A DNA stretch of 61,744 nt, the filler included. It is 6 parts of 6 records of this genome, joined end to end, with 100 filler letters (N's around TTAATTAATTAA, not from the genome) between each part and the next. Parts side by side here need not be neighbours in the genome. Positions count along the whole stretch, not along the records: positions 1 to 5,785 come from SRR31147125_13069; 5 more parts are not named here. One strand, given 5' to 3'. Below the pieces are notes generated by a model. It had not been told where the DNA came from and did no database searches. It was given only the letters and a program-made list of their open reading frames with translations. Position 1 is the stretch's first letter; the number at the start of each line of letters is the position of its first letter. Position numbers and translations under genes: made by a program. This document shows positions 1-61,744 of the stretch, in pieces.

Positions 1-11
1 TGGGCCTGCCA
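1..11 (+). tRNA. 3' terminus of tRNA-Gln (acceptor strand, discriminator, CCA); att boundary, partial
   Basis: TGGGCCT-G-CCA at the first base of the contig. It is the natural continuation of the tRNA-Gln fragment at 5753-5785 after about 3 missing T-stem bases. Confidence 0.65.
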
Positions 12-162
12 TTTTAATAACAACAAGCAAAATGCTGTTTTATATACAACACCGTGATTAAGCACTCGAATGACAAATATCGATTAAATCAATAATTGCC
101 TCACAATTCAAATTATAGATTAAAAGTATATTTATGTCAAGAGAAAGAGGTGTTTATATTTT

Positions 163-363
163 ATGAACAAATTAAAAGAGCTAAGAAAGAATAAGAAATT
201 AACACAAAATGATTTATCGAAAATCTTACAAGTACCTCAGAGTAATATTTCTAATTTCGAAAAAGGAAAATCGAAACTTAATGAGGATCAAATTATTCAA
301 CTTGTTAAAGTACTCGAATGTTCAGCAGATTATTTATTAGGCTTGATAGACAAGGACAAATAG
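163..363 (+). CDS. XRE/Cro-C1 family HTH transcriptional regulator
   Basis: LKELRK...LTQ.DL...L.V.QS.IS.FEKG...SADYLLGL pattern; RBS AGAGGTG upstream. Confidence 0.92.
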   Translation: MNKLKELRKNKKLTQNDLSKILQVPQSNISNFEKGKSKLNEDQIIQLVKVLECSADYLLGLIDKDK

Positions 364-388
364 AAGAACATTATTGATGTTCTTTTTT
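364..388 (+). terminator. Intrinsic terminator between HTH1 and the downstream ORF
   Basis: AAGAACAT-tattg-ATGTTCTT stem followed by a T-run, right after the stop codon. Confidence 0.55.
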
Positions 389-410
389 ATAATACAAAAG
401 GGGGATGATT

Positions 411-1259
411 ATGCCTTACATAAACATATATGAACGTTCACAATTATTTGATTTAGACATTGAATATGAATTGAACAATATCAAGGAAAAATTTAAAGGT
501 TCAATACCTATTTTTATTGCGATATTTCATAAGCGTAATTTTAAAGATTACATATTTAGAAATCATGCAACCACATTTAAAGAATATCTACATTTAAACT
601 ATGATAAGGTGTTGTTACAATATGAAGGAAATCACGAATATCAGTATAAATTTATTGCTGAATTTTTGATGAATTTGTATAATTATTTGGAAACATTATC
701 ACTTTATAATGACACATATAATTATTCATCAGTTGGACAACGAAATCATTTGTATGACTACTATTATTTATATTTTGAAAGAGTGAATAAAATACTTAGT
801 TTACTAGGTTGCAAATTCAAATTTATTAATCATTCAGATGATGAAAATTATGACCCTTTTGAACCAACTTATGCGATATTAATTGAAACCAATAGTTTAG
901 CCGAAAAAATAGCCTCATTAATTCCAAATAAAAAAATTAAATTTGATATCTTAAAATTTAATCATTACAATATTTCGATGGATGAAAAACAAGTACTAAT
1001 AGAAGATATGTATAAGTATTTTGAAGGTATTAGAAGAGATAGTGTAAGTACCGTAGCAAACACTTTAGCAAGTTTAATGAATAATGGTTTGAGACATGAT
1101 GCTGAAAACAAGATTAAGAATAAAGATATTCAAACCTATATTAACAAAGATAAAGACCGAGCTTTGAATGAAGCATATGATTTATTGATTGAGTGTTTTT
1201 ATCATAGTAATAATTTGTCAGTAATTAAAAAAGTAAAATCATTAATACCTAAAGACTAA
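411..1259 (+). CDS. Hypothetical protein, possible Abi-like (divergent HEPN-type) effector
   Basis: 282-aa ORF; GGGGG RBS favours ATG 411. The C-terminal helical region has FNH...EK..LI...YFE..R...LMNNGLRH, which recalls the NN.xRH motif of Abi-like proteins. Confidence 0.55.
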   Translation: MPYINIYERSQLFDLDIEYELNNIKEKFKGSIPIFIAIFHKRNFKDYIFRNHATTFKEYLHLNYDKVLLQYEGNHEYQYKFIAEFLMNLYNYLETLSLYNDTYNYSSVGQRNHLYDYYYLYFERVNKILSLLGCKFKFINHSDDENYDPFEPTYAILIETNSLAEKIASLIPNKKIKFDILKFNHYNISMDEKQVLIEDMYKYFEGIRRDSVSTVANTLASLMNNGLRHDAENKIKNKDIQTYINKDKDRALNEAYDLLIECFYHSNNLSVIKKVKSLIPKD

Positions 1260-1291
1260 ATTTTAGATTCGTATAAAGTGGAGTAGATGAT

Positions 1292-1534
1292 ATGAGTAAT
1301 AATTTAAATGAAATTAGAGTTATTAAAGGTTATACACAAAGTCAAATCGCACAAGTGTTAAAAGTTACCCAGAGCAATGTTTCAAACTATGAAAATGGTA
1401 ACTATAATTTGAATGAAAATCAAATTATTATATTGTGTAATTTTTTGTCATGCACTGCAGATCAATTATTAGGATTAAAAAAGTACAAAAAACACACAAA
1501 AAAATTTCTTCAATTGAGGAAAGTCAAAAGATAA
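1292..1534 (+). CDS. XRE family HTH regulator, paralogue of 163-363; possibly the N-terminus of an HTH-HEPN fusion
   Basis: LNEIR...TQSQIA..L.VTQSNVSNYENG...TADQLLGL; GGAG RBS; overlaps the next ORF in the -1 frame. Confidence 0.88.
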   Translation: MSNNLNEIRVIKGYTQSQIAQVLKVTQSNVSNYENGNYNLNENQIIILCNFLSCTADQLLGLKKYKKHTKKFLQLRKVKR

Positions 1535-2088
1535 ATCTTAAATTAAGATTTAGATTGTTTAATCTTATGGGTGCTTTTAACTATCTATATTCATATGAAG
1601 ATGACATCAAAAAATATGATGTCCATGATGTTGAAAATTTCAACATGGTATTTCAAAAAATGTTTAAAGATGCAGCATTGAGTTCAATAATAATTAAACT
1701 TGCTAATTTTTGGTTACAAAAAGATAGACACAGCAACGATATTAGTATATCTTCATTACTTGATTATTTAGATAGCAAATACACTGAAATATCACAATTA
1801 AAATTTAAATTTCATAATATAATAGCAGGTAATTCTGATTTGTTTAATAGACTTAAATTATCAAGGGATAAGGTCAATGCTCATATCACCAATTATGATT
1901 CAATAAAATTTGAATTTGCAAACAATAATATAGGGTTTTCAATTACTGATATTGCTTCATTTTCAAAGGATGAATTATTATTTTTGGTTAACAACTTAGC
2001 GGATATCATGCAAGAAATATTAGATATATATGTTTTATATGGCTATAAACATGAATTAAGAAACTTAAAAGAACTGAAACTTACTTAA
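1450..2088 (+). CDS. HEPN-domain protein (AbiU2-like putative RNase)
   Basis: Rx4-6H motif RDKVNAH (1864-1884), preceded by IIIKLANFW..KD...DISISSLL as in AbiU2-type HEPN. No clear RBS of its own, so the start is uncertain. Confidence 0.7.
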   Translation: MHCRSIIRIKKVQKTHKKISSIEESQKINLKLRFRLFNLMGAFNYLYSYEDDIKKYDVHDVENFNMVFQKMFKDAALSSIIIKLANFWLQKDRHSNDISISSLLDYLDSKYTEISQLKFKFHNIIAGNSDLFNRLKLSRDKVNAHITNYDSIKFEFANNNIGFSITDIASFSKDELLFLVNNLADIMQEILDIYVLYGYKHELRNLKELKLT

Positions 2089-2115
2089 TCATTAAATTTA
2101 TTTGAATAATGTATA

Positions 2116-2180
2116 ATAACCCAATACAATTTCATTGGGTTATCATATATAATAACCCTATACAGATGTATAGGGATTAT
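2116..2180. terminator. Two tandem related hairpins between convergent genes (bidirectional terminator or protein-binding palindromes)
   Basis: ATAACCCAAT-8nt-ATTGGGTTAT (2116-2143) and CCCTATACA-ga-TGTATAGGG (2156-2175). Confidence 0.5.
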
Positions 2181-2197
2181 TTATATAAATAATTATT

Positions 2198-3088
2198 CTA
2201 TTGTGGACACGGCTTTTTGTATACCCCCTGTTTAAATGTCGTATCATATGACTTCTTGATGAGTCTATTTGATACATGAGTGTATATTAAAGTAGTTTCG
2301 ATATTCTCATGGCCAAGTATTTCTTTTAACACAAAGACGTCCATGCCATTCTCATAAGCAAGTGTTGCAAATGTATGTCTAAACATGTGAGCATGTAATA
2401 AGTCTATATTTAACTCATGCTTTAGTTTGTTCATGAGATACCATAAATCACGTTTCATGCTCTCACGTTGTTTCAAAGAATTATACAATAAATACTTTCT
2501 GCCAAGGGGCGAAACATTAAGCATGAGTTTAATATACTTTTCGGATAGGTTTGTGTAAAATACAAATCTGTCTTTTTTTGTTTTGGTTGTTGTCAGTAGT
2601 ATCGACCTTTGAGTAAGGTTAATGTTCTTAATCTCAATATTGATTAACTCATTTGCTCTGACACCAGTCTCAAGCATTAAGAAAATCATTGTTTGATACA
2701 TGAGATTATTGTCTAAGCTGCTTTCGAGTTTATAAACATGATTCACTATTTTTTTTAATTGATCATGTTCAATGATATTAAAGTGTCTTTTTGTTTCCTT
2801 TAGTTTCTTAAATGACATCAGATATTCAAACTCAATATCATTAAATTTGTAAGCATTCTTTAAAATCAGCATATATTTGTTGATTGTTTTATTGCTAATA
2901 TCTTGTTTAAGCGTTAAAATTAAGCGATTTAAAGCATTTTTATCAAATTGCGAGGTATCTTTCACCTCCATTTCATTTAACACGAATAATAAGCGTTTTA
3001 TCTTTGCTCGCTCATATTCGCATGTTCCTTTAGCCTTATGTAAGAGACTATTATTGTAATAGTTCTCAAATAGTGTTGAAAATAACAT
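2198..3088 (-). CDS. Tyrosine recombinase/integrase
   Basis: Full catalytic set: TGVRANE (R), TKTKK (K), HMFRH (HxxR), LGH...TTLIY (H, Y); GGGAGG RBS. Confidence 0.95.
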   Translation of the reverse strand: MLFSTLFENYYNNSLLHKAKGTCEYERAKIKRLLFVLNEMEVKDTSQFDKNALNRLILTLKQDISNKTINKYMLILKNAYKFNDIEFEYLMSFKKLKETKRHFNIIEHDQLKKIVNHVYKLESSLDNNLMYQTMIFLMLETGVRANELINIEIKNINLTQRSILLTTTKTKKDRFVFYTNLSEKYIKLMLNVSPLGRKYLLYNSLKQRESMKRDLWYLMNKLKHELNIDLLHAHMFRHTFATLAYENGMDVFVLKEILGHENIETTLIYTHVSNRLIKKSYDTTFKQGVYKKPCPQ

Positions 3089-3201
3089 TTGTTTGTCCTC
3101 CCATATTGTTTAGTTATTTCGTAAGAATAATTATATTATGGTTTCTTACAAAAGTTTTCCATAAAATATGTGGTTAAATCAAAAATAAAGAAATATAATC
3201 A

Positions 3202-3229
3202 ATAGTATGTAAAAGTATTTACATACTAT
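3202..3229. promoter_or_regulatory. Perfect 12-bp inverted repeat upstream of the integrase (candidate operator)
   Basis: ATAGTATGTAAA-agta-TTTACATACTAT. Confidence 0.45.
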
Positions 3230-3524
3230 ATTTATATATGAAATGTGAGAATGTAAATGATGCAAACGCAATGTCTAATATTGTATATATATATTTATAT
3301 ACATATATTGTTTGCATTGATAATTCAATTCATTAAAATGGCTAGATTATCAATAATAAAAAAATGACACTTGATAGTGCCATTTCATAGTTTCAAATAT
3401 TTAACAATAGTAAGTTTTTAATGTTCGGCCATAAGATTAGAGCCTACAATAATTTAGTAATTGTAAACATTATCCCTCATGGTGTTGAGGATCCGTGGGG
3501 GTTTTAATTACAAATAATAAACTT

Positions 3525-3633
3525 ATAGTTTTTGCACTTTTATTTTTGCAATAGTTTTTGCATCGACTTTTATGATAATTTCAATGCTTATGAGTGCATT
3601 ATTGAATAGTGAAAATAACTATAGTTTATTGCA
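3525..3633. repeat. Iteron-like direct repeats ATAGTTTTTGCA
   Basis: Exact copies at 3525-3536 and 3551-3562; variants at 3541-3550 and 3621-3633. Confidence 0.45.
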
Positions 3634-3655
3634 TACGTATATTTTCAATAATATG

Positions 3656-4465
3656 CTATGAGAATAGAAAATTGTAAACATAATCGACAGCATAAGAATA
3701 GTGCCCAGATAATGATTCAGTTGATGGATATATAATGTATTGTTTATCAACAAAATAGTAATATCTTTTTGTTTTTTTTATTTCGTTGTTTGGTCGCTCT
3801 AAAGTTTTCATTAGAATAGTATAATAATCATTAAAATTAATTAAAGGGGTGAAGTTATTATCAAATACTTTTAAAAATAATTCTATATATTGCTCTTTAA
3901 TAAAAGGTTTAAAAATGCTTTTATAGTATTTAAACTCTGCATCTTTGATTAAATATAACACTTCCGTTTCTCTCCATTTTTTATAGCCTACTAAATAGTT
4001 ATATGTTGCTTGATAGTTCTTGTTATAAATCTCATAATAGATAAACATGAAGATATCTAAATCGGTCATATTTTCAGAAAAGAGTAATTCATTATTTAGT
4101 TTTTTATCAATCTCAAAAAAACTAATATAAGGGATTGTTTTTTTATTTTCTCCAATGGTTGAAAGGATAACATTATAAATTGTTTTAGTTTGTTTGTCCT
4201 CTTTTTGGAAAATACCAACATTTAAGTCATCTGGTATTAAATTGCTCACACGTTTAGTGACTTTATCAATGTATCTATATTTACTCCAACCGTGAAACCC
4301 TTTGTTGTGTTTAGATAGAAGAAATCCATCACGTTCTATTGTGATTTTCCCTAATTCACACTTAACTAGTTTTTCATTGTTTGCAAGTTTGATTTGAGAC
4401 TCTTGCATTTCGCCTTTGTGATTTTCAAATGTGCAAGTCTCATATCTATAAGTTTTGTTTCCCAT
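3656..4465 (-). CDS. Hypothetical protein (269 aa)
   Basis: Long ORF; GGAGGGA RBS supports ATG at 4465 (MGNKTYRY...); no family recognised. Confidence 0.75.
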   Translation of the reverse strand: MGNKTYRYETCTFENHKGEMQESQIKLANNEKLVKCELGKITIERDGFLLSKHNKGFHGWSKYRYIDKVTKRVSNLIPDDLNVGIFQKEDKQTKTIYNVILSTIGENKKTIPYISFFEIDKKLNNELLFSENMTDLDIFMFIYYEIYNKNYQATYNYLVGYKKWRETEVLYLIKDAEFKYYKSIFKPFIKEQYIELFLKVFDNNFTPLINFNDYYTILMKTLERPNNEIKKTKRYYYFVDKQYIIYPSTESLSGHYSYAVDYVYNFLFS

Positions 4466-4739
4466 AAAATCCCTCCAATAGATTATAAATATAATTTGGG
4501 TTATATCCTTCAATTTCAAAAAATGTTAGGGTGCTTATCATATCTTTTTTGTATAAAACAGCATAAACATATATTGCTAATTTTAAATCAATTACTCCAT
4601 GATTTGAATTGATAAAATTGATTGTTTTTAAACGAGCTTCTTCATATGTGATTATTTGATTTCTTTGTTTTTCAAATATAGATTGTTCAACGAAACTATT
4701 CGCAATAATCTTTATTATCTGTTTATATTCATTTTGCAT
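4446..4739 (-). CDS. Hypothetical protein (97 aa)
   Basis: AAGGAG RBS overlapping the rep stop; 3' end overlaps the next gene (operon-like coupling). Confidence 0.7.
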   Translation of the reverse strand: MQNEYKQIIKIIANSFVEQSIFEKQRNQIITYEEARLKTINFINSNHGVIDLKLAIYVYAVLYKKDMISTLTFFEIEGYNPNYIYNLLEGFYGKQNL

Positions 4740-4750
4740 ATGTTTACTCC

Positions 4751-5586
4751 TTACTTAATTCGTTTAAAAAGATTGTCTAATGCTTTATCCATTTGAGGGT
4801 CAATGTGTATTGGTTCAATTTCAATTTGATAAGTTAATTGATCATTCCATTTTTTCTCTCTCAAGTATCTTGTAGGTGCTGGAATAAATCGACCATTTTC
4901 CTTTTGCCACTCAATAGAAGAACAATGTTTTTTTAGATTGCATATGAGCGTATCAAAGGTATCATTGTCAAGGTTTAACTTTTTGAATTGCTTATACGCC
5001 GTCTCATAACCTGTATGTTTAGGATAGGTTTGCCAAAAATCTTGGAATTGAGAATCATTTAAAGAAAAATCATTTTCCTTAGTTTCCGCACTCTTTTCCC
5101 TAGGGGGATTAAGGGGGTATTAATATCTTTATTTTTAATATCTTTACTCTTAACTCTTAACTCTATACTCTTGGGAACATTTGTTCCTAATTTGTTCCCA
5201 TTGTTTTTTCTTGCTTCTGCAACACGTTTTGCTGCTCCTGTTTGATAACCTACCATTGCTTCATGATTGGCTATTTTTAATGTTCCGCCTTGTTCTTCAT
5301 AGACAAGTCCTAAACCTTTGTATAACTCTAAAGCAACTCGTATTGTGTCAATGTCAAAGTATTTTGTATCACGTTGTATTTTTTGAATATCATATTTGAT
5401 AATCATATCGCCTACTTTATCCTCTAAAAGCCCATTTGTATTTGCTGTGTTAAGACACAACATTTGATATAAAACTACGTAATTGCTTCCGTTTTTTTGA
5501 GACATTAAAAAGTCTATTGCATTTTGATAAAAAAAGTCGGTTTCTAATTTTATCCACCAATATTTAGTGTTATCGTTTTTCGCCAT
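4751..5586 (-). CDS. Phage replisome-organiser-type replication initiator, one frameshift near 5098-5100
   Basis: N-terminus MAKNDNTKYWWIKLETDFF...GSNYVVLY.ML after a GGAGG RBS. A C-terminus missed by the ORF track reads FQDFWQTYPKHTG...WQKENGRFIPAPTRYLREKKWND in another frame, stop at 4751. One extra base gives about 278 aa. Confidence 0.85.
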
Positions 5587-5612
5587 AATTAAATCCTCCA
5601 ATTATATTTAAA

Positions 5613-5701
5613 AGCGACTTAATACGGTATATTGAAGCATCTGGCACGAAACCTCAATATACCTTATTAAATCGCTCTTTTTTTGTTGATTACTCGTGCC
5701 A
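5613..5701 (-). promoter_or_regulatory. Structured rep leader: 23-bp hairpin with loop complementary to a distal 8-mer (attenuator or antisense-control candidate)
   Basis: Arms 5613-5635 and 5654-5676; loop TGGCACGA (5642-5649) complementary to TCGTGCCA (5694-5701); T-runs after the stem on both strands. Confidence 0.55.
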
Positions 5702-5752
5702 AATAATCAAATAAAAAAACACTCAATGTTGAGTGCTTAATCTTACCGATAC

Positions 5753-5785
5753 GGGCTTTGACTCCCTCATCGTTGGTTCAAATCC
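5753..5785 (+). tRNA. tRNA-Gln(UUG) 3'-half fragment (att core), not an intact gene
   Basis: Anticodon loop CTTTGAC (5756-5762), TCCCT, T-arm GTTGG-TTCAAAT-CC. Upstream sequence has no D-arm or acceptor 5' strand. Confidence 0.8.
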
Positions 5786-5885
5786 NNNNNNNNNNNNNNN
5801 NNNNNNNNNNNNNNNNNNNNNNNNNNNNNTTAATTAATTAANNNNNNNNNNNNNNNNNNNNNNNNNNNNNNNNNNNNNNNNNNNN
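5786..5885. other. Artificial contig linker
   Basis: N-run + TTAATTAATTAA (stops in six frames) + N-run, 100 nt. Confidence 0.98.
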
Positions 5886-6658
5886 TTTGGAGAAAGCTCT
5901 CCAAGCGTACCAGCCTGGTCTTTTTTAAACGCAAGACCGGCTGTAATAATAGCATCATAAAATTCCAGAGGATCGCCCAATTTCAGGGTGCGAAAAGCCG
6001 ATATAATTTCAGGCCAGGCTTTTTCATACAATCCGGACGTGACCAGACCAATTTTTATTTTATTATCTTTGAGTGTCAGCAGGAACTCTTTCAGACCGGG
6101 AGCTGGCTTAAAAGCATCCACACGGCCGCGGCCGGCCATAATTTCTTTCAGTTCAAAACCTGTGATCTGAAAATAGATCTCTCGCGCCTGTTCGACCTTT
6201 TTTTCCGGTGCATATTTGTTAATGCAGTATTGTAAATGTTCAGATACCGAATGTCCGGATACATGTGGGATATCCTCTTCGACCAGAGTAAATTTCGGAT
6301 TTCCAAGAAGCCTGGATGTGGTTTGTTCAATGATCCAGATCCAGAATTCTTCACTGTGCACACTTGTTCCATCCAGATCCATTAAAACAGCTTCTGGCGG
6401 TCCCTCAAATGTGGCCTGTTGCAACGGATAAATGGCCGGATAGCCCATTGCAGATTTAACGTAAACCAATGTTATGTCGTCAAAAACAGCAAGTTCAATT
6501 TTTTTGTCCAAAGGCGTGTAAATAGCCTTGACGCCGTTGCGATTTTTTCGCCACAAACCGTCTGCGCCAGTATCCAACTCGATCAGATCGTTTTTATATT
6601 CTTCGCGTATCTCCAATCCCGGGATATTCAATGCCTGCTCCATTTTCGTCTTTTCCAT
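5886..6658 (-). CDS. HAD-family phosphatase (beta-PGM-like), 3' truncated
   Basis: Motif I AVLMDLDGT, motif II IGLVTSG; runs into the linker. Confidence 0.85.
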
Positions 6659-7097
6659 TTCAGTTATTGATTTCTACATCTATACGTTTTTATTGCCATT
6701 AAAACAGCACGTGTTATGCACAGCATGAATTATACAAAATTTTGTTGAAAATCACCAGCAGTTTTTCCATATACAAGAAAGCAAAATCCATTGTTCGCAA
6801 ATTTTTGTCACTAATTTGTTATAATTGCCCTCAGCGAGCCAATTAAAAACTAATTCATTATTTATACGTCTTTAATAAAAAGACATTTTCTTATAATCAA
6901 AGCAACGGCCATAAAATAATCATGATGATTACAATTTCTTAATATATCTGAGCAAAAAACAAAAAAATAATTTAACACTCAATAGAATATAAAATAATGG
7001 GTTACTTTCTCTTTCCATTATAACGTAAAGGAACAATATTCCTATTTTTATGGTTATCAAAAAACAAACAAGTTACAAAAAATCAAAAGAAAAATAC

Positions 7098-7856
7098 ATG
7101 CAACGGTATTTTTTGTACATATGTTTATTTATTCTCATTACAAGTGATCCGGAAATCATTTCTGCTCAGGATGATTTCGGTTTCCGCTTTGTCCGTGTCC
7201 AATATGAGGATTATGGACGCTCCTGGGATGGAGATGGTTTTAGACGGAGAGGCCGTGGCCGGTTTAGAAGAGGAATGTGGGCTACGGATTGGCCAACATC
7301 GGATTTCAATTTGCATGAGGCAATTGAGCGCACAACCGCCATCACATTGACAGGGGAACCTCTGGTGTTTTCATTTCAGGACACGTCTATTTTTGAATAT
7401 CCAGTTGTCTATTTGACAGAACCCGGTTATTGGAGAACGAATGAGGAAGAAGTTAAAAATATCCAAAAATACCTGGCCAGAGGTGGATTTATGATAATCG
7501 ACGATTTTCATGATTATGGCAGATTCGGAGAAGAGTGGTTTAATATGTATAATAACATGAAACAGGTCTTGCCGGACAGAGAGCCCCTTCCTTTAAGACC
7601 GGATCACCCCATCTGGTCCATATACTTTGATATCGATCCAATACAGGCGGCCTCAACAAAACCGGGTTTCAGCCGGTATGATGATGAATATTACGCTTTT
7701 TTTGATGACCAGGGTCGCATTATGTGTGTTATATGCTATAACCAGGATATTAGTGACGGTTGGGAGCATCCTTTTGGACGACGTGTTCTTGCAGAAGCTT
7801 CTACTGTCAGCTTCCAGATGGGTATAAATTTTATCATATATGCATTGACCCATTGA
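7098..7856 (+). CDS. DUF4159-like secreted protein
   Basis: Signal peptide; W.TDWP.SD.NL, YP..YLTEPGYW, YL.RGGF.IIDDF, F.MGINFIIYALTH; alternative start 7050. Confidence 0.8.
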   Translation: MQRYFLYICLFILITSDPEIISAQDDFGFRFVRVQYEDYGRSWDGDGFRRRGRGRFRRGMWATDWPTSDFNLHEAIERTTAITLTGEPLVFSFQDTSIFEYPVVYLTEPGYWRTNEEEVKNIQKYLARGGFMIIDDFHDYGRFGEEWFNMYNNMKQVLPDREPLPLRPDHPIWSIYFDIDPIQAASTKPGFSRYDDEYYAFFDDQGRIMCVICYNQDISDGWEHPFGRRVLAEASTVSFQMGINFIIYALTH

Positions 7857-7970
7857 GACGAATTCAGAGCAGAAATGAGTGGTAATCATATGGTGAATTA
7901 AAAAATTGAACCGGCTGCTTTTTATTGCAGTATGTGAATTTGACATTTCAATCTTAAATGATCAGACGTC

Positions 7971-10598
7971 ATGAACACTTTAAGAATAATCTCTGTTTCT
8001 ATTCTCTACCTCACGATTCTGATGAATCTGCCGGTCTCTGGCCAAAGTACTGCGGAAAATCTGGAAAAAGCGAAAAAAGCCCTGCAGACCGGAGACTATC
8101 TTGAATCCCGCAAACTGCTGCGTCCTCTCCTCACAGATGTTTCCCCGATTAATGGTGAACAGATCCTGTATTTTTTTGAAACCTTTCTTCAAAGAGGAGA
8201 ATATGAGGAAGGGCTTGCTGAAATTGAGAATCAACTCAGCACATCGCCTAAAAATCCATTTCTATTACATACTAAAGCACGATTCCTTGTTTTAAAAGGG
8301 CAGTATGAAGAAGCAAAACATTATTTCGGAGAGGCTTTAGAGTTAAGAAACGATTTTTTACGTAATCTTCTCGAGATCGGTGAATTACTGGAACAGACAG
8401 GCCATAAAAGAGAAGCGTTACGTTTTTATAATCAAATAGGCCTAATTTATCAGCAGAACAAACCGAGAACAGCCACTCAACTGGCCATCGTAGCAAGAGC
8501 TTTTGCCAAACTGGAGGATTTTCACCAGGCAAATCAAATTCACAATACCGCGCATCAGCTGGATCCTCAGAACATTCAAAATCTATTCTGGTGGGCCAGC
8601 CTGTTTCTTGAAAAATACAATAATGCTGATGCAAAGCGCACTTTTGAAGAAGCACTGGCCATAAACCAACAAAATGCGGCATTGTATGTCGGGTATGCCC
8701 GTTCCACAGAAAGTTTTTCCCAAATGGAAACTCTATCCCAAAAGGCTTTGGAGGTAAATCCAAATAGCGTTGATGCCCTGAATATGTTAGCAGAGATACA
8801 TATTATAGATGCCAATTACTCAAAAGCCCGGGACATATTAAACAGGGTTCTTAAAATAAATCCAGCTGGTATATCGTCTCTGGCACACCTTGCATCCATC
8901 CAGCACTTACAGGGGGAAACAGCTCAATTTTTACAGACGGAACAAAAAGTCGCCAAAATCAATCCATTTAGTGGTGATTTTTATATGATTCTGGCGGAGA
9001 ACAGCACAAAACGGTTTCGTTACAAAGATGCCGTTGAATTCTGCAATAAAGCACTTTCAAGAGACAGGAGACTCTGGAAAGCCTATGCTCTGCTTGGCTC
9101 TAATTTACTCAGAATCGGTAAAACCAAAGAAGCTCGAGTAGCTCTGGAGCGAGGTTTCAAAGGGGATCCATTTAATTTGTTTGCCCGCAATACTCTTGAG
9201 CTGATTGATGAGTATAAAAATTTCACAAGACATGAGAGTGAACATTTCACACTGTTGATACACCAATCCGAAAGTGATGTACTTGCCGGCCCGATTCTCT
9301 CTTTTGCGGAAGAATGTTTTGATTCACTGAGCACACGATATGCCTATCTGCCGCAAACAAAAATTCATTTGGAAGCTTATAACGATCATGATGATTTTGC
9401 GGTTCGAATCAGCGGTTTGCCTGGTATTGGCTTGTTGGGTGTATGCTTTGGTGATGTGTTGGCTATTGACACACCCAGGGCACAGGCTGACGGACAATAC
9501 AATTGGGCTCAGGTCCTCTGGCATGAGATTGCCCATGTGATGGCGCTGGGACTGTCGAATAACAAGGTTCCACGATGGTTTACAGAAGGTTTGTCCGTTT
9601 ATGAAGAAAAACGTGCCCGCCCGCAATGGGCACGAAAAATGGAACTGGAGCTTTATTATGCATTGGATCAGGGATTACTTCTCTCCCTTGCTGATATAAA
9701 CAAAGGATTTACCCGCCCGCAATTCCCGGAACAAGTGATATTAACCTATTATCAATCTGCAAGTTGGATTGAAATCCTTACACAAAGATTCGGTTTTGAG
9801 ACCATAACGCGTATTCTGCAGGAATTCTCGCTTGGGAAAAATACAGAGGAGGCATTCCAAACAGTGCTTGGAACAGAGCTGGACGACATTGAACTATTGT
9901 TACATACTGATCTACAGGCAAAAAGGGATCAGTATGCGGACATTCTGAAAGATTTGCCTCCACTGTTTCACTCTCACCAACAGCATAAAGCACCTTTAAA
10001 AACATCTCAAAAAATGACAGAGAATCCGTTTTTTAAAAATTTACAAACAGGATTTAACCTGTTGGAAGAAGAAAAGTTAAATAAAGCGGAACATCACTTT
10101 TTAACAGCCATTGATATATTCCCCTATTATAGCAAATCCGGCAATCCGTATGAGGGACTGGCAGAAATTTATCGTCGCACCGGGGAGAAAAACAAACTGG
10201 TCGATATTCTGGCAACCTATCTGAATATCACCGAATATGGAGCGAAAGAAGCAAAGGAATTGGGAGGATTATTCGAAGAGATCCCTGATCCGAATAAAGC
10301 GGAATTATTCTATAAACAATCCCTTCAGGTTGATCCGTATGATCCGGATATTCACAACCGGCTTGCAGAGCTTTACAGGAAAAGGCAAAACTATACGTTG
10401 GAAACCATTGAAAGGCAGGCGATTTTAGCGTTAGAACCGATGGACAAATCTACGGCTCAATATTTACTCGCTCAAAGCTTGTATAACGATGGAAAAAAAT
10501 CAAAAGCGAAAAAAGAGGTTTTAAAAGCGCTGGATTTGGCACCTGGCTATAGAGACGCGCAAAAACTCTTGCTACAATGTGTAGAGAGTCAAAATTGA
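7971..10598 (+). CDS. TPR-repeat protein with a gluzincin (peptidase MA-like) domain
   Basis: Signal peptide, many TPR repeats, HEIAH plus PRWFTEGLS. Confidence 0.85.
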   Translation: MNTLRIISVSILYLTILMNLPVSGQSTAENLEKAKKALQTGDYLESRKLLRPLLTDVSPINGEQILYFFETFLQRGEYEEGLAEIENQLSTSPKNPFLLHTKARFLVLKGQYEEAKHYFGEALELRNDFLRNLLEIGELLEQTGHKREALRFYNQIGLIYQQNKPRTATQLAIVARAFAKLEDFHQANQIHNTAHQLDPQNIQNLFWWASLFLEKYNNADAKRTFEEALAINQQNAALYVGYARSTESFSQMETLSQKALEVNPNSVDALNMLAEIHIIDANYSKARDILNRVLKINPAGISSLAHLASIQHLQGETAQFLQTEQKVAKINPFSGDFYMILAENSTKRFRYKDAVEFCNKALSRDRRLWKAYALLGSNLLRIGKTKEARVALERGFKGDPFNLFARNTLELIDEYKNFTRHESEHFTLLIHQSESDVLAGPILSFAEECFDSLSTRYAYLPQTKIHLEAYNDHDDFAVRISGLPGIGLLGVCFGDVLAIDTPRAQADGQYNWAQVLWHEIAHVMALGLSNNKVPRWFTEGLSVYEEKRARPQWARKMELELYYALDQGLLLSLADINKGFTRPQFPEQVILTYYQSASWIEILTQRFGFETITRILQEFSLGKNTEEAFQTVLGTELDDIELLLHTDLQAKRDQYADILKDLPPLFHSHQQHKAPLKTSQKMTENPFFKNLQTGFNLLEEEKLNKAEHHFLTAIDIFPYYSKSGNPYEGLAEIYRRTGEKNKLVDILATYLNITEYGAKEAKELGGLFEEIPDPNKAELFYKQSLQVDPYDPDIHNRLAELYRKRQNYTLETIERQAILALEPMDKSTAQYLLAQSLYNDGKKSKAKKEVLKALDLAPGYRDAQKLLLQCVESQN

Positions 10599-10632
10599 AA
10601 ACAGATTATATTTAAAAAGATAAGGAGATATT

Positions 10633-11670
10633 TTGTCAAACGATTATCTGAATGAGGATCTGACAAAAAACCAGGAAACAGAAAAAATTCTTGAAAAATT
10701 GCATGCCGGTAAAAATCTAATTCTGGATGAACTGCGTCGACGCATCATCGGCCAGGATGAGGTTATTGAACTGACACTGATTGCTCTGTTTGCGGGTGGT
10801 CACTGCCTGATTACCGGCGTACCGGGTCTGGCAAAAACGTTGCTGGTTAAATCCTTTGGCGAAATTCTGGATTTATCCTATAAACGCATTCAATTCACTC
10901 CGGATCTAATGCCTGCCGATATCACTGGAATAGATATTATGGAGGCGGATAACATTACAGGAAAACGGTCCATAAAATTTGTCAAAGGTCCCATATTTGC
11001 CAACATTATTCTTGCCGATGAAATAAACAGAACACCGCCAAAAACACAGGCTGCCCTTTTAGAGGCCATGCAGGAATACCACGTCACAGCAGGAGGTGAA
11101 CTCTTTAACCTTGAAAAACCCTTTTTTGTGATGGCAACACAGAATCCCATTGAACTGGAAGGTACCTATCCCCTGCCGGAAGCACAGCTTGACCGTTTTA
11201 TGTTTAATATCATTATCAATTATTTATCCAAAGAAGATGAGCTTAAAGTGGCGCAAAGCACCACAACTTTTGAACAAACTCCGCTGAAGGAAGTCTTGTC
11301 AGGCCAGGACATCCTGGAATTTCAAAAAATAGTCAAAAAGATCTTTGTTCCCAACAATGCAGCCGAATTTGCCGTCAATCTTGTACGCAATTCAAGACCA
11401 TCAGAGGAGAACGCCCCGGATTTCATTAAAAAATGGGTTAACTGGGGGGCAGGATTACGAGCCGTGCAATATTTATTGCTCGGAGCAAAAGTCCGGGCTG
11501 TTTTTCACGAACGATATAATGTATCTGTAAAAGACATCCGGGCCCTGGCAAAACCGGTCCTGAGGCACCGGATTCTCACGAATTTTTACGCTGAATCTGA
11601 AAACATTCATTCAGATAACGTTATAGAAAGGCTCCTTGAATTTACCCATGAGCCAACATCCGGTTTGTAA
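10633..11670 (+). CDS. moxR: MoxR family AAA+ ATPase
   Basis: GVPGLAKT, RIQFTPDLMPADITG, LADEINRTPPKTQAALLEAM, ATQNPIE.EGTYPLPEAQLDRF. Confidence 0.95.
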   Translation: MSNDYLNEDLTKNQETEKILEKLHAGKNLILDELRRRIIGQDEVIELTLIALFAGGHCLITGVPGLAKTLLVKSFGEILDLSYKRIQFTPDLMPADITGIDIMEADNITGKRSIKFVKGPIFANIILADEINRTPPKTQAALLEAMQEYHVTAGGELFNLEKPFFVMATQNPIELEGTYPLPEAQLDRFMFNIIINYLSKEDELKVAQSTTTFEQTPLKEVLSGQDILEFQKIVKKIFVPNNAAEFAVNLVRNSRPSEENAPDFIKKWVNWGAGLRAVQYLLLGAKVRAVFHERYNVSVKDIRALAKPVLRHRILTNFYAESENIHSDNVIERLLEFTHEPTSGL

Positions 11671-11712
11671 TAACGTTTTTCAAAGGCTCATCAACGGATT
11701 GAAAAATAAAAT

Positions 11713-12621
11713 ATGAATAATACATCAGCAAAAAAAACATCGCAATTTATTGATCCACATATCCTTTCAAAGATTTCAAATTTGGAGCTGCTTGCTCGTG
11801 GTGTGGTTGAAGGCTTTATTACAGGTTTACACAAAAGTCCATACAAGGGATTTAGTGTTGAATTCCTGGAGTACAGACCCTATACACCAGGTGATGATCC
11901 TATGCATATCGATTGGAAATTATTTTTGCGGTCTGATCGAATGTACATCAAACAATTTGAGGATGAGACCAATACATCCTGTCAGATTATATTTGACATC
12001 AGTCAGTCTATGGATTTTCGGTCAGGACAACTATCAAAATTTCAATATGGAAAATTCCTCGTCGCTTCACTGGCATATTTTATGATTCATCAGCATGATA
12101 GTGTTGGTCTATCCTATTTTGATGATCGAATAAGAGAAAAAATACCGCCGCGAAGCAGCAAAGGCCATCTTTATACTCTGTTAAACAGCCTTGATAATAT
12201 ACAATCCGGATCAGCGACAGACATGGGCAAACCCTTTCATGAGCTTGCTGATTCCATAAAAAAACGCGGGATTATCGTTATCATATCCGATTTGCTTGAT
12301 GATCCGGAAAAAATTATTAACGGCCTCAAACATTTTCATTTTAATGGAAATAACGTCATTTTATTCCAGATCCTGGATCCCTATGAATTAACATTCCAAT
12401 ATAAAGATATGGTGGAACTTTTAGATATGGAAACGGGAGAAAAAATAGTGGTTACGCCTGAGACCGCTAAAAAAGTGTATGAGAACAACCTGGCAAAATT
12501 CAGGTCGAAAATAACCTACGAGTGTGGTGTGTTAGGAATAGACTATTTTGTAATTTCGACCGACATCCCACTTGATTACGCTTTGTTTCAATATCTTTCA
12601 AAAAGAAGTAAGAAAAAATAG
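11713..12621 (+). CDS. DUF58 family protein
   Basis: G.H.SPYKGFSVEF.EYRPY.PGDD...IDWK; follows moxR. Confidence 0.92.
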   Translation: MNNTSAKKTSQFIDPHILSKISNLELLARGVVEGFITGLHKSPYKGFSVEFLEYRPYTPGDDPMHIDWKLFLRSDRMYIKQFEDETNTSCQIIFDISQSMDFRSGQLSKFQYGKFLVASLAYFMIHQHDSVGLSYFDDRIREKIPPRSSKGHLYTLLNSLDNIQSGSATDMGKPFHELADSIKKRGIIVIISDLLDDPEKIINGLKHFHFNGNNVILFQILDPYELTFQYKDMVELLDMETGEKIVVTPETAKKVYENNLAKFRSKITYECGVLGIDYFVISTDIPLDYALFQYLSKRSKKK

Positions 12622-12634
12622 ACAGGATGAACCA

Positions 12635-14704
12635 TTGTCATTTATCAATCCATTATTTTTAATAGCCGGTAGTGTAGCCTTGTTGCCGCTTATCTACCAT
12701 TTAATTCGGAAAATGCGCGCACGCAGAGTTCCGTTCAGTTCTCTCCTTTTCCTAAAAGCGACGCCAAAGGAACTCATAAAAAGACGGAAACTTGAGAACC
12801 TCATCCTGTTGATTATCAGATGTGCTATTCTCGGTTTACTGGCATGCGCCTTTGCCCGACCATTTTTCCCTGAACAAAAAATACCCTTTATCGAACAGGC
12901 TCAGAATAAATCAACGGTTCTTCTCCTGGATAACTCTTATAGCATGCAATATGGAGATCTTTTCGACAGAGCGCGGCAAGAGGCTTTGAAAAGAATCAAC
13001 AGTGCAGGCATCGATGATGAAGTAGCCCTGGTGATATTTTCTGATAAAGCCGAACAATTATCTGAATTGAGTCATGATATCCAGTTACCTTCTACAATTT
13101 TGGAAAAGATGCAAGTCAGTCATCGTGCAACAGATTTTTACAAACCCCTCAAGCTTGCCGAGGACATTTTAAAAATGCCAGGCACGAAAAAAGAGATAAT
13201 CCTTTTATCGGATCTGCAATCCAATGGCTGGAGCAGGCAATTCGAAAACTGGAAAATCAGTCCACACATTAACATTATTCCAGTCAGGATAACAGGGCAA
13301 GATGACGAGAATGCCTATATTAAAAAGTTCGATATCAAACACAAGCGCACCGGTAAATCGATTGCAACTCAATATGGACTTGAAATTGAGAGTGATGGAA
13401 ACAACAGAAATAAATCCGGGGACGTATCTTTATGGCTTAATGGTAAAAAAATAGACTCACAAAAATATGAGGTTAAAGAGGTCCACCAACTTTATTTTCA
13501 ACAACGAGCCCTAAAACAAGGAAATTACCAGGGCTATTCAATGTTAGCAAAAGACAAATTATTGATAGACAATATTCATTATTTTAGTCTTAATGTCGGA
13601 CCCCAGCTATCCATTTTTTGTATCGATGGATCATCCCGCTCATCAAGGAGCAATTCTTTTTATTTAAAAAATTGCTTTAATTTGGGAGAAAAGTCTTTGT
13701 ATCGTTTTTCCAGTGGCAACAAAACGTTACTCAATTCCGGTAAAATCAAAAACCATAACATCCTCTTTCTTACAAATATAAATTATTTGACGAATCAACA
13801 ACTCACCCACATAAAAACGTATGTAATGGATGGTGGGAATCTTGTTATCTCCTTTGGCAACAGGATAAATCTAAAAAAATATTCTTTAAACCTTGAATCA
13901 CTGGGTATTGGTCAAATTTTAGATAAAGTCCGGATAAGGGACATCAAGGCCTCACATGCCGTTATTGCGGAAGTGGATCTGAAACATCCGATTTTCAGCC
14001 TTTTTAATCAAACCGGTAGCGGTGATATTCTCAGACCAAAATTTAGAGAGTACGTAAAGATGGTTCCGGATTCTACAGCTCAGGTCCTCGGCCGGTATGA
14101 TACAGGAGATCCATTTTTAATTGAAAAACAATATGGCAATGGTAAATTTTTTGTACTCACCTCATCTTTAAATACGGATTGGGGCGATTTTCCTGTAAAT
14201 GAGATTTATCTACCATTTTTATATCAAATTGCAAAATATGCTACAAGCTCTGAATCGATTAAAAATTCCTTTCTGATAGGTGATGTTGTCGTCCTTTACG
14301 GAAATCCCGGAGAGCAATGGGAAATCAATACACCGGAAAATAAAATCTATAAAGTGCCTGTTGACGAAAACGGAGTAGGATATTTTCGCGAAACAGAAAT
14401 ACCCGGTAATTACCGTGCTGTTCGCTCTGATGAAGACTATCTTTTCTCAGTTAATGTCGACGTTAACGAATCGGATTTAAATTATCACGATGCGGAAGAA
14501 TTTTACACTGCCGTGACACAGCCATTGAGCAAAATCCAGGATAACATGAACAGAGCCGGTTTCGAAAATATTAAAGATGCAGAAAACAAACAAAAAATGT
14601 GGCGATATATAATCATATTCGTTGTTCTCCTTCTCATATTCGAAACATATTATGCTAACAAAAAAACCGGACAACGATCTGAAGGTTATAAAGAGGTAAA
14701 CTAA
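12635..14704 (+). CDS. BatA N-terminal/VWA domain membrane protein
   Basis: TTG start giving MSFINPLFL...PLIYHL...FSSLLFL...AFARP; MIDAS-like LDNSYSM, LLSDLQ; C-terminal TM helix. Confidence 0.88.
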   Translation: MSFINPLFLIAGSVALLPLIYHLIRKMRARRVPFSSLLFLKATPKELIKRRKLENLILLIIRCAILGLLACAFARPFFPEQKIPFIEQAQNKSTVLLLDNSYSMQYGDLFDRARQEALKRINSAGIDDEVALVIFSDKAEQLSELSHDIQLPSTILEKMQVSHRATDFYKPLKLAEDILKMPGTKKEIILLSDLQSNGWSRQFENWKISPHINIIPVRITGQDDENAYIKKFDIKHKRTGKSIATQYGLEIESDGNNRNKSGDVSLWLNGKKIDSQKYEVKEVHQLYFQQRALKQGNYQGYSMLAKDKLLIDNIHYFSLNVGPQLSIFCIDGSSRSSRSNSFYLKNCFNLGEKSLYRFSSGNKTLLNSGKIKNHNILFLTNINYLTNQQLTHIKTYVMDGGNLVISFGNRINLKKYSLNLESLGIGQILDKVRIRDIKASHAVIAEVDLKHPIFSLFNQTGSGDILRPKFREYVKMVPDSTAQVLGRYDTGDPFLIEKQYGNGKFFVLTSSLNTDWGDFPVNEIYLPFLYQIAKYATSSESIKNSFLIGDVVVLYGNPGEQWEINTPENKIYKVPVDENGVGYFRETEIPGNYRAVRSDEDYLFSVNVDVNESDLNYHDAEEFYTAVTQPLSKIQDNMNRAGFENIKDAENKQKMWRYIIIFVVLLLIFETYYANKKTGQRSEGYKEVN

Positions 14705-14755
14705 TATGAGGTTTTAATTAGATCCTCGTTTTTTAAAAATGAATTTGAGGCAGGT

Positions 14756-15150
14756 ATGAAAGCAATCCCTAAAAATATACGCGACCTCATTAAAGAAATA
14801 AAAAAGCGTTGGTTTCGCAAAGTCGTTCGGATGGGTCTTTCTTTAGTGATTTTAACTTTTTTGCTTTTCGTTTTTATTTATCTCGCGCTTGTCCTTTTCT
14901 TTGATATTTCCATTTTAGCACAGAGTATTCTTGCCCTTTCTATGCTGCTTCTCCTGATTTTTGAAATAAGCTGGTCAGTGGTTCGCCCTGCCGTCAAAGG
15001 TATTAACGCGGAAAAAATTGCTCTCTATATTGAAGAGAAAAATCCACAGTTGGAGGACCGGCTAAACTCTGCTGTCGAAATAGGACATCTGTCAATAGTG
15101 CCTGAGAAAAACATCTTGATTGAAAAGCTGCTTGATGATGCTTTTTTAAA
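14756..15150 (+). CDS. Membrane protein of the MoxR operon, 3' truncated
   Basis: Two TM helices then A..IEEK.P.LEDRL.SAVE; runs into the linker. Confidence 0.7.
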
Positions 15151-15250
15151 NNNNNNNNNNNNNNNNNNNNNNNNNNNNNNNNNNNNNNNNNNNNTTAATT
15201 AATTAANNNNNNNNNNNNNNNNNNNNNNNNNNNNNNNNNNNNNNNNNNNN
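15151..15250. other. Artificial contig linker
   Basis: N-run + TTAATTAATTAA + N-run. Confidence 0.98.
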
Positions 15251-15694
15251 TGGAATAGATTTGAGATTGGAAAATTAACTACCATTGAAGATTTCTGCAC
15301 TGTAAATAATGGCTCGGGCGATATTTTACTTGGCGACCGTGTACGAGTTGGAATTGGCTCGGTACTTATTGGACCAATAACTATGGGAAGTGGTTCGGGG
15401 CTGGGACAACATGTTTTTGTTGCCGGTTTTAACCACGGTTATGGCGATGGAAGTAAAAATTCGAGTGTACAAGCTCTTGATATAAAACCAACAGTTATTG
15501 AAGAAGAGGCGCACGTTGGAGCTAATTCTGTGGTTGTTGCGGGAGTAACAATCGGAAAACGAAGCCAGGTAGGCGCAGGGAGTGTGGTTACCAAAGATAT
15601 ACCTCCTTTTAGTGTGGCGGTTGGAAATCCTGCAAGGGTTGTAAAACAGTACAACCGCGACAAAGGAATTTGGGAAAAAGTTTCAAAAAAATAA
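15251..15694 (+). CDS. Hexapeptide-repeat O-acyltransferase, 5' truncated
   Basis: Frame open from the contig start; GVTIG...[23 protein letters not shown]. Confidence 0.9.
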
Positions 15695-15766
15695 ACGTAT
15701 TGAAACACTAACAACTATAATTGGAATAAAGCAAACTTAATATAAAACTACTACAAACTAAATATT

Positions 15767-16954
15767 ATGAAAGCATTAGAAATTATTTTTTGGGCAGCAT
15801 TATTTATTATATTCTATTCGTATTTGGGGTACGGAATTCTTTTGTTTTTGATTATAAAAGTGAGAAGATTTCTCGGGATTGGAAAGCCTTTTTCGGGAAA
15901 CGACGATTATGAACCTGAAGTGACATTATTTGTTGCGGCTTATAACGAAAAAGATTATGTGGGCGAGAAGCTAAAGAACTCATTTAGCTTGAATTATCCC
16001 AAAGACAAAGTGCGTCATGTTTGGGTTACCGATGGATCGGACGACGGAACTCCTGATATTCTTAGGAAGTACGATGGCGTGGAGGTTTACCACGAAGATG
16101 CTCGTGGTGGGAAAATTGGTGCCATGAACCGGGGAATGAAGTTTGTTAAATCGCCCATTGTTATTTTTTCTGATGGAAATACAACGCTTGGAAAAGAATC
16201 GATACAGGAAATTGTAAATCTGTTTAAAGACCCAAAAGTTGGTTGTGTGTCGGGAGAAAAACGAATTATTAATAAAGATGCTGATGCAGCAGCAGGTGCT
16301 GGCGAAGGTATTTATTGGAAATATGAATCGACCCTGAAAAAATGGGATGCTGAACTTTATTCGGTTGTTGGTGCAGCCGGAGAACTTTTTGCCATTAGAA
16401 CAGAGCTTTGGCAAGAGGTTGAGAAAGATACCTTGCTCGACGATTTTATCATCTCATTGCGTGTCGCAATGTCAGGATACACTATTCAGTATAATCCGGA
16501 AGCTTACGCTATCGAAACAGCTTCGGCAAACGTAAAAGAAGAATTAAAACGTAAAATCAGAATCTCGGCAGGAGGTATTCAATCGGTTATTCGATTAAGC
16601 TCCTTGCTCAACGTATTTAAATACGGAACCTTGTCGTTTCAGTATATTTCGCATAGGGTTTTACGTTGGACATTAACTCCACTTCTTCTGTTATGTATTA
16701 TTCCAATAAATTTTGCAATGGCATATAATTCAGGTATGGATATTAGTAATATTTATACCTTGTTGTTTTATGGTCAAGTTTTATTTTATGCCGCATCACT
16801 ACTGGGATGGTTTCTTGAGAATCGAAGAATTAAGGTCAAAATTTTGTTTGTACCATACTACTTTTTCATCATGAATTTATCCGTGTTTTTAGGTTTAAAA
16901 CGTTACTTAAAAGGAAGTCAGTCGGTAAACTGGCAACGAGCTAAGCGTGGTTAA
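15767..16954 (+). CDS. GT2 glycosyltransferase (PgaC/IcaA-like)
   Basis: VAAYNE, DGSDD, FSD, DDF, RKIRI variant of QxxRW; TM helices. Confidence 0.92.
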   Translation: MKALEIIFWAALFIIFYSYLGYGILLFLIIKVRRFLGIGKPFSGNDDYEPEVTLFVAAYNEKDYVGEKLKNSFSLNYPKDKVRHVWVTDGSDDGTPDILRKYDGVEVYHEDARGGKIGAMNRGMKFVKSPIVIFSDGNTTLGKESIQEIVNLFKDPKVGCVSGEKRIINKDADAAAGAGEGIYWKYESTLKKWDAELYSVVGAAGELFAIRTELWQEVEKDTLLDDFIISLRVAMSGYTIQYNPEAYAIETASANVKEELKRKIRISAGGIQSVIRLSSLLNVFKYGTLSFQYISHRVLRWTLTPLLLLCIIPINFAMAYNSGMDISNIYTLLFYGQVLFYAASLLGWFLENRRIKVKILFVPYYFFIMNLSVFLGLKRYLKGSQSVNWQRAKRG

Positions 16955-17118
16955 AACTTGAGGGCAGAAATTTTTTTAACGATTATTTTTTTAGAATTAT
17001 TCCTTACTTACAGCGAAATCAGCATTTTTAACCCCGGATTTCAGTGTGTAAAATGAAACGAAAGTTTTAACATTTTGTACTTTGGATATGTAAAATTACC
17101 ATATCCAAAGTATAAAAC

Positions 17119-19149
17119 ATGTTTAACCACTATTTCTCTTCTAAAAAGTTTTTGAAAAATTACCTTATAAAGGTTTTATTTCTAGTTAGTTCTGTTGGTT
17201 TAGTTAGTCCTTTATCCGCAAGTAATAAGTATTACCTTAATGATGCAGCACCATATTACATTACTTCTGATTTTTGGGAAACAGTGCCAGTTGGTGGTGA
17301 TACAGTGTTTGTCTCGTCTGAAAGAACAAAAGGTTTTAAATTTTTGGACTTGATTGGGGATGAGGCGAATCCAATTGTTCTTATCAACCAGGGAGGAGAG
17401 GTTAAAATAGATAGTGACGAATGGGGTGCCATAACTTTTCATGATTGTAAATACATAAAAGTTAGCGGAGCTGGACATGCTAATACTAAATATGGATTCT
17501 TATTAGCTGCAAATACTTGCGGTTTAGCATTTTCAGGGTTAAGTTCAGATTGTGAAGCCGAATTTATTAAAATTAGCCACGATGGATTCTTCGGAATTAT
17601 GGCAAAAAAAGATTATGGCGGCAATCCTCCAACGCCGGTTCCTGTTTTTTTAAACTTGAAGATTCACGACTGTTTTGTGGAGAACGTTACAGAAGGAATG
17701 TACCTGGGCGAAACCAAAAGCCCGGGTATGGAGTTTAAGCATGTGAGTATTTATAATAATATCGTACGAAATACAGGACGCGAATCGATACAAATTGCCA
17801 ACATGGTAGAGGATGTTGAAATACATAATAATACCTTGTTAAATGCAGGTGAAGATGGCGATACATATCATGAGAATTTATTGCAAATTGGAGACAATAC
17901 AGTTGCAAGTGTTTATAACAATATCATGATTGGAGCGCCTGCATACGGGATTATAAATATGGGTAGCGGGAATAACTTTTTAGATGATAATTACATTTCT
18001 TCGTGTAAAGGTATTTTTGTTGACAATAGAGATTACACTCTACAAGATTCGTTAATTACAATTTCCGGGAATTTTTTTACGGATGTTATCAATCCTGCGG
18101 ACGAAGTAATTCGTAATATGAACGGGGAAAATTATCTGGTTATTGAAAACAATATTTACGATGATGAAGACCTTTTATTTTATAGAAATTATTTCACAAA
18201 ATATTTAAACTACGAATTAGCAAATAATCAAGTAGCATATATTGCGCCAATAGAGTTTGTTGATCCTGAAAATAATGACTATTCGTTAAAATCGACAAAT
18301 CCTGAAGAATATTTAGGAATGGGAGCGCCAGGAGGACCAGAGTTTTTTGAGAGTGACGATGATTCTCTGGAGCCGGTTATTGAACAGATTATTTTATCAG
18401 CCGACATGATTGTTGACGAAGTTGAAGGAGGAAGTTTCTGGACTGCAAATTATTTGGTTGATGAACAAGAAATGACACCTGAAAATGAACTTCACCCCGT
18501 AAGTCAGTCTTGGAAACCTTTTTATAATATGTCGAAGGGGCCCTGCCATGTTTATATCGATTTAGGAAAGGAGTATAACCTAACAAATATCGCATTACAC
18601 GACATGACCAATGTAAAGAACCTTGATGTTTCGTTTGGAGAACTCCAAATTGGGAATATTTGTTTACAGAACCTTGCAATAAGTATAAAGCGGAAACATC
18701 ATTCTGTTGATGTGGTTACTCGTTATGTTCGGTTAAGTATGAATGAAAGTGTTTATGCTGCGATTAATGAAATTGTTCTTTATGGATATGCTCTGGAAGA
18801 GATTGAAATTGTTTACGATAAAAGTGCTACAATTCAAGATAATGTAGCTGTTGATGAGAGTAGTAATTTTGATTTATGGCACGAAGATGATTTGTTTCTT
18901 TGCCAAAATCCGGTTAAAAACACGCTTAATCTTAATGTCCCAATTGAGACTGAAGATAATTTTACCATTGAGATTTTTAACCTTAAAGGGATGAGATTGT
19001 TTGCAAAAGAATATTTACAAAATTATTCTGCTCAGTTAAATATTAATGTTTCTGAATACTGTTTGAAAGACGAAATGTATATAGTTCGTTATTCAAATTT
19101 GAGCTCGGGATTTTCTAAAAGTCTAAAGTTTATTAAACAAAGTTTATAG
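17119..19149 (+). CDS. Secreted right-handed beta-helix protein with a probable T9SS C-terminal domain
   Basis: Signal peptide, parallel beta-helix repeats, discoidin-like YIDLGKEY module, C-terminal QNPVKN.LN...IFNLKG...FIK. Confidence 0.75.
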   Translation: MFNHYFSSKKFLKNYLIKVLFLVSSVGLVSPLSASNKYYLNDAAPYYITSDFWETVPVGGDTVFVSSERTKGFKFLDLIGDEANPIVLINQGGEVKIDSDEWGAITFHDCKYIKVSGAGHANTKYGFLLAANTCGLAFSGLSSDCEAEFIKISHDGFFGIMAKKDYGGNPPTPVPVFLNLKIHDCFVENVTEGMYLGETKSPGMEFKHVSIYNNIVRNTGRESIQIANMVEDVEIHNNTLLNAGEDGDTYHENLLQIGDNTVASVYNNIMIGAPAYGIINMGSGNNFLDDNYISSCKGIFVDNRDYTLQDSLITISGNFFTDVINPADEVIRNMNGENYLVIENNIYDDEDLLFYRNYFTKYLNYELANNQVAYIAPIEFVDPENNDYSLKSTNPEEYLGMGAPGGPEFFESDDDSLEPVIEQIILSADMIVDEVEGGSFWTANYLVDEQEMTPENELHPVSQSWKPFYNMSKGPCHVYIDLGKEYNLTNIALHDMTNVKNLDVSFGELQIGNICLQNLAISIKRKHHSVDVVTRYVRLSMNESVYAAINEIVLYGYALEEIEIVYDKSATIQDNVAVDESSNFDLWHEDDLFLCQNPVKNTLNLNVPIETEDNFTIEIFNLKGMRLFAKEYLQNYSAQLNINVSEYCLKDEMYIVRYSNLSSGFSKSLKFIKQSL

Positions 19150-19191
19150 GATTTATTGATTTTAAATGATACGGGAAGTAAAAAGGGAAAT

Positions 19192-20319
19192 CTATTCGAT
19201 TTCCCTTTTTATTGGTAGCTTAACAAAGAAACTGGTTCCTTTCCCAATTTCGCTTTCCACCCAAATTGTACCTTTATTTTTAACAATATAATCATGGCAT
19301 AAAACCAATCCAAGTCCACTACCAGCTTCTCTGTTAGTTCCATACGTAGTTAAATGCTGCGTATTGTCGAATAATTTTGGAATATTCTCTTCCGGAATAC
19401 CAATCCCGCTATCCTTAATTTCAACCTGAATTTGTTCTTCAAACTCTGCTGCTTTAATACTAATTCTTCCTCCCTCGGGAGTGAATTTAATGGCATTAGA
19501 AAGCAGGTTTCTAAAAACAGTATTTAAGGTAGCTAAATCAGCATATACTTTATTGTTTGTATTAATGTTTGTAACAAAGTCAATGTTCTTTAATTGAAGA
19601 TTACCCTTGTTTAAACGATGAATACTTGAAACCAGTTCGTTTAAATCGACTTCTTCTTTTTGTATTGAAAGATTACCACTCTGCGATTTTGCCCAACCAA
19701 GAAGGTTTTCAAGTAAACTGAAAACCTCGTCGGTTGTTTTTTGCATAATGTTAATGTTTTCGGCTAATTCCGGATTATCTTCTGTCATCATCGACAAAAA
19801 TTCCAGAGTCATTTTTACACTACTCAAGGGCGACCTTAAATCGTGACCAATAACCGAAAACATTTTATCCTTTAACGCATTTAGTTCTGTTAGGTGATTT
19901 GTGGTTTGTTCCAGTTTATCACGAGTATACTTTAAATCTAAATGCGTTCTTACCCTACTAATAAGTTCGTCTTTGTTAAACGGTTTGGCAATGTAATCAA
20001 TACCTCCCGACTGAAATCCTTTTACTAAACTCTCCGAATCATTAAGAGCAGTAATAAAAATAACAGGCAAATTTTCGTTGGCTTTGTCTGCTTTAATTAT
20101 TTTGCAGGTTTCAAAACCATCGAGCTTGGGCATCATTACATCAAGCAAAATTATATCGGGTTTTGTTCGCTCAACCATTTCAATTGCCTGTTCGCCATTT
20201 GTGGCAATAACAATTTTATACTTGAGCGAACGAAGTATTAATGCAACAATTTTAATGTTATTGGGATTATCATCAACAATCAGCACAGTGGGTGTTACTC
20301 CTTGCGATTCTGAATTCAT
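19192..20319 (-). CDS. Hybrid response regulator-histidine kinase
   Basis: REC (IVDD, LLDVMMP, KP), H-box GHDLRSPL, NLLSNAIKF, DSGIG, GSGLGL. Confidence 0.93.
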   Translation of the reverse strand: MNSESQGVTPTVLIVDDNPNNIKIVALILRSLKYKIVIATNGEQAIEMVERTKPDIILLDVMMPKLDGFETCKIIKADKANENLPVIFITALNDSESLVKGFQSGGIDYIAKPFNKDELISRVRTHLDLKYTRDKLEQTTNHLTELNALKDKMFSVIGHDLRSPLSSVKMTLEFLSMMTEDNPELAENINIMQKTTDEVFSLLENLLGWAKSQSGNLSIQKEEVDLNELVSSIHRLNKGNLQLKNIDFVTNINTNNKVYADLATLNTVFRNLLSNAIKFTPEGGRISIKAAEFEEQIQVEIKDSGIGIPEENIPKLFDNTQHLTTYGTNREAGSGLGLVLCHDYIVKNKGTIWVESEIGKGTSFFVKLPIKREIE

Positions 20320-20343
20320 AGACAAACCTATTTTATTGTTACA

Positions 20344-21291
20344 TTATTCTTTTTCTTTTAAAAGTTGATCGAAATACTCAATCGTTTTCGTAAGTCCTTC
20401 ACGAAGTGGAACCTTGGGCTCCCAACCATTAAGTTTTTCTTTGGCCAGTGTAATGTCCGGCTGTCTTTGTGTAGGATCATCTTTCGGTAATGGCAAATGA
20501 ATGATTTTCGAATTAGAACCAGTAATGTCAATAACTTCCTGTGCTAGTTCGAGCATCGTAAATTCTCCTGGATTACCAATGTTAACAGGGCCAACAAAAT
20601 CTTCGCCTGTACCCATCATTCTTGTCATTCCTTCTACCAAATCACTTACATACTGGAAACTTCTGGTTTGTTTTCCGTCGCCAAAAATGGTGATATCCTG
20701 GTTTTGCAGAGCCTGAACAATGAAGTTCGAAACAACTCTACCATCATCGGGTTCCATTTTAGGGCCGTAAGTATTAAAAATTCGGATTATTTTAATACGC
20801 ACATCATTCTGCTGGTGATAGTTTACAAACAAAGATTCAGCGCAGCGTTTCCCCTCATCGTAACACGAGCGAATTCCAATTGGGTTTACATTTCCCCAAT
20901 AAGCTTCGTATTGTGGATGAATATCAGGATCGCCATAAACCTCACTAGTTGATGCTTGAAGTACTTTGGCTTTTATTCGTTTTGCAAGGCCCAACATATT
21001 AATTGCGCCCATTACCGAAGTTTTTATTGTTTTAATAGGATTGTATTGGTAATGAACTGGCGATGCCGGACAAGCCAGGTTGTAAATTTCATCAACCTCA
21101 ATAAAGAAAGGTTGAGTTACATCATGCCTGATAAGTTCAAAATACGGGTTGTCTAACAACTGAATAATCTTTCTTTTCTTTCCGGTGAAGTAATTATCAA
21201 GACAAATCACTTCATTTCCTTCAGCTAATAAACGTTCACATAGGTGAGATCCTACAAATCCAGCTCCTCCTGTTACTAAAATTCTCTTCAT
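20344..21291 (-). CDS. UDP-glucuronate decarboxylase (UDP-xylose synthase)
   Basis: [39 protein letters not shown]. Confidence 0.93.
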
Positions 21292-21314
21292 GATTTAACG
21301 GTTTTAAATTTAAC

Positions 21315-22637
21315 TTAAAGGGTTTTACGTCCAATTGCAAAATACTCAAATCCTAATTCTTCGAGTTCTTCGGGCTCGTATATATTTCGTCCATCGAAAA
21401 TGAGTTTATTTATCAAGAGTTTTTCCAATACTTTAAAGTTTGGCATCCTGAATTCTGACCACTCGGTAACCAAAATCAAGGCATCAGCATCAATTGTTGC
21501 TTCGTATTCGTCTTTGGCAAATGTAATTTTATCGCCTAAAATTCGTTCTGCTTCCTCCATTGCAACGGGGTCGTATGCCGATACAGTTGCTCCTGCCTCC
21601 ACTAGCTTATCAATAATTACCAAAGATGGAGCCTCTCGCATATCGTCGGTTTTTGGTTTGAAAGCAAGTCCCCACATGGCAAACTTTTTACCTTTTAAAT
21701 CACCATTAAAACGTTTAATTATTTTATTAACCAGCACCTCCTTCTGGCGGTAGTTTACTGCTTCAACAGCTTTTAGTATTTCTAACGAATGGTTGTACTC
21801 ATCGGCAGTACGAATTAATGCCTGTACATCTTTTGGAAAGCACGAACCTCCGTAACCCGTTCCCGGATAAATAAATTTATTCCCAATTCTCGCATCAGAA
21901 CCAATACCTCTTCTTACGTTATCAACATCGGCTCCAACAAGTTCGCATAAATTGGCTATATCGTTAATGAAACTAATTTTTGTTGCCAGCATTGAATTTG
22001 CGGCGTATTTAGTCATTTCCGACGATGTTATATCCATAAACAGGATTGGATGACCATTAAGTAAGAACGGTTTGTACAAACGTTGCATAACTTTTTGTGC
22101 TCTGGCCGATTCTGTTCCAATAACAATTCTGTCTGGTTTCAAGAAGTCGTTAACAGCGCTACCTTCTTTTAAAAATTCAGGATTTGATGCAACGTCAAAA
22201 GAAATAGTTTCTCCACGAGCTTCCAATTCTTCATTAATGGCGTTTTTTACTTTTTCGGCTGTTCCAACCGGTACAGTACTCTTGGTTACAACTACCATGT
22301 ACTCGCTCATGTTTTTGCCAATTTCGCGAGCAACGCCTAACACATATTTCAGGTCGGCACTTCCATCTTCATCAGGAGGCGTTCCTACTGCAATAAAAGT
22401 GGCTTCGGCGTCTTCTAAACTTCCGGCCAAATCGGTTGTAAAGGTTAAGCGTCCTTTCTCAACATTCTTTTTGTAAATGTCTTCTAATCCCGGTTCATAA
22501 ATAGGGATTATTCCGTTGTTAAGTTTTTCGATTTTTTTCTCATCAATGTCAACGCATACAACATTGATACCCGCTTCTGCAAAGCAAGTGCCTGATACCA
22601 AGCCTACATAGCCTGTTCCAACAACTACAATTTTCAT
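21315..22637 (-). CDS. ugd: UDP-glucose 6-dehydrogenase
   Basis: GTGYVG, SNPEFLKEG, GYGGSCFPKD, GLAFKP.TDDMRE, DGRN. Confidence 0.95.
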   Translation of the reverse strand: MKIVVVGTGYVGLVSGTCFAEAGINVVCVDIDEKKIEKLNNGIIPIYEPGLEDIYKKNVEKGRLTFTTDLAGSLEDAEATFIAVGTPPDEDGSADLKYVLGVAREIGKNMSEYMVVVTKSTVPVGTAEKVKNAINEELEARGETISFDVASNPEFLKEGSAVNDFLKPDRIVIGTESARAQKVMQRLYKPFLLNGHPILFMDITSSEMTKYAANSMLATKISFINDIANLCELVGADVDNVRRGIGSDARIGNKFIYPGTGYGGSCFPKDVQALIRTADEYNHSLEILKAVEAVNYRQKEVLVNKIIKRFNGDLKGKKFAMWGLAFKPKTDDMREAPSLVIIDKLVEAGATVSAYDPVAMEEAERILGDKITFAKDEYEATIDADALILVTEWSEFRMPNFKVLEKLLINKLIFDGRNIYEPEELEELGFEYFAIGRKTL

Positions 22638-22841
22638 ATTTATACGGTTTTAAAATGTGCATATTATGTCTGTTAAAGACATTTTGGCGATTATAATAGA
22701 GTTGTTTTAAGCGTCGTACCGCAATGGTGTCGCAAGTTTACTAAATATCTTTCAGAACTTAATATAAAAATATTATATTTTTTCGATAAAATTATACTAT
22801 TTTAACCCCTATCTCAAGATAGTCCAATATTTTTTCATTCT

Positions 22842-25721
22842 ATGGATAAAGATAACAGCTTTTTGACAAAATATGAGTCAGAGAAAAAAGCCCGAATAAA
22901 CGCACAAAATGAGGTAAAACGATTAAAACATGATATTTCTACTCTGGAAAAAAGTTACGAGCAGAAACTTGAAAAAGGAGAAAAGCAATATCACGATTTA
23001 ATAGAGTTCTTACCGAGTATTATTTTTGAAATGGATACTAAAGGTAAAATTACTTATGCAAACCAATTTGCACTAGATACTTTTGGCTATTCAATAATTG
23101 AACTTAAAAATCCCGGGTTGAATATTTTTGAACTTTTCCCGGAAGAATTTAGCAGGAAGGCAAAAGTGAATTTTGCTGAATTGGTAAAAACAGGAACAAC
23201 CATTTCGAGGGAATATATTGCCCGGAAAAAAAGTGGCGAGAACTTTCCGGTTATAGTTTCAACAGCGCCCATTTACGAAAATGGAGACCTGGTAGGAGTA
23301 AGGGGGGCGGTAGCAGATATTACTCAACGAAAAAAGAACGAAAATGAGATAAAATCGAACCTGAGACAACAAGAGATTCTTTCAAAGATTTCAATGAATT
23401 ATAATTCCCTCGAAAAGTTCGAAGTTAAAACAGAAGAAGCTTTACTAACTATTGGAGAACATATTCAGGTTAGTCGCGTTTATATATTTGAGAATAGTGA
23501 TGATGGGCAAACAACTTCGAATACCTTTGAGTGGTGTAATATTGGAGTGCTACAGCAAAAAGAAGAACTTCAGGGTATTCCTTATGAAATGATTCCTTCG
23601 TGGAAGAGATTATTGGTTAATGAAGGAATTGTTTACTCCGAAAATATTGAAGAATTGCCCCAGGATATTTACGATATTTTGGCTCCTCAGGAAATTAAGT
23701 CGATTATTGTTTTTCCGCTAATTGTACATAATACCTTTTTCGGATTTATTGGATTTGATGAGTGTAATTCGAACCGGGTTTGGCGAAAATCGGAAATAGA
23801 ATTGTTACGCACTATTTCAAATATCTTTTCGCATAATTTTATGCGCCAGCGTGTTGAGAATGAGTTGGTGCAGCGAGAGAAGGAAAATAGGATAATTATA
23901 GATTCAATTCCCGATGTAATTCTTCATGTTGATGATAAAGGTGTTGTAAAGGCATTGAAATCGGCACAAAACTCGAACCTTACGAATCTTATTCGAAACA
24001 AGGATTGTAAAACGATTCAGGAAGCGTTTAATAAAAAACTTGCGGATGTTTTTATAGAAGCCATTGAGGTTTGCCTTAAGAAAAACAAGCACCAGTTTGA
24101 GTTTAAAAATTTGAACTGGGATGAAGTGGAGTATTACGAAGCCCGACTGGTAAAGCTAAATCGTGCAGAAGTTTTAATAATTGTACGCGATGTAAGTATT
24201 GGTAAAGAACACGAAAAGCAATTGGAGATTGCCAAAAATAAGGCAGAAGAGGCTTCTAAAATGAAATCAGAATTTTTGGCCAATGTTTCGCACGAAATTC
24301 GTACTCCGTTAAATGCAATATTAGGATTTAGTCAATGGTTATTCGAGAACACAGATATTAGTATGCACAAGGGCTACTTAACAACAATTATTAATAGTGG
24401 CCGAAATTTACTCGATGTTATAAATGATATTCTCGATATTTCTAAAATCGAATCAGGAACAATTGATATTGATTTGAATCCGATGGATTTTAAGGAAGTT
24501 GTTTCTGATATAAAAATGGTATTTCAGGAAAGTGTAGAAGAGAAAGGGCTGAATTTTAAAGTAACCATTGAAGAATCTGTTTCCGAATACATTTTTATGG
24601 ACGAGTTGAGATTTTATCAAATTTTGTTCAATTTAGTAAGTAATGCTATTAAGTTTACAAGTCAGGGATACATACACATAATGGCCTTTGCTGCGCAAAC
24701 CGGAGTTGAAGATGAGATTAACTTAATGATTAATATTGAAGACAGTGGTATTGGAATTGGAGAGCAGGAACAAAAGTTAATTTTCGAAGCATTTACACAA
24801 CAAAATAGCGATAACAATAGAAGTTACGAAGGTACAGGGCTTGGGCTTGCCATTGTAAGTGGCCTGCTTAAACGACTCAATGGATCGGTAGAAGTAGTTA
24901 GCCAACCCGGTAAAGGGTCAACATTTAAGCTCTCGTTTTTTAATGTTAAAGTCGATAAAACTGAACATGTTCGCGATCCGCTGAAAAAGAATGGTAAAAA
25001 AATTAAGATTGGCCCGTGTACTGTAATGATAGTTGACGACATTGAATATAATATTACGGTTTTAAAAGCCTTAATTAATTCGGAGCAAGTAAAATATATT
25101 GATGCTTTTGATGGAACAACAGCACTTGCCAAGCTGCAAATGGAAAAACCGGATATTATATTTATGGATATCAGGATGCCGGGGCTTGATGGATTTGATG
25201 TAACAAAAATAATTAAGGAAGATGAGAATTTGAAACATATTCCTGTTATCGCATTTTCTGCTTCAACAATAAAAACAAGGGGAGAACTAATCAAGAATTT
25301 ATTCGATGATTTTCTGCAAAAGCCAGTATTTAAAGAGGATTTGGAGTCGGTTTTTGTTCGATTTTTGCCGGATACTATATTGAATGAAGAGAATGAAAAA
25401 GTTTTGCCTGCTGCTAAAAAAGAAGAAGTTCCGTCTAAAGTATTAAAGGACTTGCCAAGAATAGTGGAGCAACTTGAAAACAAGATGTCTAAAACGTGGA
25501 AGGAGATTAAAGATAATCTTATAATATACGAAATAGAAGCATTTAAAAAGGATTTGGAATTACTTACAGCAGCATATCAGTGTCCTCCTTTAAACCAATA
25601 TTGCGACGAATTGGGGCTAGGTCTGCAGTCTTTCGATATTGAGCTTATCGAGCGAAAATTAAGCGATTTTCCAGGTATGGTTGAAAAATTAAAATTAATG
25701 AATGGGGGACAGAAAATATAA
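22842..25721 (+). CDS. PAS/GAF hybrid sensor histidine kinase with receiver domain
   Basis: PAS, GAF (FIGFDEC), SHEIRTPLN, NLVSNAIKFT, GTGLGL, FMDIRMP. Confidence 0.93.
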   Translation: MDKDNSFLTKYESEKKARINAQNEVKRLKHDISTLEKSYEQKLEKGEKQYHDLIEFLPSIIFEMDTKGKITYANQFALDTFGYSIIELKNPGLNIFELFPEEFSRKAKVNFAELVKTGTTISREYIARKKSGENFPVIVSTAPIYENGDLVGVRGAVADITQRKKNENEIKSNLRQQEILSKISMNYNSLEKFEVKTEEALLTIGEHIQVSRVYIFENSDDGQTTSNTFEWCNIGVLQQKEELQGIPYEMIPSWKRLLVNEGIVYSENIEELPQDIYDILAPQEIKSIIVFPLIVHNTFFGFIGFDECNSNRVWRKSEIELLRTISNIFSHNFMRQRVENELVQREKENRIIIDSIPDVILHVDDKGVVKALKSAQNSNLTNLIRNKDCKTIQEAFNKKLADVFIEAIEVCLKKNKHQFEFKNLNWDEVEYYEARLVKLNRAEVLIIVRDVSIGKEHEKQLEIAKNKAEEASKMKSEFLANVSHEIRTPLNAILGFSQWLFENTDISMHKGYLTTIINSGRNLLDVINDILDISKIESGTIDIDLNPMDFKEVVSDIKMVFQESVEEKGLNFKVTIEESVSEYIFMDELRFYQILFNLVSNAIKFTSQGYIHIMAFAAQTGVEDEINLMINIEDSGIGIGEQEQKLIFEAFTQQNSDNNRSYEGTGLGLAIVSGLLKRLNGSVEVVSQPGKGSTFKLSFFNVKVDKTEHVRDPLKKNGKKIKIGPCTVMIVDDIEYNITVLKALINSEQVKYIDAFDGTTALAKLQMEKPDIIFMDIRMPGLDGFDVTKIIKEDENLKHIPVIAFSASTIKTRGELIKNLFDDFLQKPVFKEDLESVFVRFLPDTILNEENEKVLPAAKKEEVPSKVLKDLPRIVEQLENKMSKTWKEIKDNLIIYEIEAFKKDLELLTAAYQCPPLNQYCDELGLGLQSFDIELIERKLSDFPGMVEKLKLMNGGQKI

Positions 25722-25815
25722 TTTGTGTTGCGTACGCAAAAATTCTTTGTTTACTATTTGTTTCTGAATCCTTTGTGCTTTACAAAGAATTTCTTCAGAA
25801 TAAAAGAAGCATTGC

Positions 25816-25844
25816 CAATCGAAATAATCCGGTTGGCTTTTTTT
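25816..25844 (+). terminator. Intrinsic terminator
   Basis: GCCAATCG...CGGTTGGC followed by a T-run. Confidence 0.5.
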
Positions 25845-25965
25845 AGTGATTCTGAATGAATTATGTATTGAAGGTGTTACTTTTAATTATGTGTTTATAT
25901 TTGTGACCAAAATAGAAAAGTATTACAGGGAAAAATTAATACTTGTTGTGGGACAAATCAGATTT

Positions 25966-27210
25966 ATGAAAGAAAAGAGAGTAGTGATAACCGGTTTGGG
26001 AGCGTTAACTCCGATAGGTAATTCCATAGAAGAATTGTGGCAAAATGCTATTGCCGGGAAGAGTGGAGCTGGCCCAATTACCAGATTCGATACTACAAAT
26101 TACAAAACCAAGTTTGCTTGCGAATTAAAGAATTTTAATCCTTCGGAAAAACTCGATAGAAACGATCTTAAAAAAACTGATCTATTTTCGCAGTACGCAC
26201 TGGTTGCGGTTGAAGAAGCGCTCAACGACAGTGGTATTGAATTAAGCAAAATGTCGCCATATGACATTGGTGTTATTTGGGGTTCGGGGCAAGGCGGAGC
26301 AAACCTGTATGAAAAGGTGATGATAGAATACGGACGGACCGGAAAACCACGGTTTGGCCCAATGCAAGGCCCAAAGGTGTTTGTTAATATGGCGTCGGGT
26401 ATAATTTCCATTAAGTTTGGATTAAAGGGAATGAACTTCACCACATCATCGGCTTGTGCTACTTCGAATACAGCTATTATGGATGCCTTTAATTATATTC
26501 GGTTAGGAAAGGCAAAGGTTTTTGTAACAGGAGGCTCAGAGGCCGGAATTATAGAAAGTGGAATAGGTAGCTTTAATGCAATGCGGGCTTTGTCTGTTAA
26601 TAACGAAAATCCTGAAAAAGCTTCTCGACCATTCGATGTAAACCGCGATGGTTTTGTAATGGGAGAAGGAGCAGGAGCTTTAATTCTGGAGGATTTTGAA
26701 CATGCAAAAGAAAGAGGAGCAAAAATATATGCTGAAATTGTGGGAGCAGCAATGACTGCCGATGCTTATCATGTGGCTGCATCGCATCCTGATGGAGAAG
26801 GGGCTGCAAAGGCAATGGAACTGGCGTTGGAAGAAGCTGCGGTAAAGCCCGAAGATGTAGATTATTTAAATGCTCATGGTACAGCAACTCCTGTTGGTGA
26901 TTTGAGTGAAATAAATGCAATAAGGAAAGTGTTTGGTGATAGTCCTGAGCATCTTAATATTAGTTCTTCAAAGTCGATGACCGGCCATTTGTTGGGTGCT
27001 GCCGGAGCTGTTGAGTCGATTTTATGCATTAAAGCCATTCAAACAGGAATTATTCCTCCAACAATAAATACTTCTGAAATTGATCCGGCTATTCCGGAGT
27101 CTATAAATATTATAACAGGAGAAAGCATAAAAGTCAATGTAAATGTGGCCATAACCAATAGCTTTGGTTTTGGAGGTCATAATGCAACACTGGTTTTTAA
27201 GAAGTTTTAG
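25966..27210 (+). CDS. fabF: Beta-ketoacyl-ACP synthase II
   Basis: RVVITGLG, SACAT (Cys), NAHGT, GHLLGAAG, NSFGFGGHN; Bacteroidota -7 motif TATATTTG at 25896-25903. Confidence 0.93.
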   Translation: MKEKRVVITGLGALTPIGNSIEELWQNAIAGKSGAGPITRFDTTNYKTKFACELKNFNPSEKLDRNDLKKTDLFSQYALVAVEEALNDSGIELSKMSPYDIGVIWGSGQGGANLYEKVMIEYGRTGKPRFGPMQGPKVFVNMASGIISIKFGLKGMNFTTSSACATSNTAIMDAFNYIRLGKAKVFVTGGSEAGIIESGIGSFNAMRALSVNNENPEKASRPFDVNRDGFVMGEGAGALILEDFEHAKERGAKIYAEIVGAAMTADAYHVAASHPDGEGAAKAMELALEEAAVKPEDVDYLNAHGTATPVGDLSEINAIRKVFGDSPEHLNISSSKSMTGHLLGAAGAVESILCIKAIQTGIIPPTINTSEIDPAIPESINIITGESIKVNVNVAITNSFGFGGHNATLVFKKF

Positions 27211-27215
27211 TGTTA

Positions 27216-27252
27216 TGTCATTCCGAATTCGGCTGCTGCAGGAGAGGAATCT
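27216..27252. repeat. REP-like element half (TGTCATTCCGA...GGAATCT)
   Basis: Same end motifs as the left half of the element at 33105-33175. Confidence 0.5.
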
Positions 27253-27387
27253 GTTCATCATTTACTTTTAAAATTTATTGATTGTTAGTTCGTTGATTTC
27301 TATGCTGGTGAGTTGGAATTAAACGTGACTTTTTGATTAAAATCTAAAGATTCTGATTTATGATTCTTTCTTAAATAAATTTAATTC

Positions 27388-27415
27388 TATATTTGTATGT
27401 TCAAACATATGAACA
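27388..27415 (+). promoter_or_regulatory. Bacteroidota -7 promoter element abutting a palindromic GntR-operator candidate
   Basis: TATATTTG (TAnnTTTG, 27388-27395), then TATGTT-ca-AACATA and overlapping TGTTCA-n6-TGAACA. Confidence 0.55.
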
Positions 27416-27440
27416 AAGTGTTTGCAGAATTAGAATAAAC

Positions 27441-28170
27441 ATGAAAAATCTAAAAATAGATCATTCAAGTCCGCTTCCTCTTCATGCGCAGGTTGAGGAA
27501 TTGCTTCGGGAATTAATAGAACGACCGGAGTATAAAAACGGGGGACTTTTGCCCAAAGAAGTCGACCTTGCAAAAAAACTGGGAATTTGCGAATACGCTT
27601 CGCCAGGCAACTAACAAGTTGGAATACGAAGGTTTGTTAGTTCGAAAAAAAGGGGTGGGGACTAAAGTAGCTCAAAAGCAGGTTAGTACTCATCTGAATG
27701 ACTGGCACAGTTTTACCCAGGAAATGAATGAAAAAGGAGTAGGATTTACCAACTATAAATTGCAGTCGGAATGGGTAGAAGCAGAAAAAAAGGTTGCCGA
27801 TTTTTTTGAAGTAGAACCGGGAACAGCAATTCTTTGCTTAAGTCGTTTGCGTGGCGACAATGAGGGCCCTTTTGTTTATTTCGAAAGTTATTTCCACCCA
27901 CGAATTGGTCTTACCGGAGACGAAGATTTTACTCGTCCGCTTTACGATATTCTTGAAAACGATTACAACGTTAGCCCAACTTTTTCGAATGAAAGAATAA
28001 AAGCACGGCTTGCATCTACAATAACCTCAAAACGATTGGAAATAAAACAAGGCGACCCGGTTTTGGTGCGCGAACGCTTTGTGTCCGATCCGGGGAAACG
28101 CCCGCTGGAATATAATATTGGATTTTATATAGCTGATAGATTTACTTATACAATTAGCATAAAACGATAA
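27441..28170 (+). CDS. GntR/HutC family regulator with UTRA domain, frameshifted near 27590
   Basis: PLH.QVEE.LR...LPKE.DLA..LGI(SR)NTLRQA...LVRKKGVGT split over two ORFs. Confidence 0.9.
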
Positions 28171-28265
28171 TAATGAAACGACCATGGTACAAACTTTTAT
28201 CATACAAGGATATGATTAAAAGGGAGTTCCATAAGTCACCTTTGAAAAAAAACAATCGTAATCAT

Positions 28266-29201
28266 ATGAAAACAATTGCCATTGGAGTTGATGTAGGTGG
28301 CAGCCACGTAAGTTGCATGGCCTACGATTTAAATACGAAAAAATTACTGCCTGAAACTTTTGCCGAAAGCGATTTAGATAACCACGGGCAGCCCAACGAA
28401 ATTATTGCGGCGTGGGGAAATGCCATTAAAAAAACATTGGAAGTTGCGGGCGTTGAAAAGGTTGCAGGAATTGGTTTTGCCATGCCCGGCCCGTTCGAAT
28501 ATGTGAATGGTATTCCGCGTTTAACCGGTAAGAATGGGAAATATGAAAATATTTACGGAATTGATGTTCCTGCAATGTTGACAGAGTTTCTTGGTTTAGC
28601 CGGAGATTTTAAAATTCGGTTTATAAACGATGCTACAGCCTTTGCTATTGGTGAAGACCAGGTTGGCAAGGCAAAAGATTTCGAAAGTTCATTGTCAGTA
28701 ACACTTGGAACTGGCTTCGGTTCAGCTTTCGTAAAAGATGGACTGCCGATTGTTGATGGAGCAGAAGTTCCTGAAAATGGATGCATGTGGCACTTGCCAT
28801 TCGAAGAAGATATTGCTGATGAATATTTTTCAACCCGCGGTTTAATTTCTCGTTTTGAAAAAGCTACCGGCGAAAAAATGCCAGGTGTTAAACAAATTGC
28901 CGAGCTGGCAACCAGTAAACCGGAAGCCGTTGAATTATTCGACGATTTTGGCACAAAAATGGGCATGTTTTTACAGCCCTGGATTGAGAAGTTTGGCATT
29001 GAAATGTTTGTAATGGGAGGCAATATTTCCCGCGCTTATCATTTGTTTGGTGCCAGTTTAAATTTTTATATCGAACAAGCCAACCTAAAAATGGAAGTTG
29101 CCGTTTCCGAATTAAAAGAAACCGCCTCATTCATTGGTGCCGCAACTTTGGTCGACGATGAATTTTATGAGAGAGTATTACCTGCATTAGAAAAAATGTA
29201 A
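28266..29201 (+). CDS. ROK family sugar kinase
   Basis: IGVDVGGSH, GFAMPGP, FINDA, TLGTGFGS. Confidence 0.9.
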   Translation: MKTIAIGVDVGGSHVSCMAYDLNTKKLLPETFAESDLDNHGQPNEIIAAWGNAIKKTLEVAGVEKVAGIGFAMPGPFEYVNGIPRLTGKNGKYENIYGIDVPAMLTEFLGLAGDFKIRFINDATAFAIGEDQVGKAKDFESSLSVTLGTGFGSAFVKDGLPIVDGAEVPENGCMWHLPFEEDIADEYFSTRGLISRFEKATGEKMPGVKQIAELATSKPEAVELFDDFGTKMGMFLQPWIEKFGIEMFVMGGNISRAYHLFGASLNFYIEQANLKMEVAVSELKETASFIGAATLVDDEFYERVLPALEKM

Positions 29202-29374
29202 TGGTATGTTTTTTTACTCTTTTGCCTATCGGCATTTTCCCTTAGAAAGCGAAAACAGTAAGATGTCAAGCAGGAGGGGCTGATGAAATGCAGGAACTTG
29301 GTTCAGCGCATGTTCCCCTTATAAGGGGAACTCCCGACAGGGTAAGGGGTAACGTAATTTTTTAAATCTATATA

Positions 29375-30526
29375 ATGACAAAAACTAAACTATCTACAAA
29401 ACTAGTAACTCCCGTTCTGGTCAGCTTTTTCGTAATGAGCTTCTGCGACCTGGTGGGAATTGGCGTTGATAATGCCAAAGCCGATTTTCAGCTCAGTAAT
29501 ACTTTGGCTCAATTAATTCCGATGGCAGTGTTTGCCTGGTTTTTTATTCTGTCGGTTCCGGTGGGAATTTTACAAGATAGAATTGGCAAAAAGAATATGC
29601 TCAACATTGGAATGGTATTAACAGCAATTGGATTAATTTTGCCGTTTTTAATTTATACATTTCCAACCCTCTTAACAGGTTTTGCTTTGCTCGGGATTGG
29701 AAATACCATCATTCAGGTTTCAGCAAATCCTTTGTTAATTGATGTTGTTCCATCAAACCGAAGTTCCAGTTTTTTAAGTTTCTCTCAATTCGTAAAAGCC
29801 ATTGGTTCTATGGTAGCTCCTTACCTGGCAACCTTTTTTACCGTTCAATTTGGCGACTGGAAAATAATGCTCCTGGCTTTTGGCACCCTTTCCATTCTTT
29901 CAGCACTGTGGCTGCATTTCTCTAAAATTGACGAGGCCAAATCGACAGAAAAAAAGGCAACAATCGGCTCTTGCCTAAAATTATTGGGCGTTGGCTACAT
30001 TGCTTTAATGGTACTGGGTATTTTCTTTTTGGTTGGAATTGATGTGGGAATTAACTCTGCATCGGGACAATTTCTAATGGAGAAACTAGGCATGGATGCC
30101 GAACCTGCTAAACAAGGTCGTAGCCTTTATTTCTTCGGAAAAATGTTGGGTACATTTTTGGGAGCCTTACTTTTAACCCGTTTCTCAGCAAAGAAATTTT
30201 TGGTGCTTTCAGCTATCGTAAATCTAATTACAATTGCTGTTTTCATAGTGTCACCAACTCCGCTTATTGCTTTGGTTTTAATGTTTTCCATCGGTTTAGG
30301 CGCATCAAATATTTTCCCGCTTATATTCTCAATTACTATTGAAAAATATGCCGACCGCGCAAACGAAATCTCCGGATTAATGATTATGGCTGTTTCGGGA
30401 GGTGCGTTTATTCCTCCTGTAATTGGAAAGGTAACCGACTTAATGAATATAACTGCCGGGATGTTTGTACTAATTGCCTGTGCTGTTTATTTGCTGGGCT
30501 TGTCGTTTTATGCACTAAAGAAATAA
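29375..30526 (+). CDS. MFS sugar transporter (FucP/GluP-like)
   Basis: About 12 hydrophobic segments; QVSANP, MAVSGGA. Confidence 0.9.
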   Translation: MTKTKLSTKLVTPVLVSFFVMSFCDLVGIGVDNAKADFQLSNTLAQLIPMAVFAWFFILSVPVGILQDRIGKKNMLNIGMVLTAIGLILPFLIYTFPTLLTGFALLGIGNTIIQVSANPLLIDVVPSNRSSSFLSFSQFVKAIGSMVAPYLATFFTVQFGDWKIMLLAFGTLSILSALWLHFSKIDEAKSTEKKATIGSCLKLLGVGYIALMVLGIFFLVGIDVGINSASGQFLMEKLGMDAEPAKQGRSLYFFGKMLGTFLGALLLTRFSAKKFLVLSAIVNLITIAVFIVSPTPLIALVLMFSIGLGASNIFPLIFSITIEKYADRANEISGLMIMAVSGGAFIPPVIGKVTDLMNITAGMFVLIACAVYLLGLSFYALKK

Positions 30527-30552
30527 TGAATTACCAATCAAAATATCAATTC

Positions 30553-30615
30553 GTTTACCCCAGCCCTAAAGGGAGCGAATTGATTGTTTCTGCTCCCTTT
30601 AGGGGCGGGGTAAAC
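30553..30615. repeat. REP-like long inverted repeat
   Basis: GTTTACCCCAGCCCTAAAGGGAGC / GCTCCCTTTAGGGGCGGGGTAAAC. Confidence 0.7.
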
Positions 30616-30671
30616 AGAGATAATCAATTTGTGGACTGTGTTAGTAGCCAACTATCAAAAAAATAATTCTT

Positions 30672-33091
30672 ATGAAAATCATAATCTCACAAAATATCAT
30701 AACGAAGCTTTCGAAAGTTTTCCCCTTGAGGGGAATAAAAGGGGTGACCTTTTTGCTACTTCTTACACTATTTGCTTGCCAGCCAAAGACAGAAACACAA
30801 CCAGAATACAATGCCGTTCAATATGTTAATCCACAAATTGGCTCTGTTCACGGGCGCTGGTTTTTCTACACTCCGGCAGCCTTACCTTTCGGAATGGCAA
30901 AACTGGCACCACACACAAATGCCTACGAGAGTTTGGGCGCCTGGCTTCCGGGTGGTTACGACGACCGACACAATTCCATTGAAGGATTTGGGCATTTTCA
31001 CGAGTTTCAGATTGGAGGTGTAGTTGTTATGCCAACCACCGGCAAATTAAAAACAATTCCCGGAACTTTGGAAAATCCTGATGTAGGTTACCGTTCGCGT
31101 TTCGATAAAACAGATGAGCATTCGGAACCCGGTTACTATTCGGTTCTATTGAAAGATTATGGAATTAAGGCTGAAATAACCGCTACCGAAAGAGTCGGTT
31201 TTCATCGCTACACTTTCCCAAAGTCAAAAGCATCTCGTTTGGTTTTCGACCTTGGACATAAACAAGGCGAAAGTAGCGATGTAACAGAAGCTTATGCACG
31301 TTTGGTAAACGAAAACGAAGTGGAAGGTTATGTGGAAACTAATCCTGAATATGTAAAATTTGGCGACCCGGGCAACCGCGTTAAAATGTATTTCGTTGCC
31401 AAATTGAGTAAAACACCTGAATCGCTTGGATCTTTTGTTGATTCTGAAATAAGCGAGAATAAGCCTGAAACCAAAGGTGTTAAAAACGGTATTTTTCTGA
31501 ATTTCAAAACAAAAGAAAATGAAATTATTGAAATGCAGGTTGGCCTTTCGTATTGCAGTATTGATAATGCGCGATTAAACATGAAAGCTGAAGCCTCCAA
31601 TATCAGTTTCGATGAGGTGCATAAAAACGCTACCGAAAAATGGAACGAAATGTTGGGGCGTATTCAGGTTGAAGACGAGAACTCCAAAATAAAACAAAAT
31701 TCTACACCGGCCTTTACCATGCTTTGGTAGGCCGTGGTTTGGCCAGCGATGTAAACGGACAATATAAATTAAACGGCGAGGGAGTTGGACAAATTCCTTT
31801 AGACGAAAACGGAAAGCCAAAATACAATCATTATAATTCCGATGGAATTTGGGGAGGCTTCTGGAATCTCGGGCAGGTTTGGGCACTGGCTTATCCCGAT
31901 TATTTAAGTCAGTATGTACAAACCAACATCGATTTTTCGAAAGAAACAGGCTGGTTGCACGATGGCGTTGCGGCTGGAGCTTTTACTAACGGTGTTCAAA
32001 CAAATTTTCAGGGCTTGTTAATGGCAGCTGCCTACAATTGCGGCATTCGTAATTTTGAACTTGACGCAGGTTATAAAATTGCACTTAAAAATGAAGTGGA
32101 ACACCGTGGACGAAATCTTGGAAACGGGAAATACGATTTAGGCTACTTTACAAAACAAGGTTACGTGCCTTATCAAGATACTACAATTTCGAATGGGTGG
32201 GTGTTCAATTTTGGAGCGTCGCACACGTTGGAATACGCTTTTAGTTCATACGCTGTGGCGCAAATGGCAAAGAATTTGGGAACGGAAGAAGAATACCAAA
32301 AGCTTATGCAACAAGCCGCTTACTGGGAAAATATTTTTGATACTGAAACCAAATTTATCCGACCGAAATTACCAAGCGGTGAGTTTATTCCTGATTTCGA
32401 TCCGATGAAAGGTTGGGATGGATTTCAGGAAGGAAATGCCTACCAATACTCCCATGTTCCGCACAATCCGGCCGGTTTAATTGAAAAAATGGGCTTGGAA
32501 ACCTTTAACGAACGTCTTGAAAAAACATTCATCGAAAGCCGTAAATCATTATTCGGCGGAGGAAAAGAGATACACAGTTTTTCGGGCGTTGAAACCTTAT
32601 ACAACCAGGGAAATCAACCTTGTCTGCATCAGCCCTGGTTATTTAACTACTCCGGCAAACCGTGGTTAACACAATTCTGGACACGCACCATTTGCGACGA
32701 ATTTTATGGAACAGAACCACTGCACGGCTACGGTTTTGGACAAGACGAAGACCAGGGACAGTTGGGGGCATGGTATGTAATGGCGGCACTTGGTTTGTTC
32801 GATGTTCAGGGGCACACTGCTGCAAACCCAAGCTTTCAGTTTGGCAGCCCGATGTTTGAAAAAGTAACCATACAGCTTTCAGAAGATAAAAATCTGCTTA
32901 TCGAAACAGAAAATAATTCAACCGAAAATAAATACCTGCAAAACGCAGAATTCAACGGAATGCAAATTGAAAATTGCTGGATTATGCGTTCAGAATTAAT
33001 GAATGGAGGAACCCTAAAATTTGAAATGGGAACAGAGCCAAATGAAAATTGGGGAGTGGGAACACCACCACCATCAATGGGAAATGAATAA
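30672..33091 (+). CDS. GH92 alpha-mannosidase lipoprotein, frameshifted near 31685
   Basis: YVNPQIG, PFGM, PGYYSV.L, FYTGLYH across the shift, SHTLEYA, FQEGNAYQY, QGNQP, DEDQGQLGAWYV. Confidence 0.9.
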
Positions 33092-33104
33092 ATACGATTG
33101 GGCT

Positions 33105-33175
33105 GTCATTTCGACGAGCTAACGAGGAGAAATCTCTCACTTATGAAACAGATTTCTCACGTTGTTCGAAATGAC
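33105..33175. repeat. REP-like nested palindrome
   Basis: GTCATTTCGA...GAGAAATCT...AGATTTCTC...TCGAAATGAC. Confidence 0.7.
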
Positions 33176-33192
33176 TGTGAGTGAAACGAACA

Positions 33193-33237
33193 AGCCCTGA
33201 AAGGGCGAAACATAACAGCCCAGGGCATCGCCCTGGG
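33193..33237. repeat. REP-like double hairpin
   Basis: GCCCTGAAAGGGC and CCCAGGGC-atc-GCCCTGGG. Confidence 0.65.
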
Positions 33238-33385
33238 TATAAATAGTAGGACAATACTCGGCGCACGCCGAAAACTAGATTGAAAAACAAATGTTACATG
33301 CGCCGAAAAGAAAAAATGAGTTTAAAAACATCAACAAATAACATGCTTAGATAGCACTTAAACAGCAATAATAAACCATACCACT

Positions 33386-33723
33386 ATGCCAAGAATAGTA
33401 ACCTTAGTTTTAATCCTGACAACAGCAATTTCAGTGTTTGCCCAGAATAGGGAAATTCTTTTGAATACCGGATGGAAAGCCAAACGAGCTTCAGAATTGC
33501 CGATGGATGGAACAGTAATTTCATCTCCTGATTTTGAGTTTTACGATTGGATGGATGCTGTTGTTCCGGGAACTGTTCTAACGACCTTGTTGCATAATAA
33601 AAAGGTGCCCGATCCTTTTTTCGGATTAAATAATGAATTGATTCCGGATATTTATGAGACCGGCTCTGAACACTATACTTACTGGTTTCAGAATAATTTT
33701 TCAGTACCTGATTTAAAAGAAGG
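33386..33723 (+). CDS. GH2 glycoside hydrolase (beta-mannosidase-like) N-terminus, 3' truncated
   Basis: Signal peptide; LNTGW, AVVPGTVLTTL...PDPFFG.NN..IPD, YWF. Confidence 0.8.
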
Positions 33724-33823
33724 NNNNNNNNNNNNNNNNNNNNNNNNNNNNNNNNNNNNNNNNNNNNTTAATTAATTAANNNNNNNNNNNNNNNNNNNNN
33801 NNNNNNNNNNNNNNNNNNNNNNN
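33724..33823. other. Artificial contig linker
   Basis: N-run + TTAATTAATTAA + N-run. Confidence 0.98.
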
Positions 33824-34995
33824 AAATTTAATATCCCCTGGTTGCTCCTGTAATTCTGCTCAATCTTAATGATTTTGCAATCAGGATATGTTTGGGGGAA
33901 ACGTAAAATGTTTTCAAAATTGGCACCCCGGAACGCATAGATACTTTGCGAATCGTCGCCCACAACCATTATATTTTTACGGCCACCAGCAATGAAATCA
34001 ACGATCTCTTTCTGCACAATGTTCGTATCCTGAAACTCATCAACAAGAATAAATTTATAAGAGTCTTGCAGTTTTTTCTGAAAATGATAATTGGTTTTTA
34101 AGTGATGATGCAATACATCCATTAAATCATCGTAATCGAAAATGTTAGAAATTAGCTTGTACCGCTTAAATCCTTCGTAAACAAGTTCTATTTCTTTTAT
34201 ATAATCAATTAATCCTGTGAAATCATTTTCAATTACATCGCGGATAGATATCATGCGGTTCCGGGCAGAAGAAAAAATTTCCTGCAACCTGTTTTTCTTT
34301 GGAAATTTTTTAATCGTTTTATGGAAACCAAGTTCTGTCTTTATTAAATCAATTGCATCAGCCGAATCTTCGGAATCAATAATGGTGAAATTAGAACTGA
34401 TACCCAGAAGATTTGCGTATTTACGCAACGTATAATTGGCAAATGCATGAAACGTACCGCCGGGAATTTTTTCTGCTGCGTTATTTTGTAAAAGCCGCTC
34501 TACCCTGTCTAACATTTCCCGGGCAGCTTTACGTGTGAAAGTTAGCAATAAGATTTCTTGCGGATTAACACCCTGTTCGAGTAAATAACTTACACGGTAA
34601 ACAATAATCCTGGTTTTTCCACTACCTGCACCGGCAATAACCAAACATGGCCCCTGTGTGCTAACGGCAGCAATACATTGATTTTTATTTAATTCTCTCT
34701 GGTAATCAATCTTTAATACAGCAGGATTATAATCTTTGGGTATTTCTAAAACCGCATTTGTTGATTCATATTTTTTAGCTAATTCCTTAAGCTCATTTAC
34801 TTTAATTTCAGTAGATTCATCAACATCAATTTCCTCGTAATCAGAAATATCAATTGTCTCCAATCCCTTATCTGAAGTTTTTGCAGGTGTATTGCTCAAT
34901 CTTTCAATTGATCCAAATAAATCGTCGAGAACATTTTTGTTTTCGTCTTGATTATCACTTTTATGAACAATTTTAAGATTATCTTTCTTTTCCAT
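33824..34995 (-). CDS. UvrD/PcrA-family SF1 helicase, 3' truncated
   Basis: AGAGSGKT, LTFTRKAA, GTFH, VDEFQD, VGDDSQSIYAFRGA, QNYRS. Confidence 0.93.
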
Positions 34996-35146
34996 TTAAG
35001 GCAAATTACAAAAATGCTAAGTTAGTTTAATTACGTTTTAGCAAAAATCAAATTATACACGGTGATGAATATCATCTTAAATTCAATATAATATTTATAA
35101 CATTTCTCAATAAAAAAGGTAAATTGGGATAACATAAAAATATTTT

Positions 35147-36282
35147 ATGGAAACGAAATTTGCAACTGCGGAAAGAAAGAGTTGGGAGGTCATCAAAAAA
35201 GAATTTAACGAAATAAAAAGTGTAGCCTATATTCAGGATCTAATTAATGCACTTCCTTATGTTGCAACTGTCTTAAATGAAAATCGCCAGATAGTATTTA
35301 CCAACGAAAATCTTTTAAAAATTCTGGGCATTAAATCAATTGAAGATATTCTGGGAACTAGACCGGGTGAGGCATTAAATTGTATTCATTCCAATAAAGA
35401 AGTTGGCGGATGCGGTGCAACAGAACATTGTAGGTTTTGTGGAGCAGTAACCAGCATAATAAAAAGCCAATCTTTAAAAACAAAAGTAGTTGATGAGTGC
35501 AGAATTACCTCTAAACAAAATGATGAAATAATATCGTACGACTTTCAGGTAAGTGCAACACCTTTTGAATGGTTAAACAAAGAATTTACAATATTTACGA
35601 TTTTAGATATTAGCAGTGAAAAAGAAGGCGGGCATTGGAACGAATTTTTTTCCATGATGTATTAAATAAAACCGGCGGGTTAAGTGGTTTTTTAGAAATT
35701 ATTAAAACTGCTGAAGATAGACAACGCATTATGGAAATTACCTCTATGATGGAAGAAATTACCCGCGATTTAAATGAAGAAATAATTGCACAACGTCAGT
35801 TACTCGAAGCAGAAAATAATGAATTAATAGTAAAATCCTCAAAATGTGATACACTTGAAATAATTAATTCTGTTGTTTTACAATTAAAACACCACGAGGT
35901 TTCTATGGATAAAAACCTGGCAGTTGATGCTACGGCTGAATTAGTAAACTTTGCAACAGACATAATTTTGCTAAAACGGGTTTTAACAAATATGGTGAAG
36001 AATGCACTTGAGGCAAGCACAGTGGGACAAACCGTCACAATTGGATCGCAATTAATTGGTGATAGAGTTAATTTTTGGATCAAAAACGAGAATGAAATTC
36101 CTAAGAAAATACAGAACCAGATTTTTCAACGTTCTTTCTCAACCAAGGGAGCCAGTCGTGGTTTAGGGACATACAGCATGAAACTAATTGGTGAAAAAAA
36201 TTTAAAAGGAAAGGTATCGTTTAGATCAGATAAAGAATCTGGAACCGTTTTTATGATAAATTTACCTCTCGAATTGAAATAG
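35147..36282 (+). CDS. Sensor histidine kinase with Cys-rich PAS-like input, frameshifted near 35620
   Basis: Join gives EKRRRALERIFFHDVLN (H-box); NMVKNALEA, FSTKG..RGLG. Confidence 0.88.
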
Positions 36283-36285
36283 TAA

Positions 36286-37245
36286 ATGGTAAAATATACA
36301 TTCTTAACGATTGTTGTCTCACTGGTATTTTCTATCCATGATTGTTATACTCAAAATTTTACCGAAGAAGAAATTATTCTTGAAACCCCAACGGGAAATT
36401 TATACGGTACGCTCACCATTCCGGTAAAAGGGAAAAAACATTCCCTGGCATTAATTATATCCGGCTCAGGACCTACTGATAGAGATGGAAATTCAATTAT
36501 GATGCATGGCAAAAACAATTCACTCCAAATGTTAAGCCATGAACTTGGCGAAAACAAAATTGCATCTGTAAGATTTGATAAGAGAGGAGTAAGTGCCAGC
36601 AGGAAATCAGGTTTCTCGGAACAAGATTTACGTTTTGACCATTATGTCTATGATGTTGTATTCTGGTTAAGAAAACTGAATGCCGACAATCGTTTCAAAA
36701 AAGTTGGAATTATTGGTCATAGCGAAGGTTCATTAATTGGGATGGTAGCTGCAACAAAAGAAAAAACAGATTTTTATATTTCCATTGCCGGTGCGGCAGT
36801 TCCGGCAAACGAAATAATTTCACAACAACTCGCCGGGCAAGACAACGAAATTAAAATTGATGCTGACAGAATAATGGATAAGTTGAACGAAGGATTTACT
36901 GTCGACTCCATAAACCCGATGCTATTTTCAATTTTTCGACCCAGTGTTCAACCTTATTTAATTTCCTGGTTTGCGTATAATCCGGCAAAAATAATTAAGA
37001 ACCTTGAGGTTCCCATTCTTATTGTGCAAGGAACAAGCGACATTCAGATTGAAACAGAAAATGGTAAACTTTTAACACAAGCTTCAAATAACTCAAGGCT
37101 TGTGGAAATAGAAAATATGAACCATATACTAAAAATAACAGGTAACGATATGGCGCAAAATATTGCTGCTTACACAAATCCAGATTTAGCCTTAGCTCCG
37201 GGTTTAAGTAATGAAGTCGCTTCGTTTATTAAAAAAGGGAAATAA
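36286..37245 (+). CDS. Secreted alpha/beta hydrolase
   Basis: SGSGPTDRDGN, FDKRG, GHSEG, QGTSD, MNH. Confidence 0.9.
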   Translation: MVKYTFLTIVVSLVFSIHDCYTQNFTEEEIILETPTGNLYGTLTIPVKGKKHSLALIISGSGPTDRDGNSIMMHGKNNSLQMLSHELGENKIASVRFDKRGVSASRKSGFSEQDLRFDHYVYDVVFWLRKLNADNRFKKVGIIGHSEGSLIGMVAATKEKTDFYISIAGAAVPANEIISQQLAGQDNEIKIDADRIMDKLNEGFTVDSINPMLFSIFRPSVQPYLISWFAYNPAKIIKNLEVPILIVQGTSDIQIETENGKLLTQASNNSRLVEIENMNHILKITGNDMAQNIAAYTNPDLALAPGLSNEVASFIKKGK

Positions 37246-37248
37246 AAT

Positions 37249-37276
37249 TTTTCACTTTTCACTTTTCACTTTTCAC
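37249..37276. repeat. Heptamer tandem repeat (TTTTCAC)x4
   Basis: Read directly; overlaps the ttcA 3' end. Confidence 0.85.
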
Positions 37277-38010
37277 TTTACTAATTTTCTTCGGTAAATA
37301 CTCTTCATAAATATTATCCATTGCCCTAAAAATATTCAATTTGGAACGGTCGTAATAACTTTGCATCAATTCAATAATTTCCCTGGTCTTTTTCCTTTTT
37401 GTTTTGTCTTCGTGGTGGCACGACTTTATATCTTTCGGGTAATTCCTAATCTCGGCAAATTTTACAAGCTCTTCTTCAGCAATATTCAGTAATGGGCGAA
37501 TTACCTCTACCCTGCCCTCAAACATAAAAAACTTTTGTGGCAGCGAACTTATCGAGCCATGATACATCATATTCATAAACAATGTTTCCAAAGCATCATC
37601 TAAATGATGACCAAAAGCCAACTTATTACAATTTAATTCCTTGGTTAGTTCGAATATTCTTTTTCGCCTGTTCCACGAACAAATAAAACACATAGATTTT
37701 TTGAATCTTTTTCTAAGTCGATATCAAAGTGATCGATATGCAATGGAACATTGAGCTTTTCACAAAATTTGATTAAAAATTCCTGGTTCGAATGATACCC
37801 AACATTATCAATGTGTATATGCACTGCAATAAGCTCAATCTTAAAGGGCAACGACTTTTTCCTTTCAGCAAGAGATTCAAGCAAAATCAAAGAATCTTTT
37901 CCACCTGAGAGTGCTACGAGTACTTTATCGTTAGGTTTTAAAAGTTGATAATCGTAAATAATTTTCCCTGTTTTCTTAAATATCTTTTTTATATGTTTCG
38001 GCTCTTCCAA
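37259..38010 (-). CDS. ttcA: tRNA 2-thiocytidine biosynthesis protein, frameshifted near 37697
   Basis: PP-loop SGGKDS, CFICSWNRR, AFGHHLDD, IRPL. Confidence 0.88.
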
Positions 38011-38108
38011 TCTTACACTTTTTTGTTAAAGTTTTCAATAATAATATATTTTGATAAACTAGCAATCCGTAACTTTGTTATAATATCAAATTAGCGTAGT
38101 TAGGAATT

Positions 38109-38408
38109 ATGGGTGGTTATATGGTTGAAATAATATTTCCAAAACATTTGGATGAAAAATTTTACAAGAAAATTCCTGAACATCGGAAAATGATTAATCG
38201 ATTAATTACAGAAGGTGTTATTTTGAGTTATGCTCTTTCCAATACCCGGGACAAATTATGGATTGCATTTTCTGAAACCGATGAGGAAAAAATCAATGAA
38301 ATTATTTACGATTCTCCAATTTCCGCATATTTCTTAGGAGTAACCTGTATCCCGCTTCTTTTTCACGAAGGTATTTCCGCAGAAATTCCAAATGTTTGGT
38401 TGAACTAA
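38109..38408 (+). CDS. Small muconolactone-isomerase-like (dimeric alpha/beta barrel) protein
   Basis: IP.HR..IN.L..EG.ILSYALS..R.KLW pattern; TAACTTTG promoter motif at 38070-38077. Confidence 0.6.
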   Translation: MGGYMVEIIFPKHLDEKFYKKIPEHRKMINRLITEGVILSYALSNTRDKLWIAFSETDEEKINEIIYDSPISAYFLGVTCIPLLFHEGISAEIPNVWLN

Positions 38409-39160
38409 AAAAGGAAAAAAGCAGAAACCAAGGTTATAAGTATTATAAAAATCCTGTATGCTCTTTCCGGAATTAATTTCACGATTTTAATTCCAAAAAT
38501 TGCTCCCGCTGCTAAAGCTGGGATCATGGTCAAGTCAAATACAAATGAATCAAGAGTAATGGTTTCCCAAATAAAAATATGAAAAGGAATCTTGAATAAA
38601 TTAATGACAAAGAAAAACCAGGCACCTGTCCCGATATAAACATTTTTAGGTAACCTCATCGACAATAGATATAAAGCCATAATGCCACCCGCAGCATTAC
38701 CTATCATTGTGGCAAATCCTCCGGCAAATCCCATTAATGCAGCAAACCACCAATAATCCGGCACACTTATCTTTTTCTTTCTAATGTCTTGCCATATCAT
38801 TATTCCGACACTGCTTATTACAATAATGCCAATAAATTGCTTAAACAGCGTATCCGATATTTTATCACCAACAAAAATTCCCAGAAATATTCCCAGAACA
38901 GCCCAGGGCAAAAGTTTTATAACATATTTCCATTGTGCATGCCGATTATAATAAATAACAGCAAAAACATCGGCGATGGATAACATGGGAAGCACAAGGC
39001 CTGCCGACATTTTACCTCCGAAAATGGCAGCTAATATGGGGATAGAAATCATCCCTGCACCAGAAATTCCGGTCTTTGATGCACCTATTAAAAAGGCTGC
39101 AATAACTACTAAAATCCATTGGATATAATTAAGGTCGGGTAAACTTATGCCTTCAATCAT
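38405..39160 (-). CDS. Sulfite exporter TauE/SafE (TSUP) membrane protein
   Basis: G.SKTGISG, GLVLPML..AD, TM.GNAAG, FFF.INLFKIP. Confidence 0.9.
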   Translation of the reverse strand: MIEGISLPDLNYIQWILVVIAAFLIGASKTGISGAGMISIPILAAIFGGKMSAGLVLPMLSIADVFAVIYYNRHAQWKYVIKLLPWAVLGIFLGIFVGDKISDTLFKQFIGIIVISSVGIMIWQDIRKKKISVPDYWWFAALMGFAGGFATMIGNAAGGIMALYLLSMRLPKNVYIGTGAWFFFVINLFKIPFHIFIWETITLDSFVFDLTMIPALAAGAIFGIKIVKLIPERAYRIFIILITLVSAFFLF

Positions 39161-39205
39161 TTATATGCAGATTTACATTTGAAGGCACAAAAATAGAATC
39201 TTTAA

Positions 39206-39326
39206 TTAATCAAATTCAGGAATTAAATTAAAAGGGACTTTTACCAGAGTTCTATAAGTTTCACCAGCTTCGAGAATAGTCTCATCATCATAATCGTAAT
39301 ACCAGTTAATTTGCACGGTAGTTTTT
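39206..39326 (-). CDS. C-terminal fragment of a SiaC/DUF1987-like protein, 5' truncated
   Basis: Manual translation KTTVQINWYYDYDDETILEAGETYRTLVKVPFNLIPEFD*. Confidence 0.6.
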
Positions 39327-39426
39327 NNNNNNNNNNNNNNNNNNNNNNNNNNNNNNNNNNNNNNNNNNNNTTAATTAATTAANNNNNNNNNNNNNNNNNN
39401 NNNNNNNNNNNNNNNNNNNNNNNNNN
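39327..39426. other. Artificial contig linker
   Basis: N-run + TTAATTAATTAA + N-run. Confidence 0.98.
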
Positions 39427-39428
39427 TT

Positions 39429-39806
39429 GCCGGAACAGCTGTGTACAAAATACGGTTTCGCAAACCGGAAGTAAATGCCAAATCCTGGATCCTGGACCTG
39501 GGCCTGGTGCGTGAAAGTGCGCGGGTTCGTATAAATGGGCAGGATGTCGGTGCTTTGTGGAGTTTTCCCTTTCGTCTTCCAATACAGAATATTTTAAAAG
39601 AAGGCGAAAACGAATTGGAAATTAAAGTCACCAATTTATCCGCTAATAGAATTAGAGACCTGGATAAAAGAGGTGTCGAGTGGAAAAAGTTTCATGAAAT
39701 CAATTTTGTAAACATTCATTACAAACCTTTTGATGCCTCAAACTGGGAATTGGTGGACTCTGGCTTATTAGGTCCTGTTAAATTATATCCTGCAGAGATT
39801 AAATGA
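39429..39806 (+). CDS. C-terminal domain of a GH106-like alpha-L-rhamnosidase, 5' truncated
   Basis: WILDLG.VRESARV.ING...N.LEIKVTNL.ANRI...WKKFH.INF...SGLLGPV; clearly paralogous to 53541-54272. Confidence 0.8.
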   Translation, partial: AGTAVYKIRFRKPEVNAKSWILDLGLVRESARVRINGQDVGALWSFPFRLPIQNILKEGENELEIKVTNLSANRIRDLDKRGVEWKKFHEINFVNIHYKPFDASNWELVDSGLLGPVKLYPAEIK

Positions 39807-40021
39807 TGTAAAGTCCCTTATTGTTACCTCCTCCTTGCCCATTTAAAGTGGTGAGAAAAATTACCGGGGAATATATTTCTCCGGTAGTTATATTTTAAAA
39901 ATTATTTCAGTATATATAAAAAACAAGATTGCAATTATCAGAAATTATGTGATTATTATATGGTGCCTCATTTTGAATTTCCAGATTATTCCTTTTCATG
40001 AATCATAGCCACGAGTTAATC

Positions 40022-41968
40022 ATGAAATATTATTACTGTATTTTTGTCCTCTTTTGTACCGCAATGACTCTTGCCCAGCCAATGCAAAAAAATCCCAACT
40101 GGTTGAATGAATATTCTGCCACTGTTCAACTTCAAAAGAACATGGTAAACAAAGAGGGCGTGACGTTTGAAGAAAACGGACTGGATTTTCGTCGTGGAAA
40201 AGGTGAGACTTTTACAAACGTATGGGCTCGTGGAAGGGAATCCAAGGGTGTTTATCCGGATGAACTTTTGTCACCGCTTTTTATCCGAAAAATTATTTTC
40301 CGGGAACTGGAACTTTATAAAGGTAAAGTCTTGTGGATTTTCACCGGAACCAAAGCCGGATTTACGGTTGAATTGAGCCCAAATAGGATTCGCTTACTGC
40401 AAAGATGGTATGATTCTTTTGGATTCCATGATGCACCGGCAGATACCTCCATTCAATTCGCACGGTTCCCGCAAAAAGAATTTATTACTGCGGATATCTC
40501 TTACTCGGGTCAGGTCTTTTCTGTTGCGCTTTCCTACAGTCATGATTTAAAGATTAGACTCTATCTTAACGGTAAACTTGTCGCAACACAACTTTGTATT
40601 TTTGATGTGACCCGTCATCAATTACGCTACACTGGAACGGAAGGAGTGATGGCAGGAACCATTCTTAAACCGAAGGATGGAAAAAATGTAGTCAAGGTTG
40701 ACCCGGATAGCCAATTTCAGGACATCATTGGATTTGGTGGTATCACTTCTGTTGTGGCTTATAATGAGCTCAGTGAGCAAGGTAAAAAGGATTGGTGGTC
40801 TTTTTTACAGGATTATAATTTGCTCATGCAAAGAGAATATCCCAATGGTACCCAGCTTAAAAAGGATTGCAGTAATTTTGATAATCTCGATGATGCTTCA
40901 GTCCACTATTATGGTGATAATTTTCCCAACGGTGAAATAAGCGATTTCAATTACAATAGAAAAATCATGGACCTGGGTGGAATGGTCATCTTTGAATTCT
41001 GGGCTCTGCCCCCATGGGCAGCCAAAACGGCTGATGATGGAACGTTGAGAACAACCCAAAAGCCGATAATTAATCAGTATACCCGTGCTATGGTGAATTA
41101 CTGTAAAGAGTCACTAAAGAAGACCGGGCGCCCACCGCACATCCTTGGAATTCAAAATGAAAAGAGGCAATCTGCTGAAGATTGGCAGCAGATGACGCTT
41201 GCTTTAAGAAAAAAATTGGATGAGAACGGCTTTCAAGATGTGAAAATTCATATGCATAATGCACCACGACTGGCAGCCGGGATAAAATCAGCCCGGGCAT
41301 TTACAGAGAAAAGCCATGTTTGGGATATCATCGATTACTGTGCAGCCAATTTGTATGATTATCAAAATTATTTTACCGATCCTGATGGTTATGACAAAAA
41401 AATCAAAGAATGGACGGATATCGTTGGTAAGAAAACGTTTCTCTCCACAGAAATATGCATTAATAACAGTCGATATCAGCATGATTCCTACCATCTTGCC
41501 CTGACTATGGGGCAACTCTATCACAAGAATTTCGTTATGATGAATGCCTCCTCCATCATGTACTGCTGGATGCTGTTGAACGGTCCCCAGCCCAGTTTTG
41601 ATGCCACCAGAAGTCTGTTTAAAGTCAGTCTGGAAAACGACAGTCGACCTGTGCCTTCCTCCAAGCAATTACGGGTGTTCGGTGCTTTCAGTCGGCATTT
41701 ACCCAAAGGCATGAAAAGAGTAAAAGTTGTAAATACTAATCCTGATTTATTAATATCTGCCTTTGAAAAGGGACATGACAAAACAATGATTATTTTAAAC
41801 AGGGGTTCCGCGCGACAACAAGTTAAAATTGAGTGGCCTGGCGAAAAATTTAAAGGAGCGGAAATAACCAATACATATAAGGAAAACGTGAACATACCTT
41901 TACAAAAAGTCATGAACAGCGAAGGATATGTCCACATTAACGGCGGTGAAATCCTGACGCTTTTTTAA
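40022..41968 (+). CDS. Secreted clan GH-A glycoside hydrolase (GH30-like) with an extra N-terminal domain
   Basis: FQ.IIGFGG, acid/base IQNE, nucleophile-like STE, FSRH...GM.RV...SAF...ILN; alternative start 39998. Confidence 0.65.
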   Translation: MKYYYCIFVLFCTAMTLAQPMQKNPNWLNEYSATVQLQKNMVNKEGVTFEENGLDFRRGKGETFTNVWARGRESKGVYPDELLSPLFIRKIIFRELELYKGKVLWIFTGTKAGFTVELSPNRIRLLQRWYDSFGFHDAPADTSIQFARFPQKEFITADISYSGQVFSVALSYSHDLKIRLYLNGKLVATQLCIFDVTRHQLRYTGTEGVMAGTILKPKDGKNVVKVDPDSQFQDIIGFGGITSVVAYNELSEQGKKDWWSFLQDYNLLMQREYPNGTQLKKDCSNFDNLDDASVHYYGDNFPNGEISDFNYNRKIMDLGGMVIFEFWALPPWAAKTADDGTLRTTQKPIINQYTRAMVNYCKESLKKTGRPPHILGIQNEKRQSAEDWQQMTLALRKKLDENGFQDVKIHMHNAPRLAAGIKSARAFTEKSHVWDIIDYCAANLYDYQNYFTDPDGYDKKIKEWTDIVGKKTFLSTEICINNSRYQHDSYHLALTMGQLYHKNFVMMNASSIMYCWMLLNGPQPSFDATRSLFKVSLENDSRPVPSSKQLRVFGAFSRHLPKGMKRVKVVNTNPDLLISAFEKGHDKTMIILNRGSARQQVKIEWPGEKFKGAEITNTYKENVNIPLQKVMNSEGYVHINGGEILTLF

Positions 41969-42082
41969 ATTTTCAACATTTCAAAAATTAACAGGTGATC
42001 TCGGTAATTCCAGGAAAAAAGAAATAATAAGGATCGTTATTTTTATATAAACCAAAAAAATGGCATAGAACGGAGTACGAAA

Positions 42083-43132
42083 ATGAATCCACTCATTGGA
42101 ATTTTTTATCACGCAGTTGGCGGTTTTGCAGCCGGAAGTTTTTATATCCCATACAAACGCGTTCGGAACTGGGCCTGGGAAGTTTACTGGCTGGTGGGCG
42201 GCTTTTTTGCATGGATCGTCGCACCATGGGTTGTATCTTACCTGGCTGTACCGGATTTGGGTGTCTTACTTTCAAGCATTCCATTAAAAAATATGATCTG
42301 GCCTTATATATTTGGCGTACTATGGGGTATTGGCGGTCTCACATTTGGTTTGACCATGCGCTATCTTGGCATGTCTTTGGGCATGGCTATGGCCCTGGGA
42401 TTAACCGCCACCTTTGGTACCCTCGTTCCCCCCATCTATTTTGGTCATTTCAACATGCTCATCACACATGTCTCCGGCCTGGTCACATTATTAGGTGTGG
42501 CTGTCTGTCTTGTGGGAATCAGTATTACCGGCAAAGCGGGCATTATGAAAGATCAGGAACTCACTGATGAACAAAAGAAGGCGAGTATAGAAGAGTTTAA
42601 TTTTAAAACCGGACTCTGGGTGGCCTTCTTGGCAGGTGTCATGAGTGCCTGCTTTGCCTTTGGTATTGCGGCTGGAAAACCCATCGCCGAGCAAGCTATA
42701 GAACTTGGAGCGCCTACGTTGTTTAGCAATAGCCCTGTTTTCATTTTTATCATGGCAGGGGGATTCACAACAAACTTTATATGGTGTGTGATTCTCAGTG
42801 TCAGAAATAAGACTATGGGTGATTATGTAAAGGTGGATGATAAAACACCCATGTTGTCCAATTACTTTTTTTCTGCCCTGGCCGGACTTGTATGGTATTG
42901 CCAGTTTATGTTCTACGGTATGGGAACCACTAAAATGGGGCAATATGATTTTGCCAGTTGGAGTATTCACATGGCTTTTATTATCACTTTCAGTAACATC
43001 TGGGGCCTTATTTTGAAAGAATGGAAAGGCTCTGGTAACAAAACCATAAGAATGATTGTTCTGGGACTGATTGTTCTGGTTTTCTCTACATTTGTCATTG
43101 GTGCTGGAAATTATATCCAGACATTTGAATAA
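42083..43132 (+). CDS. rhaT: L-rhamnose/H+ symporter
   Basis: GSFYIPYKRVRNWAWE, WGIGGLTFGLTMRYLGMSLG, SWSIHMA, LKEWKG. Confidence 0.93.
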   Translation: MNPLIGIFYHAVGGFAAGSFYIPYKRVRNWAWEVYWLVGGFFAWIVAPWVVSYLAVPDLGVLLSSIPLKNMIWPYIFGVLWGIGGLTFGLTMRYLGMSLGMAMALGLTATFGTLVPPIYFGHFNMLITHVSGLVTLLGVAVCLVGISITGKAGIMKDQELTDEQKKASIEEFNFKTGLWVAFLAGVMSACFAFGIAAGKPIAEQAIELGAPTLFSNSPVFIFIMAGGFTTNFIWCVILSVRNKTMGDYVKVDDKTPMLSNYFFSALAGLVWYCQFMFYGMGTTKMGQYDFASWSIHMAFIITFSNIWGLILKEWKGSGNKTIRMIVLGLIVLVFSTFVIGAGNYIQTFE

Positions 43133-43156
43133 AAATATTAAAAGGGAGATAGTACC

Positions 43157-43471
43157 ATGTTACGTAATGCCTTTAAAATGAAACTTTTACCTGGATTTGA
43201 ACAGGAATATAAGAAACGACATGATGAGATATGGCCGGAGCTGGAAAAAGAGCTTCAAAAAGCAGGCGTGTCGGATTATTCTATTTTTCTGGATGAGGAG
43301 ACCTTGACACTTTTTGCCGTACAAAAATTAAGTGACAACCATACCTCAGACCAGTTGCCTGATTCACCCGTTGTTCGCAAGTGGTGGGATTATATGAAGG
43401 ATATTATGGAATACAATCCGGACAACACACCCGTTGCGATCCCATTAAAGGAAGTATTTCATATGGATTAA
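43157..43471 (+). CDS. rhaM: L-rhamnose mutarotase
   Basis: AFKM.L...[13 protein letters not shown]...YSIFLD...KWWDYM.DIM...L.EVFHMD. Confidence 0.95.
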
Positions 43472-43523
43472 CAATCTGTTCAAACATAATTTTTTCATTT
43501 TTCAATAAATGAGGACATATTAC

Positions 43524-44627
43524 ATGAAACCCAGAGAACGCGTATTAAAAGCTTTTCGTAAACTGGACGGTTTTCCGGATCGGGTTCCTGTCCAGTTTGA
43601 GATGTGTCATTCCTTGTATGAACACTTTAGTAAAAAACTCGACATTCCTCTTTCTTTTACAGACAATTTGTATGAAGACGTGTCTTTTCGCATCAGCGGG
43701 AATGAAATCCGCACTGCCATGGGCTGCGATGTGGTTGTAACCGGTGCGTCTGTTTCAGACGATTATAAAATCGAAAAACAGAGTGATGGCACCTGGTTTA
43801 ATGAATATCAGATGCGAATGCGCCAGGGAGATATCTATGTGGAGGTGATAGAGTATCCTCTGGCTCACGTGCAAACTGCGGCAGACATCAAAGCGTACAA
43901 TTTCCCGGATCCGTTCGCTCCCGGTCGATACCGTGATGCAGAAGCGCTTGTCAATAAATTTAAAGAGGATTATCTGATTATCGGTGATATCGAAGTCACG
44001 ATCTTTAGTCTGGCGCAACAGCTTGTTGGCATGGAAAAAATTATGCTGGACATGGCCATGGAAGCGGAATATCTGGAGCCATTATTTACAGCGTGTACGG
44101 ATTTCCAGATTGCAATCGGTACAAAACTGATTCAGGCAGGCGTAGATGCTTTTTGGGTAGGCGATGATTTTGGCTCCCAAACCGGCTTGCTTTTGTCCGT
44201 AGATATGTTTGACACATACCTACGGCCGCATTATACACGATTAATCAATGAACTTAAACAGGTCAATCCACAGGTTATTCCCATTCTCCATTGTGACGGT
44301 GCTGTCAGCCAGTTACTGGATACCATTTGGGATATGGGTTTTGAAGTTTTTAATCCGGTTCAACCTGGCGTTCCAGGCCATTCTCCCGGAGAGATGAAGG
44401 ATGGCTTTGGTGATCGGTTTGTCTTCTGGGGTGCCATAGATCAGCAAGATTTACTTCCTTTCGGAACAGACGAGGAACTGGAAGCAGATATTATTGAAAA
44501 AATAAACATTTTAGGTGAAAATCGTGGCTATATGATTTCCCCGGCTCATATACTTCAGGCAGATGTGTCACCGGAACGCGTGGAGAAATTTATTGAATTG
44601 TGTATGAAACATGGAAAATACAAATAA
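43524..44627 (+). CDS. Uroporphyrinogen decarboxylase/MtaA-CmuA fold protein
   Basis: RERV...PDRVP, GDDFGSQ, LHCDG, NPVQP, FWGAIDQQ, PAH.LQ.DV; GAGGA RBS favours 43524. Confidence 0.85.
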   Translation: MKPRERVLKAFRKLDGFPDRVPVQFEMCHSLYEHFSKKLDIPLSFTDNLYEDVSFRISGNEIRTAMGCDVVVTGASVSDDYKIEKQSDGTWFNEYQMRMRQGDIYVEVIEYPLAHVQTAADIKAYNFPDPFAPGRYRDAEALVNKFKEDYLIIGDIEVTIFSLAQQLVGMEKIMLDMAMEAEYLEPLFTACTDFQIAIGTKLIQAGVDAFWVGDDFGSQTGLLLSVDMFDTYLRPHYTRLINELKQVNPQVIPILHCDGAVSQLLDTIWDMGFEVFNPVQPGVPGHSPGEMKDGFGDRFVFWGAIDQQDLLPFGTDEELEADIIEKINILGENRGYMISPAHILQADVSPERVEKFIELCMKHGKYK

Positions 44628-44731
44628 ACAGCACGTCAGGGTGATTTTGTTTCAATCTTTTCAGAATCACTATTAATGTTACTTGATTAAAATCAGGCAT
44701 TACATATCATAATTTAAAAAAAGGAGCAATC

Positions 44732-46675
44732 ATGGATCGTCGCTCTTTTCTCAAAAATATGGGATTAACAACGGGATCAGTGCTTTTATCAGCCAATCTA
44801 TTCCAATGTTCGTCGTTGTTTAAACCACGAAAAAGACCGAATATTTTGTGGATACTCGGAGAAGATATGTCCTGCCACTGGAGTTGTTACGGAGAAACTA
44901 CAATAACAACACCCAACATGGATAAATGTGCCAGTGAAGGTGTGCTTTTCAAACAGGCCTTTGTGACATGTCCGGTTTGTTCTCCTATTCGCTCTTCTTT
45001 GGTGAGCGGTATGTTCCAGACCAAACTTGGAGCCCATAACCATCGCAGTCAAAGGATTGATGGTAAAGGAGGTGGCGAACAGGAATATCATAACAGTTTC
45101 GTTGCTCCCGTAAAACTTTTACCGGAACTTTTTCAGCAGGCTGGCTATTTTACGGTGTTGGGTTCAATGAATTCATTTGAACCGGCTCCGGTTAAACAAG
45201 ATACACTGAATCAAAACAATGCTGAAGAAAAACCAGTTCCTGTTAAACTCGGAAAAAGCGATTATAACTTTGTCTGGGATAACAGTATGTACGATTCAAA
45301 TGACTGGAGGGATCGGGCGCCGGATCAACCCTTTTTTGCCCAAATTCAACTTCACGGTGGAAAAGCCCGGGAGGCAACTGTTCCCAATCCGGTTAATCCG
45401 GATGATTGTCATTTGCCACCTTATTATCCGGATTTTCCGGTCATGCGGGAAGACTGGGCTCATTATTTAAATTCCGTTCTGGCCATGGACGCTGAGGTCG
45501 GGAAGATTCTGCAACGCCTGGACGAGGACGGACTTGCCGAGAACACCGTTGTGATCCTCTTCACCGACCATGGCATAAGTCATTTGCGCGGTAAGCAATT
45601 CCTGTATGATGAAGGGATCCAGGTACCTCTCATTATTCGCTGGCCCGGAGAAATGAAGCCAAACACCATAAGGGAGGATCTGGTAAGTACTGTTGATCTA
45701 CCTGCGACGAGCTTAGCTCTGGCTGGTATAAAAACTCCGAGCTATTATGATGGCAAAAATATCCTTGCAAAGAAGGTCAAGCCAGCCACCTTTGTCGCTG
45801 CTGCCCGGGATCGGTGCGATGAAACCATGGAATGTATTCGATGTATTCGCACGGATCAATACAAATATATTCGCAACTATTTTGCAAATCATCCACATTT
45901 ACAGTTTAATCAATATAAAGACGGCAAAGAAATCACCAAAACCATGCGAAACCTGTATGCTGAAGGGAAATTAAACCAACTCCAGGCAAGAATATTCCAG
46001 GCACCTCGTCCAGTGGAAGAGCTGTATGATATCAAGGCGGATCCGCTTGAACTCGACAATCTGGCTATGTCATCTGAATTTCAGGAAACTCTGGAAAAAA
46101 TACGCAAGATGCATCGGGACTGGATGAAAGAGACCAAAGATTTGGGCCTTATTCCGGAACCCATTTTAGAGGACATGGGTAAAGAGTATGGCAATAAATA
46201 TTTTATCCTGCAGGATAGTAAAAATAAGGATCTTGTAGATAACATAATTGATGTTATCGAGCTTGAAGAAAAAGGAAAATCAGCTATTACCGAACTAGTG
46301 GAAAAATGTTCCGATGAATCCCCGTGTATTCGTTTCAGGGCTGCCTATGGTTTGGGCAATATGGGTGACAGCGCCAAAATGGCTTCTGATATATTAGCAT
46401 CTCATTTATCGGATGAATCCGCTTCTGTCAGAATCGCTGCCGCTCGTGCCTTATGTTTGATTGGTGAAAATGAAAAAGGATGCCCGGTCCTGTTAAGGGA
46501 ACTGAAAACAAGCTCAAATCACATTGTCCGCCTTTATGCTGCTCTTTTTTTTGAGGATATTGGTGATGCCGCGAGAAAATATTTACCGGATTTTAAAATA
46601 GCTACTCAGGACAACAATGATTTCGTACGACGTGTGACACGACGTCTGGTTCGAACTTTTGAACAGAACGTCTGA
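44732..46675 (+). CDS. Tat-exported Cys-type sulfatase with C-terminal HEAT repeats
   Basis: RRSFLK, PNILWI..ED, CSPIR, TDHG, LYD...DP.E; HEAT-like RFRAAYGLG, RIAAARAL. Confidence 0.92.
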   Translation: MDRRSFLKNMGLTTGSVLLSANLFQCSSLFKPRKRPNILWILGEDMSCHWSCYGETTITTPNMDKCASEGVLFKQAFVTCPVCSPIRSSLVSGMFQTKLGAHNHRSQRIDGKGGGEQEYHNSFVAPVKLLPELFQQAGYFTVLGSMNSFEPAPVKQDTLNQNNAEEKPVPVKLGKSDYNFVWDNSMYDSNDWRDRAPDQPFFAQIQLHGGKAREATVPNPVNPDDCHLPPYYPDFPVMREDWAHYLNSVLAMDAEVGKILQRLDEDGLAENTVVILFTDHGISHLRGKQFLYDEGIQVPLIIRWPGEMKPNTIREDLVSTVDLPATSLALAGIKTPSYYDGKNILAKKVKPATFVAAARDRCDETMECIRCIRTDQYKYIRNYFANHPHLQFNQYKDGKEITKTMRNLYAEGKLNQLQARIFQAPRPVEELYDIKADPLELDNLAMSSEFQETLEKIRKMHRDWMKETKDLGLIPEPILEDMGKEYGNKYFILQDSKNKDLVDNIIDVIELEEKGKSAITELVEKCSDESPCIRFRAAYGLGNMGDSAKMASDILASHLSDESASVRIAAARALCLIGENEKGCPVLLRELKTSSNHIVRLYAALFFEDIGDAARKYLPDFKIATQDNNDFVRRVTRRLVRTFEQNV

Positions 46676-46794
46676 TGCTTTATCTACTAATATAATTTAC
46701 CTGATTGGATGGATTGGAAAATCCCTTATAAATCACATTCTGAATAAAGAATTGAATATAAAGCAGTTTCAGTATACTGTTGCGGAGATAAATA

Positions 46795-48231
46795 ATGAAA
46801 TGTAATCGACGAGATTTTATGAAACAGGCAGGACTTCTGGGTGGAACATTAGCATTGTCAGGTATAGTCGGTTCGGCATGTCAACTGAAAAAGAAAAAGC
46901 CAAATATTCTGTTTATCATGACCGACCAACAGAGCGCCAGCATGATGAGCTGCACTGGCAATAAATGGCTAAAAACACCGTCTCTGGATAACCTGGCGAG
47001 TCAGGGTGTGCGTTTTGAACGTGCCTACGCTGCCAATCCGGTTTGTGTGCCTTCTCGTTTCAGTTTACAAACCAGCCTGTATCCTTCCATCATACAAATG
47101 CGACATAATGGAAGCAAGTTTGATTCGAACACAGTCGAAAACATTATGCCACAGGCCATGGGCCATGTATTCCGAAACGCAGGATATCAAACTGTTTATG
47201 GCGGCAAGATCCATTTACCAGACGCAAGTAAAGATACGGAAAAATACGGTTATGAATATGTGGTCAGAGATGAGCGGCAGGAACTGGCAGAAACGTGTGC
47301 AACCTTTTTAAGGGATCGAAAAAAGGACGAGCCTCCCTTTTTCCTGTTTGTTTCTTTTATAAATCCCCATGACATTTGTTACCATGCTTTGAGAGACTAT
47401 GAACCAGACGGCCATTATGCCAAAAGAACACCACCACCTTTGGATGAGGCACTGATAACACCAGAAGGCGTTTCTCAAAAAGAGTTTTTTGCGAAATATT
47501 GCCCTCCGTTACCAGTCAATCATTTACCATCTGAAAATGAATCAGATGGTGTTCAACAATTAATGGATATACGAAAATACAAAAGATATATCCGCAATGA
47601 ATGGCCGGAAGAAAAATGGCGCCTGCATCGTTGGGCTTATTTTCGTTTGACCGAAATGGTGGACAAAAAGATCGGCATTGTCCTGGATGCGCTGAAACAA
47701 TCCGGGCTGGAGGATAATACGATCACCATTTTTACATCCGATCATGGAGATATGGATTCAGCACATCGCCTGGAACATAAAACGGTTTTTTATGAGGAAT
47801 CAACGAGAATCCCGTTTATTTTTCGCTACAAAGACGTCAGTAAAAAAGGCCATGTCAATAACACCCATCTGGTTTGCAATGGACTTGATTTGTTTCCTAC
47901 ACTCTGTGATTTTGCTGGTGTCAAGGCACCGGAACATGTGCTGGGACGTTCCCTGAAGCCGTTGTTACAGGGTAAAACAAATACGCCCTGGCGTAAAAAT
48001 CTGGTGATTGAAAATCAGGTTGGATTCATGATTACAGATGGCCGGTTTAAATATTCCATAGATGACATTGGCAAGAATCGTGAGATGCTTTTTGACCTGG
48101 AAAATGACCCGGGTGAAATGAAAAATATCGCTGGATTGCCGGCGTACAAGGATATCCAGGAAAAACTGAAACAAGAACTGCTCAAAGATCTTGATAAACG
48201 AGGTGTTAAGCTGAAAACGCCCATTGCTTAA
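46795..48231 (+). CDS. Tat-exported Cys-type sulfatase
   Basis: RRDFMK, PNILFIMTDQ, CVPSR, GKIH, SDHGD. Confidence 0.93.
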   Translation: MKCNRRDFMKQAGLLGGTLALSGIVGSACQLKKKKPNILFIMTDQQSASMMSCTGNKWLKTPSLDNLASQGVRFERAYAANPVCVPSRFSLQTSLYPSIIQMRHNGSKFDSNTVENIMPQAMGHVFRNAGYQTVYGGKIHLPDASKDTEKYGYEYVVRDERQELAETCATFLRDRKKDEPPFFLFVSFINPHDICYHALRDYEPDGHYAKRTPPPLDEALITPEGVSQKEFFAKYCPPLPVNHLPSENESDGVQQLMDIRKYKRYIRNEWPEEKWRLHRWAYFRLTEMVDKKIGIVLDALKQSGLEDNTITIFTSDHGDMDSAHRLEHKTVFYEESTRIPFIFRYKDVSKKGHVNNTHLVCNGLDLFPTLCDFAGVKAPEHVLGRSLKPLLQGKTNTPWRKNLVIENQVGFMITDGRFKYSIDDIGKNREMLFDLENDPGEMKNIAGLPAYKDIQEKLKQELLKDLDKRGVKLKTPIA

Positions 48232-48275
48232 GCCCATGACTCGAAATAATGTGAATAATTGAAAAAGGATAAAAG

Positions 48276-49679
48276 ATGCTACGTCGACATTTTTTGAAAA
48301 ATACGGCATTAGGAACGGCTGCCCTGTCGATTTACGGCTGTCAAGCAGACCGAAAAACCAAACATGAAAAACCAAATATTATTTTTATTCTGGCTGATGA
48401 TATGGGTTACGGAGACCTTGGTTGTTATGGTCAAAAAAAGTTTGCTACACCGAATATAGATCGGCTTGCAAAAGAAGGGCTTCGCTTTACCCAGTGTTAT
48501 GCCGGATCCACTGTTTGTGCGCCATCCCGCAGCGTACTTATGACCGGTCAGCATACCGGACATACACGTGTGCGCGGTAATGGTTGTGCTAAAGGTGGAA
48601 CTGTGGGAAAAAAAGGGAATCGAACAGTTCGCAGGATGTCTCTTACAAACGAGGATATCACAGTTGGGCATGTTTTGCAAAAGGCTGGCTACAAAACGGG
48701 CCTGGTTGGCAAATGGCACATTGGTGCTTACGATCCAAATGCCGGTCCTCTTGATCGCGGATTCGATAATTTTGATGGCTGGCGCATCATTACGCCGGAA
48801 ACATATAACCCAACCTACTGGGCGCCAAAACGCTACCGTAACCGCGAGGTTGTTGATATTGAACCCAACCAAAATGAACAACGCGGCTACTATTGCACGG
48901 ATATGTGTCGTGATGATGCCATAAATTTTATAAAAGAGAATAAAGACAATCCGTTTTTTCTTTACCTGGCGCATACCAACCCCCACAGTCCACTTGATGC
49001 ACCGGATCTTGCTCCTTACGCGGATAAAGACTGGCCGGTTGAAGAAAAGACCTATGCGGCCATGATTCACCGTCTGGATCAGAATATTGGCCAGGTGATG
49101 CAAATCCTTAAAGACCTGAATCTGGACGACAAGACCATTGTGTTCTTTACTTCGGATAACGGGCCTCGCTCGGGTAGTTCTGAAGTATTGACACGAGTCG
49201 TTGACTTTTTTGACTCCAATGGACCTTTACAAGGATATAAACGTGATCTGTACGATGGCGGTATTCGCGTACCCATGATAGCCCGCTGGCCCGGTAAAGT
49301 ACCGGCGAATCAGACCAGTGATGCTGTGAATTATTTTGCTGATTTTCTGCCCACAGCCGCAGACCTGGCTGGTGGTCAGGTGCCGGATAATATTGATGGT
49401 TTGAGTATTGTTCCAGCCTTACTTGGGAAAGAACAAAACACCTCTGACAGGTTTCTTTACTGGGAATTCTTTGAACGCGGTTTTCAACAGGCCGTACGCT
49501 GGAAAAACTGGAAAGCGTTAAGACTGAAACAAGGTGAACCCCTGTTGTTATATGATATATCAAAAGACATTAGTGAAAAACACAACATTGCCGATAAACA
49601 CCCGGATGTAATAGCTAAAATTGAAGAATATCTCAAAACCGCTAGAACCGATTCACCCAACTATCCAATAACCACGTAA
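48276..49679 (+). CDS. Tat-exported Cys-type arylsulfatase family protein
   Basis: RRHFLK, PNIIFILADDMG, CAPSRSVLMTG, GKWH, SDNG. Confidence 0.94.
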   Translation: MLRRHFLKNTALGTAALSIYGCQADRKTKHEKPNIIFILADDMGYGDLGCYGQKKFATPNIDRLAKEGLRFTQCYAGSTVCAPSRSVLMTGQHTGHTRVRGNGCAKGGTVGKKGNRTVRRMSLTNEDITVGHVLQKAGYKTGLVGKWHIGAYDPNAGPLDRGFDNFDGWRIITPETYNPTYWAPKRYRNREVVDIEPNQNEQRGYYCTDMCRDDAINFIKENKDNPFFLYLAHTNPHSPLDAPDLAPYADKDWPVEEKTYAAMIHRLDQNIGQVMQILKDLNLDDKTIVFFTSDNGPRSGSSEVLTRVVDFFDSNGPLQGYKRDLYDGGIRVPMIARWPGKVPANQTSDAVNYFADFLPTAADLAGGQVPDNIDGLSIVPALLGKEQNTSDRFLYWEFFERGFQQAVRWKNWKALRLKQGEPLLLYDISKDISEKHNIADKHPDVIAKIEEYLKTARTDSPNYPITT

Positions 49680-49757
49680 ACAAGAATCCGGTTATCTAGT
49701 AGAAAATAGCCAACAAACTAAACGAAAAGGCGTAACTTAAATAATAACAAACCTGAT

Positions 49758-49788
49758 TCCCCCTTTTGAAGGGGGACAAAGGGGGATG
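49758..49788. repeat. REP-like palindrome
   Basis: TCCCCCTT-ttg-AAGGGGGA-caa-AGGGGGATG; same style as 29312-29350 and 30720-30747. Confidence 0.55.
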
Positions 49789-49903
49789 TTTCGCACTGAA
49801 CCTGAATATACATACATGAATTAATAACCAAAACCTAATTGGAATTTTAATTTATTTTAGGGTATTTTATTTTCACCATTTTATAATACAGAAAGGGCAC
49901 ACA

Positions 49904-51328
49904 ATGAAAACAAAAGTCGGCCTGTACGGCATAGGCCTGGACACCTATTGGGGCCAGTTTGAAGGTCTATATGAGCGTCTTGAAGGCTATCAAAATAAAA
50001 TTGAAGAAAGAATAGCCGGTATAAATCCGGATATTGAAGTAATAAATACAGGCATTGTCGATTCTCCCAAAAAAGCCCGGGAAACAGGCGACTATTTAGC
50101 CTCACAAAATGTACAAGCCATTTTTCTGTTTATTTCAACATATGCGCTTAGCTCCACCGTATTACCTGTGGTGCAGAAAGCAAAGGTACCGGTCATCGTA
50201 CTCAGTCTGCAACCGGATAATGCCATAAATTACAAGAGTTTTAACGCTCTCAATGATCGCGGTAAAATGACCGGTGAGTGGCTTGCCTGGTGTCAGGCCT
50301 GTTCCGCGCCTGAAATTGCCTGTGTATTCAACCGCGCCCAAATTGATTATTTCCTTATTACCGGCACTCTGGATGATAAAGAAGCCTGGCAGAATATTAC
50401 AAGCTGGCTCAATGCCATACATGTAGCTTCACTTATGCGGGATACACGGATCGGCGTGCTCGGTCACTATTACTGTGGCATGATGGATGTCTATAGCGAT
50501 ATGACCCAGCTGGCCTCCACATTTGGATCTCATTTCGAAATTGTCGAAATGCCCACGTTACACAAATTTCGTAATAATGTCTCTGCAGAACAATTGCAGG
50601 CTAAAATCGAACAGTTCTATAGCGATTTTGATGTCGATCCGGATTGTGAAAAGGAGGAAATCAAACGGGCCGCACAAACATCAGTTGCATTGGATGAAGT
50701 GGTTGCCAAAAATCAACTCGGCTGTATGGCCTATTATTATGAAGGCTCTGATGATAAAGAGTATGAGAATATCATTACCTCGGTAATTCCGGGTAATACC
50801 TTGCTCACCATGCATGGCGTTCCGGTTGCCGGAGAGTATGAAGTTAAAAATGTCATTGCCATGAAAATTATGGACTTGTTAGGTGTAGGCGGCAGCTTTT
50901 CCGAGTTTTATGCTCTGGATCTTGATGACGATATCGTTTTACTCGGCCATGATGGTCCCGGTCATGCACAAATTGCTGAGGGAAAAGTAAACCTGGTTCC
51001 TCTACCCATCTATCATGGTAAACCCGGTAAAGGTCTGTCAATCCAGATGAGCGTCAAACATGGACCGGTTACCATATTATCTGTTGTACAGGGTGGCGAT
51101 GGAACCATTAAATTGCTGGTTGCAGAAGGTGAAAGTGAACCAGGCCCTGTTTTGGAAATAGGCAACACAAACAGTCGCTACCGTTTCAGCATTGGCGCGA
51201 AAAAGTTTTTGAATGATTGGTCTGAACAGGGTCCGGCACATCACATGGCTATTGGTGTGGGACATGTTGCTTCGACTATTGAGAAAATGGCCAAATTTTT
51301 AGGTATTCAATGTGTTCAGGTTTGCTAA
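49904..51328 (+). CDS. L-fucose/L-arabinose isomerase family protein
   Basis: AGEYE, SFSEF, GHDGP, GPVT, GPAHH.AIG.GH. Confidence 0.88.
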   Translation: MKTKVGLYGIGLDTYWGQFEGLYERLEGYQNKIEERIAGINPDIEVINTGIVDSPKKARETGDYLASQNVQAIFLFISTYALSSTVLPVVQKAKVPVIVLSLQPDNAINYKSFNALNDRGKMTGEWLAWCQACSAPEIACVFNRAQIDYFLITGTLDDKEAWQNITSWLNAIHVASLMRDTRIGVLGHYYCGMMDVYSDMTQLASTFGSHFEIVEMPTLHKFRNNVSAEQLQAKIEQFYSDFDVDPDCEKEEIKRAAQTSVALDEVVAKNQLGCMAYYYEGSDDKEYENIITSVIPGNTLLTMHGVPVAGEYEVKNVIAMKIMDLLGVGGSFSEFYALDLDDDIVLLGHDGPGHAQIAEGKVNLVPLPIYHGKPGKGLSIQMSVKHGPVTILSVVQGGDGTIKLLVAEGESEPGPVLEIGNTNSRYRFSIGAKKFLNDWSEQGPAHHMAIGVGHVASTIEKMAKFLGIQCVQVC

Positions 51329-51373
51329 GTCTTTTATTTAATTTTAGAGTATTATTCTAAATATGAGGAAAAA

Positions 51374-54272
51374 ATGTTATTCTCCCGTCACGTTTTTTTG
51401 AAAATACGGTGCAATTCTGTCAGATTTCTACTATTCATGTTTTTATTGGTGGTTCCTTTAACATATCTGCTTGATTGTGCCCCTACAACAAAGGTAACAG
51501 ACTGGCCGGAAATCAAAAAAGAGCACAAACCATGGACACGATGGTGGTGGCAGGAAGTATTGTCAATGAGAAAGGCCTGACAAGCTGCCTGGAATCCTAT
51601 CAAAAAGCAGGATATGGTGGCGTGGAATTGACACCCATTTATGGCGTAAAGGGCTATGAAGATCAGTTTATAGATTATTTATCTCCTAAATGGATGGACA
51701 TGCTGGAATTTACAGTCAAAGAAGCCAACCGACTGGATCTGGGTGTTGATATGGCCACGGGAACCGGATGGCCCTTTGGCGGACCGTGGATAGATGCGGA
51801 GAACGCTTGTCGGAATATTGAATACACTGTTTATGAACTGAATGGCGGTGAAAAACTGGATAAAATAGTCCGTTTCATGCAAAAGCCTGAGGTTCATACG
51901 GTTGGCGGACGAATTGATATGAAGGATCTGGTGGAATCCCCATCGATACATAAAAAGATATATCCCAGGGCCCTGGCACAGGTAAAATTCGAAAAAGAAT
52001 GCCCTCTGCTCACCCTGATTGCCTATTCCGACAATGGGAAAACTATTGATCTAACAGATAATGTCAACGAAAAAGGTCAATTAGACTGGGTGGCTCCGCA
52101 AGGCCATTGGCAACTCTATGCCCTTTTCCTCGCCTGGCATGGCAAGCAAGTGGAACGTGCCGCACCGGGTGGAGAGGGCAATGTGGTCGATCATTTCTCG
52201 GAGACAGCGTTCGAACGCTATTTCGCACAGTTTGATTCTGCATTTGATGGTTTTGGAAAACCTCTTGTCCGTGCCTTTTTTAATGACTCCTATGAGGTGG
52301 ATGATGCCAGAGGAGAATCCAACTGGACGAAGGACATTTTTCAGGAATTTGAATCAAGACGTGGATATGATCTGCGTCAGCATTTACCAGCTCTGTTTGG
52401 CTCTGACGACAAAGAAAAAGGCAATCGGATCCTCTGCGACTATCGCGAAACCATATCCGATTTATTGCTGGAAAAGTTTACAATACCCTGGCAACGGTGG
52501 GCACAAAAACAGGGGAGTCTCATTCGAAACCAATCACACGGCTCCCCTGCCAATATTCTCGATCTCTATGCTGCCTCGGATATCCCGGAAACAGAAGGGG
52601 ATAATCATGTCAATGCCAGGTTTGCCAGTTCAGCCGCGCATGTGAGTGGTAAAAATCTTGTTTCTTCTGAATCTGCGACATGGTTAAACGAACATTTCCA
52701 GGCCACACTTGCTGAAACAAAGGCTGTGATGGACCACTTTTTCCTGGCCGGTGTCAATCATGTTTTTTATCATGGCACGCCTTACAGTCCACCTGATGTA
52801 GATTGGCCGGGTTGGTTGTTTTATGCCTCGGTTCATTACGGCCCGACAAATTCATTCTGGACTGATTTTGCCACATTGAATCACTATGTGGCACGATGTC
52901 AGTCATTTCTTCAGTCAGGCCAACCGGATAATGACATTCTCCTTTATTTTCCCATTTACGATCGCTGGTCTCAACCAATGCCTCGTGGACTGTTAGATCA
53001 TTTTCATGGGCCGGAACGCCGCAGCCAGTCGTCACAGAACTCTCTTTTGGCAGAGCAACTTGTCAAAAAGGGATATGCATTCGATTTTATGTCGGATCGA
53101 CAGCTGCAGCAGACGAGTTGTCAGGAGAATAATGTAAAGATCGGGGATCTTTTATATAAAACAGTTTTAATTCCGTCCTGCGAATATATTCCTCTGCAGA
53201 CATGGAATAAAGTACTTCAACTTGCAGAAAAGGGTGCAACGGTTGTTGTTCATGGAAAATTACCAAAAGATGTGCCCGGCTGGAAGGATCTGGACATTCG
53301 ACGTCAACAGTTTGCCCATACGCTGGAATCCTTACACTTTGAATCCATAAAACCGGGTGTACAGGAGGCAAAGCTGGGCCGTGGAAAGGTGATTATGGGC
53401 TCTGAAATTGAAGCCATTATGCAAAGAGCTAAAGTATCTCGCGAGAATATGGTTGACAGGGGATTACAATATATTCGCCGCCGGGATGAAAACGGTGCTT
53501 TCTATTTTGTGACCAACAAGAATTCTCAACCGGTTTCCGATTGATCCCCTTTTCCGAAAACGCCAAAACAGCTGTGCTGTTTGATCCCATGCATGACAGG
53601 AGTGGATTGGCAGCCATTCAAAGTACGAATAACGCACACACAAACGTCTTTTTGCAATTAAATCAGGGTGAATCCTGTTTGATCCGTTTTGTTGATAAAG
53701 ATATAAAAGCACCACAGTGGCCCTATATCAAGCCGCAAGATAACGCAAAACAAATAAATGGACAATGGCAGATTACGTTTGTCAAAGGTGGGCCAACGTT
53801 ACCTGCGGATATTATCACAGAATCCTTGCACTCTTGGACTGAACTGGGCGGTGATGATACAAAATCCTTTTCCGGGACGGCTCGATATAGCATAACGCTG
53901 CCAAAACCGGCTCAGGAAGCACCATACTGGATTCTGGATCTCGGTCAGGTCAAAGAGAGCGCCCGTGTGATATTGAATGGGAAGGAAATTGCATCTCTAA
54001 TCACACCTCCTTACAGGATTGTTCTGGAAAAAAGCATGTTACAAAACGATAATAGTCTGGAAATTGAGGTGTCCAACCTGATGGCTAACAGAATTGCTGA
54101 TATGGATCGAAAGGGCATGAAATGGAAAAAATTTCATAACATCAATTTTCCGGCTCGCAAGCGGGAGAATGTAAAAGATGGCCTGTTTCATGCCGATCAC
54201 TGGCAACCAATGTCATCCGGACTATTGGGTCCGGTTCGTTTGATTCCTTGCCAGTTTTTCAAGCCGGATTAA
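51374..54272 (+). CDS. GH106-like alpha-L-rhamnosidase, two frameshifts (near 51552 and 53540)
   Basis: KPWTRWWW/GS, GGVELTPIYG, GTGWPFGGP, FNDSYE, RNQSHG, ASSAAHV.G, FLAGVN..FYHG spread over three ORFs. Confidence 0.87.
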
Positions 54273-54309
54273 TAAAATAGTCTAAAAACTCCATTCAGGA
54301 GAGATTATT

Positions 54310-55720
54310 ATGAAGGATTCCAGAAGAACCTTTTGAAAAAGCTGGGCAAAAGTACCGCTTTTGTTGCTGCTTCCAGTGCTTTTATGAAATGTACAGCTGC
54401 TATACAACAAAAGTCGAATATCGTGCTGCTCATTGCCGATGACTGCACTTGTTGGGATCTTGGCTGTTATGGGAGCAGAGAATCCAATATACCGAATATC
54501 GACAAGTTGGCGAAAGAGGGGATACGATTTACTCAGTGCTTTCAGGCAGCGCCCATGTGCTCGCCAACGCGCCATAATCTCTATACCGGACTTTATCCGG
54601 TTAAAACAGGTGCCTATCCCAATCATACCTTTGCTAAAAAGGGCACCAAAAGCATTGTACATTATTTGAAACCTTTAGGCTACCGCGTGGCTTTGGCAGG
54701 AAAACGGCACATCGCTCCGGAATCGGTTTTTCCTTTTGAGTATCTACCGGGCAAAAAGAATCCGGATTTCAAGGCTGTTGAAGATTTTTTAGTTGAATCA
54801 AAACAGAACAACCAACCTTTTTGCCTGTTTCTCTGTTCCAATGAACCGCATACGCCATGGGATAAAGGGGACAAGGACCAGTTCGATCCGGCGACAATCA
54901 CCATGCCTCCTTTTATGGTGGATACTCCGGAAACCAGAGAGGTCTATACCCGTTATCTGGCGGAGATCAATTATCTCGACGGCCAGGTGGGTAAAGCGCT
55001 GCAGTTACTGGATAAACATGGTCTTCGTGATAATACCTTGTTTTTTTCCTCAGCGAACAGGGCAACAGTTTTCCTTTTGCCAAATGGACCTGCTATGAAG
55101 CAGGTGTTCAGTCCGCTTTTATCGCTCGTTGGCCCGGTAAAATTAAAACCGGTTCTGTCTCCGATGCGCTTTTAGAATATTCGGATGTGGTCCCGACCTT
55201 TATTGATGTGGCTGGTGGTTCACCTCCTCCAGATCTGGATGGCAAGAGTCTTTTACCAGTTTTACTGGATAAAACCACATCTTTAAAAAAATATGTTTAC
55301 AGCCTGCACACCACACGGGGTATCAATAATGGCTCCGACTATTACGGCATTCGTTCCGTGCGCTCGGATACATACCGCTATATCTGGAATCTCACACCTG
55401 ATGTCACATTTAAAAACAATGTCACCACAAAACAATCCGACTGGTGGGATTCCTGGAAGGAAAAGGCAAAAACAGATTTACATGCTGCAAAAATGATCCG
55501 GAAATATCAGAAACGGCCAAAAGAAGAGTTGTACGATATTAAAAACGATCCCTACTGTATGAATAATCTCGCCGATTTACCAGACCATCAGAAAGAAAAA
55601 GCAGAACTGCGCACGGTTTTGCTAAAGTGGATGGAAAACTGCGGCGACAAAGGTCAGGAGACGGAACTGGAAGCATGGGAGCATCAGTCGGAAGGGAGGA
55701 GGAAGCGAAATAAAAGTTGA
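54310..55720 (+). CDS. Tat-exported Cys-type sulfatase, two frameshifts (near 54333 and 55045)
   Basis: MKDSRRTF, NIVLLIADD, CSPTR, GKRH, shifted SEQG.SFPFAKWTCY, EELYD...DPY. Confidence 0.88.
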
Positions 55721-56165
55721 TATGTGTATGCTATATTGAAAAGTCGATAAAAAAATAATCTACTTGATCGTCCGATGTATCCATGTCGCACGCCAAATAA
55801 TCCGGGATATTTATCCCCATAGGACAACAATAGCAGCTATTACTTTGCCGCTACATAGGAATAATTTTTATCATCCACCAAAATCCCAGCCAATACAAAT
55901 AAATCGTGATTTTTATCCCCAAAAACCGTTTAAAAACCTTATTTTCGGCTCTTGTACCTTAATAGCATCAATAACCCAAAACTCCCTAAACCTTATTGGC
56001 TTATTTTTTAATAAATAGAACATTGATCGTCCATCATATTCGTACCGGATGCAAAATAAATCGGGATATTTATGCTGAGATGTAGAAACCTTTCAGGATT
56101 CTTATAGCATTGAAATTATGAAACTAAATGTTTTCTCTTGCTGAAATAAAGAAAATACCATGATT

Positions 56166-56265
56166 NNNNNNNNNNNNNNNNNNNNNNNNNNNNNNNNNNN
56201 NNNNNNNNNTTAATTAATTAANNNNNNNNNNNNNNNNNNNNNNNNNNNNNNNNNNNNNNNNNNNN
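56166..56265. other. Artificial contig linker
   Basis: N-run + TTAATTAATTAA + N-run. Confidence 0.98.
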
Positions 56266-56266
56266 A

Positions 56267-56965
56267 AAAAGTGAAAACTGGCCGGACCGGAAGATATTTA
56301 CCCACTGGAATGGCCGTGTAAGCGTTCGGACGCAACAATACCGGCTGGATCACCAGGGTATGTTGTATGATATGGTAAAAGATCCGGGACAGAATAAAGA
56401 TCTTTCACAAGAAAATCCCGGGATTGCGGCAGAGTTGAGAAATGCGGTGGAAAACTGGAAAAAAGAAATGCCTGTTAAACCGGACCAGAAAAGACCTTTT
56501 CCTGTTGGATATAAAGAATTCCCAAGCACGATATTGCCGGCCCGGGATGGTATACCAAAAGGGAATATTAAAAGAAGTTCCAGACACGCGAATTGTACCT
56601 TTTTTACAAACTGGATCAATAAAGATGACAGCATGAGCTGGGATATCGAGGTAGCTAACACTGGCACGTATGATGTCACCATTTATTATACCTGCGCTAA
56701 AGAAAATATCGGTTCGGTTTTTGAATGTGTCTTTAAAGAGAATCAGATCGTTGGCAAAGTAACAGAACCGTATGATCCACCTCTGATCGGAAAAGATTTC
56801 GACCGTGTTCCAAGAGGTGAATCCTATGTGAAAAATTTCAAAAAGCTGCAGTTGAATGGAATGACCATGCAAAAGGGCCGTGGGGATTTTATTCTTCGAG
56901 CGCTTGAGATTCCCGGGAAACAGGTTATGGATGTGAGGGCGGTTGTGTTGACGCTTGTCAGTTAA
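56267..56965 (+). CDS. Sulfatase C-terminal part with accessory beta-sandwich domain, 5' truncated
   Basis: Frame open from the contig start: WPDR.IF.HW...SVRTQQYRL...LYDM..DPGQ. Confidence 0.78.
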   Translation, partial: KSENWPDRKIFTHWNGRVSVRTQQYRLDHQGMLYDMVKDPGQNKDLSQENPGIAAELRNAVENWKKEMPVKPDQKRPFPVGYKEFPSTILPARDGIPKGNIKRSSRHANCTFFTNWINKDDSMSWDIEVANTGTYDVTIYYTCAKENIGSVFECVFKENQIVGKVTEPYDPPLIGKDFDRVPRGESYVKNFKKLQLNGMTMQKGRGDFILRALEIPGKQVMDVRAVVLTLVS

Positions 56966-57053
56966 TATTGATAAAAGTATATATTTTATTGAAGAATTAA
57001 AGATCGCAGGACTCGACAATTACAAAAAATGTAAAGTGTCCAAGATCTTTCTA

Positions 57054-58760
57054 TTACTCAAAAGAGACATCAGAAACTGTTTCCGTATCTATACTCATAA
57101 AAGGAATCCTCTTCCCGGTCTGTCCAATTTTTATGGGTGTCTCAGGTTTTGTTATTTTTTGCCCATTTATAGAAATGTTCCGAAAAATGACGTCAGAAAT
57201 ATTGTTTTTTGAATCATATCCCTGAATTTTCGATGTTGTCAAATATTGACTTTCTGTTATACTGATGGATATATCCTGAAACAGAATATTCCGTATTTTT
57301 CCCGGATCCTTTTTTACTATCTCATACTGTGGATGTTGCCAGATATCCTCACCGCGGGCATTAATGGAAATGTCAATAATACGGTCCCTATCACTGCGTA
57401 AGCCACCCGGTATTTCAACCCGATTATTGATAAAGGAAATGTTTTCCACTGTCGCACCATCCCTAACATAAATGGCAAAAGCCCGGTCTGCAATAAGAAC
57501 ATCATTATTTTCAAATGTGATATCGTACATGCGACGGGCACTCGTTTCCGTACCGACCTTCAAGCCGCTTTTCATGGTCAGAACGCTGTTGTTTTTGATG
57601 CGAATGTTTTTTGTCTCATCCTTAAGCCAGAGACCAAAGTTGGTGCTTTTCACCACGATCGGATCATCCCCGGTACAGACAAAACAACCGTCAATCACGC
57701 AGTCTATCACTGAATCCGGATCAAAACCATCGGTGTTGCTGGTGATGGGGCTGATGAGTTTGATGTTTTTTACCCGTATATGCTCTGAATATAAAATGGG
57801 GAACATCCAGCCATAACCATTGCGAATAACAACATCTTTAACTGTGACATTGTGACTGTTTTCAATATGAACGAGTTTGAGCCGTCCGTTTGCTGTACCT
57901 CCTCCATCGATGGTGGCATGGCCTTGAATAGAGACATTTTTGGCATGATGGATTTGAATCAGGGCGTATTCATAACCATAATCCCGATTCGGAGGACCGT
58001 GTTTCACGCCAAAGGGCAAAGGGAAATCCGCAGGATCAAAACTGGCCTGAATCAAAGCACCGTCTTCCAAAAAAAGTGTCACGCCACTGTAAAGTCGAAT
58101 AGTACCGGTTCTGTAAACACCGCGGGGAAAATATAACACACCACCGGGATTCGGACCAGTGGCAACATCAATAATTGCTCTTTGGATTTCAAAGGTACAC
58201 AAATTTTGGCCTGTATTATCGACATTATAATCCAGAATATTAAGCACTTTGGAGTTTTTATTATCAGGTTTGGGTACGTTCTTTTCCAATGGATCGGCAA
58301 AGATATAGAGCCATGTCCAGCCCAGTTGCAGAAGCAGATTTTTCGGTTCGCTCATGATAAATTCAATGGTCGAGTTATTACTATTAAGGCTAATACCAGC
58401 GCTTTCTGGCCGCAGACGAACCGTATCAAATGAACCAGATGTCTCCACTCTAACAACAACTTTACCTGAAAATGCGAAACGGGTACAGTGATAGGAAAGC
58501 TCTTTCATGTGTGGGAATTTATAATAAAGATCGCCTTCCCGTACTGGTAGTTTTTCGACAAAAACTTTTTGGTCGTTTACCGATACAGTAAAGACATCAC
58601 TTTTCTGAGCATCCGGGTAGGATCTGTAAATCTTTACCTCACTGGCAGCAACCTGGTTTATTAGGAGGAATATAAAAATGAATGAAAAAAATATGTTGAG
58701 CCGGATAAACATGATATCTTTTCCTATAACTTTTTGCATAAAGCACTCATTCTTTTTCAC
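57054..58760 (-). CDS. GH28 family pectin-type glycoside hydrolase
   Basis: IQRAI, YFPRGVYRTG, NTDGFD, GDD...KS, GLKVGTE; start may be 58712. Confidence 0.85.
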   Translation of the reverse strand: MKKNECFMQKVIGKDIMFIRLNIFFSFIFIFLLINQVAASEVKIYRSYPDAQKSDVFTVSVNDQKVFVEKLPVREGDLYYKFPHMKELSYHCTRFAFSGKVVVRVETSGSFDTVRLRPESAGISLNSNNSTIEFIMSEPKNLLLQLGWTWLYIFADPLEKNVPKPDNKNSKVLNILDYNVDNTGQNLCTFEIQRAIIDVATGPNPGGVLYFPRGVYRTGTIRLYSGVTLFLEDGALIQASFDPADFPLPFGVKHGPPNRDYGYEYALIQIHHAKNVSIQGHATIDGGGTANGRLKLVHIENSHNVTVKDVVIRNGYGWMFPILYSEHIRVKNIKLISPITSNTDGFDPDSVIDCVIDGCFVCTGDDPIVVKSTNFGLWLKDETKNIRIKNNSVLTMKSGLKVGTETSARRMYDITFENNDVLIADRAFAIYVRDGATVENISFINNRVEIPGGLRSDRDRIIDISINARGEDIWQHPQYEIVKKDPGKIRNILFQDISISITESQYLTTSKIQGYDSKNNISDVIFRNISINGQKITKPETPIKIGQTGKRIPFMSIDTETVSDVSFE

Positions 58761-58784
58761 GAATCTTATTGTTTTTAAGAAATC

Positions 58785-60443
58785 TTACCGAACCGTTCCC
58801 ATTAAAAGCTGCATACTGTGCCTGGGCAACTGAATATCCATTTTAGCCTTACCATCCACAATAGTCAGTGACAAGGATTCATTGACGTCGAGTTTGCTGC
58901 TCTGCATCAAGGCTTTTTGAATGGATTCATCAACATTCTTTGGACGTCCCAATTTTTCCCATGCTCTGTATGTATTGTGGTGCTCACGATCGAGTTTATA
59001 TATTTCGAAATCAATACGCTTTCCGGATAGATTTTCTATTTTTAACTGAACATTGTCCGTTAACGTCAGATCGTCATCTGTCTCGTTAAAATTATAAACG
59101 AGTATCTGGATCTGATTGTTATCCGTTTTTGTTGCCAGGACACCGGGTCTGTCACCTGCTTTGGGACCTGTAATGGCCAATCGCTGCTCACCCAGTTTGG
59201 CCAGCATTTCATATGCAGTGAGAATGGGCTTCGGGATATTGCCGGCAGTGGTGAGCTCCCGGTTACCAATAAAGAGTTCGTCCTGTTTTGCTTCCCAGCA
59301 GAATCCCCAGTAACCCATCAGTTTTGTTGTAAAGTTGTGCTCATCCTGCAAGGCGTATAAACAATCCACCAGTTTGGTCATAAACAGCGCCGCCCGTTCA
59401 TCGTCGCGATACTGTAAATCCGGAAAGTTTTTTGAATTTTTTTGAAAGTGGGAACTCTGACCCCATTCGTTCAAATGAAATTCCACATGATCTGCTAAAT
59501 TATAGCTATTTAAAAGTCGCTGAATCCACAATAATTCCAGATTGAAACGCTGAACCGTTGGCACAATGTGCGGCGCTTTGGGTAACCAGGAGCCGGACAG
59601 ACCATACAGGTGGTAGGAAACAAAATCGATAGGCGAACCTGTTTTTCCGGTCACAAAATTTTGTCCTTTGACAACGTGATCGAGAAAATCCCGGAGAAAA
59701 TAGATATGGTAACACGCCGGACCACCAACCTTGAATTCTGTGTCATAGGATTTTACGGTGTGGGCAAACACATCATATAGCCTGAAAAACACATCCATAT
59801 GTTCCTGTGGCCAGCCATCCGGTTCGTTCCACACCTCAAAATACCAGGTACGAAGCTCATCAATACCAAAGGTGTCCACCAGATTCTGCATAAATCGGTG
59901 CAGCAACTCTTCCCAGGCCTGCCAGTCTTTTGGCACGCCTTCTTTTGAGGCAAAATCCTCATCATTGGGACCGGATTTAAAATCCCGTGCCATGCGATCC
60001 GGGAAAAAGTCAAACTCGACAATGGGTTTCATCCCCCGTTTGACATATTCCTGAAAGGTTTTGTTCACAACAGAAAAATCGTAATGCGGATTTCCCTGTT
60101 CATCATAAACCAGTACGCGTCCGCATATGGAACCCCCAGCCAGTTTGTCCCGTCCGGTATTATTGCTGAATGTGTAATGAGTACGGAAATATGTACAGGA
60201 TTGATGTTCCTGCATTCTATCCAAAAGCTCCTGACCGTCAGGTTCATTCACCAATTGAAACAAAAAATCATGACCCAATGCCTGCCAAAATCGGGTGTTC
60301 GGGCCAACAACTTTTTGGGCATCGATGGTATAAGATTGTTGTGCTGATGCTATTCCGGATAGGGTGGATTGGAAAAGTAACAATATGCATGTAGCTTTGA
60401 GAAATTGTGACACTGAAATGTATATTTTATTTAAATAACGCAT
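58785..60443 (-). CDS. GH39 family glycoside hydrolase
   Basis: Signal peptide; WYFEVWNEPD, KVGGPA, IDFVSYH.Y, NEWG. Confidence 0.88.
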   Translation of the reverse strand: MRYLNKIYISVSQFLKATCILLLFQSTLSGIASAQQSYTIDAQKVVGPNTRFWQALGHDFLFQLVNEPDGQELLDRMQEHQSCTYFRTHYTFSNNTGRDKLAGGSICGRVLVYDEQGNPHYDFSVVNKTFQEYVKRGMKPIVEFDFFPDRMARDFKSGPNDEDFASKEGVPKDWQAWEELLHRFMQNLVDTFGIDELRTWYFEVWNEPDGWPQEHMDVFFRLYDVFAHTVKSYDTEFKVGGPACYHIYFLRDFLDHVVKGQNFVTGKTGSPIDFVSYHLYGLSGSWLPKAPHIVPTVQRFNLELLWIQRLLNSYNLADHVEFHLNEWGQSSHFQKNSKNFPDLQYRDDERAALFMTKLVDCLYALQDEHNFTTKLMGYWGFCWEAKQDELFIGNRELTTAGNIPKPILTAYEMLAKLGEQRLAITGPKAGDRPGVLATKTDNNQIQILVYNFNETDDDLTLTDNVQLKIENLSGKRIDFEIYKLDREHHNTYRAWEKLGRPKNVDESIQKALMQSSKLDVNESLSLTIVDGKAKMDIQLPRHSMQLLMGTVR

Positions 60444-60504
60444 TAGTTCTTTTTCTCCGACTGTGTTTTTGATTAAAAATATCTATTGGAACAATAAATG
60501 ATTT

Positions 60505-61744
60505 CTACAAATCATTCAGCATATCCTCGCCATTCATGTGCGCAAAACTAACCGGATCCCAGGCTTTCCATTCTTCAATCCGTTGGTGAATTCTGTTCTT
60601 TATTGTCGCCACTTTTGTTTCATTTCCCTTTTGCTGCCAGAACAGGATCTCCATTTTATCTGTTGTTCCCAAAGCAACATATTCCAATACCTTAATACCA
60701 TGCTCAAGAGATTCTTTTAACTCTTTTGGAATAAAACTCCGAATACTAAAAAGTAATTCTCTAACCTGCCCACAAAACACCCTTATTTGATACTGCCGTC
60801 TCTCAAAGTGTTCCGGTTCGGTCAGGAATCCCTTTTCCTGTAGTGCTTTGAGATCATTGATGGCATCGTCATCCTGAATGCGGGAGTGGTTGGCATTATA
60901 AATTCCTCGAGGGTAATAGAGTACTTTAAGAATGTTTTGAGAAAGCTTGTATAATTGATATGCGGTATTTTGTGCTCTTTCGGGATAATATTCTGCCACA
61001 AACTGTTTTAAAATATCATTCGGATTCATATCCGGATTTTCAGCCAGTTTGAGAAACGTGTAGATATTGATGAAATTGCCCCATGGTTTTTCAAATATGG
61101 GATTTTTTTGGAATTCCACATCAGGCGCACGGCAACACGTTTAATGCCAAGCTCCTTTAAAAGTTTAAATCGCGGTGCCCAGATATCACCCATATAACAC
61201 GGAAAATAATTGTGCCCGCTGTACTCACGCCAGGCATCGAATTCGACCACAATCCGTGACGAGTCAACAGCCCGTAAAAAAGTGTCATCAACAGGATGGG
61301 TCAAATGAAAATCCCCAACCGTATTTTTAATGGAAAAAAACACATTTTCCGGCAATCCGTCTGCCATATGCGATGGATGTTTTTCCTGCTCCAGCTCTCC
61401 CATGCGCTGCCAGGTACGCATCTGGACTTCCTTGCCATGCTTTTCACACACAGCAGCTGTTTCTTTTGTCAACAGATTGACACGATCCACGAAACTGAGG
61501 TGCTGACAGGAGTCGCAATGGCACTCCAGTACAGAAACCTGTGTCTCGTCCCCGGTTACCTGAAATCCGGCAATGTTCGGAAACGCTGTCAGGAATTCTT
61601 CCAGTTTTTTATTATATATCTCCCATGTGGCTTTACGCCCCGGACAAACTGCTGTGCCCCATACTTTTGGTTTCACTGTCTCCAGGACTTTTTCCGGAAA
61701 AATAAACTGGTTACTGTGAAAAAAGATGCGAATGTGCTTTTTTT
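60505..61744 (-). CDS. Hypothetical TIM-barrel-like protein (possible CAZyme), 5' truncated, frameshifted near 61105
   Basis: Frame open to the window end; two ORFs join at a T-run; FP.I.G....GDE, RTW, IK...GDF, VEFD..REY.G. Confidence 0.6.

Follow-up and report, generated by a model that had tools for sequence, protein, structure and literature searches.

A complete 5.8-kb integrative element of an Acholeplasmataceae bacterium, related to Plasmavirus L2 and possibly satellite-like

The contig and its tRNA-Gln ends

The window, i.e., the whole stretch of DNA analysed (61,744 nts), consists of six contigs joined by five N/TTAATTAATTAA spacers, the first of which (contig 1, window 1-5785) is one copy of the element described here. 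Contig 1 is foreign to its own bin, which represents a different organism. It starts with TGGGCCTGCCA and ends with a string running from anticodon loop to T-loop. The right end of the att core (1..13, + strand) comprises the last 11 nts of tRNA-Gln(UUG), i.e., the acceptor 3′ strand, the discriminator and CCA, followed by 2 nts. Its left part (5753..5785, + strand) is a partial tRNA-Gln(UUG) that extends from anticodon stem/loop to T-loop, in which the repeat common to the element and the host tRNA begins at position 5756. Because the tRNA copy is split and partial in contig 1, the absence of any tRNA gene called by ARAGORN in the whole window is expected.

Logan contigs (k=31) of run X1, possibly the source run, provided an independent assembly. 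A 5804-nt contig spans positions 1-5785 with 0 mismatches and extends 17 nts leftward, a 46-nt unitig of depth 700 corresponds to positions 5756-5785 plus 16 nts, and a 2061-nt contig (depth 388.6) terminates at 5756-5785, the rest of it being chromosomal flank unlike the window. The k=31 arithmetic (an overlap of 30+30-46=14 nts, and 17=14+3) implies a 46-nt repeat and a gap of 3 nts. In run X2, a contig ends at the same 30-mer (5756-5785), which is preceded by a tRNA 5′ half. As the repeat is 46 nts long, k=31 contigs read the same for attL plus attR as for attP plus attB. In all four homologous elements described below, the spacer between the two tRNA pieces is exactly 3 nts (AGC in three, TGC in one). 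The sequence-only reading of this DNA, which had joined the contig ends into one tRNA-Gln 3′ half with about 3 nts missing, is thus borne out by the alignments and by the X1 assembly with a gap of exactly 3 nts; these nts, lost at the contig break, are all that contig 1 lacks of the complete element. The depth of the element in run X1 was 385 and that of the chromosomal flank 389, a ratio of 0.99, which indicates that the element was not replicating in that sample and was not amplified extrachromosomally.

The 33 nts at 5753-5785 are identical to the partial tRNA-Gln(UUG) copy of three of the four homologues (G101, L046 and L049) and differ at 2 positions from that of G001. It had also been proposed that tRNA similarity stops just upstream of the anticodon loop, and the same start point, at GGG plus the anticodon loop, is found in all five elements, with a hairpin and no D-arm upstream. 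The flanking arms are conserved as well. The motif GATTAAGCACTC (56..67, + strand) is an exact inverted repeat of positions 5731-5742, and its core AAGCACTC is kept in the X arm of 5/5 elements. The opposite copy, GAGTGCTTAATC (5731-5742), lies within a terminator-like hairpin with a T-run (5717..5742, - strand, the rep-sense strand), likewise kept in all five. A long conserved hairpin with 26-nt arms (5610..5679, - strand) separates the initiator start codon from the att end, and the region holding it (5586-5760) has a z of -8.15. At the other end, a consensus promoter, TTGACA-17-TATAAT (112..140, - strand, 12/12 match), points to the att core, with both hexamers invariant in the five elements.

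Genes and non-coding features

The gene next to the right att end encodes a 66-aa HTH protein of Xre/cI type (163..363, + strand), the putative repressor of the element, which is 60-74% identical to the HTHs of the other four. It is followed by a cargo slot with two genes. The first (405..1259, + strand) encodes an all-helical protein of 284 aa with five homologues (39-57% identity); family searches gave no match and its AF2 model (pLDDT 79) showed no clear fold match. A 28%-identical copy in genome G016 adjoins an HTH gene beside a tRNA-Trp. The second (1292..2088, + strand, 265 aa) is a fusion of an HTH with an AbiU2-like HEPN domain; its product includes an R-x5-H motif and matches PF18734 just below threshold (E 4.9e-6, 26.6 bits for a cut-off of 26.8). 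The proposal of defence-like cargo, read from the sequence as two HTH/Abi-like cassettes, needs revision: it draws on this one sub-threshold AbiU2/HEPN match and on position. Abi similarity is confined to this one of the two cassettes, and the 284-aa gene is unassigned. A bidirectional terminator-like hairpin (2156..2175), within a 36-nt tandem repeat (2112-2188), lies where the cargo and integrase genes converge.

The tyrosine integrase (2198..3088, - strand, 296 aa) belongs to the Plasmavirus L2-type radiation, and its R, K, H-x-x-R, H and Y residues are invariant in the three integrases aligned (contig 1, G001 and G101). Upstream of int, a non-coding region of 567 nts (3089..3655) contains terminator-like hairpins at 3361-3386 and 3474-3491 (- strand), located after the rep operon, as well as AT-rich inverted repeats. 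In the same region, a 12-mer is directly repeated without mismatch (3525 and 3551). An AT-rich palindromic motif (3279..3312) is found about 195 nts upstream of int.

The rep operon ends with an orphan gene (3656..4519, - strand) of 287 aa if read from a TTG codon and 269 aa if read from the ATG codon of position 4465, which had a single match (E 5.6e-6) among 1.84 billion representatives. A second orphan gene (4446..4739, - strand, 97 aa) received no family assignment from Pfam, PHROGs or NCBIfam. The replication initiator (4751..5601, - strand, 283 aa) is an intact single ORF whose N-terminal part is Phage_rep_org_N and whose C-terminal part matches phage replication-initiator families; the matches of the protein comprise PF09681 and phrog_9474/270. 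Its relatives comprise 70 phage records and 14 plasmid records, and several of the plasmid matches are annotated phage replisome-organiser proteins on records of 33-51 kb. The linker of the initiator gene carries iteron-like tandem repeats (5120..5172; period 15 x3.1 and period 7 x4.6), a candidate origin, and repeat arrays occur at the same place in 4/5 elements. The initiator and the second cargo gene had been described as split. In the X1 contig, which has G6 for the G5 run at 5113-5117 and A8 for the A7 run at 1498-1504, both are single ORFs, and the two homopolymer frameshifts of the window are absent from this 385x assembly. The proposal that the element has its own replicon is supported by the corrected initiator gene but not by the 1:1 depth in the one sample.

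A family of mini-elements at one chromosomal locus

The backbone recurs in four further distinct elements of 4.8-6.8 kb, each delimited by tRNA-Gln on one side and a partial 3′ half on the other; metagenome contigs carry two of them and genomes of Acholeplasmataceae the other two. After tRNA-Gln come the Xre HTH, a cargo slot that varies, the integrase, small genes that likewise vary, the phage-type initiator and the partial tRNA-Gln. Seven loci thus reduce to five distinct elements (contig 1, G001, G101, L046 and L049), since L048 is a duplicate of G101 and L047 a fragment resembling L046. The 4.81-kb element of G001 is flanked by a complete tRNA-Gln(UUG) and, at its other end, by 62 nts that repeat the tRNA 3′ part, the elements of G101 and L046 carry a partial Gln(UUG) where Rep lies, and in L049 an exact 30-nt repeat recurs 5316 nts apart. 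Identity to the proteins of contig 1 is 59-66% for the integrase, 63-74% for the HTH in this comparison, and 79% (G001) and 35% (G101) for the N-domain of Rep. The four homologues lie within chromosomal contigs of 78 kb-1.6 Mb and have ordinary genes of the chromosome to either side. L049, L046 and L032 show synteny of their flanks with G171, in which His-Gln(UUG)...Leu(UAG) carries no insert, and this locus is empty in two related genomes.

No structural, packaging or relaxase gene was found in contig 1 or in the other four elements, which, together with the shared backbone and the empty locus, agrees with the view of contig 1 as a whole minimal element. An Acholeplasma-like host is corroborated by the close relatives, all of which are in Acholeplasmataceae or on contigs with the Trp/His/Gln/Leu tRNA cluster of that family. 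The layout had been called atypical; an integrase in the middle and an HTH gene next to att are in fact normal for these elements and for L2-like plasmavirus proviruses.

Kinship with Plasmavirus L2

The new point is the kinship with Plasmavirus L2, an enveloped virus without a capsid, seen in sequence comparisons of the integrase, the HTH protein, the gene order of proviruses and the ori1 palindrome. Plasmavirus L2 is the best of the 64 phage records matching the integrase (E 7e-23, with 31% identity across 89% of the query). In the integrase tree, the five mini-elements make up a single clade (100/100) nested in the L2-type radiation of Acholeplasmataceae, and relatives with 27-40% identity are encoded in proviruses that carry homologues of L2 ORF1, 3, 4 and 10-14 and have the order tRNA-HTH-Int. 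The contig 1 HTH is 41% identical to an unannotated HTH ORF of L2 (41-48% across the HTHs of the elements). The palindrome at 3279..3312 is also present in the annotated ori1 of L2 and upstream of int in L2-like proviruses; it occurs in 3/5 mini-elements, upstream of int in contig 1 only. Its exact 18-mer core, which in L2 lies within ori1, was found nine times in 7/172 genomes (2 for the reversed control), six of the nine occurrences being in L2-like proviruses or the G101 mini-element.

Beyond Int and HTH, no L2 protein matched the element significantly (E <= 1e-3), and all L2 virion and envelope genes, as well as ORF1 and ORF3, are absent from it. Its nine genes encode no TM-like segment, unlike L2 ORF2, 12 and 13, and its initiator is unrelated to the L2 proteins (hhalign probability 0.4% against ORF11). 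Among the 2.9 million viral contigs of IMG/VR, no close relative of Int or Rep was found (best identity 27% with the integrase alignment, 0 matches for Rep). A mini-element and an L2-like provirus (ORF1, ORF3 and ORF14 homologues) occur in one genome, G101. The other carrier, G001, gave 0 matches for an ORF3-like gene and has a tRNA-Lys element with an ORF1-like gene only, so that co-residence with a full L2-like provirus is seen in 1/2 genomes, against a base rate of 18/172.

Comparison with known systems

The element resembles Plasmavirus L2 and L2-like proviruses by its integrase radiation, its Xre HTH homologue, the order att-HTH-(cargo)-int, the ori1 palindrome and integration in tRNA genes (PMC12662186). 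It is not a plasmavirus, because at 5.8 kb it is about half the size of L2 (12 kb), lacks homologues of ORF1-4 and 7-14 (ORF6 shows a marginal local similarity, E 0.006) and any membrane protein, and has its own lambda-O/DnaD-type initiator.

The plasmid-like satellite pSSVi, of about 5.7 kb, integrates in a tRNA gene. The Fuselloviridae satellites pSSVi and pSSVx are similar in concept, as small circles without a full virion module that ride in the flexible particles of a spindle-shaped, non-icosahedral virus (bioRxiv 10.1101/2025.02.15.638363); they differ by their archaeal hosts and unrelated genes. Similarly, the PICMIs of Vibrionaceae, phage-inducible minimalist islands of the chromosome, are small and integrated, with minimal excision and replication genes and defence-type cargo, and have no capsid-remodelling genes (PMC10803314). 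Insertion next to fis, AlpA regulation and tailed virulent phages as helpers are described for PICMIs (PMC10803314), in contrast to the tRNA-Gln site, Xre repressor, Mollicute-related hosts and putative helper of the present element.

PICIs/SaPIs of Firmicutes also combine an integrase, a repressor and their own replication module with accessory anti-phage cargo and no virion genes. However, their pri-rep primase-helicase, terS, ppi/cpm and AlpA/Stl-type genes are absent from the element in Pfam, PHROGs and NCBIfam searches, and the element has between a third and half the usual length of a PICI. The initiator resembles replisome organisers of the lambda O/SPP1 G38P type by its Phage_rep_org_N N-terminal part, its phage initiator C-terminal part and its linker repeats. 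It differs in that it is not followed by a gene for a helicase or a partner helicase loader. The lambda origin is itself located in the O gene. An initiator of its own fits an autonomous plasmid equally well.

Interpretation

We consider contig 1 to be a complete integrative element of about 5.79 kb of an Acholeplasmataceae bacterium, akin to L2 and satellite-like, an overall reading to which we give a probability of roughly 0.55. An origin as an assembly artefact, i.e., a chimera or part of a larger prophage whose tRNA-like ends are coincidental, has the misplaced bin in its favour and is highly improbable; an independent assembly gave the same 5.8-kb unit with the same bounding 30-mers, and this, together with the homologues embedded in chromosomes between the same tRNA bounds, largely refutes it. 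A deleted L2-like provirus that acquired a foreign initiator and is decaying, no longer mobile, at tRNA-Gln would explain the plasmavirus-like nature of Int, HTH, tRNA target and palindrome, and the lack of every virion gene. It is nevertheless improbable: int, HTH and initiator are intact in five distinct copies with 35-79% protein identity, and this, together with the conserved att arms, promoter and hairpins, implies purifying selection on a functional unit. The lack of the two apparent frameshifts from the X1 assembly and a site whose occupancy differs among related genomes, filled in some and vacant in others, also argue against decay.

A stronger, though still unlikely, alternative is an autonomous integrative plasmid that excises and replicates with its own initiator and that persists or spreads in the absence of a viral helper, for instance through transformation, cell fusion, vertical inheritance or the ordinary membrane vesicles that a wall-less host sheds, its L2 likeness stemming only from integrase and repressor modules drawn from a common pool. 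The phage-type initiator with in-gene repeats, the restriction of the common genes to int and HTH, the lack of close relatives in viral-fraction contigs and the lack of an ORF3-like gene in G001 favour it. Its copy ratio in the sample, however, is not plasmid-like, partition, mobilisation and relaxase genes were not found with Pfam, PHROGs or NCBIfam, the initiator relatives are mostly from phages, and the cis palindrome is shared with the L2 ori1 region and with proviruses.

The best reading remains a minimal integrative element that carries an initiator of its own. Its lysogeny half (att in a tRNA gene, HTH, cargo slot, integrase and the palindrome upstream of int) is that of L2-like proviruses. 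The integrase would recombine a 46-nt attP core, made up of tRNA-Gln(UUG) from anticodon loop through CCA and 2 further nts, with the host tRNA-Gln gene, restoring the tRNA at one end and leaving a partial copy at the initiator end. In an order kept in five distinct elements, the unit runs from att through a leftward promoter with operator-like repeats, the Xre HTH repressor, the cargo slot and the integrase to the small variable genes, the lambda-O/DnaD-type initiator with its linker iterons, the leader hairpins and the second att. In the excised circle, the initiator would drive theta replication from the in-gene iterons. The promoter at 140-112 would meet the initiator operon only in the circle, so that excision might itself switch replication on, a rather unlikely proposal. 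The conserved terminator-like hairpin between them argues against simple read-through.

L2 virions lack a capsid and contain between one and three copies of the genome (PMC12662186). It is conceivable, at somewhat less than even odds, that the element is a satellite that depends on a co-resident L2-like plasmavirus as helper and spreads in its capsid-less budding particles. Because it shares integration and control genes with L2 and has no virus-particle genes, it may be the first hitch-hiker of the plasmavirus family. The cargo, i.e., the HTH-HEPN fusion and the 284-aa protein, may act in exclusion or abortive infection.

Gene content and sequencing support of contig 1

Contig 1 of the window (1-5785), the element under study, opens with an Xre HTH gene (163-363), followed by two cargo genes, orf284 (405-1259), encoding 284 aa of no family, and HTH-HEPN (1292-2088), encoding an HTH-AbiU2-like protein. 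The tyrosine integrase gene (2198-3088; PF00589, E 4.9e-31) comes next, and beyond it lie a non-coding stretch of 567 nt, two orphans of 287 aa (orf287) and 97 aa, and the initiator gene, rep (4751-5601). In an alignment with the integrases of the Acholeplasmataceae genomes G001 and G101 (A1), R144, H234, R237, H260 and Y269 are invariant, and the tyrosine recombinase catalytic set R, H-x-x-R, H/W, Y is present. The initiator combines a PF09681 N-domain (E 3e-10) with a phrog_9474/270 C-domain (phrog_9474, E 2.4e-17); Phage_rep_org_N and a C-terminal initiator domain in one protein are the composition of a replisome organiser. The protein is whole, at 286-296 aa, in four related loci (L001, L032, L046 and L049).

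The nine proteins include no recognisable structural, packaging, relaxase, partition or membrane protein; the sequence-only reading had rightly noted the absence of the first three classes, which searches of Pfam, PHROGs and NCBIfam bore out. TM-like segments occur in none of the nine genes and are present in ORF2, ORF12 and ORF13 of Plasmavirus L2. The absence of virion genes alongside the element's own integration and replication functions is a generic trait of phage satellites. orf287 is a true orphan: a word-based search gave no homologue, the Atlas gave no usable match, and an exhaustive HMMER search of 1.84 billion representatives returned one weak match (E 5.6e-6) without a Pfam family. 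Its single-sequence AF2 model (pLDDT 44.5) was unusable. Contig 1 contains no exact DnaA box, and one-mismatch boxes across the window are not above chance (23 versus 20.9 expected).

Logan contigs of two public sequencing runs, X1 and X2, were compared with the element; a third run, X3, gave no matches. X1 contains 0.99 of the words sampled from contig 1 and is possibly its source, hence not independent of the sample. A 5804-nt X1 contig (depth 385) spans 1-5785 with no mismatches and two insertions, and extends 17 nt past position 1. The insertions are one extra A in the A-run 1498-1504 and one extra G in the G-run 5113-5117; judged by lengths only, both restore single ORFs, of 265 aa for HTH-HEPN and 283 aa for the initiator, and the two apparent frameshifts in contig 1 are not real. 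A region of contig 1 (3525-3562 and 3608-3633), in which a 12-mer recurs exactly as a direct repeat (3525 and 3551), has further matches in a separate 4229-nt X1 contig (depth 189) and two 152-nt X2 contigs, and may be a cis site common to another small element of the sample.

tRNA ends and integration

Both ends of contig 1 are pieces of one partial tRNA-Gln(UUG). As previously quoted, the contig starts with an 11-mer and ends with a string running from the anticodon loop to the T-loop, and alignments of the two att arms of the relatives (A2, A3) agree: the opening 11 nt are the acceptor/CCA end, and the final 33 nt are identical to the element-borne partial tRNA-Gln(UUG) in three of the four relatives, with two differences in the fourth. 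The gap between the two pieces is exactly three bases in all four relatives, and tRNA likeness sets in at the identical base, immediately before the anticodon loop, in all five elements. Direct repeats of the tRNA 3′ part are directly visible in L001, L032, L046 and L049. ARAGORN called no tRNA across the window, as expected for a split partial copy.

Two further X1 sequences meet the end of the contig. A 46-nt unitig (depth 700) spans 5756-5785 plus 16 nt, and a 2061-nt contig (depth 389) terminates at 5756-5785 and is elsewhere unlike the window. From the arithmetic on lengths we infer a 46-nt repeat, entered from or left to element or chromosome, which fits all X1 lengths at k=31; the element contig would carry 30 nt of it at either end, which gives a 14-nt overlap and thereby the window's 3-nt gap. 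An X2 contig terminating at the same 30-mer has a tRNA 5′ half before it, and X2 otherwise holds only short related pieces. The depth ratio of element to flank in X1 is 0.99 and the repeat depth is about the sum of both, which is the expectation for a single integrated copy per chromosome, though a strictly 1:1 mix of circle and empty site may fit too; because the repeat is longer than k-1, X1 contigs do not distinguish circular from integrated forms.

The window was built from six contigs with N/TTAATTAATTAA spacers between them (5 spacers). Contig 1 has a G+C content of 25-29% and the remaining five contigs of 33-46%. The stretch 5886-61744 encodes a hybrid histidine kinase, FabF, three arylsulfatases, a rhamnosidase and polygalacturonase-like enzymes, and derives from a polysaccharide-degrading bacterium. 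The low G+C of contig 1 and the differing gene content of the other contigs therefore mark contig 1 as mis-binned, foreign to its bin. Over its full length, contig 1 matched none of 50,697 phage and none of 72,556 plasmid records in a distant blastn search, and Rfam (E ≤ 1) returned 0 matches on 1-5785.

Related mini elements

The integrase search proposed in the sequence-only reading recovered relatives with the same gene order, in an Acholeplasmataceae chromosome (G001, locus L001; 66% identity), a second Acholeplasmataceae genome (G101, locus L032; 62%) and four metagenome loci (59-62%). Distinct elements number five including the window's; L048, identical to the G101 element, and L047, a fragment like L046, were not counted. 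All five, at 4.8-6.8 kb, share the order tRNA-Gln, HTH, variable slot, opposite-strand integrase, variable small genes, initiator and partial tRNA-Gln(UUG). Five elements of one order, relatives in Acholeplasmataceae and an intact initiator uphold the proposal of a complete minimal element that carries its own replicon, and of an Acholeplasma-like host.

Whether the tRNA site is filled or empty varies between lineages. L049, L046 and L032 have flanks in synteny with L038, a His-Gln(UUG)...Leu(UAG) cluster without insert, and L039 likewise has the tRNA cluster and no insert. In G101 and L046 the element is flanked by two tRNA-Gln(CUG) copies, and the partial Gln(UUG) is retained at the initiator end.

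The family is rare. Integrases above 60% identity occur in only 2 of the 172 Acholeplasmataceae species genomes, and initiator matches (E ≤ 1e-10) in three; one of the three, G048, has the N-terminal domain only, in three copies at 37-44% identity. Viral contigs gave no match to the initiator, and the integrase alignment found 27 loci among them, every one at ≤27% identity. Three of the five elements also have an HNH/NUMOD4 endonuclease gene on the downstream side of the initiator (L032:11976-12356, L046:5942-6325 and L049:6508-6897), with 71-85% identity among them; it is absent in the window and G001.

Kinship with Plasmavirus L2

The integrase found its best match in the 50,697 phage records in Plasmavirus L2 of Acholeplasma laidlawii (31% identity over 89% of the query, E 7e-23). 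Plasmaviridae holds a single classified species, of which the integrase alone has relatives among other known viruses, and L2-related proviruses occupy tRNA genes (PMC12662186). The annotated L2 ORFs all lie on one strand (PMC12662186); in the L2 record (L040), an unannotated Xre-type HTH ORF at 5045-5263 (-) adjoins the putative attP and has 41-48% identity to the HTHs of the elements and 70% to that of an L2-like provirus in G101.

Distant relatives of the integrase (27-40% identity, E ≤ 1e-30) were found in 17 of the 172 genomes, situated in proviruses which encode homologues of L2 ORF1, 3, 4, 10, 11, 12 and 13/14. These proviruses adjoin tRNA-Arg, tRNA-Lys or a Trp/His/Gln/Leu cluster in the order tRNA-HTH-integrase; the layout of the element, formerly described as atypical, is thus the one of plasmavirus proviruses. 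A maximum-likelihood tree built from 25 integrases groups the five mini-element proteins as a single clade (100/100) within the L2-containing radiation. Two side observations concern related elements. A larger second element of G001 (L035:2854-17444), adjoining tRNA-Lys(CUU), runs from an HTH gene through a type II REase, a Dam methylase and GmrSD/HEC-06 in the HTH-integrase slot to an L2 ORF1-like gene, a List_Bact_rpt surface protein and a Rep_trans initiator. Genome G062 (G062:C1:425000-441000) has two L2-like provirus modules (L033/L034), each with ORF3, palindrome and integrase, at a distance of 12.9 kb; their match statistics are identical, and they may be a tandem provirus.

An AT-rich palindrome lies at 3279-3312, ~195 nt upstream of the window integrase. 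The same palindrome recurs within the annotated ori1 of L2, upstream of the integrase in L2-like proviruses, and also in the G101 and L046 mini elements; it is not present in the G001 and L049 elements. Its exact 18-mer core has nine occurrences in 7 of the 172 genomes, six of them within such elements, compared with two for the reversed control.

The element has an integrase and HTH module of L2 type, arranged as in a tRNA-linked provirus, yet it is not a plasmavirus, since the defining particle genes were tested and are absent. Searches by tblastn both ways between the elements and L2 matched only the integrase and HTH, leaving the envelope ORF13 and ORF14 and the conserved ORF1 and ORF3 unmatched. 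orf287, G101 o144 and G001 o196 show weak local matches to L2 ORF6 (E 0.006-0.009). A relation of the initiator to L2 ORF11 was rejected: both weakly match phrog_186, yet the hhalign probability is 0.4%.

Conserved non-coding features

Beside the HTH gene and aimed at the att core, a predicted promoter on the minus strand (140-112) fits 12 of 12 consensus positions, and both of its hexamers are invariant in all five elements. In the integrated state it faces outward, antisense to the rebuilt tRNA-Gln gene. On the initiator-sense strand, a hairpin with a T-run (5717-5738) lies just inside the partial tRNA in five of five elements, and a long hairpin (5610-5679) occupies the initiator leader in four of five; four pairs of the latter are altered on both sides, and its fold z-score is -8.15. 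The 12-mer at 56-67 is an exact inverted repeat of 5731-5742. Tandem repeats within the linker of the initiator gene, found in four of the five elements, are a candidate origin by analogy with lambda O-type initiators, where the origin lies in the gene.

An attractive idea is that excision would bring the initiator operon under the invariant promoter; against it stands the conserved terminator-like hairpin that separates the two.

Satellite or integrative plasmid

A PICI/SaPI identity was rejected because the nine proteins include no pri-rep primase-helicase, terS, capsid-size genes or Stl/AlpA regulators, and an IME because the window proteins gave no relaxase or Rep_trans-type match (Pfam, PHROGs and NCBIfam in both cases). 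The tRNA-3′-part repeats, the tyrosine recombinase and the occupied versus empty locus are those of a tRNA-integrating integrative element. The element probably behaves as either a minimal satellite or an integrative plasmid.

Dependence on L2-like plasmaviruses as helpers is the reading that we favour between these, at somewhat less than even odds. Four points speak for it: the element has a lysogeny module and a cis motif in common with L2, it has no transfer function of any kind, the helper particle is capsid-less and size-tolerant, and G101 hosts an L2-like provirus together with its mini element. Against this, relatives are missing among viral-fraction contigs, G001 is without a clear helper, the initiator is unrelated to L2, and the element is not amplified in the sample.

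On the helper reading, with a probability of about one in three, the 5-7-kb elements, having kept the plasmavirus lysogeny module and the ori1-type palindrome, would be the first satellites of an enveloped bacterial virus that has no capsid (Plasmaviridae). Excision would place the invariant promoter before the initiator operon across attP and allow replication by the element's own initiator, and the element would then exit the cell within the budding vesicles of its helper. L2 virions have no capsid and carry one to three genome copies (PMC12662186); since the helper particles accommodate one to three genome equivalents, no capsid-size trick would be needed. Anti-phage cargo in the repressor-integrase slot might repay the host for carriage.

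The closest described concepts are L2-like proviruses (PMC12662186), PICMIs (PMC10803314) and pSSVi and pSSVx, plasmid-like satellites of spindle-shaped archaeal viruses (bioRxiv 10.1101/2025.02.15.638363). In the literature searched, no paper joins 'phage satellite' with Acholeplasma, and none of those combining plasmavirus, tRNA, integrase and provirus looked relevant. What is new is a half-size element family with plasmavirus integrase, repressor, layout and origin-region motif, yet zero particle genes. It offers a handle on what plasmaviruses require in cis and in trans for lysogeny and DNA export, and on whether satellites exist for viruses without a capsid to hijack. The mini elements are the smallest self-contained integrate-and-replicate modules seen so far in Acholeplasmataceae, wall-less bacteria for which they might be used as vectors.

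The cargo slot

The slot from the HTH gene to the integrase 3′ end differs in all five elements: it holds orf284 and HTH-HEPN in the window, a 157-aa ORF in G101, 240- and 84-aa ORFs plus duplications in L046, a 208-aa ORF in L049 and about 630 nt in G001. The cargo genes of the four relatives belong to no PADLOC or Pfam family. In the tRNA-Lys element of G001, the same slot carries a type II restriction enzyme, a Dam methylase and a GmrSD/HEC-06 protein.

HTH-HEPN matches PF18734 (HEPN_AbiU2) at E 4.9e-6 with 26.6 bits, just below the 26.8 cut-off, and has an R-x5-H motif; PADLOC gave no Abi match, and the AbiU2-like part had no homologues in a word-based search. A role of the window cargo in defence is suggested, not established, by the slot position and this sub-threshold match. 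The fused HTH (1292-1480) is a paralogue of the element's own repressor, with 52% identity to it and 48-63% to the HTHs of the other four elements; a repressor-like DNA-binding domain is here attached to a putative nuclease.

orf284 has five homologues and an all-helical AF2 model of good confidence (pLDDT 79). Foldseek found nothing in the PDB at E ≤ 0.001, and VIA-align (wide) gave generic helical matches only (best Z 8.3; RnlA HEPN region, Z 5.8). The nearest named Atlas clusters are AbiJ N-terminal domains (0.83-0.86), which is a lead only, and a profile comparison with the AbiU2-like domain showed no similarity (probability 0.1%). In L046 the slot (L046:8900-10900) harbours a duplication of 540 bp, a palindrome copy and a piece of the integrase gene at 77% identity, which resemble the marks left when two elements recombine.
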